Shown one piece after another: positions 1-64,000 of a stretch of DNA of 64,000 nucleotides; position 1 is the first letter of the stretch; each line of letters starts with the position of its first letter. The translations under genes and the position numbers were made by a program. The notes under the pieces were generated by a model. The model searched no databases and was not told the DNA's origin. It saw only the letters and a list, made by a program, of their open reading frames with translations. Source of the DNA: Rebecca billardiae RCC1528 (lineage: Eukaryota; Protista; Haptophyta); the NCBI GenBank assembly GCA_965240325.2, contig OZ251225.1:2356001-2420000 (forward strand), read 5' to 3'.

Positions 1-72
1 CCGATGCTGGACGACGAGTACCTCGACTGGGCGGGCGAGCTCGTCGTCGAGTGGGACGACGAGGTATGCTAA
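1..72 (+). CDS. Possible 3' end of a gene entering from outside the window (PMLDDEYLDWAGELVVEWDDEVC*)
   Basis: Frame 1 is open from base 1 to TAA at 70-72 with host-like GC3 codon usage; too short to assign. Confidence 0.35.
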   Translation, partial: PMLDDEYLDWAGELVVEWDDEVC

Positions 73-586
73 TGGCGGGCTGGCTGCGCGCACCTGGCGG
101 CTCTCTCGTCGTGCGGTCGTGGCGGCGCCGTGATTCATCTTCCCGCCCCGGGAGTGACTAGTGAGGGCGCGAGCGGCGAGGCGGCCACCAAGGCCCTCAT
201 CAGATTCAGCAACTCTGTCGACGAGCTTACTGTACTATAACTACGGCGGAGCTAATTCATCGATTATTCGATACGATATGCGCTGCTACAAAGTTCTACG
301 AGCATGATGAGCGATCGACTGCGTCGTAACCTGCGCTGGCCGCGCCCTCCGCGGGCCTTTGAATGATTCAATTAATGAATGACGTCACTCACTCACTATA
401 GACACTACTCAGGCTCAGCCTTCGCCGGCCCTTCGTCGCGGGCTTCGGAGGCAACGGTCCGACGGTAACACCCGAGTGACCCGTTTAAGACGGCGCAGGC
501 CACGCCGCGTTAGTTACTAGCGGTTAGGCCACTAGCTACGGCACGCCGATTTACTAAACGCGACTATTTACTATATATATATAGTT

Positions 587-2250
587 ATGGCCCGCGGTGC
601 AGGGCGGAGCGCGCAGCGTGGAGCCCGCTCCGCGGGCACTAACCACGTTTCAAAAAGATCTTTGATCAATGAAGAAAAAAGGGACGGGGGACGATTTTCA
701 GGGCTGGAGGAGACCGAGTTTCGAATTTTGAGACTCCCTTACAGGTGCATCCTCGTCGAAAAAGGACGCGGCCGCCGTCTTGAATAGTGAATAGAGGAAT
801 CGATCAACGAAACCCACGCCCAAGTGTGCGAGGGTGAGTAATTACGGGTGGACTCAGTCGTTCATGTGTGACCATAGTAAATAAATATGGGCCTCGCCGC
901 CGCAAGAACGACTCTCACCAACTCCACTACTGCGAGACATTGAAAAATACCCGCAGCTATTCGTCGCCAGCCCATTTCATAGTCACTGATCGACGCACCG
1001 AGCTGCGGAGCTGGCGAGCCTCAAAACTTGCCGTCGTCGCAAGGCAGCAGGTTTGAGCCCGTTCGGAGGTGGCGAGGACGCCGCGCGACTCTCGCCTCCA
1101 AGCAAGGGCGGGCGATGGGCAGGTGCGCGCGGCCAGTGGCGCCTGGAGCGCGCGTCTGCGGCGGGTCCCGACGGCCGTTGACATCGTGTTCGTGCCCCGC
1201 TCACTAGTCACTCCGCGCGCCCCTGCCGCCCTGTCGATGCCTGCGCGGCCGGGGCCGCGCGTCAGCCGGCGCCGGCAGCCGCCGCCCTTTGTTCGGGCTC
1301 TCGCAAGCTCGGGGGCAGCGGCGCCTGACTGATGCCGGACTGATCGATCTCTGAGTCTCCGACTTCACCACACGCCCCCCTTGTCATGCCTCTCCGCCAG
1401 GGTCTCCCAGAACTCTTCTTCCGAGAGCAGGCGCGCCAACCCGAATCCATCGATCTGTTCCGTGCCGGCACTCTCGGCCCGCGCCGGCAAGTCTGTCTGC
1501 AGCGCTGGACGGGCGGACCTAGGAGGACGAGCTGCGGCGCGGACGACGGTGGTGCGCGACGTCCCCAGAGCTGGCCGTGCTGCCTCTGCGACGCGTGCAG
1601 AGCCTGACCGAGGTGTGTCACCCCGTGACCCCGTGCAGTGCAACCGTGGCGTGCGGAGTGAATAACAATCACCGGTGCCCTCGCACCTCGGCACACACAG
1701 TGCTCCCTCTGGCTGTCTGCTCCGCGTGGCCTCAGTGACAGACAGGCCTGGCGTGCACGTAGATAGAGTTGCGCTCATGCGTCGATCACGCCTCGCGCCC
1801 GCCTGTCGGCCGTCGCGCAGGCGCTGGTCGAACCCTACTCGGACCAGTGCAAATCATCTACTCCTGGCGCTGCCCGGCGGCGCGCGGTGACGACAGACAG
1901 CGCGGTCAGCAGCAGCGGCCCGAACGAATCCGCGGCCCCGCACCGTGTTCCCTGGCTGTCAGCTCCACGTGGCCTGGCATGCACGTGGAGTCGCGCCTCA
2001 TGCGTCGATCACGCCTCGTCGCATATCCGCCTGTACACAATCCGGGCGCCGGCGCCGGCGGCTGCGATGGGCCCGCGCCCGGCGCCGGCACCGGCAGGCG
2101 CAGCGGCGCGCCGCTGGAGTCTAGTTGTACGGGCATGCAACTGGTCTGTCAATAGACGACTGCGACGGAGGGTGCACCGCCACCGCGGGCCCCGAACTAC
2201 CGGTTCGTTCTACGGAAAAGGACCGCGAAACGCGTTATACGCGGTCATTT
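587..2250 (+). mobile_element. Non-autonomous Helentron/HINE-like element, copy 1
   Basis: First ~150 bp closely match 20221 onward. GGCCCGCGGTG (589-599) is inverted at 2181-2191, followed by hairpin GACCGCG...CGCGGTC (2221-2246). The right end also matches 21442-21500. Confidence 0.6.
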
Positions 2251-3515
2251 AGGCGACCGCAGGAAGTACTACGATTCTCACTCCATGTGACTCACGCCAC
2301 TCGTCACGGTACCGGTATGTCGTTAATAACGTTCACTATATCAGTATCGGTCCGTGTCATCATCATCGACTCATAGTCATACGAGTACAGTAGTACGGAC
2401 GACACTCGACAGTACGCCCCGATAGTCGGATCCGTACAGTCACAGTGAGCTAGCATATATATATATATAGCACGGTAGCTTACATGGGGCTGAGCAGCTG
2501 ATGAGCCTAATGGGAAGCCAAACGCGTAGCCCTGGCCCTGCTGCAGCCTGCAACTTGCTTGCAGTCAGTCCCGGTTTGTTGTCGCCAGACATCCGCGGCA
2601 TCACCTTCCTCAATTGCTTTTGCCTCCACACGATGTCGTCACGAGATACGCAGCAGCAGCGTTCTCTCCATCATGCAGTGCAGTGCCATGCGTGATGATA
2701 GCACCTTGCCGCTTGTTCAGTACGAACTGCTCCACCTCGAGATTCTGGCGACATGCTCCACCACGTTCGCCTCCACCGCCAAACTAGGTCCATCTCATAC
2801 CTGATCACAAACAATGCGCGCACGGGCACACGAGGGGATGGGCAAGGGGAGGTGCGTCTCAGTTTGCCATGCGCTGCGAATGATGCGCGTGCAATGCCGG
2901 GCGCGCGCAGGAGTTGCACAACGTACTTGGATGGATGACACACGGCAGGCCATGTCGAGCCCGCGAGCAGCTGCCGTCCAAATCGATGCTGAGTACAGAA
3001 ACAAGCCGACACGACTGCCATGCTGCTGCTGCGAATTCAGAACCGAAAGTACGTGCTCGTGCCATGCTTCACAACTTGCATCTAGCCAATCACGTGATCT
3101 GCGCAGGGGAAGGGCCCGCAGCGGCGCGGCACGTCGCGTGCACGATGAGAGGGCGTTCGGGGGATAGGCGCAGCGACGCGCGGACGCGTGCGGCGCACAC
3201 CATGCAGACTGATGTCATGTTACCTCGGAGCAGCCCAAACCTGAGTGCAAACCCAACGCCGACCGGCCGTCAAAGGCAGCAGCGCAAAGCGTGAAACAAA
3301 GGAAGGTGCTCAAAACGCGACCAATCCGAAACACCAGGCAGCACAAAACCGCGAGGGCTCGTGACAGCAAGTTCAGGGAGGACCGCAAGATGAAGAAGCA
3401 GCGGCACAGCAGCGCAGGCACCGAGTGCGCCCCCCCAAAAAAGAGCAAAGCGAGCAGCACCAGCAGATGGGGGACACGAGGCAGGACGCAGTAGGCGAAG
3501 AAGCACTCCACGCGG

Positions 3516-5240
3516 CGACACGTGCGCGCACGACCGACCACAGCTGCTCGATCGATCAAACCGAAGCGGCAGCGCGGACAGCTCGGGGGCGGCGGGGCTC
3601 GGCCAACGGCTCGCAGCCTGAGGCGCTCGCACGCCGGACATCGCCAAAGGCGCCGGGGCAGAGGGGGAGGGCGGCGCGGTGCGCGGCGGCGGTGCGCGGC
3701 GGTGGCGGTGCTCGTCGCTCGCTCGCCGACACGTGCGCGCACGACCGACCACAGCTGCTCGATCGATCAAACCGAAGCGGCAGCGCGGACAGCTCGGGGG
3801 CGGCAGGGCTCGGCCAACGGCTCGCAGCCTGAGGCGCTCGCACGCCGGACATCGCCAAAGGCGCCGGGGCGGAGGGGGAGGGCGGCGCGGTGCGCGGCGG
3901 CGGCGGCGGTGCGCGGCGGTGGCGGTGCTCGTCGCTCGCTCGCCGACACGTGCGCGCACGACCGACCACAGCTGCTCGATCGCTCAAACCGAAGCGGCAG
4001 CGCGGACAGCTCGGGGGCGGCGGGGCTCGGCCAACGGCTCGCAGCCTGAGGCGCTCGCACGCCGGACATCGCCAAAGGCGCCGGGGCGGAGGGGGAGGGC
4101 GGCGCGGTGCGCGGCGGCGGTGCGCGGCGGTGGCGGTGCTCGTCGCTCGCTCGCCGACACGTGCGCGCACGACCGACCACAGCTGCTCGATCGCTCAAAC
4201 CGAAGCGGCAGCGCGGACAGCTCGGGGGCGGCGGGGCTCGGCCAACGGCTCGCAGCCTGAGGCGCTCGCACGCCGGACATCGCCAAAGGCGCCGGGGCGG
4301 AGGGGGAGGGCGGCGCGGTGCGCGGCGGCGGCGGCGGTGCGCGGCGGTGGCGGTGCTCGTCGCTCGCTCGCCGACACGTGCGCGCACGACCGACCACAGC
4401 TGCTCGATCGCTCAAACCGAAGCGGCAGCGCGGACAGCTCGGCGGCGGCGGGGCTCGGCCAACGGCTCGCAGCCTGAGGCGCTCGCACGCCGGACATCGC
4501 CAAAGGCGCCGGGGCAGAGGGGGAGGGCGGCGCGGTGCGCGGCGGCGGCGGCGGTGCGCGGCGGTGGCGGTGCTCGTCGCTCACTCGCCGACACGTGCGC
4601 GCACGACCGACCACAGCTGCTCGATCGCTCAAACCGAAGCGGCAGCGCGGACAGCTCGGGGGCGGCGGGGCTCGGCCAACGGCTCGCAGCCTGAGGCGCT
4701 CGCACGCCGGACATCGCCAAAGGCGCCGGGGCGGAGGGGGAGGGCGGCGCGGTGCGCGGCGGCGGTGCGCGGCGGTGGCGGTGCTCGTCGCTCGCTCGCC
4801 GACACGTGCGCGCACGACCGACCACAGCTGCTCGATCGCTCAAACCGAAGCGGCAGCGCGGACAGCTCGGGGGCGGCGGGGCTCGGCCAACGGCTCGCAG
4901 CCTGAGGCGCTCGCACGCCGGACATCGCCAAAGGCGCCGGGGCAGAGGGGGAGGGCGGCGCGGTGCGCGGCGGCGGTGCGCGGCGGTGGCGGTGCTCGTC
5001 GCTCGCTCGCCGACACGTGCGCGCACGACCGACCACAGCTGCTCGATCGCTCAAACCGAAGCGGCGGCGCCGAACTGCTCGCAGCCTGCGCTTGCACACC
5101 GGAGGACGCCGAAGGTGCCGGGGCGGAGGGCGAAGGGGGCGGGCGGCGGCGCGGTGCACCATGCGACGGCCCGTGCTTCCCATGCTGGCGCCCGTTGCTC
5201 GCTCGCCAAACTGCGCGCACTCGCTGATCACGCTCAGGCA
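3516..5240. repeat. Tandem array of 211/217-bp units (7 full units plus 1 degenerate)
   Basis: Unit start CGACACGTGCGCGCACGACCGACC recurs at about 3516, 3727, 3944, 4155, 4372, 4589, 4800 and 5011. The length difference is a GCGGCG indel. Confidence 0.95.
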
Positions 5241-6671
5241 GGCAAACCGGACGGCGGAGGGCGAGGTGACCCGACGACAATCAGCAGGTGCGTGGCGGGC
5301 GTGATCAACGGGACTTGACCCAAGGGCGACCCTGTGGCGAGGGGGGCAAGGGAAGGGCGCGAAGGGGGGCCGCAGCGCCGCTCCGCGCCCTCCGTACCAC
5401 ACCGCGCCCGCGCCCGAGGCTGAACGGAACTCGAATCGACAGGCAAGTAGTGAGGCGGCGCACCGGACGACGTGAAGGACGTGCGTGCAAGCGGCCATAC
5501 GAGACGCCAACCTCGCCGGGTCGAATGATACCGCAGTTGGTGCATGATCAAGCAGTGGGTGACGCGCGCCGACAAACTCCGCGAACATGATGCTTCCACA
5601 TGGCTCGCCGCGTCCGGCCCAGCGTGAGGACGGCAGCTGAAACGCGCTTCCCGAACAGCGCCTTGGACGACCGCAAACGATGGGAGGCGAGAGCACGGGG
5701 AGCGTCCGGCCACGAATGAGCTCGCGCGAGATGCGGAACGACCTCGCCTTCGTCTCGAGTACACCGGCCCGGAGCACCTGGCTCATCAAAGTGGGAGGCC
5801 GCCGAGCGCGCGTGAAACGGAGCGACAGCAGTCTTGGATCCTCACGGCGGCGCAGAACGCATCCTCGCGAGCCTCGAGCAACCACGACACGCGCTGCGGA
5901 GCGGGGGCAGGGGGGCAGCAACAAAGTGCGCCACGCCAGCAGAATCCAGGCCCGAGGCAGCACAGCGCATGTCGGCGGGGCACGCGAGCGAGCGCGAGGG
6001 GGAGGAGAGGACGCCCGGGCCGAGCAAGTCCATCAAGCGCCGGTAAGCTCTGAGAAGTGTCGCACCCACGACGTTAATTGGACGGGTGGAGAAAGCCTGG
6101 AAAGTGCCGGGTTTAACTCACTCTTAACCGCCTGCAACAACGAATCACAGCGTCGGAACTACGCGGAGCAAGCGTCAAGGCTCGTATATTCCGTATATTG
6201 AAGTCGCCTTGCTGAACCCTAGGATAATGGAATCTTCGCGCGGGAGACAGATACAAACTCGTTCGCTCAAATAGGCAATTGGCCAATCGGGGCTCGTATC
6301 GGTGGTCGGTTCAACTACGATGACTAGATAAAACGCGCGTGGAACCAGGGTAGTTCATAAGCAGCCTTTTTACCCCCCCGAGGGACGCCACGTCAGATGC
6401 TGTCACGATGACCATCAGGCGAGTAAAAGTGCTTCGCAGGGCTGATCCGCGTTTATTTCCGGCCGCCATTTTTGGTGGCGACCCGAAGAGATCAAAGTTG
6501 CACCGCCGCCGCCGCCGGCGGGAAAGTTGGCACGGCGAGCGCAACGGCAAGCCAAAGCGCCCGCCTCTTTTTCCTCGTGCGACCTGCCTGAAAGTGTGCA
6601 CTTCGTGAGGGCTGCTCCGCTGCTCGCGCGGAACTGCCCATTTCCGCGTTGCAACCGCGCCAGCTCGGCGG

Positions 6672-9600
6672 ATGGCGGCGGCGCAGCACAGCCAGGAGCA
6701 CCTCCTCGCGGCGCTCGCGCTGAGCGACCTGGCCAATGTGCGTGCAGGCGCCTGCTGTTCGATCCGCGCGCAGGCCGTCGGCGAGCAGCGCCGCTCCACG
6801 CGCGCGCGCTCGGCGTGTCGGTTGGAAGTGGCAGGACTTCCGCTCACACGCCGCGCGTGGCTGCGTATCGGCGTCGCGACCCCCTCGTCCCCCGCAGCAC
6901 GCTGTGCAGGCCAGGCTAGAAACCGATGACGACTTGTCGCCATCGAGCGGTCCCGACGCGGAGAGCACGCTCGAGACCGAGGCGCCCGCGCGCCTGCTGA
7001 GCGAACTGCCCGGCACCTCGGACCAGTGGCCGTGCGCGCCTGGCAAGGGGTGGTTTGCCAAGAGCCAGCGCGGCGGAGAGGTGCACTTCCTCGAGCGCAT
7101 CTTCCTCATGCTCAGCTTCGGCAGCCTGCGGCTGCGCGCGGAGCCCTCGCGCGCACTGCGTGACACCATCAGGTGAAGGGCGCGCTCCGCGCTCGCGCCG
7201 TCGGCGGCTCGGCCGTGCGCGCGGCGCCCTTGCCGCTCGCCGCGCGTGGCGTGCGAGCGCGCGGGCGCTGACGCGCACTGCGCGACCACCCCGCACCGCC
7301 TCGCCGCCGCCCGCACGTGCGCCGCGCAGGTGGCTCAGCCCGGAGTCGGCCGCGCGGCTGGGCGTGCCCCGGGGCGTCTGGGCGTTCGAGATTGTGTGCG
7401 TCGAGCTCTTCGAGCGCGAGGTGTACCCGCAGTACGCGTCGGGCTCGTTCAATAAGACGGCGGCGAAGTGGTGCCTCATCTCGCCCCCCGCCGTCAGCGC
7501 TGCGGGCTCCGCCGTCGACGCCGCGACCGGCGGCGGCGCGCCCGCGCGCAGGCTGTCGCGGCACTGCATGTACCTTCCGCGCAGCTGGGTGGTGGACGGT
7601 GTCGAGCACGCAGTGGACGCGCAGGGCGCGTTCCGCCCGCTGGACGAGGACCTGCCCGCGGCGCAGGTGAACGAGTACGCCGCGCGCCACGTGCGCGCGT
7701 TGCAGGAGCATGCCGTGCGCCACGTGTACCGGCTGCGCGAGGAGAGCGAGCGTAGGCGTAAGCTCGGCCTTGCGCAGCCTGCGAGCCACACGCCGCCGCC
7801 GCCGCCGCCGCCGCCGCTCGAGGCGGCGCGGCGCGCGTCGCCCACGGGTGGCAGCGGCTCGGCGAGCAGCGGCGAGTCGGAGCTGCGCCAGCTCGCGGCG
7901 GGCCGCGCCGCCGAGCCGCAGGAGCACCTGCACCGCCGGCTGAACGAGTGGCGCGCGGCGTGCGCCGCCGAGGGCGGGCGGCCGCTCGTCCCGGCGCGGC
8001 GCGCGGCAGACGCGCGCGAGAAGGGCCTGCCGGGCGAGCTGACGCCGCCGCCCGGCCCCGTCGCCGAGGCCGATAAGCACGCCTTCCTCACGCCCAACCC
8101 GCAGCGCTCGCCCCTCGCGGAGCGCACCGTGCTCAGCCTGGCGCCGCTCCCGCACGTGGACGCGCCGGCGCCGCTCGCGCCATCCACCGAGTCGCTCGCT
8201 CGCGCGCACGCAGACGGAGTCGCGTACGCGGGCCGCGCCGACACCGACGGCGGGTACCACTCGCGCACGGCGAGCGACGGGCCCGGCTCGGACGAGACGC
8301 ACGCGCGGATGAGCGCGGGCGCCGCCGCGGCCGAGAGCACCGGCCTCGCCGCCGAGTCCGATGACGCGGGGCAGGCCGTGGGCAGCGCGGGCGCGCCCGG
8401 CACAGCCGGCGGCTGGGCGCCGCCCGCGTGGGCGACGGGCGCGAGCGGCGCGCGCACGGCCCACACGCCGTTCGTGCCGCTCGGCTCGAGCTCGCCCGAG
8501 GACGAGAGCGGCTCGAAGCCCGGCAGCGCCCGCGCGCCGCGCAGTGTGCGCGACGGTGCGCTCGCGCTCGCGCCGGCGAGGCCCCACAGGCAGGACTCGG
8601 ATCTCTCACTCGGCACGGCGGCCGCGGCCGCGGTCGCAGAGCTTTCGCTCGGTGGCGGCGCGGCAGCGGCCGGCGCGCGCTCGAGCTCGCCATCGGCGCG
8701 CGGCGCGGCGGTGCCCGTCGCGCCGCAGCGCGCGTTCTCCGAGGGCGGCGCGCTCGCCGACGCCGCCGCCGGCCCCGCCACCTCGCACGTCTTCCCGTAC
8801 GCGCCAGGCAAGGGTTGGTTCGCCTTCAACCGCAGCGGGAAGTCGATTTATTTTCTCGAGCGCCTGTTCCGCATGCTGTCCTCGCCGCACCTGCCGCTGC
8901 GCAAGCACCCGCGCGCGGTGCTCGGCGACGTGATCCGGTGGATGGCGCCGGCGCAGGTGCGCGCGGTGGCAGCGCGGCTGGCCGGCTGGCTCGGTGGCTT
9001 GGCGGCGCGGCGCGGCGCCTCCGTGCGCGCGGCCGGCGCGCGGCCGGCGCGCGGCTGAGCCTGGCGTGCCCGCGCCCGCCCCCCGCGGCCTGCGACATGC
9101 GCGCGCGGTGTGCGCGCGTGCGCCCTGCCAACTCAGGCGCAGGTGCATGGAGTGCCTGCCGGGATCGCCCCGTTTGAGATCATCAACACGGAGCTCTTCG
9201 AGGACGAGGTACGCCCGCGCGCGCCGCGCGCGCCTGCTCGCCGAACGCGCCTCTGCTCACGTCCCCCTGCCGCGCCCCGCCTCCGCCGGTCCGCGACCCT
9301 CCGCGGCCGCCGTCTCGTTGGGTCCCGCGCGGCCCCCGGCGACGACGACTCTCAGGTGTACCCGCAGTTCAAGAGCGGCTCCTTCCGCAAGACGGCCAAG
9401 CACTGGTGCATCCTCTCGCCTCAGCCCAACACCGCCGTGCAGCAGAAGCTCTCGGTCAAGTGCATGTTCATCCCGGCCGACAAGCTGAGCGACTCGGGTG
9501 CGCACGAGCCCGTCGACTGCTTCGGCTGCTTCCGGTGCGCGCGGCGCGAGGCCGCGCCTCCAGCGCGCCGCGCGCGTGCGCGAGGGGCGGCGCGCCGCGC

Positions 9601-9917
9601 TGCCGAGGCCGCACGGCCCGCCAGCGGCCAGGCCTGACGACCACGCCCTGACGACCACGCCACCCTGGCGCTCCACGCCCCGCAGGGCGCTCGGCCCGCA
9701 TTCGACCGAGGAGGACGTGGAGCAGTACATCCAGGACCATATCCGCCCGCTCGAAGAGCGCGTGCGTGGCGCACTGCTCTCCGCCGCGGCCAGCTCGCGC
9801 GAGCGCGAGCGCGCCGCGGGCGCGCGTGATCTCCTGCCTCCCGAGAAGCGGCACAAGGGTGCGGCGGGTGGCGGTCGGCGGCCGCCACTGCACCACCAGC
9901 GCTCGTCGCACCTCTAG
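6672..9917 (+). CDS. Protein with two divergent HSF-type DNA-binding-like domains
   Basis: Exons 6672-6737, 6910-7172, 7330-8956, 9137(or 9143)-9208, 9356-9534, 9686-9917, all GT-AG and in frame. Internal duplication FLER(I/L)F.ML...D(T/V)IRW...FEI...ELFE.EVYPQ(Y/F).SGSF resembles HSF DBD helices 1-2. Confidence 0.7.
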
Positions 9918-10577
9918 TCGCCCCGGCACGCCCCACCGCCTGCGGTTGGCCGTGGGACTGTTGGGGCGGAATCAAAGCTGCAGCCGGGCTGCACGCAGCT
10001 GCGCCCTGGCCGCGCGCAGCACAGCACGTGGCACAGCCGCGTACACGGCCTGGCCGAGCCGGCCGCGGAAGACTCAGCCCGCGACGCCGACGGCCGGCCT
10101 CACTCGTTCGACTGAGCAACCACAACACGTTGATGACGTATGATGACATAACCTACCCGCGCAGGACTTGGAGTCCAGCCTGGGAGCCCTGGGAGTGGGA
10201 CCGCGAGGCAGTTCCGGATGCAAGCGAGTAGCAGTTACTCGTAACGTATGTAATGACGATATGTAACACTCCCGACTCCGTCGTCCTGAACTAAAATTTC
10301 AGAATTAGTGATGCTCGCTGCTATACTCGCGCTAGGCCGCTAGCTAGCTAGTCCCGATCAGCAAGTCTAAATAATGCTGACGATGATGAATAATTCAATA
10401 TATATATGTGCGCTGCGCCGCATCATTATTATATCAATACTGGCGGTCATCAGTAATAATATAGCAGCGCCCTATTATTCAGTTATTCCACCGAGTTCAT
10501 CTGCACGCCGCCGGCGCGCGCAGCCCAGCAGCGCGCGGACCGGTCCGCGCGCGCCGGACCGGCAGCGTAGAAGCCCG

Positions 10578-10683
10578 CGCAACGGCCAGGGCAAGTACTC
10601 CCTCAACGGCCAGGGCGACTCTTTCCTCAATCAACGGCCAGGGCGACTACTTCCTCAACGGCCAGGGCGACAAATTCCTCAAT
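10578..10683. repeat. Short imperfect tandem repeat (CAACGGCCAGGGC core, about 4 copies, 24-30 bp period)
   Basis: Directly visible; preceded by a perfect 22-bp palindrome GCGCGCGGACCGGTCCGCGCGC at 10531-10552. Confidence 0.7.
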
Positions 10684-11608
10684 AACGGCAATAAGAGCAA
10701 CCCCGCCTGCACCGGCCTCCGGCCAGGCCGAATACAGTACTAGCTTCCCCCACGGCTAGGGTCAGCGCCATCCCCGACCGCACCGGCTGGCGTGAACTAC
10801 TGGTACTACTGCATCCGCAATTAGCGGACCGTCAGCAGGGACGGCAACGGCGGCAACGGCGGCAACGGTGTACGACCGACGACCACAAGTACAGCTGCAT
10901 CTCTGGGCGCCTACTACTCCGCGGTATGACTCCATCCGTCATCCGCGGACAACGCGCTTACACATCCTCCGCCTCCAATCAGTACTTCGACAGACGAATC
11001 AGGAGAGCCGCGTCCTCATGCCTGTGTCTTTAATTCCTAGAATTGGTCAGAAGTTAATTCCTGACTGATCGGCCGCCGGAGGACAATATCTGCCGTGTCC
11101 TCGCTATACAGTATAGTGCTTGCTGTGCGCGACGATAATATTCTCACTGCTAATGATTCGTCCGATGCCGATGATGACGCGATATCGTCATCATATATAT
11201 ATATCATCGATTATCGTTACATGCGCGCACCGTTACGGCGGGTCACCGTTGGCTACGACTGGTAACGTGAATATAGCAGTAGCAGCGTCACTCGTCAGGC
11301 GGTCAGTCACGACTACTACTTATATAATTAAATATATATATACTTTTTAATTATATATATACCACACACGAGTTGTCGCGCCGCGGTCCGGCTCGGGCGG
11401 GACAGGCGCGGGTTACCGTGCCGGTGCGTGGCCTGCTCGCGAGTTCATACATACGACATGATGTAGTACAGTACGCACTGATGCATCATTGCATGTCAAA
11501 GTCGTCTGACTCTGAGTCACGATCGCAGCGCCGCTGCGCAAGACTACTAGTACTACTTGGCTGCGAGAGTGGGACGACAGCCGCATCTTCAGCGAACAAG
11601 CTAACATA

Positions 11609-13294
11609 TCACCGAGAAGATGATCTCGCCACTGCAGCAGGCATCATCTCTACCCACTCGATGCGTCCTTCGAGCAGCTGCTGACGCTGGGCCGTGCCTT
11701 CAGAGTGCGGCCCAAGACGCCGGTGCTCCGAAGCATGCTCGCCCTCGGCGCCCATCGAGGCGTGCGACGCAGATGTTGGAAGCAGGCGATCGTCGTCTCT
11801 CGGCGCGGGCGACAGCTGGGACCCCCCGCTGCACCCTCTGCGGCGGGCAGCCAGGCTCGCGCCGTCGGACGCATCGTCGTCGCCGTGGACATCCTCGAGG
11901 CTCTGCGGTGGGATCCGCTGCCTGCGGCCCCCGCGCGAGCCGAGTCGAGCCTGCGCGCAGCAGGCGAGTGCAAAGCAGAGAGCCGCGCACACGATTACGA
12001 CAATTGTAAGGGTTGTCGCGAACGTCGCCTTGGGAGCCGTCGGCCGGGTTGAGAGCTCGGGGCCGCCCGATGCTGCCTGTAGTGGGGGCGGCGCTGACGG
12101 CGGCGTGGACGGCGGTGATGGCGGCGGCCGCGGTGGCAAGGGAGGCTGCGGTGGCGATGGTGGGCACAGAGGCAGGGCGTAGGTTATACCCGGCCCGTAG
12201 GACATCGGCCCTCCGCACAGCGCGTTGCCCGAAAGGTCCATGACGCGCAGGCTTGACAGGCCGGCAATCTCGGTCGGTGTGGCGCCCTGGAGGGCATTGC
12301 CGTACAGGTACAAGTCGGCGAGCGAGGTCACTGCGCCAATCTCGGTCGGCACCGGACCGGAGAGCGCATTGCGCGAGACGGCGAGGTCAGTGAGGCGTGC
12401 CAGTGATCCCAGCTCCGTCGGCAGCGTGCGCGTGAGCGAGTTCACCTCGAGCGACAGCCACAGCAGTCGCGTCAAGCTGCCAAGCTCCGTTGGGAGGCTT
12501 CCGGTGAGCGAGGCGTACCGTACGGCGAGCGCGGTGAGCTGCGCCATGGCTCCCACCTCGGTCGGCAGCGAGCCTGTGAGTGAAGTGCGCGAGATGGCGA
12601 GGTAGCTCAGCCGGGTCAGAGTCGCCAGCAAGACCACGGGGACTGCGCCGGTGATCGAGTTGCGCGAGAGCGACAGGTGCGAGAGCTGCGCAAGCGCCGC
12701 GTACTCCGAAGGCACGCTGCCCGCGAGCGAGTTCTTGTAGATGGACAAGTGGGTGAGCCCCGTGAGCGCGCCGACCTCGGTGGGCAGCGGGCCAGTGAGC
12801 GAGTTGTCGCGCAGCCATGCCGTCGTAAGGCCAGTCAGCCCGCCCAGCTCCGTCGGCAAGGAACTGTCTAGCGAGCTGTCATGTGCGTAAAGGATCTCTA
12901 GGCGTGTCAGCTGCCCGAGCTCGCTCGGCATTTGACCGGTGAACGCGCAGCTGTACAGTCCCAGCGCAGTGAGGCCGGTCAGCAAGCCAAGCTCTGTGAC
13001 GAGAGGCCCTGTGAGCGGGGATCCGTGCACGTCGAGCACGGTCAAGCCCGTCATGCCCCCCAGTTCGGTCGGCATCGTCCCCGAGAGCTCATACGAGTCG
13101 CCGCTGATAAAGAGGCCATCGACGCACGCCCCGCCTGAGCACATTTCCTGCAGCCTTGACGCGAAGGGCGTGCGCGCATGTGCCACGGAGGGGACGAAGG
13201 CGAGGGCCACTACCGCCCTCGTCGCTGCCGACGCACGCGTCGGTGCACACAACGTGGCGCGGCGAGAAGGGGCACGCTGGCACGCCGAGGTCAT
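11609..13294 (-). CDS. Plant-type LRR receptor-like protein (LRR ectodomain, Pro-rich stalk, one TM, no kinase)
   Basis: Single ORF, first ATG at 13294. Hydrophobic N-terminal stretch, roughly 14 repeats of LxxLxLxxNxLTGxLPTELGxL, PPSPP stalk, TM TLTIVVIVCAALCFALACC, short tail. Confidence 0.85.
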   Translation of the reverse strand: MTSACQRAPSRRATLCAPTRASAATRAVVALAFVPSVAHARTPFASRLQEMCSGGACVDGLFISGDSYELSGTMPTELGGMTGLTVLDVHGSPLTGPLVTELGLLTGLTALGLYSCAFTGQMPSELGQLTRLEILYAHDSSLDSSLPTELGGLTGLTTAWLRDNSLTGPLPTEVGALTGLTHLSIYKNSLAGSVPSEYAALAQLSHLSLSRNSITGAVPVVLLATLTRLSYLAISRTSLTGSLPTEVGAMAQLTALAVRYASLTGSLPTELGSLTRLLWLSLEVNSLTRTLPTELGSLARLTDLAVSRNALSGPVPTEIGAVTSLADLYLYGNALQGATPTEIAGLSSLRVMDLSGNALCGGPMSYGPGITYALPLCPPSPPQPPLPPRPPPSPPSTPPSAPPPLQAASGGPELSTRPTAPKATFATTLTIVVIVCAALCFALACCAQARLGSRGGRRQRIPPQSLEDVHGDDDASDGASLAARRRGCSGGSQLSPAPRDDDRLLPTSASHASMGAEGEHASEHRRLGPHSEGTAQRQQLLEGRIEWVEMMPAAVARSSSR

Positions 13295-13427
13295 GGCGAT
13301 ACTCCGTTCTTCGGCTTGCTCGGCACTCTGCAGGTGTACTACAGTACCGTACTTCACGGAGTCCGGTGGACATCAGTCCTGTGTACGGACGGTAGCGGAA
13401 GGCGCTGATGCCGAAAGCTTATTATAA

Positions 13428-13507
13428 CAGTTTTCTTTAGATTAATAAGAGACGCACACAGCTCAGGCGGGCGAGATCTGTGTGCGTCTCTTATTCAGAG
13501 TAAACTG
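13428..13507. mobile_element. 80-bp MITE-like hairpin with Tc1/mariner-like CAGT...ACTG termini
   Basis: CAGTTT...TAAGAGACGCACACAG + 16-bp loop CTCAGGCGGGCGAGAT + CTGTGTGCGTCTCTTATTCAGAGTAAACTG. Confidence 0.6.
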
Positions 13508-14006
13508 CACCCGTGCGCTCCCAGTCCCCGGCGCGGGCAACGGCGCGGCGCAGGGCCGACGAATCTCCATCGAGCCATCGTTGCTCCTCGACGCTCCGCG
13601 CCGTCAAGGAACGCTGGGCGTGCAAGCCCAGCAGGCCAGCAGTTAGCAAAGCGGCGCGCCTGGCCGAGCTGTTAGACTGAAGAAGAAGCGTGGGTGCTCC
13701 CTACCGCGCGTGTGGGCGATAGGTCCACCGGAAGCGACCAGGCGGGGCTAGGACCGCCCCGAAGGGGCGAGGCGGACGGTGTCACATGACGGATGATGGG
13801 TCAGGCAGCCCCGAACCCAGGGTTTGGGGCTCCGGACTGGCCGAGTGATAGTGCCGGATCGAGTGGCCTCCGCCGGTACGTACGGGTAGATGCGGAAACT
13901 TACCCGCGACTCCTGTGGAACGGTGTCACCGAGGACTGGTGCCCAGTCTGACACGAGCGTCGACCGCTCACCGCTGCCGACCTGGCCTGCGCCAGCCCTC
14001 TGGGCG

Positions 14007-14410
14007 GACCGAGACTCGCCTCCGGGCGACGACTTGGATGACGAGGAGGGGACGCAGCGGGGGGAGGGGGGGGGGGCGAAACGCTCTGTCCCAGCCGCAG
14101 CAGCGCATGCCGCCCCCAGCCTGCCAACTGAGCAGACGTGCAAGCGGCATACGCGCAAGTGACCCCAGCAGGGAGCACACTGTGGACAGCTGGACCAGCT
14201 GCCACCAGCGGCTTAGCCTGCTGGGCGGCGCAGGAAGTCCATGCGAGCCACGCAGCCCAGGTGGATCACTCCACAGCAGCTCAAGCCGCGCTCATGCTGT
14301 TCGATCGCGGAGTGGGCGGTGCTCTGCCACCATGCCAAATTGGGCTCCGCCGACTGCGAATCAGGAGGCCTGCGCTGTCATGCCTGCGGCATGAAATAAG
14401 CATAGAATCA
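14007..14410 (+). repeat. Dispersed repeat family A, copy 1
   Basis: Matches 28698-29120 (CCGAGACTCGCC..GGGCGACGACTTGGA.GACGAGGAG; TCCATGCGAGCC.CGCAGC.CAGGTGGATC; end ATAGAAT) and 36523-36732. Confidence 0.8.
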
Positions 14411-14887
14411 GTCATTATGTTCACGCCGGCCACCGGCCACCGGCCTCAGGAGTCATTCGGTATCATCATCTTTACATCGTGTGCGCAAGCTCACCTGATG
14501 TCGGAACACCGACGACGAGCGCTGCGCACGGGCCCGGGCCGCGCCGCGCCAGAACGCGTCACTGTGCCAGTGGCAGTGCCGCATCGGCGCCTACGATTTG
14601 ATCCATTGTCGACTCCAATGCAGCAGCCTGGCCAGTGGGCTCTCTGCCAGCGCGCGCAGGGCCTTTCCAGCCTGACTCCTGCCAGCTAGTCACCGTACTG
14701 TCACCACAGCGGCGGCGCGGCTCCGGGGTGCCAGGCGGGAGTGCGACGGACAGTGCGTCCCGTGTGCTGGGCCCGCCATGGTCATGATATGCAGGGTAAT
14801 TCGTCGCGGTCCGGAAAACCAATGTCGTTACAGAACTTACAGCAGCCAATTTTCTCGTTGCCCGCGGCTCACGCCCCGCCGCCGACC

Positions 14888-16192
14888 ATGGCGTACCACA
14901 TCCTCACATCTTACGGCGGCGACAACCGCGACTGGGGGCGGCTCCTGCGCGACGAACGCGCCGCCTTCCTCGACTTTGTGCCCGATCAGTCAACACACGA
15001 GCTCCTCACGGAGCAGCTCGGCCAGCTCAGGCGAGAGCGGAACAAGCTTGTCAACGTGAATGCCGACTTCCGCTGGGAGGTTGCAGCGCGCCCGCCGACG
15101 GCCGCGCCGGACGTGCCGCCGTCGCGGCGCCGCACACCGACGCCCAAGGCGAATTCAAGACGTGCACCCGGTTTCGATCAGCGCAGACCGCCACCATGGC
15201 TCCTCAACGAGCCGTGGGCACCACCTGATCTCACACAGCCCGCCCAGGAATCACAACGGCCGCGCGATGACAGGCTTGAGTCGACCGCAGCCTGCTTATC
15301 GCAAGGGGCACCCGGTCCGTTCTACCTCGCCCGCCCACCTGTGCGTCGAATGCCCGAGTGCGACGCGCCCGTCGACGTGGACGGCCTGCGTCGTCGCGTC
15401 GTCCCTGACCGACCCTCGGGTGCGGAGGAGACGGCGCGCGGCCAGGCGAGCCATGTGACCGCGGCGGACGTCTGGCGCAACGCTGCGCCAGACAGCGTGC
15501 AGGAGCTGCGCCGGAGGCGATCGGCCGCAGCGCAGACGACGCATGCGCAGAATCCGCAGCGGCCCGCGCTGCACTCGCGCGTGAAGACGGAGGGCGCGCT
15601 GCACGGCGAGCGCACGCGCGAGCGCGCGAAAGCGGCTGATGTATGGCACGAGCCGGGCTCCCTGGGCCTCGCCTCGTTGGCGTACGCGCTCGCGCCTAAG
15701 ACGGCAGCCAACACCTACGTCGCGCCCGAGGAGGGCCGCACGGTGGAGATGCTGCAGCAGCCCAACCTCAACGGTCGGCAGATCAAGTACAAGGCATACG
15801 AGAAGATCCTCGAGTCGGGCAAGCTGAGGAGGGATGACGAGCCGCCGCTGTCGGCGCCTCCGGCGCGCGCGCGCACGGGCGGCGACGATGCGAGGCAGCA
15901 GGGCGAGGTGTTCTCGCCGACCCACACGTACGCGGACCTTCTCGAGCGCCTTCGCGAGCGCCCCGTCCCGGGCTTCACGGGGCGTTGGCGCGGCAACACA
16001 ACCATGCCGCCTCCAGGCAGCAAGAGCACGAGCACGCGCGTGCCCATAGGCGCACTGCCGGGAGCAGACCACCTGCCCCCGAGCAAGGCAGAGCGGCTGC
16101 ACAAGCTGAAGCTGCGTATGCAGGCGGAGTCCGTGCGCGAGGCGATGCGCGAAGCAGATGAAATGCGCCGGCCCAAGCGGCACTCGCCGTGA
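14888..16192 (+). CDS. Hypothetical protein (MAYHILTSYGGDNRDWGR...)
   Basis: 434-codon ORF from ACCATGG, host-like codon usage, coiled-coil-like segments; no domain recognised. Confidence 0.65.
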   Translation: MAYHILTSYGGDNRDWGRLLRDERAAFLDFVPDQSTHELLTEQLGQLRRERNKLVNVNADFRWEVAARPPTAAPDVPPSRRRTPTPKANSRRAPGFDQRRPPPWLLNEPWAPPDLTQPAQESQRPRDDRLESTAACLSQGAPGPFYLARPPVRRMPECDAPVDVDGLRRRVVPDRPSGAEETARGQASHVTAADVWRNAAPDSVQELRRRRSAAAQTTHAQNPQRPALHSRVKTEGALHGERTRERAKAADVWHEPGSLGLASLAYALAPKTAANTYVAPEEGRTVEMLQQPNLNGRQIKYKAYEKILESGKLRRDDEPPLSAPPARARTGGDDARQQGEVFSPTHTYADLLERLRERPVPGFTGRWRGNTTMPPPGSKSTSTRVPIGALPGADHLPPSKAERLHKLKLRMQAESVREAMREADEMRRPKRHSP

Positions 16193-16483
16193 ATGCCATC
16201 ATATATATACGTGCTGCTGATCATTGATGATGCCGCTCACGCAGCCGCGCTGTCTGGCACTCTGCGCCCATTCCAGGCGCCCACGGCCACGGCGGCCCCC
16301 GGCACGGGCACGCGGGCCACGGTGCCCTCCTAGTCCTGCGCCCTAAAAAACGACAGCGAGCAGGTTGCTCATCCGATCTCTTCCACGATGGAGATATCGC
16401 GGCCGAAATCAATTACCCGCGGTAATTGCGCCGGTAATTGGGCGCGGCGGCCGTCGGCCGGAGGGGATTGCGCCCGTGCAGCC

Positions 16484-17373
16484 ATGGCCTTCATCGACCC
16501 CTTCCTCGATGCGCACGCCGTCTACTGGACGGTGGCTCTGTTTGGGAGCTTCCTCTTGATGCTCATGCTGTTCAGCGCGGGTGGGCCGTGCAAGCACAAG
16601 TCTGGCCAGGCCGCGCACCACCTCACGATGGTGATACCTTTCGCGTACCTGTCGATCATGGGCATGCGGCTGTGGCCGCAGGTGACCGGGATGGTGGCCG
16701 ACAGTGCGCACGCCAGGATGTTCTTCCAAGTCGACGCCATGCAGTTCTACGCGCCAACCATGCTTGGCCTTCAGGTCTTTGACCTGTCCACCACCATCAT
16801 CTTGCCTGGCATGCGCAAACCCGACGCGATCGCTCACCACGCTGTCTCTCTGTACCTGGCGTATCAGCTCACGAGCAACGGCTTCCTGCACTACTGGGAG
16901 CCCTTCTACTTCGGGCTGCTCGAGCTCAGCTCGGTGCCGCTCTGCTTTGTCGACTTCTTCCGCGCCTTCCCCGCCCTCTCAAAGCGCTTCGACGCGGTGA
17001 ACGAGGTCGTGCGCCTCTCATTTGCGGCGACGTTCATCCCCGTGCGCTGCCTGTACATGCCGTACATCTCCTACTTCTGGTGGAGGGACTTCCTCTCGTG
17101 CGCGCGCGAGCGAGCGCGGCGTGACACGCGCGTGTGCGAGCGCGGCCGCCCCCGGGGGGCTCACGATCTCGCCTCGCTCCCTGCGTGCCCGTGTCGCACA
17201 GGCTGTACGCTGCCAAGGACAAGACACTGACGGCCCACTTTAGCCTCTTCTGCGTGTTTGGTGCCATCAACATCTTCCTCTGCGGCATCCAGCAGTACTG
17301 GGGGTACAAGGTGATCAACGCGGCCATGAAGATGGTGAAGGGTGACAAGCGCGGCCGCGAGAAGGAGTATTGA
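16484..17373 (+). CDS. TLC (TRAM/LAG1/CLN8) domain membrane protein
   Basis: Exons 16484-17097 and 17202-17373; multiple TMs; motifs AIAHH, ELSSVPL and FAATFIPVR. Confidence 0.85.
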
Positions 17374-17686
17374 TTGATAATCCATGACTCGTCGCTCCTC
17401 ACGAGACATGGATGCGGACTGCGACGGCCAAGTTGAAGTCACTTGAAGTGCAGTCTCCTCAGTGAATCCAGAACGTACGGTCCTCTCTGACCGTCGCTGA
17501 GCACATGAGCACTGGCTGGGCGCTGTCACCGCGGCTCGGTCTGTAATACCAGCATGGCGATGAGTACGGCCCGAGCCGCGCCGCCTAATATCGAATATCG
17601 AAGCAGGACGACCAGGCCGGAGCCTGACGAGGCTGACCCAGTCTGATGCCGCAGCGTCCCGGGCAGCGTGATCCCGATGGCACTGG

Positions 17687-18886
17687 TCACCTGTGACTCT
17701 GCCTCTGGTCAGGACCAGCCTGATGAGTGGCTGATGAGCCGGCAGGCTGGCTAGCGCGGGGCGGGCGGGGCATGACCACCTCGGCGGTGCGTGCGTGCGT
17801 GCCGGGATTCGTGCGATCGTAGGTGCCGGCTAGATCGCTGCGTGCGCTGAGGACAGTGAGCTGAAACCCCCGAGCGATCGTGGGCTGCGATACGAGAGGC
17901 AGGCGGTACGGCTTGCATGCGGGGGCGCGTTGTCTTCGCGCATCGGGGGCGGGGCCAGCGAACGTGTGATCGGGTAGCTCGGCGAAGGTGGTGCAGAGCC
18001 TGAACGGTCGCCTGGGCTCGTCTCTGCCCTCCCGCGCCACGTAGCGGAGCAGATGGGCCAGGGCCACATTCTCCGGGAGCGCATCGAAGGGGATGCCACG
18101 CAGGTGAAAGCGCAGCGCGCGGTCGCACAGGCTGCGCTGGGGGATCGTGCACAGGTTGTCCTTCGGCTTACTCGAGCCGTTGAGGAACCACGTCCCCGTG
18201 ATGTGCGCAGGACGCGGCGGGGGGCGCGGGGGCGACTCAAGGCACCCTTCCCACTCGGCACATCGCTCACCTGGCCTTGGTCGGAACATCAGCCAGTCGC
18301 GGATCCGCGCGGGCGGGCAGAGGAGAAAGCCATGGTCCCAGTCCCGATTGTGGAAGAAGTACTTGCGGAGCACGGAGCCACCGATGATGCTCGCCCCGCG
18401 ATGGGTGGCGCAGAGTTTAGCCGGGTTGAGCGCGCGGAAGCGATTGCCATCGGGCTTCGAGATGAGGATCGCATCGGGACGCAGGGCGAGGATGGAGTTG
18501 TACTGCGGCAGTGTCAGATTTGACGAGCGGACAAGGTCGCGAACGCGCGCGTCGAGCGCGTCGCCATTCTCGGCCTTGGCCTGCAGAGGGGCGTCCATGA
18601 CGAGCCGCAGCCGGTGGGCATACGCTTGCCTGATCGTCACGAGCAGCGATGCAGGGGAGCGCTCACCGGCCTGCGCAAACATGTCGAGCGAAGTGTGGAT
18701 GGCGACATCAGCCACAACTATGCCCGCAGCCTCGAGGGCGTCCAGCTGCAGCTCCTGCACCAGAACGGGCCACGCGTGGCGGAACGTGCGCATGAGTCCG
18801 GCCAGGATGATGAGCATGCGGTGCGGCTGCTGCCCACGGCGAGGGGTTGTGGGACCCCCCTTGCCGGCCCCGGCCGGCGCCGCCAT
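17687..18886 (-). CDS. Hypothetical protein, possibly glycosyltransferase-like
   Basis: Long ORF; LIILAGLMRTF and ILALRPDAIL resemble motifs of uncharacterised GT-like algal proteins (weak). Confidence 0.55.
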   Translation of the reverse strand: MAAPAGAGKGGPTTPRRGQQPHRMLIILAGLMRTFRHAWPVLVQELQLDALEAAGIVVADVAIHTSLDMFAQAGERSPASLLVTIRQAYAHRLRLVMDAPLQAKAENGDALDARVRDLVRSSNLTLPQYNSILALRPDAILISKPDGNRFRALNPAKLCATHRGASIIGGSVLRKYFFHNRDWDHGFLLCPPARIRDWLMFRPRPGERCAEWEGCLESPPRPPPRPAHITGTWFLNGSSKPKDNLCTIPQRSLCDRALRFHLRGIPFDALPENVALAHLLRYVAREGRDEPRRPFRLCTTFAELPDHTFAGPAPDARRQRAPACKPYRLPLVSQPTIARGFQLTVLSARSDLAGTYDRTNPGTHARTAEVVMPRPPRASQPAGSSATHQAGPDQRQSHR

Positions 18887-18993
18887 CGTGGACGACGATC
18901 CCAATGTACCGGATGAGTCGATGCAGTCGCCGGATGGGATGCACCCGGACTGCTGCTCACCACACTTGAGAGTGACGGGCTCCGGCCGTCGCC

Positions 18994-19283
18994 ATGCTTG
19001 CCCCATTCCTCTCCCCGGCTCTCTGGCGGCGAGCCCCGTCGCTGCTCTCGTCGACGCGCCTGTTCAAGGTGAAAGCGTCCGTGAAGAAGCTCTGCGACGC
19101 GTGCTACATCGTGAAACGCCGCGGGCGCGTGTTTGTGCTGTGCAAGCGGGACCCAAAGGTGCGTGCCAGTGTGCGCGGCACGCTCACATGTCAGCGAGGG
19201 CTCGCAAACTGAGCTCACGAACCCTCGCACCCTTCACGCGTGCGTCGTCGCGCCTCCTGCAGCACAAGCAACGACAGGGCTAA
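18994..19283 (+). CDS. MRPL36: Mitochondrial ribosomal protein bL36m
   Basis: Exons 18994-19158 and 19263-19283; presequence followed by [32 protein letters not shown]|HKQRQG*. Confidence 0.93.
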
Positions 19284-20053
19284 GAGCAGTATGACCGGCT
19301 GGCTTTGCATTCATCGGTTTCCCCCAAACCTTGATCAACTGTGCAGTGATGTGCTCACATTGAGTCGTACTCCTCTCTGCAGCCAAGCGCCCCGCGGAGC
19401 AATCGGGACCTCGTCGTGCCGCCGTCTGGTCGTCTCCCACTGCTCATGTGGCTCATCGCTTGACCGTCGCGGTCGTTGACACCTGTGAGCTTTTGGCAGC
19501 CTCCTTGGCCGAGTCGGTTCGACGTGACCAACTCGCCTCAAGTCACGGAGCCGAGTACGGTAGTCTGAACTCGGCTGACTGAGTCTGACTGGAAACTGAG
19601 GATCCGTCGCTTCAGCAGATGACGATCGAATTTCTGGCCCTGTGCCCGACGAGTGACGCCCGATCCTCGACGTACTGTACGTAGGTTTAAGAATCACGAC
19701 TACGGACCACCGGTCACCGACCCGAGGGCGACCCGAGCACGACAGTCCCGAGCTGGAGTAGCTACTGGAATCAGTGAGCCGCCATTGTCAGCCGTGCCCG
19801 TCAGTGACCCGTCAGAGCCGGACGGTCTGTTCGTCGATGATCGCACTGCCGCTCATGCCTCATCATCGGGCGGCGCTCATCGGCTGACTGCACAGTGCAC
19901 TGTGCACAGACCACAGTCGTCAGTCACTGTCGTCTACTGTCACAGTGCGCGGCTAATGTGCTCCGTGCTCGGCCGGTGCTCCGTGCTCGGCCCGGGAAAG
20001 TGCCTCGCGGATCTGCCATATCAGGGCCAGGCGCGGATCCGGCCTCAGGAGTC

Positions 20054-20155
20054 AGGGTACTGCCTGCGCCGGTCTGTTTTGTGGCGGTGTCTTCGTGCAG
20101 TGTTGGATGGCGTCAATCTGAATCAAGCCTTATAACCAAGTGTGCACGTTAAAAC
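20054..20155 (+). repeat. Dispersed repeat family B, copy 1
   Basis: GCCGGTCTGT.TTGTGGCGGT...GTGCAGTGTTGGATGGCGTCA...CACGTTAAA shared with 31813-31920; a degenerate inverted copy lies at about 37005-37090. Confidence 0.7.
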
Positions 20156-20220
20156 ATATATATATATATATATATGGTAAACTGTAACCTAAACCGGGTT
20201 GTCTAAAGCCTTCTAGTATC

Positions 20221-21502
20221 ATGGCCCGCGGTGCAGGGCGGAGCGCGCAGCGTGGAGCCCGCACCAGCGGGCCCGAACCACTTTTCAAAAAGATCTTTGA
20301 TCAAGAAAAAAGGGACGGGGGCGATTTTTAGGGCTGGCGGAGACCGAGTTTCGAGTTTTTAAGATCGCATAGAGAGGTCAATTAGGCCGAAAAACACCGC
20401 GTCCACGATATTCCCTAAGTAAAGTGCGATCTGGACGTCAGCCGGACGTGACTTTAACGTAACGATTCGTTACGAGCGAATCGTATTCGTCGTCCCGGAT
20501 CGCGTGACGTCCGGACTGGGCCACATCCGGTAATCGTCGGAGGTGACGTGCCCCGGCACGATGGCGGATGCGGGACGGCGCCTGCACGTGCCTCCGGACC
20601 CGCCTCCCGCTTGCTGCTCACGCAGTCAGCTGCGACCGACCGTGGCGCATGATCGCAGAAGCAGTGCCGGCAGTACGGCCTGCATCAGCTAGTGCCGCGC
20701 CGTCGTGGCGCGCGCGGTAGTACTAGTAGTCAGCGCGTTCATGCAGCGCTCGCCGCTCGGCGACGGCACGCGCGTGCGGCTCAGGTGTGTCAAATGCGGT
20801 CTCGTCGGCGCGCTTTCGCCTGCCACCTCGTGCACCCGTGCCGCCAGTTTCATCGTCTTCATGAGGACTGCTGCTGCTGTCGCCATCCGCTCTCCATCAC
20901 CCCGAGTCGCGCGGCGCGCGCGGTACGGGCAGGGCGTACGGTCACTGGCACCTGGCGTGCAACGGGTCAAGTGGCCAGAGTACGTCTGGTCGTTGGCTGG
21001 CACGGGCCGCAGCGCTAAATCACCCTGCTGTCACACCCGACTCCTTCAGTACTCCGAGCTCCGCGGCACGACTCACTCGGCACGATCGCGGACGGGTCGG
21101 ATCCGAGCTGATCAGCCAGAGTTGCGGACAGTTTGGCAGCTCGGAGCTACTAGCTAGTAGTAATTCCGATGCCGATGGCACGATCGCGGACGGGTCGGAT
21201 CCGAGCTGATCAGCCAGTTGGATATTTGGCAGCTAGTTGTCAGACGGACGTCCGATTTGACGACCGGTGCCGGGTGCGGTCTCAGGTCCGCTGCTGTGAT
21301 TGTGTGAAGTGTGAATCATGAGTCTCGCGGTCGCGCAGGCAGGCGGGCGACGGTCGGACTAATATATAGCTTCAGCAGTCATCTCAGAACCGACTTCAAC
21401 TGGCGAACTGCCACTACGGCGGAGAGCCGCGATTGCACGGCCACCGCGGGCCCCCAACTGCGTTGATTCTATGCAGAAAAGGACCGCGGAACGCGGTCAT
21501 AA
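20221..21502 (+). mobile_element. Non-autonomous Helentron/HINE-like element, copy 2
   Basis: Same left end as 587; sub-terminal inverted repeat at 20223-20233 and 21442-21452; perfect hairpin GACCGCG-GAA-CGCGGTC at 21482-21498; internal ~40-bp direct repeat at about 21079 and 21177. Confidence 0.6.
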
Positions 21503-21532
21503 CTCATCATCATCTAAGACCGTAAGTCCTCG

Positions 21533-32880: not shown

Positions 32881-33183
32881 TCAGGGCGCGCCTGAAGTGT
32901 TCGTCTCGATGAGCTGTATTCTCGGGGTCGTATTGACAGATGGCTGCGCGTTGCTCCGCGAATCACCGACACTGAACAGGTTGGAGAGGACGAAGACGAT
33001 CCCGAGGAGAATGGCGACCCCTGTGCACCGGGAGGGATTCATGCGTGGCTTGTGAGGCGCACAGAATGCACACGAGGGTCGGCGCGCGGCGGCGCCGCGC
33101 GTACCAACAACTCGCTTGATCGCGCGATTCTTCGGCGGCGGGCGCTTGAAAGGGTTGTGCTCTGCATACCATCGAGAATCCAT
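32881..33183 (-). CDS. Small single-pass membrane protein (about 72 aa)
   Basis: Exons 33183-33105 and 33020-32881 (84-bp GT-AG intron); basic N-terminus then TM VVGVAILLGIVFVLSNLF. Confidence 0.55.
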   Translation of the reverse strand: MDSRWYAEHNPFKRPPPKNRAIKRVVGTRGAAARRPSCAFCAPHKPRMNPSRCTGVAILLGIVFVLSNLFSVGDSRSNAQPSVNTTPRIQLIETNTSGAP

Positions 33184-33331
33184 CCAGCCGCCGCCGCAGT
33201 GGTCACCGCGACGAGGAAATCACGATGGCCGCACGCCCAGCGGCCGCGAGGAGGTTGGCTCAAGCAAGCTGACCGGCAAAGGAACCGGACGACAGACCCG
33301 GAATTCGTGGTGGCCGCCATCCTGCGCAGCG

Positions 33332-34440
33332 ATGGTACCGCGCGCGATGCGTCGGCCGCCGCGCGTCGGCCTTGCGCTCACAACTACGCTCGTCGTCCGT
33401 CCCACCCCCACGCAGGCTGCTCTCTTCGGCTTTGGCAGCCAGCCAACCATCAACATTGTCTTCGCTGACGCGGAGACCAGGAAGCGCATCCCAGTCGCAT
33501 ACAACGGCACCACGACCGAGCAGCTGCTCTTCCACGCGCATGACGACATCCGTGGCACCGTTTTCATCGAGCCGCCCAAGGGGAGGCAGCGGTTCGAGCA
33601 CATGGGTATCAAGGTTGAGTTGATAGGGCGCATCGGTGCGCGCACGTCCCCGCGCCTGCGCGCGCGAGCCAGCCATGCACTTCCGCGCTCAGCGTCGCGC
33701 GCGCGGCTGCTGAGCTCTGAGACCTGTGGCGCGCTGCACGTCGCCGGTGGCCGCTCCGCCGCGCAGAGCTTTCGAACGATCGCGGCGGGCGTTCGGAGTT
33801 CACATCGCTCGTGCGCGAGCTCGATCCGCCAGGGGAGCTCAGCGGCTCGCGGCAGTACACGTTTGAGTTCTGCAATGTCGAGAAGCAGTATGAGTCGTAT
33901 GACGGGATCAACGTGCGCTTGCGCTACTTCCTGAAGGTGACGATTGCGCGGCAGTACAACACGAATGTCACGCACGAGCAGGACTTCCGCGTGTACGTGC
34001 TGCAGTACGAGCCCGAGATCAACTCCTCGATCAAGATGGAGGTCGGCATTGAGGACTGCCTGCACATCGAGTTTGAGTACAACCGCGGCAAGTACCACTT
34101 GCGAGATGTGATCCTGGGTAAGATCTACTTCCTCCTCGTGCGGATCAAGATCAAGCACATGGAGCTCGCGATCATCAAGCGCGAGTCTTCGGGCATCGGC
34201 CCGAACACGTACAACGAGAGCGAGACAGTCACAAAGTTCGAGATCATGGACGGCGCGCCGGTGCGCAACGAGTCGGTGCCCATCCGTCTCTTCCTGAGTG
34301 GCTTCGACCAGCTCACGCCGACCATGCGGAACGTGAACAACAAGTTCTCCGTCAAGTACTACCTCAACCTCGTCCTGATCGACGAGGAGGACAGAAGATA
34401 CTTCAAGCAGCAGGAGGTCAGCCTGTGGCGAAAGGCGTGA
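33332..34440 (+). CDS. VPS26: Vacuolar protein sorting 26 (retromer subunit)
   Basis: Exons 33332-33334 (ATG only), 33416-33635, 33767-34440; motifs EHMGIKVELIGRIE, IKMEVGIEDCLHIEFEY and DEEDRRYFKQQE. Confidence 0.97.
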
Positions 34441-35300
34441 GCATGCATAATGTAGCCGACCCGTGCCAGATGCCGATTGGTGCTGCTGCTACGCCTACCG
34501 TTACTACGACGTGATGAGACCTTTGGGCCGGCAGCCTACAGGGCCTGGGAGTGGCTGCACTCCGGGACGGTCTCAGAACCTGCTGTCCAGCAGGGGCTTA
34601 ATTCCCCGCACACGGGCGCACTGGTCACAGACTAGCCTTAGCGGTACTAGACTATTTAAAAGTATTAGCCTTAGTTTTAAACTTAGTACTGGCATACTGT
34701 ACTCATCCGAGTACAGACTGAGACAGTCAAGTGACTAGTGAGTCAGGCCGGACGGCTCCTTTGAATAATGCAGCTCAGAGTAGCAGAGTCGCGTATATGA
34801 TTTTGATATTGAGCTTGCTATATGATCCGCCTGGTTCGAGTTAGTTATTACGACTATAGTGAACAGTCTGACATGCACCGTTATTGACAGTCTCGACGAA
34901 CACGCAGACAGGTTGACGAATATTGATCAACACGGTCGTCACCGAGCACGCGCGTGCGCCAGTGTCAGTGAGACGACCGTCGTCGTCAGCGACCGCGGCG
35001 TCGGACGGCGAGGAGACGAGGCCCCATGTCCATGCCGTGGGGCCATGGGCTCACTGATGGCACGGCCCCGTGGCCGTGGACGGCGGTAGTGTCGGTACCC
35101 GCAGACGTGTAGTCCGTAGTGTCACTTGGCACTCCGTGAGGCTATAGCAGTATTGAGTAGATGTAGAAGTCATTAGTCATTGTTCGGACGAGTTGCGCTG
35201 ATTCCGGTACGTGCGCACGGGCAGGCCAGTCCCACAGGTGAGAAGCCTCTGGCTCTCATTGCACAGGCACTCCAGCGACGCCTCCCAGCCTGCACGATAT

Positions 35301-36224
35301 TCACCAGTGCATACACGTGGCATCGCCGAGCTCACCGCACGATGGCGCAGATCGACTATCTCTGCTCGCGGAGCGGGGGCACGCGGTCGCGGTCGCGATG
35401 AATGAAGGGGTCTGTGAATGGCAGAGGGCCGCCGTGCGAGGCGCACGTGGCACAGACTGGTGGGCGGCCTGCCCGGCGCTAGCGCGATCCGCTTCGCTGC
35501 CCGAGAACGCACCGATCATATCCGCGCCCCACAAGCCCACCGACTGCACCGTCTCACATCCACGCTGAGCAGCGTGACGCAGCAACTGGACCTGCACGCG
35601 CCAGGTGTGGGCCAGGTCCTCCACGCAGGTCCGGCCCGTGTTGAGCCAGATGCCCGTGCCGGTGAGAGCATAGTGCCATGCCCCGCTCGCGCCTAGCTCG
35701 CGCTCGTGGCGCATTCGAATGACCTCGATCCAGGTGCCGGGAGGGAAAGGCCCACGCTTGTGCGTGCGCACGAGCACGCCGTATGTGCCCATCCATGCCA
35801 GCCCGTCGGTCATGCGGTGGCCGACGAATGCTGCGCCGATCGGGGCAGGCGCGTCCAGCCGCTTGACGAATGGCACGACACGTTCGAGCGGCGCCGCGGG
35901 CGGCACGCCCGCGCAGCGTGTCTTCTCGGGGATCTTGCCCATCCACGGCCCTGTCCCCGCAATATCTCCAGCGCCCTCGCGGCATCGGTAGAACCAGCCA
36001 AACGTGGCGAGGTCGACAGGATATCGCACGCGGCCGAGATACACGTGCCTGAGGTACGCATTCCACACAAACGAGTCCCGTGCTGACCGCAGGACCGATG
36101 CATTCACGCACGACGCCGCCCAATCGGGCCCCGCGTGTGCGCAGAGCTCATACGAGAGGTTGTGGTCCATCGCGGCAACGCAAGCGAGCGATACCACGGT
36201 TGCAACAACAGTTCCCGGCCGCAT
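35301..36224 (-). CDS. Putative secreted protein of unknown function
   Basis: Signal-like MRPGTVVATVVSLACVAA; Trp/Gly-rich globular region (WNAYLRHVY, WIEVIRM, GAWHYALTGTGIWLNTGRT). C-terminus uncertain. Confidence 0.6.
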   Translation of the reverse strand: MRPGTVVATVVSLACVAAMDHNLSYELCAHAGPDWAASCVNASVLRSARDSFVWNAYLRHVYLGRVRYPVDLATFGWFYRCREGAGDIAGTGPWMGKIPEKTRCAGVPPAAPLERVVPFVKRLDAPAPIGAAFVGHRMTDGLAWMGTYGVLVRTHKRGPFPPGTWIEVIRMRHERELGASGAWHYALTGTGIWLNTGRTCVEDLAHTWRVQVQLLRHAAQRGCETVQSVGLWGADMIGAFSGSEADRASAGQAAHQSVPRAPRTAALCHSQTPSFIATATACPRSASRDSRSAPSCGELGDATCMHW

Positions 36225-36440
36225 CCGCACGTACCCGCGAACGTGGCTTGGTAGGCCCGTCGCGGAGCGTACATGCGAGAGGACGGGCGCAGTAAGGATA
36301 GCCGCACGCCGTGCATGGATCGCATCGCCGTGCATGCATGCACGCATCTCGACAGCCTTCAATGGTTGGGCGCTATGTGTCCGCCATGCTGATTGCTGAG
36401 TACTGACGGTCGGTCGCAGGACTGTGCGCACTGTGCACGC

Positions 36441-36883
36441 ACGCACACAGCTCAGGCAGGCGAGATTCGATTAGTTATTGCAGTTGACTAAGAATAGGAG
36501 ACGCACACAGCTTAGGCAGTTAAGCAGGTCCATGCGAGCCACGCAGCGCAGGTGGATCGCGCTCCAGCAGCTCAAGGTGACAAGGCCGCGCTCAAGCCAT
36601 TCGATCGCGGTGCCGCAGGCTATGCTCTGCCACCAACGCCGACTTCGTGTCGACGATCGGGCACTGCCGACGACAAATCAGGAGACCTGCGCCGTCCTAC
36701 TGTACCTGTGTCGTTAAATCAAAGTATAGAATGACGAGTTTACTAGCATAGAATATTATTATAATGAGCTCAAAGATGAGACGCACACACCGTCAGGCAG
36801 GCGAGAACTGCAGCAGTGGCTTAGCTACACTCCTACAGTTTACCAAAAAGTAAGAGACGCACACAGCTCAGGCAGGCGAGATT
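36441..36883 (+). repeat. Cluster of four full or partial 47-bp motif copies around a family A repeat copy
   Basis: Motif at 36441-36467, 36481-36519, 36778-36806 and 36836-36883; family A copy at 36523-36732. Confidence 0.85.
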
Positions 36884-37710
36884 AACGCCCGCCTAAACTG
36901 TCACCGCCCATGATCCATGAAGCCGTCGCCGATGGTAGCGCCGTAGTCGGAAGATTCATGCAGCCGTCCTCCTGCGAGGCGGCCTGGATGAGGGCAGTGA
37001 GTAGAGTTTAACGCGTGCTCACTTGCGGTTCAGGCCCAGGCGTGATAGTGACGCCATCGAACAACAGTGATCAACACTGCACAAAGACACAGTTCCAGGT
37101 AGGTAACGTGATGCACTCGGCTCATGATCAATCAGACATGAGACAATGATCAGGCGATGACAATCAGATGACATTCAGTCCCTCCCACAGCTGACAGTTA
37201 CAAGGTAAATCGTCGTAAATATGTGATGGTGCCATCAGTCGACAGTCTGAGTCGTGATTGTCAGACTCTGCCTAGACTCTCACTCCGCGGCCTGTTAAGT
37301 GTTAATGAGTGATGTGGCTGATCGGGCGCGGTCCGGGCGACGGGCGTAACTAACTTAGATATTATTGGCAGTATCTAGTAGTCATATGCAACAACGAGGA
37401 TATGCAATATATATATATATATATCACTATTGTCTATTCAAAGTTTAATTCAGATTCAGCAAATAGCAATAAACTTGTGCATGCACAAATTATGTCAAAT
37501 GACCGAAATGACACCGCGCCCGATCACACTCACACTCACAGCACAAGTGCAGGCTTCTTAACTTCAGCTTAATTCGATCCTCGGCTGCGGAATCTGGACT
37601 GCTATCGTCATCGGATTTGTTTGAGCGCTACGCGGCTGCCTGGCGGGCTGGGCTGGCCGAGCGCCGCCACCACGGCGCCGCGGCGGCGCCGCCCGTGGCG
37701 GCGGAGCGGA

Positions 37711-38250
37711 TCAGGCTGCCTTGCCCGGCGAGAGGGAAGCTCTTGACCGGAATGACCGCTGGGCTGTGCCAGCTGACACGCGGTACTTGTGCGACGTGGA
37801 TGTAGCGGACCTTCGGCCGGGAAGCTTGAACAGACGCTTGAGCCCATCGAGAGTTCGTGACGACTTTGTGGTCTGGCGCCGCTGTCGGCTACGTGATGAC
37901 GACGGCTTCTTGGCGAAGGCACCACGCGGGCGCGGCGAGGGTGTTGCCCGCCAAGCCTGTTGCACAGTCTTTGGTGGTGTGCGGGATGGAGCGGCATACG
38001 TCGCAAGCACGCTACGAGCTGCTGGTGAAAGAATATTTGCCTCGAACTGCTCAAGTATGTCGTGGTACTCGCTCTGCTTGCGCACAAATTCGTGATAGAT
38101 CGGCAGCGAGCGTGCTATGTCTTCGGTTTCCCAGACGTCAAGCGGACCATGTTGAGCATGGACGAGTCTCATCTCCGCCTCGAATGCGTCGAAGGCGCTT
38201 GTGGCGGCGTCATTCGCTCGGTCCACGTCAGCGGCGCTCGGAGCTTCCAT
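37711..38250 (-). CDS. Hypothetical protein (MEAPSAADVDRAN...)
   Basis: Helical, acidic N-terminal half and basic tail; no recognisable domain. Confidence 0.4.
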   Translation of the reverse strand: MEAPSAADVDRANDAATSAFDAFEAEMRLVHAQHGPLDVWETEDIARSLPIYHEFVRKQSEYHDILEQFEANILSPAARSVLATYAAPSRTPPKTVQQAWRATPSPRPRGAFAKKPSSSRSRQRRQTTKSSRTLDGLKRLFKLPGRRSATSTSHKYRVSAGTAQRSFRSRASLSPGKAA

Positions 38251-39065
38251 GCGCGCTGTCGTCGTTTGCTCGGTCGTGTTGCGCGCGTCCGACGATCTCC
38301 GGCTGGCAGTTTCGCCGGATTCCGGCCGCCGATTACCCCCGCCATTTTCTTTGCGCAGGACCGGACCGTGCGTCGTGACCGGATCAGGATGGCGGCGCGC
38401 ACCGCCGCCGACGACGATTTGACGTACGAGTGCGAGGACGACAGCAAGCCCGAGCTTCAGGACACAGCTCTTGTGGGCTCGGTGCAACACGTGGTTCTAC
38501 TCGCGCCAACTCCTCCCGCGAGTACACCGCTGGCCGAGGGTGAAGCTTTGGAACGACAAGCCAGCTCTGCGCCGGGCAGAGCAGCCGCATCTCGGCAGCC
38601 GTGACTTGCCTGGGTGTGGCATTCGCGCATTCAAACCACAGGCATGGGCACGTGTGTGTACTAAATGTCTACTAGTCGTCGTCGGTGCCTTCGGCTTGGC
38701 ACACGCCGCATCTGATCAACACAGGCAGACAGCGGTGGGCGGCATTGAACCAGACTAACTCCGAAACCGCACAGGCTCGCGGCGCTAACTGAACTGCCGG
38801 ACACGGGACAGCAGGCGCGGCTGATCTCTGTCTAGAGGCTGCGACGAGCTCATGATCTCCGTAGCCATTGCCGGGCTCACTGTGACTGACTGACGACTAG
38901 CTGATTCTCACTCTCAGTAGCTACTTAACTAGGAGGTAGTTACCGGTACAATAGTCAATACTGATTATTACTATTTACTGAATACTGTGCGCGGATTATG
39001 GATTTAGTGCGCCATCGCGCACATCAGGGTTACCAGGGTACTCCGGGTCGGCGCCTGGGTGAGGG

Positions 39066-40808
39066 TCACCCTTCAGAAGTTCCCAGCACGGTCCGTCTCC
39101 TCAGGTGTCGGTCGTGATCCCACATCAGTACGGCGATCTTGGTGACGAGGTAGCCGAGCATGAGGGCGGTGAGCACGCACGCGCACACAAAGTCGGCGGT
39201 GTCGCTCATCAGCAGCCGTGCCGTGATGAACTGCAGTACCATCATGGCCCACATCATCGCGAAAGCGACGTTGGTGAGCCGGTCGAGCTGCGTCATGTAC
39301 GCCGTGCGCGGCAGGCCCTCCTTCGCGATGAACAGGAACGCGACGGCCGTGAGTAGGAGCCCCGCGTTGTGCTGTGCGCGCGCGCTGAAGTCATCGAGAG
39401 GGATCTCCACGCTCGTGAAGGCCAGCGCGGAGATGAGGACGAGCGGCCACGCGACCGTGCGCAGGAAGTACCACGTCTTGCGCACGCACGGCACGCGCGC
39501 CTCGTAGAAGCTCGTGCCCGCCGTCTCGTCGATCCCCACCCTCGGCTCGATCGCGAGGAACGTGCACTCCATCGTCTCGACCGCCCCCTTGGTGCCGAGC
39601 GTGAACGGCGTGCCGTCCACAAACGGCAGCTGCCGGAAGTAGCGCCGCCGGTCGTCCGGGTGCGCGTCCCACATGCGCAGGCGGAAGGGGAGCATCTGGC
39701 AGTCGGCGGGGAAGTTGCGCAGGTCGAGCCCCACCTTGAACGTGCCGCGCAGCACCAGCTGCATCGTCACCACGTCCGGCGGGTCCGTCCTGTCCATGTA
39801 GGCGTACTGCTCCGTGCGCTCGACCTGCAGCTCATTCAGGGCGAAGCGCGGCGCGCGGATCGGCCCTCCGAGCTCGAGCGGCGTGCGCACGGCGTCCGGG
39901 TGGCGCGGCACCTCGCGCTCGAGCCCGGGGCGCCGCCACTTCAGCATCACGCGCACGTGCGCGAAGAACGCCCCCGAGGGGCTCGGCGGCTCGAGCGCGT
40001 AGAGGACCACGCCGACGCCCACGCAATCGGGGTCGGCGAGCGCAGCCGCTGAGCAGATGGGCGCGCGCAGCGCGCGCGACGCGGGGCTGAGCGCGGCCTT
40101 GAGCACGTCGAGCGAGTCGCGCACCGACCTGTTCGCGTAGATGAGCCGCGGCCGGCCGTCCGGTGCCTCGCGCCGCGCCTCGAGCGCAAAGCCCGCGCGC
40201 TCGTGAAAGCGCACAGACTTTGGGTTGGGCGGCTCGGCGACGATCACCGTAAAGACGGGCCGCGGCTTGGACGGGTGCGCGTGCAGCAGCCGTGCGTACA
40301 GCTCGGCGTAGAGCGACTGCGCGTGCCCGCGCCCTCCGGACCCGCGCGCCGTGCAGATCTGCTTCACGAGCACGAACTCGTGGCAGATGGTGTCGCGGAT
40401 GTGCGCGTTCAGTGCCTCCGTCTCGTCGTGGATGTGCTCGGACGAGTAGGCGAGCAAGAACGAGACGATGCGCCCGCGCTCCTTCAGCACGAGAAAGTGG
40501 TCGGCGCGCCCGACAAAGTCGGCGTATGCCTCCGCTGTGAAGCCTGACACCAGGAAGCCCGTCTGCGACAGGTCGGTGCCCGACTCGAGCTCGTCGAGCG
40601 CGAGCGAGTTTGCGAGCTCGCTCAGCGCCGACACGTCGGCGAGTATCGCCGACCGGACGAGCGGGACATCACGCGAGACATCCGCCTCGAGCCGTGGCTG
40701 CGACTCTGGCTTCCACCGCTCGTCGCCGGCGCGTGCGGACGGGCTGTTGCGCGAGAGCATCGGGCGCCCTCCTGCGCCTTGCGAGCCGATCAAGGAGCCG
40801 GTCGCCAT
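39066..40808 (-). CDS. GNAT acetyltransferase fused to a Cys-less (Pro-loop) pentameric ligand-gated ion channel
   Basis: Intronless. GNAT motifs VKQICT...GRGHAQSLY and PPNPKSVRFHERAGF. pLGIC ECD VMLKWRRP and LDLRNFPADCQ; RKTWYF...WP (M1), ARAQHNAGLLLTAVAF (M2), LPRTAYMTQLD (M2-M3), M3, M4. Confidence 0.88.
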   Translation of the reverse strand: MATGSLIGSQGAGGRPMLSRNSPSARAGDERWKPESQPRLEADVSRDVPLVRSAILADVSALSELANSLALDELESGTDLSQTGFLVSGFTAEAYADFVGRADHFLVLKERGRIVSFLLAYSSEHIHDETEALNAHIRDTICHEFVLVKQICTARGSGGRGHAQSLYAELYARLLHAHPSKPRPVFTVIVAEPPNPKSVRFHERAGFALEARREAPDGRPRLIYANRSVRDSLDVLKAALSPASRALRAPICSAAALADPDCVGVGVVLYALEPPSPSGAFFAHVRVMLKWRRPGLEREVPRHPDAVRTPLELGGPIRAPRFALNELQVERTEQYAYMDRTDPPDVVTMQLVLRGTFKVGLDLRNFPADCQMLPFRLRMWDAHPDDRRRYFRQLPFVDGTPFTLGTKGAVETMECTFLAIEPRVGIDETAGTSFYEARVPCVRKTWYFLRTVAWPLVLISALAFTSVEIPLDDFSARAQHNAGLLLTAVAFLFIAKEGLPRTAYMTQLDRLTNVAFAMMWAMMVLQFITARLLMSDTADFVCACVLTALMLGYLVTKIAVLMWDHDRHLRRRTVLGTSEG

Positions 40809-41431
40809 AAGCACCTGCCGCTTTTTGGCCCCTGTTGGAGCCTAAGTTTGGCGGCTTGGCGAGCGGCGGCGGGGGGCGGGCGCGCGCCACGAGCGGGTTG
40901 GAGGCGTCGCCGGGGTCGAGTAGCCCCGCCCCCCGCCCCGCGCTAGCCCCGCGCGCACTCCCCTCGCGCGTGAGCGTCGCCGGCGCGAGGGCGGTGTGCA
41001 CCTTGTGGCGAGCCGACCGAAGGGACGACCAGTCGCCATCTCCAAACAACTACCAGTTCAGACGCGTGCGCTTTTTTAATCCGGCCTTTTTTCTCGAGCG
41101 GGAGACTCGCGTCCGCGAACGGCTGCCGGGTTGCCAGCGCAGCGCAGCGGCACGACTGGTCGTCCCTTCGCTCGGCTCGCGGTTCCGCTGGGGAGAAAAG
41201 CAAAGCGGCAGGTGCTTACTTATGCTGGAGCCGGGCAGGCACTCCATGCTGATCGGATGCCACTGGAAGCTTCATCTTCCGCGTGGCCGCAGGCCGCCAT
41301 TGGAGGACGCATCGACTGATGCTGCGAGTGATGACGTGCGCGCGCATCGACGCGGCTCGGACGCGCGCGCGCGCGGCTGCGTGCGCGTCCTGACGATGTC
41401 GCCCCGGCCCTGCGTGCACCCCGCATGAACA

Positions 41432-42371
41432 ATGCGCAGGGCGCCATACGTCCTGCTCCGCCAGTCCCTGCACCACGCGCCATTGCCAACGGGCAGGGTG
41501 TGCGCGCGCATGTGCGCTCCTGCGCGCGTGCGTGGTGCCCGCGTGCGCTCATCGCCTGCCTGCGCCCGCCCGCGGGCGCCGCGATCCTCTGCAGGCCTTG
41601 CGTGTGCCTCTAGTCTATCTGCGCCCGCTCTCGTCCGCGTCGCCCGCGGACGGCAGCGAGAAGCCCTCCACAGAGGAGCCGGCGGCGGCAGCGGCGGACG
41701 GGACAGAATCGCCTGGCGACGCCGCGGCTGGTGCGGCCTCGGAGGAGGTGCAGGCGCTCAAGCAGCAGCTCGAAGAGCAGGCTGAGCAGCTGAACCAGCG
41801 GCATGAGCAGGTGCGCCGCGGCCCGCGGCCCCATCCGTGCACGCCCTGTGCTCTGTGCCCGCCCACAGCCGCGCGCGAGGCTTCACGGCCCCGCTCTGCT
41901 CTGCCCCCCCCCCCCCCCCCTCGCTCTCGTGTGCGTGCGCAGCTCCTGCGGGCAGTCGCGGACGCGGACAACATCCGGAAGCGCACGGCCATCGACGTCG
42001 AGAGCGCGCAAAAGTACGCGATCTCCGGCTTCGCAAAGTCGCTGCTCGATGTGGCAGACAACCTGGAGCGCGCGATCGCACTCGTGCCAGAGGAGGTGCG
42101 GACAGGCGAGGAGAACCCGATGATGCGCTCGCTGTACGAGGGCGTGAAGATGACGGACGACCAGCTGATGAAGGCGTTCAACGAGCACGGCATCGAGCGG
42201 GTCGACCCCGCCGGCGAGAAGTTCGACCCACACTTCCACGAGGCGCTCTACGAGGTGCCCGACCCAACGGCCGAGGCGGGCACGGTCGCGCAGGTGCAGA
42301 GTGTCGGGTATAAGCTGCACGAGAGGTGCCTGCGCTCCGCCAAGGTGGGCGTGGTCTCCAAGCAGAAGTGA
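41432..42371 (+). CDS. GRPE: GrpE nucleotide exchange factor, probably mitochondrial
   Basis: Exons 41432-41497, 41595-41810, 41943-42371; Arg-rich presequence; LLDVADNLERA, GEKFDPHFHEA, GYKLHERCLRSAKVGV. Confidence 0.95.
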
Positions 42372-43464
42372 GCGCGTGGACTGCTCGAGCGTCGGGGCGC
42401 GCCTGGCTGCAGCGGGCTGAGCGGCTGCTCGCGCGTCATGCGCTGGGCGCTTGCCTTGGCAGCCTCCTTAGTCCTTGCGACACGGACAGGCACCTTGCGG
42501 CGTCGGGGCCGCGAGTGCCGACTCGACACTCGTACGACAGCAGTTGCCGTCGGCTGACCGCGAGCATGCCGTCAATCCCAAGGGTCTCACAGCGCAACGA
42601 CATTGCACCACGACGCAGCAGCTGGCCTGACAGGCCATTCAGCGGTGCGCAGCGTCAGCTGGCCGACCACGACCCGTTATATACAGTGATTAATCACTAA
42701 TCAGGCCACGGGTACGTATATTAAGCCGTACGTCGGGCGTACGTAAGCGGTCATCAGGCTCACAGCGGATCAGATTGCCCGATGCGCATATTATTCACGA
42801 CGACCGAATTGATACTGACGACGACGACGTACCGCGCGATTACTATAGAGTATTCTGTATTATACTACGCGCGACTGCTAAGTACTGCTATAGCTCGATC
42901 AGCGCGGCGCTCAGCGCATCGTCATCGTGCAGTCCTGCATCTGAGTCACTAATCTGAGTAGTCGTGCGTGTTATAAGCGCGCGCTACTGTTACCACGGTC
43001 CACGCGGGCGTCCCGGAGTCCGACCGTACGGTCCGAACTGAGCAGTCAGTATTATAACTGATGACTGTTACACGCAGCGGAACACGTAATTTCAACTCCG
43101 AAGCCGCTGCCAGAGAGAGTGCCAGTCAGTCACGCTGCCGGACGGCGGCTCCGGGGCCGGGCCGGCGGCGGTTTGACCGACACCGCTGTCCGGTGGCAGT
43201 GCCGCCTGCCGCAGGCGCAGCCGCCTGCCTGTGGAAGCCCGGTACGAGTGACAGACCGCAGGCAGACTGCAGCGGACAGCGGTGCCCGGTGGTGGCGCCG
43301 GTGCCGGCGGTGCCCGGTGGCCATGAAGATGATTTTGTCGTTTGAGGATCCATTGGGGTGGGATCGTGATGCGTGTGCATAGTCTGCTGTCAGAGCACCA
43401 CAGCCGCGCCAGGCCGATGCAGCTCCCGCTCGGCACTCCGTGCATTGCGCACCTCGTAGTATTC

Positions 43465-45904
43465 CTAGACCATTGCTTGAAACGCCGCAGAAGCGCCAGG
43501 CTGCCTCCGCGATGCAGATGCTGACGCAGTCGCGCCGGACGCGCGCTTCGCCGAAGTGGCAAAGGGCGCAAAGGCACCGCTGGTGGTCGAGCTCGCCTCA
43601 CTCGGCGCGCGCTTAGGAGGCGCGCGCCCACGGACGGAAGGTGCAGCCGCATTACGCGCACGCAGCACGGCCATTTGACCGGCCGTGGTGTTCGTCTTGG
43701 CGGGCAGCCCGAACTCGTCGAGATCGGACCAATCGTCCGAGGAGTCCGAATCGTCGTCGGACGAATCGTCGTCGTCGTCGCTGCTTTGCCCACTCTTCGG
43801 CACCGGCCTGGACGCGGTGGCCGGCTTCCTCGACGCAGTCGGCGCCGACTTCTTCTCCTCCTCGTCGTCCGATTCCTCCTCGATCTCGAAGAGGCTCGAC
43901 TCCTCGCCCTCGCTCTCCTCGTCCTCGGCCGGAGGCTTGGGCGGGCCAAGCACCTGCAGGATCTTGCGCCGGTCTGTGACAAACGTGGCGGTTGCCTTGA
44001 GCACGCCGAGGGAGGACATGACGGCGCTCACGCGGTACACGCGCGAGTTGCCGTGCAGCTCGAGGAAGACCCACGTCTGCAGCGCGAGCTGCGGCAGCGA
44101 CTCGAAGAGTGCCTCGACGAAGGTGAGCACCTTGTTGTCTGCGTGGGCGGTCGCGGGGCGGCGCGCGGGCGTGGGCGTGAGCGCGGGCGGCGTCGGAGCA
44201 CGGCGCCATCGCACGCGGCCGCGCGCGGCGGCGGCGCGGAGGCTCACAGAGCACGCGCCGCTTGGCCTCGACGGCGCGGTCACCGCGGAAGCGGAAGAGC
44301 TTGGCCTCGGCGAGCATGAGCGACGCGCGCGCGATGATGAACAGACCGACGGGGACGGCGAGCGCGGAGACGATCGCCTCGATCTTGAGCCCGGCGAGGA
44401 CGCGCCCCGGGCCCATGGCCTTGGGGGCCTTCTTCACCTCGGCGTCGAGGAGGCGGAAGATCCGCGACGCGATCGCCTTGTCGTTGTCCATGAGCATCTG
44501 CTGCACCGCCTCCTGAGCCTTGCGCGCGCGGCGCGCGGCGGCCGACTCCTTCTGCGAGGCCTTGGCGACAGCGGCCTCGGTCAGCCCGGAGCGCGAGCCC
44601 TGCTTGCCAAACAGCCGGCCGCCGAAGCCCGGATTCGGGCCCGCGGTGGGCGCGGCGCCGCGAGCGGACGCGGAGGTGGGCACACGGCCGAGCAGCACGA
44701 CCGGCTTCTTCCCCGTGCTCGGCTGCTGCGCGTCCTCCGCCACGCCCCGCTTGCTGCCAAACAAGCTGCCAAACACGCCACCGCCGCCAGGATCGCCCGT
44801 GCGCGTGTTGCGCGTGTCGGAGCGCTCCATCCCGCCGCCACGCTGGGACTGCACGACGGACTCGTCGACGCTGGGCTCGATGGTCGACTCCTCGTCCTCG
44901 TCGGGGGTGGTGAGCTCGCTCCAGCCGTACAGCAGCAGGCCGGGCATGTACAGCAGACCCAGCTTCCGAGCGCTCGGCTTCGGGTGCAGCACGGCAAACA
45001 GCAGCGAGAAGCGCCAGTTGTAGAAGAGGATGACCGCGCAGGTGGCGGCCCAGGCGTACCACGCCGAGAGGACGTAGTGCGCGAGCGAGAGCACGTCGGT
45101 GATGATGTCCACCACGGGGAGCAGCTGCATGCACGCCATCACCACGCGCACCGGCAGCGACTTCTGCGCGCGCTGCACGATCGGCGCGTACTTCATCAGC
45201 TGCCGCCAGCGCTTGGCGGCCTCCTCGCCGATGCGCTCCTCGGGCTTGAGGATGACGAGCGTCACGAGCAGCACAGCGACTGCGGAGACGCCCATCGCGT
45301 ACAGCACGAGCGGCTGCTTCAGCCGCTCCGACAGCGGCACGTTGTCTGCGCTTCTGGGCTCATCCGCGGGCGCGGGCGCAGGCGCCGGCGTGTTCGCCTG
45401 GCGCGCGCTGTTCAGCATCGACTCGAGCGCGGCCGGGCCGAGGTTGGCGGCGATGTCACGCACGGCCTGCTCCTGCGTCTTCAGATCCATGTGCAGCAAG
45501 GCGGCCAGCAACTCGAGGTCCTCGGCACTGAGCTCGGTGGCGTTGGGAATGGGAGCTGGAGACGGCGTGCCCGTCGCCGGCGTGGGCGATGCGGCGGGGG
45601 TGGCGGAGGGAGGCGCGGCCGCGGGCGGTCGCGCCGGCGGCGGGTGGACGCCAGCCGAACCGAGAGAACCAGTGGGGGAAGGCTTGGCCGCAGCCGGCGC
45701 CGAGGCAGTGGGAGCAGCGGGCGCGGCCGACGGAGGCGCCCCCGCGGGCGGAGGCGCTGGCCGCTGCGCTGGCGCGGGCCCGGAAGGCGAGGGAGCGGGG
45801 ACCGGCGATGGATTCGGTGCCGAGATGACGGGGGCCGTCGCGCGAGCAGGCGCGGCCGCCGCCATCAGCACCGCACACGCGGCAAGCCATGCTGGTCGAG
45901 GCAT
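43465..45904 (-). CDS. XK-related (Xkr/CED-8-like) multipass membrane protein with Pro/Ala-rich ectodomain
   Basis: Exons 45904-44248 and 44138-43465; signal peptide, Pro/Ala tract, several TMs, VDIITDV and FVEALFESLPQLALQ motifs, acidic tail. Confidence 0.7.
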
Positions 45905-46171
45905 GGTGGAGAGCCGTTGTCGCGGTGCCAAGGGTCCCGCCGCGCGGCGCGCGGCGCACCCTCCTGCCGAGCGCGGCGCTCACTATCTCTACTTTCTTAT
46001 GGATGGGCCAATTATTGTTTACAAATCGATTGATGGGTTCAAAGGAATGGGTTCGTCGTCGCTTCGTCCTTATTAAATAAGCCTAGTAATCTAGCTTGCT
46101 CGAGATCGCGCAGCATGGCTGCCGTGAGTGCCGGGCGGCAGCGGGCGGAGGCTTGGCTCATCACTGTTTCC

Positions 46172-49100
46172 TCACTGCAGGCCGAATCCCTCGGCGTTGG
46201 CGATGGCAATCTTGAGCCGGTCGCGCAGCTTGCCGCGCGAGGAGTACTCCGGCATGCTGAGCATGTTGAAGCACGTGTGCGCGACGGGGAGAGCAAGGCT
46301 GTCCCCGCCCGCGCGCTGCAGGACAAAGTTGAGCTTGCCAAGGCCGCCGACAGGCGCGCGGTCGCAGCCGGTCGCGAACTGGAGCAGCTGCGCCTGCTCG
46401 GCGGCCGTGAGCTCGTGCACAACCTCCCAGAACCACTTGACCACCGTCGAGTCGGGCCGGAACCCGTCGTACTTGGTCGCCGCCTGGAGCGCCTTGAAGT
46501 CGAGGTACGGCTCGCCGCACACGAGCTCCTCGAGCTCCTCCGGCGTGACGAAGCTGAGCGCCGCGCCGTCGCACAGCATGAGGAAGCCCTTCTGGAAGGC
46601 GGCGAACTGGCCGCTGCATGCCTCGTCCAGCTTGTACCTCGCGACGAGCCGCACGTACTCCTCGCGGTTGGCGTTGGTGACGGCGAGCTCGGCGCCGCCC
46701 GGCTTGAGCTCGACGGTCGCGGCGGCGCCAAACGCCGTGTCCGTCAGCGTGAAGTCGGCGCAGAAGGTGGACTCCACGTCGCCCTCGTAGCGCAGCAGCT
46801 GCTCGAGCCCGCGGTGCAGCTCCGGGTCCACGTCTGCCAGGTGCGCGAAGCCCACCGGCAGGTTGAGCAGCTTGCGGAACAGCGCGCGCGCAAAGTGCAA
46901 GTCGAGGATCTGGCCGTTGTGCACAGCGAGCCCGAGCACGAGCCCGATCAGGAAGAACTCGGCCTGCGGCTCGGAGGACTCGGCGAGCGGCGCGTGCGCC
47001 GTGAACCAGCAGCGTCGCGACTCGGAGTCGAACCTGAACATGCCGTACTCTGCGCGGAACACCGCCTCGACCAGCAGCTGGAAGAACTCCTGCGCAGCGA
47101 AGCAGCCGGCGCGCAGCGGGCGCGGAGGAGTGCTTCGCGCGTGAACGCAGGGCGCGCAGCGACGCTCGCCCCCCCGCGCGGGCGGGGAGCGGTGCGCGGG
47201 CCGAGCTGCCGTCGGATGCGCACACCTTGGTCACCCCGCCCTCGTCCACGGCGGGCTCGCCCACGAACCACACCTTGAGCGGGCGCAGCAGCATGTGCAC
47301 GGACGAGGTGGCGATCGCGCGCAGCGTGTCCTCGACCAGGCACGCGCGCCGCACCTCGAACACGCAGAACGGCGACTTCTTCTCGAACTCGCGCGGCAGG
47401 CGGGGCGGCGGGTGGCCCTCCGCGCCGGCGGCCGCGCCGCGCGCCGCCGCGCCGTGCGCGCCGCCGCTGCCCTTGCCGTCCACCAGCAGCACGGGCGCGG
47501 CGCCGTCGGGGCTCCGGCTGCCGAGCGGCGCGTACATGGACTGCAGCGAGCGCGAAACCTCGGTCTGCATCCTCACCGCCGCCTCGATGCGGAGCAGCTT
47601 GGCCTTGGCGCCGACGGGGAGCAGCCACGGCGCGTTGAGCGGGTTGAACCCGCCCACGCCCTGCACCCACATCGCGTACGCGTTCGGCAGGTCGACGTGC
47701 TCAGCGAGCCACTCGCTGTAAAACTCCTTGCGGCGCACGCGCGTGTCGCCGCGCGCGGACGGGTCGATCTCGTTCGCCTCGTGCGCGAGGCTGAGCAGGT
47801 GGAGGGCGAGCGCGGCGGGCGCGTCGGAGGACTCGTCCCACGGCCGGCCGCGCGCGGCCGCGTCCGAGCGGAGCGCGGCCTCGAAGCGCGAGCGCAGCGG
47901 GCGGACGATCCGCGCGCCGAAGAGGTCGGCCGGCAGCGCGCGCAGCGAGCTCACGAGCAGCCGAGCGCCCGCCGGCGGCAGCGCGCGCGCCGCGCGGCCC
48001 GCGCTCAGCAGCTCGTCCGCGGTGAAGCGCTCGTCCGCCATCAGCGGGTTGAGCAGCAGCGAGACGAGCGCGCGGCAGGCGAACGCCTCGGACGAGAGCA
48101 CGCCGCCAATGTGCTTGCTGATCGACGCCTCGCGCGCGACCGAGGGCACGGGGCGGGCGTGCGCGAGCGGCGGAGGCGGGCCGCCGCCGCCGCCGCTCGA
48201 CGCGGCCGCGCCGCCGCCCGCAGGCGCGGCGGGCGCGGCGGGCGCGGCGGGCGCGGCGCGCGCGGGCGCGGCCGCGGCGTGGGCCGCCGCGCGCTTCGCG
48301 GCCTCCACCACTCGCTCGAGCGCCTCGCGGATGCTCGCGCGCAGCGCGGCGAGCACCGCCTCGCCGCGGCCGTGCGTGGACATGAGCGCCACGTGCGCGC
48401 GCTCCAGCTCGACAGCGCGCGCCGCGTCGCCGTCCGCGGCCGAGAAGGACGCGTTCAGCAGCGCCGGGCTGCCGAAGACCGCGCCCACGCGACGCGCGAG
48501 CTGGGGCAAGTCGGCGGTCCGCGCGAGGGCCTCGACCTCGTCGGCGGACGCGAAGGGCCACGCCGGATCGGTGCGCTCGCCGCTCGGCAGGCCGCGCAGC
48601 GACTCACCGTCCGCCAGCTGGTCGACGCTCGCCGACGCTCCCGCGCCCGCGCGCGCTGGATCGGCCGCGAGCGCGAGCAGCGCGCTCGAGTAGGCGCCGG
48701 CGAAGACGCGGGCGTGCGCGACCTCCGCGGGCAGGCCGAGCTCGCGCGGCGTGCACACGTCCACGGGCTCGCCCAGGCCGAGCTGGCCCAACGCCGCCGC
48801 GCCCCAGACCAGCACGCGGCCGCTCGCAAGCACGGCCGCCGAGTGCTCGCTGCCTGCGGCCGCTGAGACGGGCCAGGCGTCTGGTGGCAGCGCCGTCTCT
48901 GTCGGCGTCGCGCGGTCGGCGTGATCGGCGTCGCCGAGGCCGAGCTGGCCGTTGGCGTTGCGCCCGCACGCAAGCAGGCGGCGCGTGTCCGTCCCCACCA
49001 CGAAGAGCGTGTGCGCGCCGCCGCACGCCACGCGCCGCACGCGCTGCCCCACCAGGCTGAGCACGGCGCGCGGCGTCGGCTGCACCGGCTCGGCGTCGCG

Positions 49101-49817
49101 CGCCGCGAGCCGGCCGAGCCCGCACTGGCCGTGCTTGTTCGAGCCCCAGGCGATCGCCTCGCCGGTGTACGTGATGGCGACGCAGTGCCGCTCGCCCGCC
49201 ACCGCCTCCACCACCGGCACCGTCAGCAGGTCGAGCACGCGCGTGGGCGTGGGCCTGTTGCTCAGGTCGCCGTGCCCGAGGGCGCCGTGCCGCCCCATGC
49301 CAAACGTGAAGACCTCGCTCATCGTCGTCACGCACGCCGTGAACTCGGCGCCGCAGCTCACCTTGCTCACGACCACGTGGCTCCGCGCGAGGGCCTGCAG
49401 CACCTTGGGCCGGCGCACGTCCCCCGCGTTCTCGCCGTCGCCGTGGCCGCACTGGCCAAACGAGGAATCGCCCCAGCTCACGAGCTCGCCCGCGCGCGTG
49501 ACGGCGGCGGTGTGGAGGGAGCCCGCGCTGAGCTGGTGGATCGGTTTTGTCGAGAGGGCCTCAATCACGCGCGGCGCCACCACATCGTCCGAACTCGCGC
49601 CCTGGCCGCACTGGCCGTGGTCGTTTGCGCCGCACGTGAGCACATCGCCGTCGCGCGTCAGAATCGCGCCATGCGTGCTGCCGAACGCGACGGAGACGAC
49701 GTCGAGGGACGCGGCGGACGCGAGCAGCTGCGTCGGGGTGAGCACCGCCTCGCCAGCCTCCTTCCCGCAGCCAAGCTGGCAGCAGTCGTTCGCGCCGAAT
49801 GCCAGGAGGCGGCTCAT
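46172..49817 (-). CDS. RCC1-repeat + HECT E3 ubiquitin ligase (HERC-like)
   Basis: Exons 49817-47226 and 47089-46172; about 7 RCC1 repeats; HECT motifs FVGEPAVDEGGVTKEFF, LLQFATGCDR and catalytic AHTCFN. Confidence 0.95.
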
Positions 49818-49891
49818 CTCGAGCGTGCGTGCACGCGCCAGGCCGGGCTGCCGCCGAGCGAGAGACGCAAAAGCCGGAGGCGGACGTCAGT

Positions 49892-50998
49892 CAAGGGTAG
49901 TAAGGGTGAGCAACTCCGCTGGCGACAGCCGCGAAGGTCGGGAGCCCTCTGTTTGCCGCGAGCGGAGCGGAGCGAGCACTACCAGCGGCGGAGGGCGCTG
50001 AGGCCGCGCACGGCGTGAGGCGCGGCGTCGGCCGAGTCGGTCCGCGGAGGATGCGCGGCGCTCGGCCCGCTGCGCAGCGGCAGTGCGCCTCACTTTGCCC
50101 CGAGCGCCGTCCTCCGCGTCGCCTCCTTCCCGCCTTGGAGCAGCACGCATGTGCGCGCCACCACCTTGAAGGCGGGGCACGGGCTTGCTCAGACGACCGC
50201 GCGCGCGTGGCGCGCGACTTGGTCGGCTGCGCGCGCGCGCTGCCGCGGTGCAAGGTAGCGCCGCCGCATGCGCGCGCCGTGCCAGCGCGAGCCTTTGCTC
50301 ACGGCCATCTCATGAGCGTAGTGCTCGCTTGTCTGCTTGCTCTCACGAATGATTCGCTGTGCCTCACGCTGGCACTCGTCGGGTCGATCAGCGAGGTGTT
50401 GAGTGACATTGGATACCCAGGACGAAGGCCTAGTCTTGTTTATTTCTTCTCAGCACGAATGCAAGTGGACGCTAAGGCTCCGCATCGATGGTACCAACAC
50501 TCACGCCGCTGTCTTTTCCAGCTTCCCGTCAGTCCGCAAGTCGGATGCCAAGCAGCATTCGACATGTGTGTGAGGTCGCACTCAGGTCCGCGCACACGCT
50601 CTCGCGCTGGCACGGCGCGCGCATGCGGCGGCGCTACCTTGCACCGCGGCGGCGCGCGCGCGCAGCCGACCAAGTCGCGCGCCACGCGCGCGCGGTCGTC
50701 TGAGCAAGCCCGTGCCGCCTTCAAGGTGGCGGCGCGCACATGCGTGCTGCTCCAAGGCGGAAAGGAGGCGACGCGGAGGACGGCGCTCGGGGCAAAGTGA
50801 GGCGCACTGCCGCTGCGCAGCGGGCCGAGCGCCGCGCATCCTCCGCGGACCGACTCGGCCGACGCCGCGCCTCACGCCGTGCGCGGCCTCAGCGCCCTCC
50901 GCCGCTGGTAGTGCTCGCTCCGCTCCGCTCGCGGCAAACAGAGGGCTCCCGACCTTCGCGGCTGTCGCCAGCGGAGTTGCTCACCCTTACTACCCTTG
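49892..50998. mobile_element. Foldback element with ~400-bp TIRs and 7-bp TSD (P superfamily/Galileo-like, non-autonomous)
   Basis: Arms about 49892-50291 and 50600-50998 are near-perfect inverted copies; termini CAAGGG...CCCTTG; CGTCAGT duplicated at 49885-49891 and 50999-51005. Confidence 0.9.
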
Positions 50999-51591
50999 CG
51001 TCAGTACGTCACCGCTCGCTGAACAAGTGCGGCCGCTCGATGCTCATCGGGAATCCGTACTTGTATCGAAGGCACGAAGCGCTTTCAACTTCGCCTTTCC
51101 GAGGCGACCGTTCGTGAGGCCCGGTTGTTGGTCAGGACTCAGGAGACACTCCCGAACGAGACTGACTCACTGACCCGATGGTGACGACTGACGCAGACTG
51201 GTGGCCGGGTGCCCATCATGAACATTGACGAGCCCTGATCAGCAGTAGAGTCATCGTCGGCATGCCTGCCGATTGCCGCCAAGGCCGCGGCGACGAAGTC
51301 CCGGTCCGTGCAGAACCGTGAGGCCTGAGCCGACCATCTGAGGAGTCGGAGCGCTCAGCCTCAGGCTCAGCCCGTAGCAGCGGTAGCAGGTCGCTCTCGG
51401 ACCGACCGACCAGTCTGACTGCGCGCGCGTGGCTGAATAAACGCGCACTCCTCCGTCCTCGCAGCTGCGTCCGACGGCCCACCGACGCGCTGCGAGATCG
51501 CGCACGCTGTCAATGCGCACGGGCAGTCGTCAAGCCCGTCCAGCGACCCGCGCGAGCAAGGCCCGCCGCGCACTGGCGCACGGACGAGGTG

Positions 51592-53569
51592 CTAGCTGAG
51601 TCGCGCGACGACCTGCGCGTGCCGGCGCGCAGCCTCCTCCTGCGCGGCGGTCACTTCCACGTCCTTGTTCAGGCTGTGCACGCCCTCGAACGACAGCTCG
51701 TTGCCGTCGAGCTTCTGCTTCCACGCCGTGCCGCCGTCGGTGGACATGTTGGAGCAGATCACGATCTGCCGGCTCGCCGTCGGCCCGAGTCGCGGCAGCG
51801 CGTTTGGCCGCTCGGGCACGAACACGTCGGCGCGCACGGCGCCACCGTCACACGAGAGCTGGCCGGCGCGCGCGTCGTCGACCACGTTGTACAGCACGCC
51901 CCCGCGGCCGTAGATGGGCCGGAGCGAGGACACGTTCACGAGCACGCAGTCGTCCACGTCCACGTACGGCGCCTTCACGTTCACCAGCACGGCGCGGCTG
52001 CCGATGTGCCCGCCGCGGAAGGAGCAGCCCAGCGCGCATGCGCCCGGCTCGACGGTGACCGGCCCGATGTCGGAGCGCTGCACACGCGGCACCGCGCCGA
52101 GGAAGTGGCGAAGCGCGCTCGCCGACGCGCTCGCGTGCGTGAGCAGCACGTTGTTCTCGTGGTACAGGCCGAGCCGGCCGTAGTCCCACCAGTACATCTC
52201 CTGCCCGGTCGGCACGGCGCCAAAGAAGCGCAGCTCAGGCAGCGCGTCGAGCACGCGCGAGCGGAACGTGCGCATGCGCGCGTAGTGCGCGCGGGCCTCG
52301 GCGGCCGGCGTGCCCTTCTTTGTCATCACGCCCACGTACTTCTCCTCGGTCAGCGTGGCGGGCATCCAGAAGTGCGGGTCCGCGTCCATCTGGCCCTTGC
52401 GCGCGTCCAGCTCGGGCTTGAACTCCTGCGCGGCGGCGCGAGAGCGCGCGCGGCCAACGCGCGGCGCGTGAGCAGCAGGGTGCCGCCTCGGCGCGGCGGG
52501 CGGCGCGGCGCGGCGCGGCGCGGCGCGGGGCGGCGCGCTGCCCACCGCGCGCGCACCTGCAGCATCATGCGCAGCAGGCCGACCGACACCGAGAACGAGC
52601 CGAGCGACGTGCCGACCGCGCGCACGTCGGGCGGCAGCAGCGCGCGCGCGTCCTCAAACGAGACCTTCTCCAGCTGGAGCGCGTCGCCCGCGGGGTCGGT
52701 GGCGATGAGGCCGTACTGGTGGAGGGCGCGCTCGTGCCACTGCTCGGCCGTGGGCATCGGCCCGAGCGCGGCGAGGATGTCGGCATGGTGCGACGGCTTG
52801 CCATCCACGCCCTCGAGGGTCGAGGGCACGAAGACCTGGTCGCCCCAGAACACGGCGAGCCGGCCGGCGGAGCGCGCGCCGAGGATGGAGGTCTGGCGGA
52901 TGACGGCCTCGAGCACGGTGAGCACCTTCATCTCACCCCCGACATTGAACAGCTCCGGCAGCTTCACGGCCGGCTTGTTGTTGTTCTCCGCGCCCGGCAG
53001 CGGCGCGAGCCGCGTGCCCTTGCCCGCCGTGTGGTACAGCGCGACCGACTTGTGAGCGGCGAGCTCTGAGAGCAGCTCGACGCCGTGCTTGGTGCGCGCG
53101 AGGGCGATGGCCTTGACGACGGCGTAGAGCGTGCCCAGGCCGTTCCCCGCGCCGCCCTCCCAGTCCTCGTGCACGACGAGCACCTTGCTCTGCGCGCCCG
53201 TGACGGTCGCCACCGTCTGCTCAAGCCGTGCCTGCCAGTACCGCTCGCCGGACAGGTTGGAGCAGCACACGATGACGTAGTCGAAGCCGCCGGGTGAGCG
53301 CATGCGCTCTATCAATCCGTGCATCATCCTGCGCACGCGATCGGCGCCATGCGCGCGCGACAGGCACCACACCACGCCGCCTCAGTCATGCGCACAGCCG
53401 ATGGCAGGCATTGGCGCTTGCGCGCGGACGCATGCCCGCGCGCACACCGCTCCTGCGGCGAGACGCCGCCGCCGCCGAATACGCGACCGATCGTGTAGAA
53501 TATGACGAGGGCGATGACCCCAACCGAAGCATACACCGCCTCGTCTGGCACACCCTCCAGCATCGCCAT
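51592..53569 (-). CDS. Membrane-anchored sugar-phosphate nucleotidyltransferase-like protein (FPGT/AGPase-like)
   Basis: Exons 53569-53448, 53328-52557, 52425-51592; N-terminal TM; GAGNGLGTLYA, HTAGKGTRLAPL...KP, VFWGDQ, WWDYG; hexapeptide-like C-terminal region. Confidence 0.75.
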
Positions 53570-53676
53570 CGATTCGAGATGATTCGCCGCCGATCGCGAA
53601 AGGGTTCGACTCGCGCAATGATGACGCCGCGGCCGTGGAGGACTAGGAAAAACATAATCCACTCGCGAGCTTCACG

Positions 53677-55548
53677 ATGGCGGCGCGTGAAGCGAGTCGG
53701 CGTGGTGAAGCCCACGATGATGTGGGGGCACAGCACGAGAGCTCGGCACCGCAAGCAGGGCGTAGACGCGGCCACATTGGGCGTATCCTTGCGGGCGTGC
53801 TGGCGATCAACCTCGTGCTCTGCGTCATCCTCCTCTCGCAGTACAGCCATGTGCACGCGCTGCAGCCGCGCGCTAGCGCAACAGAGGTCACGGCAGCGCT
53901 AGCCGTCGACCCACCAGGAGGAGGCATCGCGCGCACTGTGGCCACGATAGCTTCCCCTCTGTCTCCTTCGGCCCGGGACGTCAACGGCACAACGACAGGG
54001 ATCGTTGCGCGCGGCCAATCTGCGCGCGGCAGCGAGTCCACAATCGCTGCGCCCTCTCCCGTTGCGGCGGCTGCAGCGGCATCTGGCGGCACCTTCGAGC
54101 GCAGCCCGGAAATACCCAAGTGGCAGCGCGGCGAGGCGAAGCTTTCGACTATCGACGCGTTCATCGGCTCGGCAAAGCGCACGGCTACCGGCAGCGGGCT
54201 CGAGGACTCCGGCAAGCGCGTGCCGCAGCCGCCGATGCTGCACATGCCGCGCGCCTCACCCGCCGATGTGCCCGTCGCGCCAGAGCAGTTGCGCCCTGGG
54301 GAGACCATGCCTTGCATCGTGACCGCGATCTCGGAGGAGTATGTGGATGGGCACGAGGTCTTCGTGCGCTCGTTGCTGCGCACCAACCCGTGGCTCCCGG
54401 CCAAGCGCTGGCCGCTCGTCGTGCTCGATCAGGGCATCAGCCAGGCCTCGCTCAAGCGCGTGCGCGGCCTGTACGAGCGCACGCTCATCCGGCCAGGCAG
54501 GCAGCCGCTGCCCGCGGGCATCCGCACGCAGCGCGGGCCCAAGTGGAAAGCCAACCTGCAGAAGCTGTTCGCCATCTTCCACTTGCCGGAGTGCGCGCCG
54601 ATCGTCAAGATCGACACGGGCGACATGATGTCGATGGGCGACGTGAGCGAGCTGCTCGCGATCGCGACCAACGGCACCGAGGGCGTGTTGGCCGTGCGTG
54701 CCCTCTTCAACACCGAGCTCTTCAACGGGGGGCTGCTCGTGCTGCAACGCGACGTCCTCACGCAGGATGCTGCCAACGAGCTCGCCGAGATCGCCGTCAA
54801 GTATAAGCAGTGGCGCGAGCAGGAGCTGCTGCGACGCTGGATGGGGTGCGCGCTCGCCCACGCGCCCGCTCTGGATCGCGCTCGAGCTCACGCGCCCGCC
54901 CCTCTCCCACTCGGCGCCCGCGCGCGCGGCGCAAGCAGCGGACCCGCGCGCTGGCGCGTACGGCTGCTCCCCAAGGTGTACAACATGGAATGGAAGGTCT
55001 GGGCCGAGAAGTATGGCACGTATGACGCGCTGCCGCGCTTCGACGAGTCCGTCCTCTTCCACTTCGTCGGGCCGAAACCGTGGACGGCCAAGCTGAAGCA
55101 TCCCGACAAGTACGACTACTTGTGGTGGCGCGAGCTCGGCAAGGGGCGGCTCGTTGTGATCGGCGCGGAGCGGATGCGCTCTGCGGGCAAGAGTACCGCC
55201 GGTGTGGTCGGTTGGATTGTCGACGAGTTTGAGCACGTCGTGCAGCTCGCCCCGCGCAGCGAGCGCGAGCCCCGCTTCAGAGGCAAGCGCCTAGCGTCGA
55301 CCTGTGCTACGAACGTCAACAGATCGTGGCCTGCGCACACCGCCGCCGCCCAAATCATGGAAAGCTGCGCGCAAGGCGACAAGCTGATTGGCGTCTTCAC
55401 CCTCGCTGCAGACGACGCGTTGCATGGCGCCGTGGCCGCGGCATGGCGGAGACACTTGTCCGGCCGCCGTCCATCGGCGAAGGGCGTCCCGCCAGATGAG
55501 AACGTGCGCGCGCTGACCGCCTTCTACAAGGACCGCGAGCGTGACTGA
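53677..55548 (+). CDS. Glycosyltransferase family 8 (glycogenin-like), type II membrane protein
   Basis: TM ILAGVLAINLVLCVILL; motifs KL.IF, IDTGD, FNGGLLVL, EQELL, LPKVYN, HFVGPKPW; probable in-frame intron 54846-54938. Confidence 0.85.
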   Translation: MAAREASRRGEAHDDVGAQHESSAPQAGRRRGHIGRILAGVLAINLVLCVILLSQYSHVHALQPRASATEVTAALAVDPPGGGIARTVATIASPLSPSARDVNGTTTGIVARGQSARGSESTIAAPSPVAAAAAASGGTFERSPEIPKWQRGEAKLSTIDAFIGSAKRTATGSGLEDSGKRVPQPPMLHMPRASPADVPVAPEQLRPGETMPCIVTAISEEYVDGHEVFVRSLLRTNPWLPAKRWPLVVLDQGISQASLKRVRGLYERTLIRPGRQPLPAGIRTQRGPKWKANLQKLFAIFHLPECAPIVKIDTGDMMSMGDVSELLAIATNGTEGVLAVRALFNTELFNGGLLVLQRDVLTQDAANELAEIAVKYKQWREQELLRRWMGCALAHAPALDRARAHAPAPLPLGARARGASSGPARWRVRLLPKVYNMEWKVWAEKYGTYDALPRFDESVLFHFVGPKPWTAKLKHPDKYDYLWWRELGKGRLVVIGAERMRSAGKSTAGVVGWIVDEFEHVVQLAPRSEREPRFRGKRLASTCATNVNRSWPAHTAAAQIMESCAQGDKLIGVFTLAADDALHGAVAAAWRRHLSGRRPSAKGVPPDENVRALTAFYKDRERD

Positions 55549-55963
55549 CTCTCAGTCTCTCTCTCGAGTCTCATCGCTTTACTACTAACGACAGTTTGCC
55601 TGCGGCTGTCGTTGACGAGTTATTGACGATATCAGTAGCAGTCTGACTCACTACTACAGTAGGACTGCAGTCGGCATACGAGTTACGACAGTGACGACGC
55701 GCGATGACATCCTCATCATCATCATCAGTCGTGCCGCTGATGGCTGAGCATGATGTGGGCATGGAAGTGGGCCGCCGTGGGCCTCACCCGGCGAGACAAG
55801 ACTCAGACTCAGCCAGCCGAGACAGCGTCGTTGGCCTCGGATCGGATGTCAGCTGGCACTGAGACATGGCCGCCCGCGCTGCAGGCCGATCGCGTAAGAT
55901 GCAGGGCTGAGCAGTGAGTGCATATCTGGCTGTCGTCGGCGGCGCGAACGCGCCGAAGCGCGC

Positions 55964-57580
55964 TCAGGCGCACGGGAGCATGTCCTCGCGATCGGGCCCA
56001 ACGCCCACCCATGAGACCGGGATGCCGGCGAGCTCCTCGATCGTCTTGAGGTACTGCCGCGCGGCCGCGGGCAGCTCGCACATCTTCTGGCACTTGGCGA
56101 TGTCCTCCTTCCAGCCGGGCACCGTGATGTACTCGACCTCGACCGCGGCAAGCTCTTCCAAGCTCGCAGGCATGCACGTGGGTGGCAACCGCTTCCCATG
56201 GAGCTTGTACGCCACGCCAATGTTGATCTCGCTCAATCCTGAGACGCGGCGCACACCACAGCGGCGCGCAGCGCGCGTCACGCCCGTCCGGCAGCATGGA
56301 TGCCCGCGCGCGCGCGCAGGCGTGGCCGCACCGGTGAGCACATCGAGCTTAGTGATGTTGATCGAGTCGTACCCGTTGATCGCAGCGCCATACTTCACCA
56401 CCTGCATGTCGAGCCAGCCACACCTGCGTGGCCGGCCGGTCGTCGTGCCGTACTCGTAGCCCACGTCGCGCAGCCGCTGCCCGACCGAGTCGTTCAGCTC
56501 GGTCGGGAACGGCCCGGCGCCCACGCGGGTGGTGTACGCCTTCACCACGCCGATCACGCAGTCCATCTGCTTCGGGGGCACGCCAAGCCCCGTGCACACG
56601 CCACCGACCGTTGTGCTCGACGAGGTGACGAACGGGAAGGTGCCAAAGTCGATGTCGAGCAGCGCAGCGTTGGCGCCCTCCACCAGCACACGCGAGCCCT
56701 TGGCCATCTCCTCGTGCACGAAGGAGAGGCAGTCGACGATCTGCGGCGCCAGGAGCTTCGCGTAGCCCAGGTGGCTGCGGGCGCGCGGGGACAGCGCGCC
56801 CAGACGCAGGGCGCGTGGCGACAGGTGAGCGCCCGTGCGGGCGTGGGGCGGCGCACCCCGCGCGGGCGCGCGTGGCGCGGCTGCACGCGCCACGCACCGC
56901 TTGATCTCCTCCTCCTGGTCAATCTCCGCGACGGCCTGCTGGTAGTGCCGCTCCTGGAACTTGTACAGGTCGCGCATCTTCCCGGGCAGCGTCGCGGCGT
57001 CGAGCAGGTCGACGAAGCGCAGGCCGTTGCGGTTGATCTTGGACGCGTAGCACGGGCCAATGCCGCGCTTGGTCGTGCCGAGGGCGCCGGTGGAGGAGGA
57101 CGACTTCTCGGCCTCCAGCAGGCCATCGATGGAGCGGTGCGAGTCGAGAAGGACCTGCGCGCGGTCAGAGATGAACAGCCGCGCGAGCGCCTCCGCGTCG
57201 AACGACTTCAGCTGCTCGAGCTCCTGCATGAGCGTCGGGATGTGCACGACCACGCCGTTGCCAATCAAGTTCTTCGCGCGCTTGTTGATCATGCCGCATG
57301 GCAGCAGGTGGAACGCGTACTTTTGGCCATCGACGACGAGTGTGTGTCCAGCGTTCGCCCCGCCGTTGAAGCGCGCGCACACCTGCGCATCCTGCGCAAG
57401 GATGTCCACCAGCTTGCCCTTCCCCTCGTCACCCCACTGCCCTCCGAGCACGATGACCAGCTTCGCCGTGCGCCCACTGATGTCACCGCGCTTCTTGAGG
57501 AAGCGCGAGAGCGCGTAGAGCGCGGCCGCCCCGGCGACCACCCCGGCGGCCACCATCCGTACCGTGCCCGTGCTCGCCAT
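55964..57580 (-). CDS. ADSS: Adenylosuccinate synthetase
   Basis: Exons 57580-56898, 56774-56332, 56238-55964; GQWGDEGKGK, GGANAGHT, GTTKRGIGP, EYGTTTGRPRRCGWLD. Confidence 0.98.
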   Translation of the reverse strand: MASTGTVRMVAAGVVAGAAALYALSRFLKKRGDISGRTAKLVIVLGGQWGDEGKGKLVDILAQDAQVCARFNGGANAGHTLVVDGQKYAFHLLPCGMINKRAKNLIGNGVVVHIPTLMQELEQLKSFDAEALARLFISDRAQVLLDSHRSIDGLLEAEKSSSSTGALGTTKRGIGPCYASKINRNGLRFVDLLDAATLPGKMRDLYKFQERHYQQAVAEIDQEEEIKRCVARAAAPRAPARGAPPHARTGAHLSPRALRLGALSPRARSHLGYAKLLAPQIVDCLSFVHEEMAKGSRVLVEGANAALLDIDFGTFPFVTSSSTTVGGVCTGLGVPPKQMDCVIGVVKAYTTRVGAGPFPTELNDSVGQRLRDVGYEYGTTTGRPRRCGWLDMQVVKYGAAINGYDSINITKLDVLTGAATPARARGHPCCRTGVTRAARRCGVRRVSGLSEINIGVAYKLHGKRLPPTCMPASLEELAAVEVEYITVPGWKEDIAKCQKMCELPAAARQYLKTIEELAGIPVSWVGVGPDREDMLPCA

Positions 57581-58080
57581 GGCCCTTGGCGAGGCTAGCC
57601 GCCCCGACGGCCTCGTGGATCGCAACCAATCTTCTGATGCGCGTTCTGGGTGCTGCTGACGCGCGATAAATTCTCGCGTCGATCGTCGTCACGAAAAATC
57701 GCGCGCGATCTCGCGTCGTCGTCACCGTGTCGACTAATTCTATGATTTAAAGACACAGGCACGAGGGCGCAGCTCTCCTGATTCGTCTGTAGTGGTACTG
57801 GTCGAAGCTTGCAAGTTGCAGCAGTTGCAGTGGTGTGAGCGCGTTGATGTTGGTCCCCATGGCGGATGTCGTTGTTGTCGTCGTCCGGACGTCGTCAGGC
57901 CCACCAGGAAGTGCATGGGTACGAAAACAAAGGCGAGTGAGCATGTTGGCGTCGGCCAGGCCTTCCCCTACTTGGTCAGCAGCTGGTGCGGATGATGTCG
58001 TCGCCTACTTGGTCAGTGGCAGGTCATGGTGGACGATGGTGTAGCCTGTTCTTGGTCAGCAGCTGGTGGATGATGTTGTG

Positions 58081-58898
58081 GCCGAAGTTAGTAGTAGTTG
58101 GACTTGCCTGAGTTAGTAGTAGTTGGACTCGCCGAAGTTGGCGTAGTGGTTGGACTCGCCGCAGTTAGTAGTAGTTGGACTCGCCTGAGTTAGTAGTAGT
58201 TGGACTCGCCGAAGTTAGTAGTAGTCGGACTCGCCGAAGTTAGTAGTAGTTGGACTCGCCGAAGTTAGTATAGTAGTTGGACTCGCCGGAGTTAGTAGTA
58301 GTTGGACTCGCCGAAGTTAGTAGTAGTTGGACTCGCCGAAGTTAGTAGTAGTTGGACTCGCCGAAGTTAGTAGTAGTTGGACTCGCCGAAATTGGTAGTA
58401 GTAGTTGGACTCGCCGAAGTTAGTAGTAGTTGGACTCGCCAAAGTTAGTAGTAGTTGGACTCGCCGAAGTTAGTAGTAGTTGGACTCGCCGGAGTTAGTA
58501 GTAGTTGGACTCGCCGAGGTTAGTGGTAGTTGGACTCTCCGAAGTTAGTAGTAGTTGGACTCGCCGAAGTTGTAGTAGTAGTTGGGCTCGCCGAAGTTAG
58601 TAGTAGTTGGACTCGCCGAAGTTGGTAGTATCTTAGTTGGACTCGCCGAAGTTAGTAGTAGTTGGACTCGCCGAAGTTAGTGGTAGTTGGACTCTCCGAA
58701 GTTAGTAGTAGTTGGACTCGCCGAAGTTAATAGTAGTTGGACTCGCCGAGGTTAGTAGTAGTTGGACTCGCCTAGGTTAGTAGTAGTTGGACTCGCCGAA
58801 GTTAGTAGTAGTTGGACTCGCCGTAGTTAGTGGTAGTTGGACTCGCCGAAGTTAGGTAGTAGTTGGACTCGCCGAAGTTAGTAGTAGTTGGTCTCGCC
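58081..58898. repeat. 25-bp minisatellite (GAAGTTAGTAGTAGTTGGACTCGCC), about 32 units
   Basis: Contiguous units with scattered substitutions and small indels; no unique spacers. Confidence 0.97.
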
Positions 58899-60164
58899 GT
58901 CGGGGACTGGTTCCGGTACTTGTGGGGGATGGTCGTGTCTCTGCTGGGCCTGGTGGTTCTGGTTGAGCTCGTCGTCCTCCTCCTCCTCCTCCCCCCCCCC
59001 CCCCCCCCCCCCGCCCCCCGCGCGCGCGCTTGGGCAGTTCCCCCACCCTCCCCAGCAGGGGCCCCTGGCCAGCCTGAGTTCCGCCTGCTGGCCAGTGGCC
59101 TCAGTGGGCCTGACCTGGCAGTGCCCTTGGGACTGTGGTCCTGTAATGGCCTCTCCAGTGAGAGATGACCCTGGTCTGTCCGAGTGCGCCCGCTGCCAGC
59201 CTGGTGGCCACTTGGGGCCAGGGTAGCACCTCAATGTGCAGCGCGGGTCGTGCCGGTTGTACTGGGGGGAGCCTGGGCTGTGGAAGACCTGGACCATCCG
59301 AAGAGGGGCGCCGGTGTGAGGGTCTCTGGTGACCAGGACGACTGTGGTGTTCGCCCCTGCTGCCACACAGGGGAGGAGTGCATCTGCCAACGGGGTGCCA
59401 GCCTCTCGTACAGTGCCCAGGGTGGCAGCCGCTGCTGCTGCCCTCTGTGCGCTCCCGTCGGGCTCGAGGTGGGCCGGCTGGGGGGGCACTGCGGCCGCCA
59501 GGACCCCTTGGTGCTGCGCACTCAGGGACAGGGCGTGCTGTACGGTGGCTTGCCTCAGTGCCTGGGCGCTCCTGGTTGCCCCTGCTGGGTCTTCGCGGGC
59601 CCCTGCGCGGGTGACGCCCAGTACCGCAAGGAACCCGCAGTTGGCACCAGTGCCATCGACGTCAGCATCCTGCAGTTCAGCTGCTGCAAAGTAGGCATTG
59701 AGGGCCTGTTGGCCAGGTTCCTGCTGGGCCAGTGGGCCAGGGGGTGGAGGGGCCCTGCTGCCGGCCGGGGGCTGGCGCCCCCCTGCTGGGCCCTCCTGGC
59801 TGCTTGATGGGGGTCGGGGGCCCTGTGTTCGGTCAGGGGAGGGTGTGAGTCTTGGGCCGCTGGCGGACGATCCCTGGGTCTGCCCATCTCTGGGGCTCGC
59901 TCCCCCTGTGAGGCGGCCGCTGCGGAGAGCGGTGAGGAAGTGCGCGAGGTCGTACCGGCGCTGGCGGCCCTCCGTCCCAGCTGTAGCTAGCTCGAGGCGC
60001 TTGTGGTGGATGTGGGTGGTGACACTGACGATGGTAGAGTGTAAGCTTCCCACCTTGTAGCTGCCGTCCCGCCCGGCTGGCTGGCCATCCTGCTCGTCTG
60101 ACTGGTCTGCATCGGCCGAGGCGCTGTTACTGTCTCCCCCGTCCCGCGCGGTCCGCCAGGGGTT
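58878..60164 (-). mobile_element. 5'-truncated ORF fragment with OTU-like cysteine protease motif, probably TE-derived
   Basis: The frame stays open upstream of the listed start, up to the 47-bp motif. Contains DVDGTGANCGFLAVL...LRQATVQH. Visibly CpG-poor compared with host genes. The stop codon lies in the first satellite unit. Confidence 0.55.
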
Positions 60165-60211
60165 AATCTCGCCTGCCTGAGCTGTGTGCGTCTCTTATTC
60201 TTAGTAAACTG
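60165..60211 (-). repeat. 47-bp motif copy, reverse orientation
   Basis: AATCTCGCCTGCCTGAGCTGTGTGCGTCTCTTATTCTTAGTAAACTG is the exact reverse complement of 25853-25899. Confidence 0.92.
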
Positions 60212-60401
60212 TTTTGCGCTCTCCTGGGCGGCTGCCGCTGGGAATCTTGCTGGATCGAAAAAAAAATCCCTCTACTGCGACCAGCACAATTCGTGCCAAA
60301 ATAACCCAATTCGGCCCAAAGTTGCATCGAGCAGCATGTCCGCTTCACGTACGTCCATCCCGGGCATGGGGCCGTCCGTGGTGGCGCGCAGCTAAAGTGG
60401 C

Positions 60402-63400
60402 ATGGGTCTCTGTGCGTCGAAGCCCGCGCCGGGCGCGCTGGGCGCTCCGCCGCCATCGAGTGGGCAGGGAGCAAACTTTAGCGACATCGCAACGGCCTCC
60501 TCCTCTGCTCCCCCCAGACTCGACCTCCATGCGCGCGCGAGCGCGCCGACCGGTGCCGCCAGCGCTGAGCAGCCTGCACCGCTCAGTGGTCGCAGCTCAG
60601 CCCGCCGAGCGAGCTCGGAGTCGGTTGCGCCAGCTCGCAGTGCCACTGATGGCGCCGAGGTTGCAGTTCCGATCGACGAGCAGGCACCTACCGCGGTGGG
60701 GAAGGGCGCCGGCCAAGGATCTCCGCGCGCCATGGCGCCGCCTGCGGCTGAGGCTGACGTGGAGGCACATACGCCGATCACCAGCACGACCGACATGGCT
60801 GCCGCGCAGGCATCGGTGCTCTCGCCTGGCCAGACGACTCCGGCCGCCTCCGAGCCGCCGTCGCCGCCACCAGAGCCTGCGGAGGCGGACGTTGCGGCGC
60901 CAGCGACCGCGAGAGTGGACGCAGCCAACGCGCCAGCCGCGGACCCCGAGCCCGCACCTGCGCCCGCGCCACCGCCACCGCCACCGCCCGCGCCTGCGCC
61001 ACCACCCGCGTCACCGCCGGTCGCCACCGCGCACGAGCTGGTGGGCGCGTCTGACGCGCACCCGCTGGTGCGCGCCATCGAGACGGCGGCCGCCCACGGC
61101 GTGGAGCACGCGCGGATCAGGCGATTCCTGGCGCTCGCGCCCACGCCGGCGGCAAGCGCGGAGAATGCCGAGTGGGTGCGCTGGGTGAACCGCGTGCTCG
61201 CGTGGTCTGCGAGCGCGGATGCGTCCGCCGCGCGGCCGGCCGCGGACGCCAGCCGCCGCCGCAGCGTGGGCACAGGCTGCACGATCGGCGAGACGGCGCT
61301 GCGCGCGATCACGCTGCGCCAGCTCGAGGCTGTGTACGCCGACGCGTGCGACGCGTGCCGCCGCGACGGTTGGACCGCCACCCTCGACGGCAGCGCCCTC
61401 TCCCCCGAGGGCATCACGCTGTACGACCTGAACCAGCACTACATCAAGCCGAGGACGGAGGAGCGCAGGTGCTCCCTCGTCGAGCTGATCGCGGACGGGC
61501 CGCAGCCGCCCGACTGGTTCGTCTCGCACTGGTGCGCGGCTGCGCGCCCGCTGCTGCGCGCCCGCTGCTGCGCGCCCGCTGCTGCGCGCCCGCTGCTGCG
61601 CGCCCGCTCGTCTCTCTCGCGCCTCGCGCCTCGACCGACGCACGCCCCGGGCGCCTGCGCGCCGCGCCGCGCGCCGCGCGGCGCAGGTGGGGCGAGCCGG
61701 TGCGCGACTTCATCCGCTGCCTGCGCCAGCACGCGCGCGACCGGCAGCTGAGCGACGGCACGGCGTTCTGGGTGTGCGCGTACGCGAACAACCAGCACGA
61801 GATCGACGAGGAGCTGAGCGGCGGCATCGCGCGCTCGCCCTTTGTGCGCGCGCTCCACGTCTCCTCGGGCACCGTCTCGGTGGTCGACCCGCGCGGCCTG
61901 TACTTCACGCGCGCGTGGTGCGCGTTCGAGGTGTACAAGTCCGTGCTCGAGCTCGGCGTCTCGTACACGCACGACATCTACACCGCGGTGCGCGCGCTCG
62001 ACCGGCACGAGCGCGCGGTGGAGGCGGTCGGGCTGATCGACGGCTTCGCCCACGACGACCTCGACGAGCTGACGGGCGAGGCGGACTCGGAGCACAAGGC
62101 GCGGCGCGAGGCGCACTTCCCCGCCACGCTCGTGCGGCGCGCGGCGTCGTTCGCCATCGGCGAGGCCAAGGCGAGCGAGCCCTCGGACGAGCGCGCGATC
62201 AAGGAGGCGGTGGGCGGCTCGGAGCCCAAGGTGAATGCCACGCTGCGCGCGCGCTTTGGCTGCGGCACGCTGCCGCGCCTGCTCGGCGCGGGCGCGGACG
62301 CGGACGACTCCGGCGGCGGCGACGGCGCGGACACGCTCTCGAGCGTGTGCGCCGCGCTGAAGGAGTCGGAGCTGCGCAAGCTCGCCGTGTACTGCGACGA
62401 GCCGTCGGCGCGCGCCGTGCGCCAGCTCGGCAGCGCGCTGCCCAGCCGGCTCGAGGAGCTGCGCGCCGAGCGCATCGGGCGCTCCGCGCTCGCGCCCGCG
62501 GCGGCCCTCGTCCGCGACGGCGTGCTGCTGCACCTCGAGCTGCGCAGGTGCGGCCTCACGAGCTCGGACGCGCAGCTGCTCCGCGCCGCGCTCAGCAACG
62601 CGCGCGCGCGGCTGCTCACGCTCGACCTGTGGGAGAACGAGCTGGGCGACGGCGGCGCGGCGGCGCTGGGCGCGGGCCTGCGCGAGGCGGGCGCGGCGTC
62701 GACGCTCACGGCGATCGATCTCGGCGGCAACGACATCCACGCCGACGGGATGGCCGCGCTCGCCGACAGCGCGCACGGCAGCCGAGCGCTGCGCACGCTC
62801 TCCCTCCGCTTCAACGACGGCGGCGACCGCGGCGCGCTCGCGATCAGCGCGCTGCTGCGCGCCTCGCGCAGCCTGCGCACGGTGAACCTCGAGGGCAACG
62901 GCGTCGGCGCGGCCGGCATGCGCGCGCTCGGCGCCGCGCTGTGCGCGAGTGAGTCGCTCTCGACGCTCAAGCTGACGGTGAACAACGTGGGCGACGGCGG
63001 CGCGGCCGAGCTCGCGGCCGGGCTCAAGGCGAGCCGCACGCTCGGCGCGCTCCACCTGGACGACGGCAGCGTGGGCGCGGGGGGCGCGGCCGCGCTCGCC
63101 GACGGGCTGCGCACCAACAGCAGCCTGAGCCACCTCTCCCTCGTGAACAACCGGCTGGGAGACGGCGGTGTCCTGGCCATCGGCGAGTGCCTCGGCGTGA
63201 ACGGCGCGCTGCGCTTCCTCGACCTGCGCGGGTGCGCGGCGAGCAGCGCAGCCGCTGCCGCGCTCGCCGACGGCCTGCGCGCGAACAGCGCGCTCACCGA
63301 GCTCTCGCTTGCGGAGAACCGCCTCGCGGACCCGGGCTGCAAGACGCTTGCCGCCGGGCTCGGCGCCAACCGCGCGCTGCGCGCGCTCGACATGCGCGCC

Positions 63401-63816
63401 AACAAGCTGGGCGACGACGCTGCCGACGCGCTCGGCGAGGCGCTGGCCCTCAACGGCTGCCTGACCGCTCTCGTCCTCGAGCACAACTCGATCGGCGACG
63501 CTGGCCTGGCCGCGCTCGCTCGGGGCCTTCGCGAGAACTCGGCGCTGCGCAGCCTCAACCTGCGCGGCAACCTGGTCGCGGACGACGGCGCCGTCGCACT
63601 GGGCAGCAGCCTTGCGCACAACCGCGCGCTCGAAGGGCTCACGCTGCGCTCGAACCGCGTCGCGGACGCCGGCGCGACCGCTCTCGGCGAAGCGCTCCGC
63701 GTCAACCAGACGCTGCAGGCGCTCGTCCTGCAGCACAACAAGATCGGCGTGGCCGGCGCGCTCGCGCTCGCGCGGGGCGTTGAGGCCAACGAGGCGCTGA
63801 CGACACTCGACCTGGG
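60402..63816 (+). CDS. TIR/HET-like domain + RI-type LRR protein, paralog 2 (continues beyond the window)
   Basis: Exons 60402-61531 and 61687-63816, then a GTGCGC donor. Starts MGLCASK; WFVSHW|WGEP, FWVCAYANNQ, FTRAWCAFEV; about 15 28-aa LRRs. The exon-2 frame is absent from the ORF track and was translated by hand. Confidence 0.88.
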
Positions 63817-64000
63817 GTGCGCACGCTGCGCCGCGCGTCGCAGCATGCGGCTGGCGCGCCCTGCGCCGTCCGAGCGCGCGCGGAGCCCACCCGCTTGCAG
63901 CCTGCCGCTCCCATGGCTCGTAATGACCTTCCGCTCGCATGCTCACCCACACGCTCACCCACTCCCACGCGCGCCCCTGCGCATCATCGCGTACTGCACA

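Follow-up and report, generated by a model that had tools for sequence, protein, structure and literature searches.

A leaderless fusion of a GNAT acetyltransferase fold and an ELIC-like Cys-less pentameric ligand-gated ion channel subunit in the haptophyte Rebecca billardiae and in diatoms

Architecture of the fusion gene

The window analyzed here is a 64,000-nucleotide stretch of the Rebecca billardiae RCC1528 genome (contig OZ251225.1, positions 2,356,001 to 2,420,000); coordinates below are positions within it, and the fusion gene and its parts lie on its minus strand. An uninterrupted open reading frame (ORF) at 39066-40814 contains a complete coding sequence without introns (39066..40808), which runs in a continuous frame from the first ATG, at 40808, to a stop codon at 39066-39068 and encodes a product of 580 amino acids that is collinear with 15 full-length homologues. 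An intergenic region (40809..41530) separates it from a divergently transcribed GrpE-like gene on its 5′ side. This agrees with a reading made earlier from the sequence alone, which had described one intronless ORF and whose quoted sequence strings were all present at the checked coordinates. The encoded protein consists of four parts: its N-terminus is hydrophilic and disordered, and a complete GNAT fold, a Cys-less β-sandwich with a Pro-loop, and four transmembrane helices follow. Its AlphaFold model reaches a pLDDT of 85 and a pTM of 0.81. The N-terminus comprises 42 residues (40683..40808), has no signal-peptide h-region by hydropathy, and is modeled with a pLDDT below 50 over residues 1 to 40, while a helical linker in the model (residues 231 to 260; 40035..40124) connects the GNAT domain to the β-sandwich.

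The GNAT acetyltransferase domain (residues 45 to 230; 40125..40682), which had been called apparently complete, is recovered by Pfam, by the family profile, by a domain model, and by Foldseek. Scanned alone, it passes the Pfam Acetyltransf_1 cut-off marginally (20.9 versus 20.7 bits); all 16 members of the fusion family described below match this model at E≤1, the best at 1e-9, and the family profile finds solved GNATs in the PDB with an E value of 1.8e-6. The domain model (pLDDT 90.6) retrieves PAT, Naa60, RimI, and Ard1 in Foldseek at E values of 1e-8 to 1e-6, with TM scores of up to 0.8 by target. The domain alone also gave a PDB match to ribosomal protein bS16 (E value of 0.008), a short local resemblance in the N-x-x-S-x-x-F-H-x-x-G-F region; we rejected this identity since fold search and profile alike identify the domain as a GNAT.

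Three motifs stand out within the domain. The first, GFLVS (40545..40559), does not vary within the fusion family and hardly does so among bacterial relatives, and is probably part of the acceptor-substrate site. The second is GNAT motif A (Q/R-x-x-G-x-G/A), the loop that binds the CoA pyrophosphate (40320..40337), which aligns as GGRGHA here and as RRKGYA in the diatom orthologues; its Gly163 is nearly invariant, and its first position is a Gly in the billardiae protein rather than Gln or Arg. The third, NPKSVRFHERAGF (40188..40226), follows the pattern N-x-x-S-x-x-F-H-x-x-x-G-F, with Asn197, Ser200, and His204 invariant in the 16 fusion sequences, and aligns with phosphinothricin acetyltransferases, including Brucella PAT (5dwm). 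These three residues and the Gly and Ala of motif A are common to the fusion family and the bacterial enzymes and align with PAT enzymes. The CoA-site motifs, for which degeneration had been named as a point to check, are conserved. The phosphinothricin/methionine-sulfoximine N-acetyltransferases (BAR, PAT, YncA/MddA, and ArsN1) have the same fold (Foldseek E value of about 1e-8), and their Asn...Ser...His...Gly-Phe motif aligns with that of the fusion GNAT at an overall identity below 20%. In BAR, the Ser133-His137 dyad of this motif positions the oxyanion hole (bioRxiv 10.1101/122184). Strand β4 of the fusion family carries a conserved Lys-Gln, and no counterpart of the BAR-type general-base Glu88 was recognized in an alignment that is unreliable for that strand.

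The C-terminal half folds as a subunit of the pLGIC type (pentameric ligand-gated ion channel). A Cys-less β-sandwich of the ligand-binding type (residues 261 to 447; 39474..40034) contains the equivalent of the Cys-loop, a Pro-loop reading LDLRNFPADCQMLP (39687..39728) with an invariant F-P-x-D and without the flanking cysteine pair; the canonical Cys-loop positions are free of cysteine. It is followed by a four-helix transmembrane domain, M1 to M4 (residues 448 to 573; 39096..39473), and by a basic post-M4 tail with four arginines and a family-conserved Leu-Gly (39069..39119). In searches of the PDB, the family profile matches ELIC (E value of 1.3e-15), DeCLIC (6e-12), sTeLIC (5e-11, spanning the whole extracellular domain plus the transmembrane domain), and GABA-A receptors (1e-6). 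Foldseek places the model among pLGICs (E value of 4e-16; TM score of 0.65 to 0.70 by target), and VIA aligns model residues 261 to 579 to solved pLGICs with a Z score of 23 and an rmsd of 3.4 to 4.0 Å over 289 to 301 residues. Phe368, Pro369, Asp371, the pre-M1 Arg445, and Pro457 of M1 are invariant in the 16 sequences. DSSP assigns M3 to residues 509 to 534 and M4 to residues 538 to 573 of the model, and the M3-M4 loop is therefore minimal (3 to 7 residues). The β-sandwich with a Pro-loop and no Cys pair and the four transmembrane helices with a minimal M3-M4 loop, both read previously from the letters, are thus confirmed. Loop C is very short in the model, and for this reason the classical orthosteric pocket may be absent.

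M2 (39321..39389) is the best-conserved transmembrane helix of the family. In an ELIC-aligned numbering, which also assigns L9′, it begins F-S-A-R and reads S(-2′), A(-1′), R(0′), Q2′, G6′, L9′, A13′, F16′, and E20′, keeping the channel-like L9′, A13′, and F16′ of ELIC. The Ala-Arg pore entry noted earlier is present in this protein and is not a family-wide feature: positions -2′/-1′/0′ read S-A-R here versus E-D-Q in the diatom orthologues. The anion selectivity that had been read from it does not extend to the family: with different -1′/0′ residues in its subfamilies (A-R versus D-Q), selectivity for ions is not a trait that the members have in common.

Distribution and relatives of the two halves

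Homologues show that the gene is one unit and not two, with orthologues that are 38 to 50% identical and collinear over 82 to 97% of the length. The GNAT-pLGIC fusions form a small conserved family of about eight clusters at 50% identity, carried by diatoms (Cylindrotheca, a Chaetoceros transcriptome, and a Bacillariaceae MAG) and found in marine metagenomes; the Chaetoceros orthologue is a transcript-derived protein and the Cylindrotheca orthologue a single-exon gene. Members are labeled only as acetyltransferases in their sources, because none of them reaches the Pfam channel thresholds. Single-sequence Pfam and NCBIfam scans likewise gave channel matches below threshold only, and a DUF3278 match in the family scans was set aside as a transmembrane-helix artefact. 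Since the Pfam Neur_chan models miss the whole family, an InterPro search for a GNAT + Neur_chan architecture would return nothing, and the family is not visible to domain-architecture databases. A word search with the pLGIC half returned fusion members only. In a protein atlas, the fold search returned plain pLGIC clusters only, and a feature-based search gave no usable match. Prokaryotic genomes, searched with two peptide patterns of limited sensitivity, yielded one GNAT-only relative and no fusion. We found no description of a GNAT-pLGIC fusion in the searchable literature, and to our knowledge no pLGIC channel-enzyme is known.

Among solved structures, the best sequence matches are ELIC from Erwinia/Dickeya chrysanthemi and sTeLIC, which have in common with the fusion the Cys-less Pro-loop, the minimal M3-M4 loop, and the M2 pattern Q2′/L9′/A13′/F16′. 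The gating ligands of ELIC are small primary amines. Unlike the fusion, this channel is made with a signal peptide, has its receptor domain in the periplasm, and lacks an N-terminal enzyme domain, and its -1′/0′ residues are E-R rather than the A-R of the billardiae protein. An accessory domain N-terminal to the receptor domain, as in the fusion, occurs in DeCLIC and other bacterial pLGICs (PBP-I, MCP-N/Cache), and in DeCLIC it modulates gating. However, these DeCLIC-type domains are periplasmic sensors that follow a signal peptide, whereas that of the fusion is an acyl-CoA-type enzyme fold without a leader. Jaiteh, Taly and Henin (2016, PMC4795631) described Cys-less Pro-loop receptors from protists, haptophytes and diatoms among them, and the billardiae gene belongs to this broad protist set. 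The fusion and its signal-less state are not described there, the terms acetyltransferase, GNAT, and signal peptide each occurring zero times in that paper.

The GNAT half points to a different set of relatives. Bacterial proteins with a GNAT domain and an 8xMP membrane domain (PF00583 + PF24838; some are named YncA-like by their sources) are 30 to 40% identical to the fusion GNAT and carry the same clade signature, namely GFLVS, KQIC, the motif A Gly, and N-x-x-S-x-x-F-H-x-x-x-G-F. As in the fusion, the GNAT comes ahead of a membrane module that forms homo-oligomers; its partner 8xMP is, however, unrelated to pLGICs, and the billardiae protein has no PF24838 match, the pLGIC standing in its place. 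Because the GNAT precedes 8xMP in 35 of 41 bacterial relatives of 310 to 360 amino acids, and because stand-alone bacterial GNATs of the clade adjoin an 8xMP gene, the clade in bacteria would normally sit as a cytoplasmic head atop an oligomer in the membrane. This parallel points to a general, unstudied pairing of the GNAT clade with membrane oligomers; for 8xMP (PF24838) itself we found no paper and no solved structure.

Membrane orientation and alternative readings

We consider it probable that the gene encodes an ELIC-like pLGIC subunit with an N-terminal GNAT, inserted N-in and gated from inside the cell. The bacterial parallel also suggests a second reading, in which the pLGIC-like part is an oligomeric membrane scaffold that places the acetyltransferase, as 8xMP may do, and in which conduction is lost or irrelevant. 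Three observations are consistent with such a scaffold: in bacteria this GNAT clade is joined to a membrane oligomer unrelated to pLGICs, loop C is very short, and every Pfam channel model stays below its threshold. We nevertheless regard it as unlikely, as M2, the best-conserved transmembrane helix, retains the pore pattern of ELIC, with rings of charge at 20′ and at either -1′ or -2′, the elements of the gating interface (the invariant pre-M1 Arg, the M1 Pro, and the Pro-loop) are kept, and relatives without a GNAT exist that have the same receptor and transmembrane domains.

Another question is on which side of the membrane the N-terminal half lies. The receptor domain is external in all characterized pLGICs, and this precedent would favor a conventional topology, with a leader that escaped recognition (a missed exon or nonclassical targeting) and an outside or luminal N-terminal half, in which the GNAT either acts within an acetyl-CoA-supplied lumen or does no more than bind a ligand. 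The upstream region could be taken in the same sense, since an in-frame ORF of 65 codons lies within 40809..41530 and the 5′ region is to that extent not fully understood. However, this ORF terminates at the in-frame TAG that precedes the ATG at 40808 by 12 codons, and in three species in-frame stops lie 5 to 12 codons 5′ of the fusion start codon. Over the 722 nt up to the GrpE-like gene, no frame encodes a hydrophobic stretch, a result that together with these stops makes an upstream signal-peptide exon unlikely. The absence of a signal peptide, as claimed at the outset, is moreover conserved: by N-terminal hydropathy, 15 of 16 fusion members lack one, including the transcriptome-derived orthologue and the single-exon diatom gene, and the exception (P0004) has an upstream extension with an inner Met at the point where its relatives truly start, so that no member has a credible one.

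The distribution of charges favors the opposite orientation as well. In all 14 complete members, the receptor-domain side of the membrane carries 5 to 11 Lys and Arg residues versus 0 to 3 on the other side, although this positive-inside count is a heuristic and takes in the pre-M1 arginines conserved in all pLGICs. The nearest GNAT-less relatives (P0055, P0118, P0145, and P0051) also have hydrophilic N-termini without a signal peptide and basic C-tails, with the proviso that gene models of metagenomic relatives could lack 5′ exons. Given the missing signal peptide, the K/R bias, these signal-less relatives, and the bacterial GNATs as cytoplasmic domains N-terminal to membrane domains, we infer with good support that the receptor half would face the cytosol, in line with the inverted or intracellular channel envisaged in the sequence-only reading, and we hold a conventional topology to be improbable. 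The departure from the signal peptide and external receptor domain of known pLGICs bears on topology and not on homology.

We give equally little weight to a third reading, a conflict or immunity module in which the GNAT is an effector or regulator and the channel a depolarizing effector triggered by an infection-related ligand rather than a metabolic sensor. Fusion partners of GNATs in the clade include LRRs (P0048), a conflict-system nucleotidyltransferase (PF20697), and DUF4062, and P0048 groups with the algal GNATs in a quick tree with SH-aLRT support; in addition, 8xMP, the partner in bacteria, forms a small oligomer in the membrane, and a zeta-toxin-like pair (by ORF reading) adjoins the Alkalilimnicola locus. 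Such partners occur, however, in only 3 of 150 matches, PADLOC assigned none of these proteins to a defense family, no relatives were found in viral contigs, and the fusion is conserved and single-copy-like across diatoms rather than rapidly diversifying. Finally, an annotation or assembly artefact joining two adjacent genes, which only the rarity of the architecture would suggest, is effectively refuted: the frame is continuous in this gene, more than 10 independent sources spanning different taxa likewise join the two parts by the same linker without a stop, and the two-domain model is a confident one (pTM as above).

Proposed mode of action and implications

An ELIC-like subunit gated from inside the cell could work as follows. 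The gene product would be one subunit of a probably homopentameric Pro-loop channel, with a PAT/YncA-like GNAT acetyltransferase at its N-terminus. Because there is no signal peptide and a folded N-terminal region of 445 residues precedes it, M1 would insert as an N-in signal anchor, leaving the GNAT, the receptor domain, the M2-M3 loop, and the basic C-tail on the cytosolic or organelle matrix-type side and the short acidic M1-M2 and M3-M4 loops on the other. The channel would then be gated from the cell interior, by a small cytosolic molecule at the β-sandwich, by the acetyl-CoA/CoA state of the GNAT, or by both. The most likely coupling would be that the GNAT, using acetyl-CoA, N-acetylates an amine or amino-acid-like compound that the adjacent receptor domain also senses; that acyl-CoA or an acetylated metabolite gates the channel is a speculative idea. 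More broadly, and only tentatively, a clade of protist pLGICs might be oriented inversely to every characterized member and be gated by intracellular metabolites, with an active acetyl-CoA-dependent N-acetyltransferase coupled to the receptor in the GNAT branch. The channel-enzymes TRPM2 (with its NUDT9-H domain) and TRPM6/7 (with their alpha-kinase) offer a like working principle, in that a cytosolic enzyme-type domain on a channel couples a metabolite to gating, but they belong to another channel superfamily and are not homologous to the fusion.

The pLGICs belong to the most thoroughly studied receptor families; all known members detect extracellular or periplasmic ligands, and their known accessory domains are periplasmic sensors. 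A leaderless family with an inside-type charge pattern and an acyl-CoA enzyme domain would widen the superfamily toward intracellular sensing and channel-enzymes, and would offer a compact, single-gene, intronless system for testing how the gate of a pLGIC can be operated by an attached enzyme domain. The carriers, diatoms and the haptophyte Rebecca billardiae, are major marine primary producers. If the tentative broader reading is true, the fusion would be the first channel-enzyme among pentameric receptors, directly tying acetyl-CoA or amine metabolism to ion flux in major marine phytoplankton.

Sequence and fold of the fusion protein

The reading frame of the fusion spans window positions 40814 to 39066 on the minus strand, and its first ATG lies at 40808, just where the sequence-only reading had placed the start (the coordinates of all sub-features were checked by translation). 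The 580-residue product aligns collinearly and without insertions to its homologues, 15 full-length relatives found by word search (38–50% identity, 82–97% query coverage; 496–786 residues, mostly 570–610), and the gene is therefore intronless. An in-frame TAG 12 codons 5' of the ATG ends an upstream ORF of 65 codons (40845–41040, minus strand, same frame), which starts with M-A-T-G as the main coding sequence does, is very Arg-rich, and could be regulatory or due to chance only. About 0.7 kb away lies a divergent gene for a GrpE-like co-chaperone (41532–42371, plus strand), whose ORF continues through a Pro/Arg-rich insert resembling an unspliced intron.

Scanned as a single sequence, the protein gives weak Pfam matches (Acetyltransf_1, E = 0.003; Neur_chan_memb, E = 0.1) and an NCBIfam match to LIC (E = 2e-5). 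We then searched a profile built from the 16 aligned sequences against solved structures. It matches ELIC from the Pro-loop through M4 (E = 1.3e-15), DeCLIC (E = 6e-12), sTeLIC over profile positions 265–541, nearly the whole receptor domain plus M1–M3 (E = 5e-11), and GABA-A subunits (E about 1e-6). With the same alignment as input, AlphaFold2 predicted (pLDDT 85, pTM 0.81) a disordered segment (residues 1–40), an alpha/beta domain (45–230), two short linker helices, a beta-sandwich (264–445) and four long helices (448–573). Foldseek matched this model to GABA-A, glycine, GluCl and DeCLIC structures (E = 4e-16), and VIA-align superposed 289–301 residues, within model residues 261–579, at Z 23 and an rmsd of 3.4–4.0 Å. 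The Pro-loop F368-P369-x-D371, pre-M1 Arg445 and M1 Pro457 are invariant in all 16 sequences, and cysteines are absent from the Cys-loop positions. Many other receptor-domain residues are equally invariant, including an acidic/basic block just past beta7 (W382, D383, D388, R389, R391, Y392, F393, R394). Numbered by alignment to ELIC, M2 reads S(-2') A(-1') R(0') Q2' G6' L9' A13' F16' E20', which agrees with the pore entry S-A-R proposed earlier. The diatom subfamily carries E-D-Q at -2' to 0', so the anion-type filter is not a family property. We propose that the fusion protein would form a homopentameric channel; that its pLGIC part is instead a non-conducting scaffold for the enzyme seems unlikely to us.

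Leader and membrane orientation

The N-terminal 45–55 residues are hydrophilic in 15 of the 16 members, with an acidic start conserved among several of the diatom proteins. Only P0004 departs from this pattern: it carries a hydrophobic extension upstream of an internal Met that lines up with the true start sites in its relatives, so we took this extension for a gene-calling artefact. In-frame stops precede the ATG by 12 codons in the window, 11 in Cylindrotheca and 5 in the closest relative, and no frame of the 722-nt interval separating the ATG from the GrpE-like gene encodes a hydrophobic stretch (maximal 10-residue hydropathy 1.4). The claimed absence of a signal peptide is thus borne out. 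All bacterial pLGICs in the inventory of Tasneem et al. have a signal peptide, with periplasmic sensor domains as their only N-terminal additions; a conventional topology of the fusion, reached through an unseen leader, is improbable given these upstream sequences.

The Lys plus Arg count is 5–11 on the receptor side (pre-M1, M2–M3 loop and post-M4 tail) versus 0–3 on the M1–M2/M3–M4 side in all 14 complete members, and the tail after M4, which has a conserved Leu-Gly, is of unusual length and basicity. A long folded N-terminal region that lacks a leader is expected to remain cytosolic; the folded 445-residue region would accordingly stay in the cytosol, with M1 as an N-in anchor. Among GNAT-less pLGICs, the closest relatives (P0055, P0118, P0145 and P0051, the last with three units; all unverified metagenomic gene models) likewise have hydrophilic N-termini directly ahead of beta1 and basic tails, and the fusion apparently represents one offshoot of a larger signal-less pLGIC group. 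These relatives, together with the clade in which the GNAT heads the membrane protein 8xMP, further support the cytosolic orientation. Two predicted polypeptides hold several complete signal-less, GNAT-less pLGIC units, three in P0051 (1160 residues) and about six in P0068 (2451 residues); either natural concatemers or tandem genes that were joined may explain them.

The GNAT domain and its clade

Scanned alone, the GNAT domain scores 20.9 bits, barely above the Pfam threshold of 20.7, and the family profile matches solved GNATs at E = 1.8e-6. Folded alone (pLDDT 90.6), it matches Naa60, phosphinothricin acetyltransferases, RimI and Ard1 (E = 1e-8 to 1e-6). Profile, Pfam, fold-prediction and structure-match evidence together show that both halves of the proposed fusion are real. 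Motif A (GGRGHA in the fusion protein, RRKGYA in diatoms), a GFLVS motif, Lys-Gln on beta4 and the block N197-x-x-S200-x-x-F-H204-x-x-x-G-F are kept in fusions and bacterial stand-alone relatives. The last aligns residue for residue with its counterpart motif in a Brucella phosphinothricin acetyltransferase; in the BAR enzyme, Ser133 at the equivalent site places His137, a contributor to the oxyanion hole (bioRxiv 10.1101/122184). A BAR-type general-base Glu was sought in the fusion GNAT domain and not identified. Judged by these motifs, the cofactor and catalytic region looks non-degenerate.

The domain is part of a largely bacterial clade, typically found as a leaderless N-terminal head on 8xMP: both parts are present in 35 of 41 relatives of 310–360 residues, and where a clade GNAT is unfused, an 8xMP gene follows directly downstream. 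The "octameric membrane protein" (PF24838) follows the GNAT after a 6-nt gap, with a 4-nt overlap, or fused (L001:2980–4056 in Alkalilimnicola; locus L005:3001–4058; protein P0023), and our searches turned up neither a publication nor a solved structure of the pair. Next to the Alkalilimnicola pair, a 200-residue P-loop protein preceded by a small 113-residue ORF (L001:4036–4976, minus strand) looks by eye like a zeta-toxin-type toxin-antitoxin pair. In a quick unrooted tree, 20 of 21 fusion GNATs cluster together (SH-aLRT 94), apart from the bacterial rows. Clade GNATs also occur on the C-terminal side of other domains, namely LRR repeats (in P0048, a sequence that clusters with the algal GNATs), a conflict-system nucleotidyltransferase (PF20697) and DUF4062 (P0048, P0147 and P0155 being the three partner cases), which hints at a role of the clade in biological conflict. 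PADLOC lends this no support, and a conflict or immunity role for the fusion has a slim chance at best.

Distribution and a possible mode of gating

Three diatom sources account for the named members: Cylindrotheca closterium (one exon, on a contig of 584 kb), a Bacillariaceae MAG and Chaetoceros curvisetus. The Chaetoceros protein, 597 residues long, was derived from an MMETSP transcript, so at least one species carries both halves on a single mRNA. When 1.84 billion representatives were searched exhaustively with a profile, the matches comprised some eight full-length clusters (50% identity) and additional fragments, and a metagenome scan contributed about six further marine loci; an assembly artefact is effectively excluded. 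Viral contigs yielded no relative, and a search of limited sensitivity found no fusion in prokaryotic genomes. Two variants stand out, P0002 (786 residues) with a second N-terminal GNAT copy and P0042 (767 residues) with long low-complexity inserts in GNAT and receptor domain alike.

Source annotations read acetyltransferase or hypothetical protein only. None of the 16 members reaches the Pfam thresholds of the two Neur_chan models (best E = 0.012), which is why the combination is missing from architecture databases. Jaiteh et al. (PMC4795631) report Cys-less pLGICs from protists, Emiliania and diatoms among them, and mention neither an acetyltransferase nor signal peptides. The fusion is undescribed in both inventories of non-animal pLGICs, theirs and that of Tasneem et al., and is likewise absent from a survey of diatom channels. 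Full-text literature searches, with most subscription journals outside their scope, returned nothing relevant, an absence that is not proof.

The homopentameric channel that we propose would be gated from inside, with receptor domain and GNAT head on the cytosolic side or on the corresponding side of an organelle membrane. Since the channel core resembles amine-gated ELIC and the GNAT resembles PAT/YncA-type amino-acid/amine N-acetyltransferases, the most economical guess is that receptor and enzyme would share an amine-type ligand or substrate, with acetyl-CoA as a second input.
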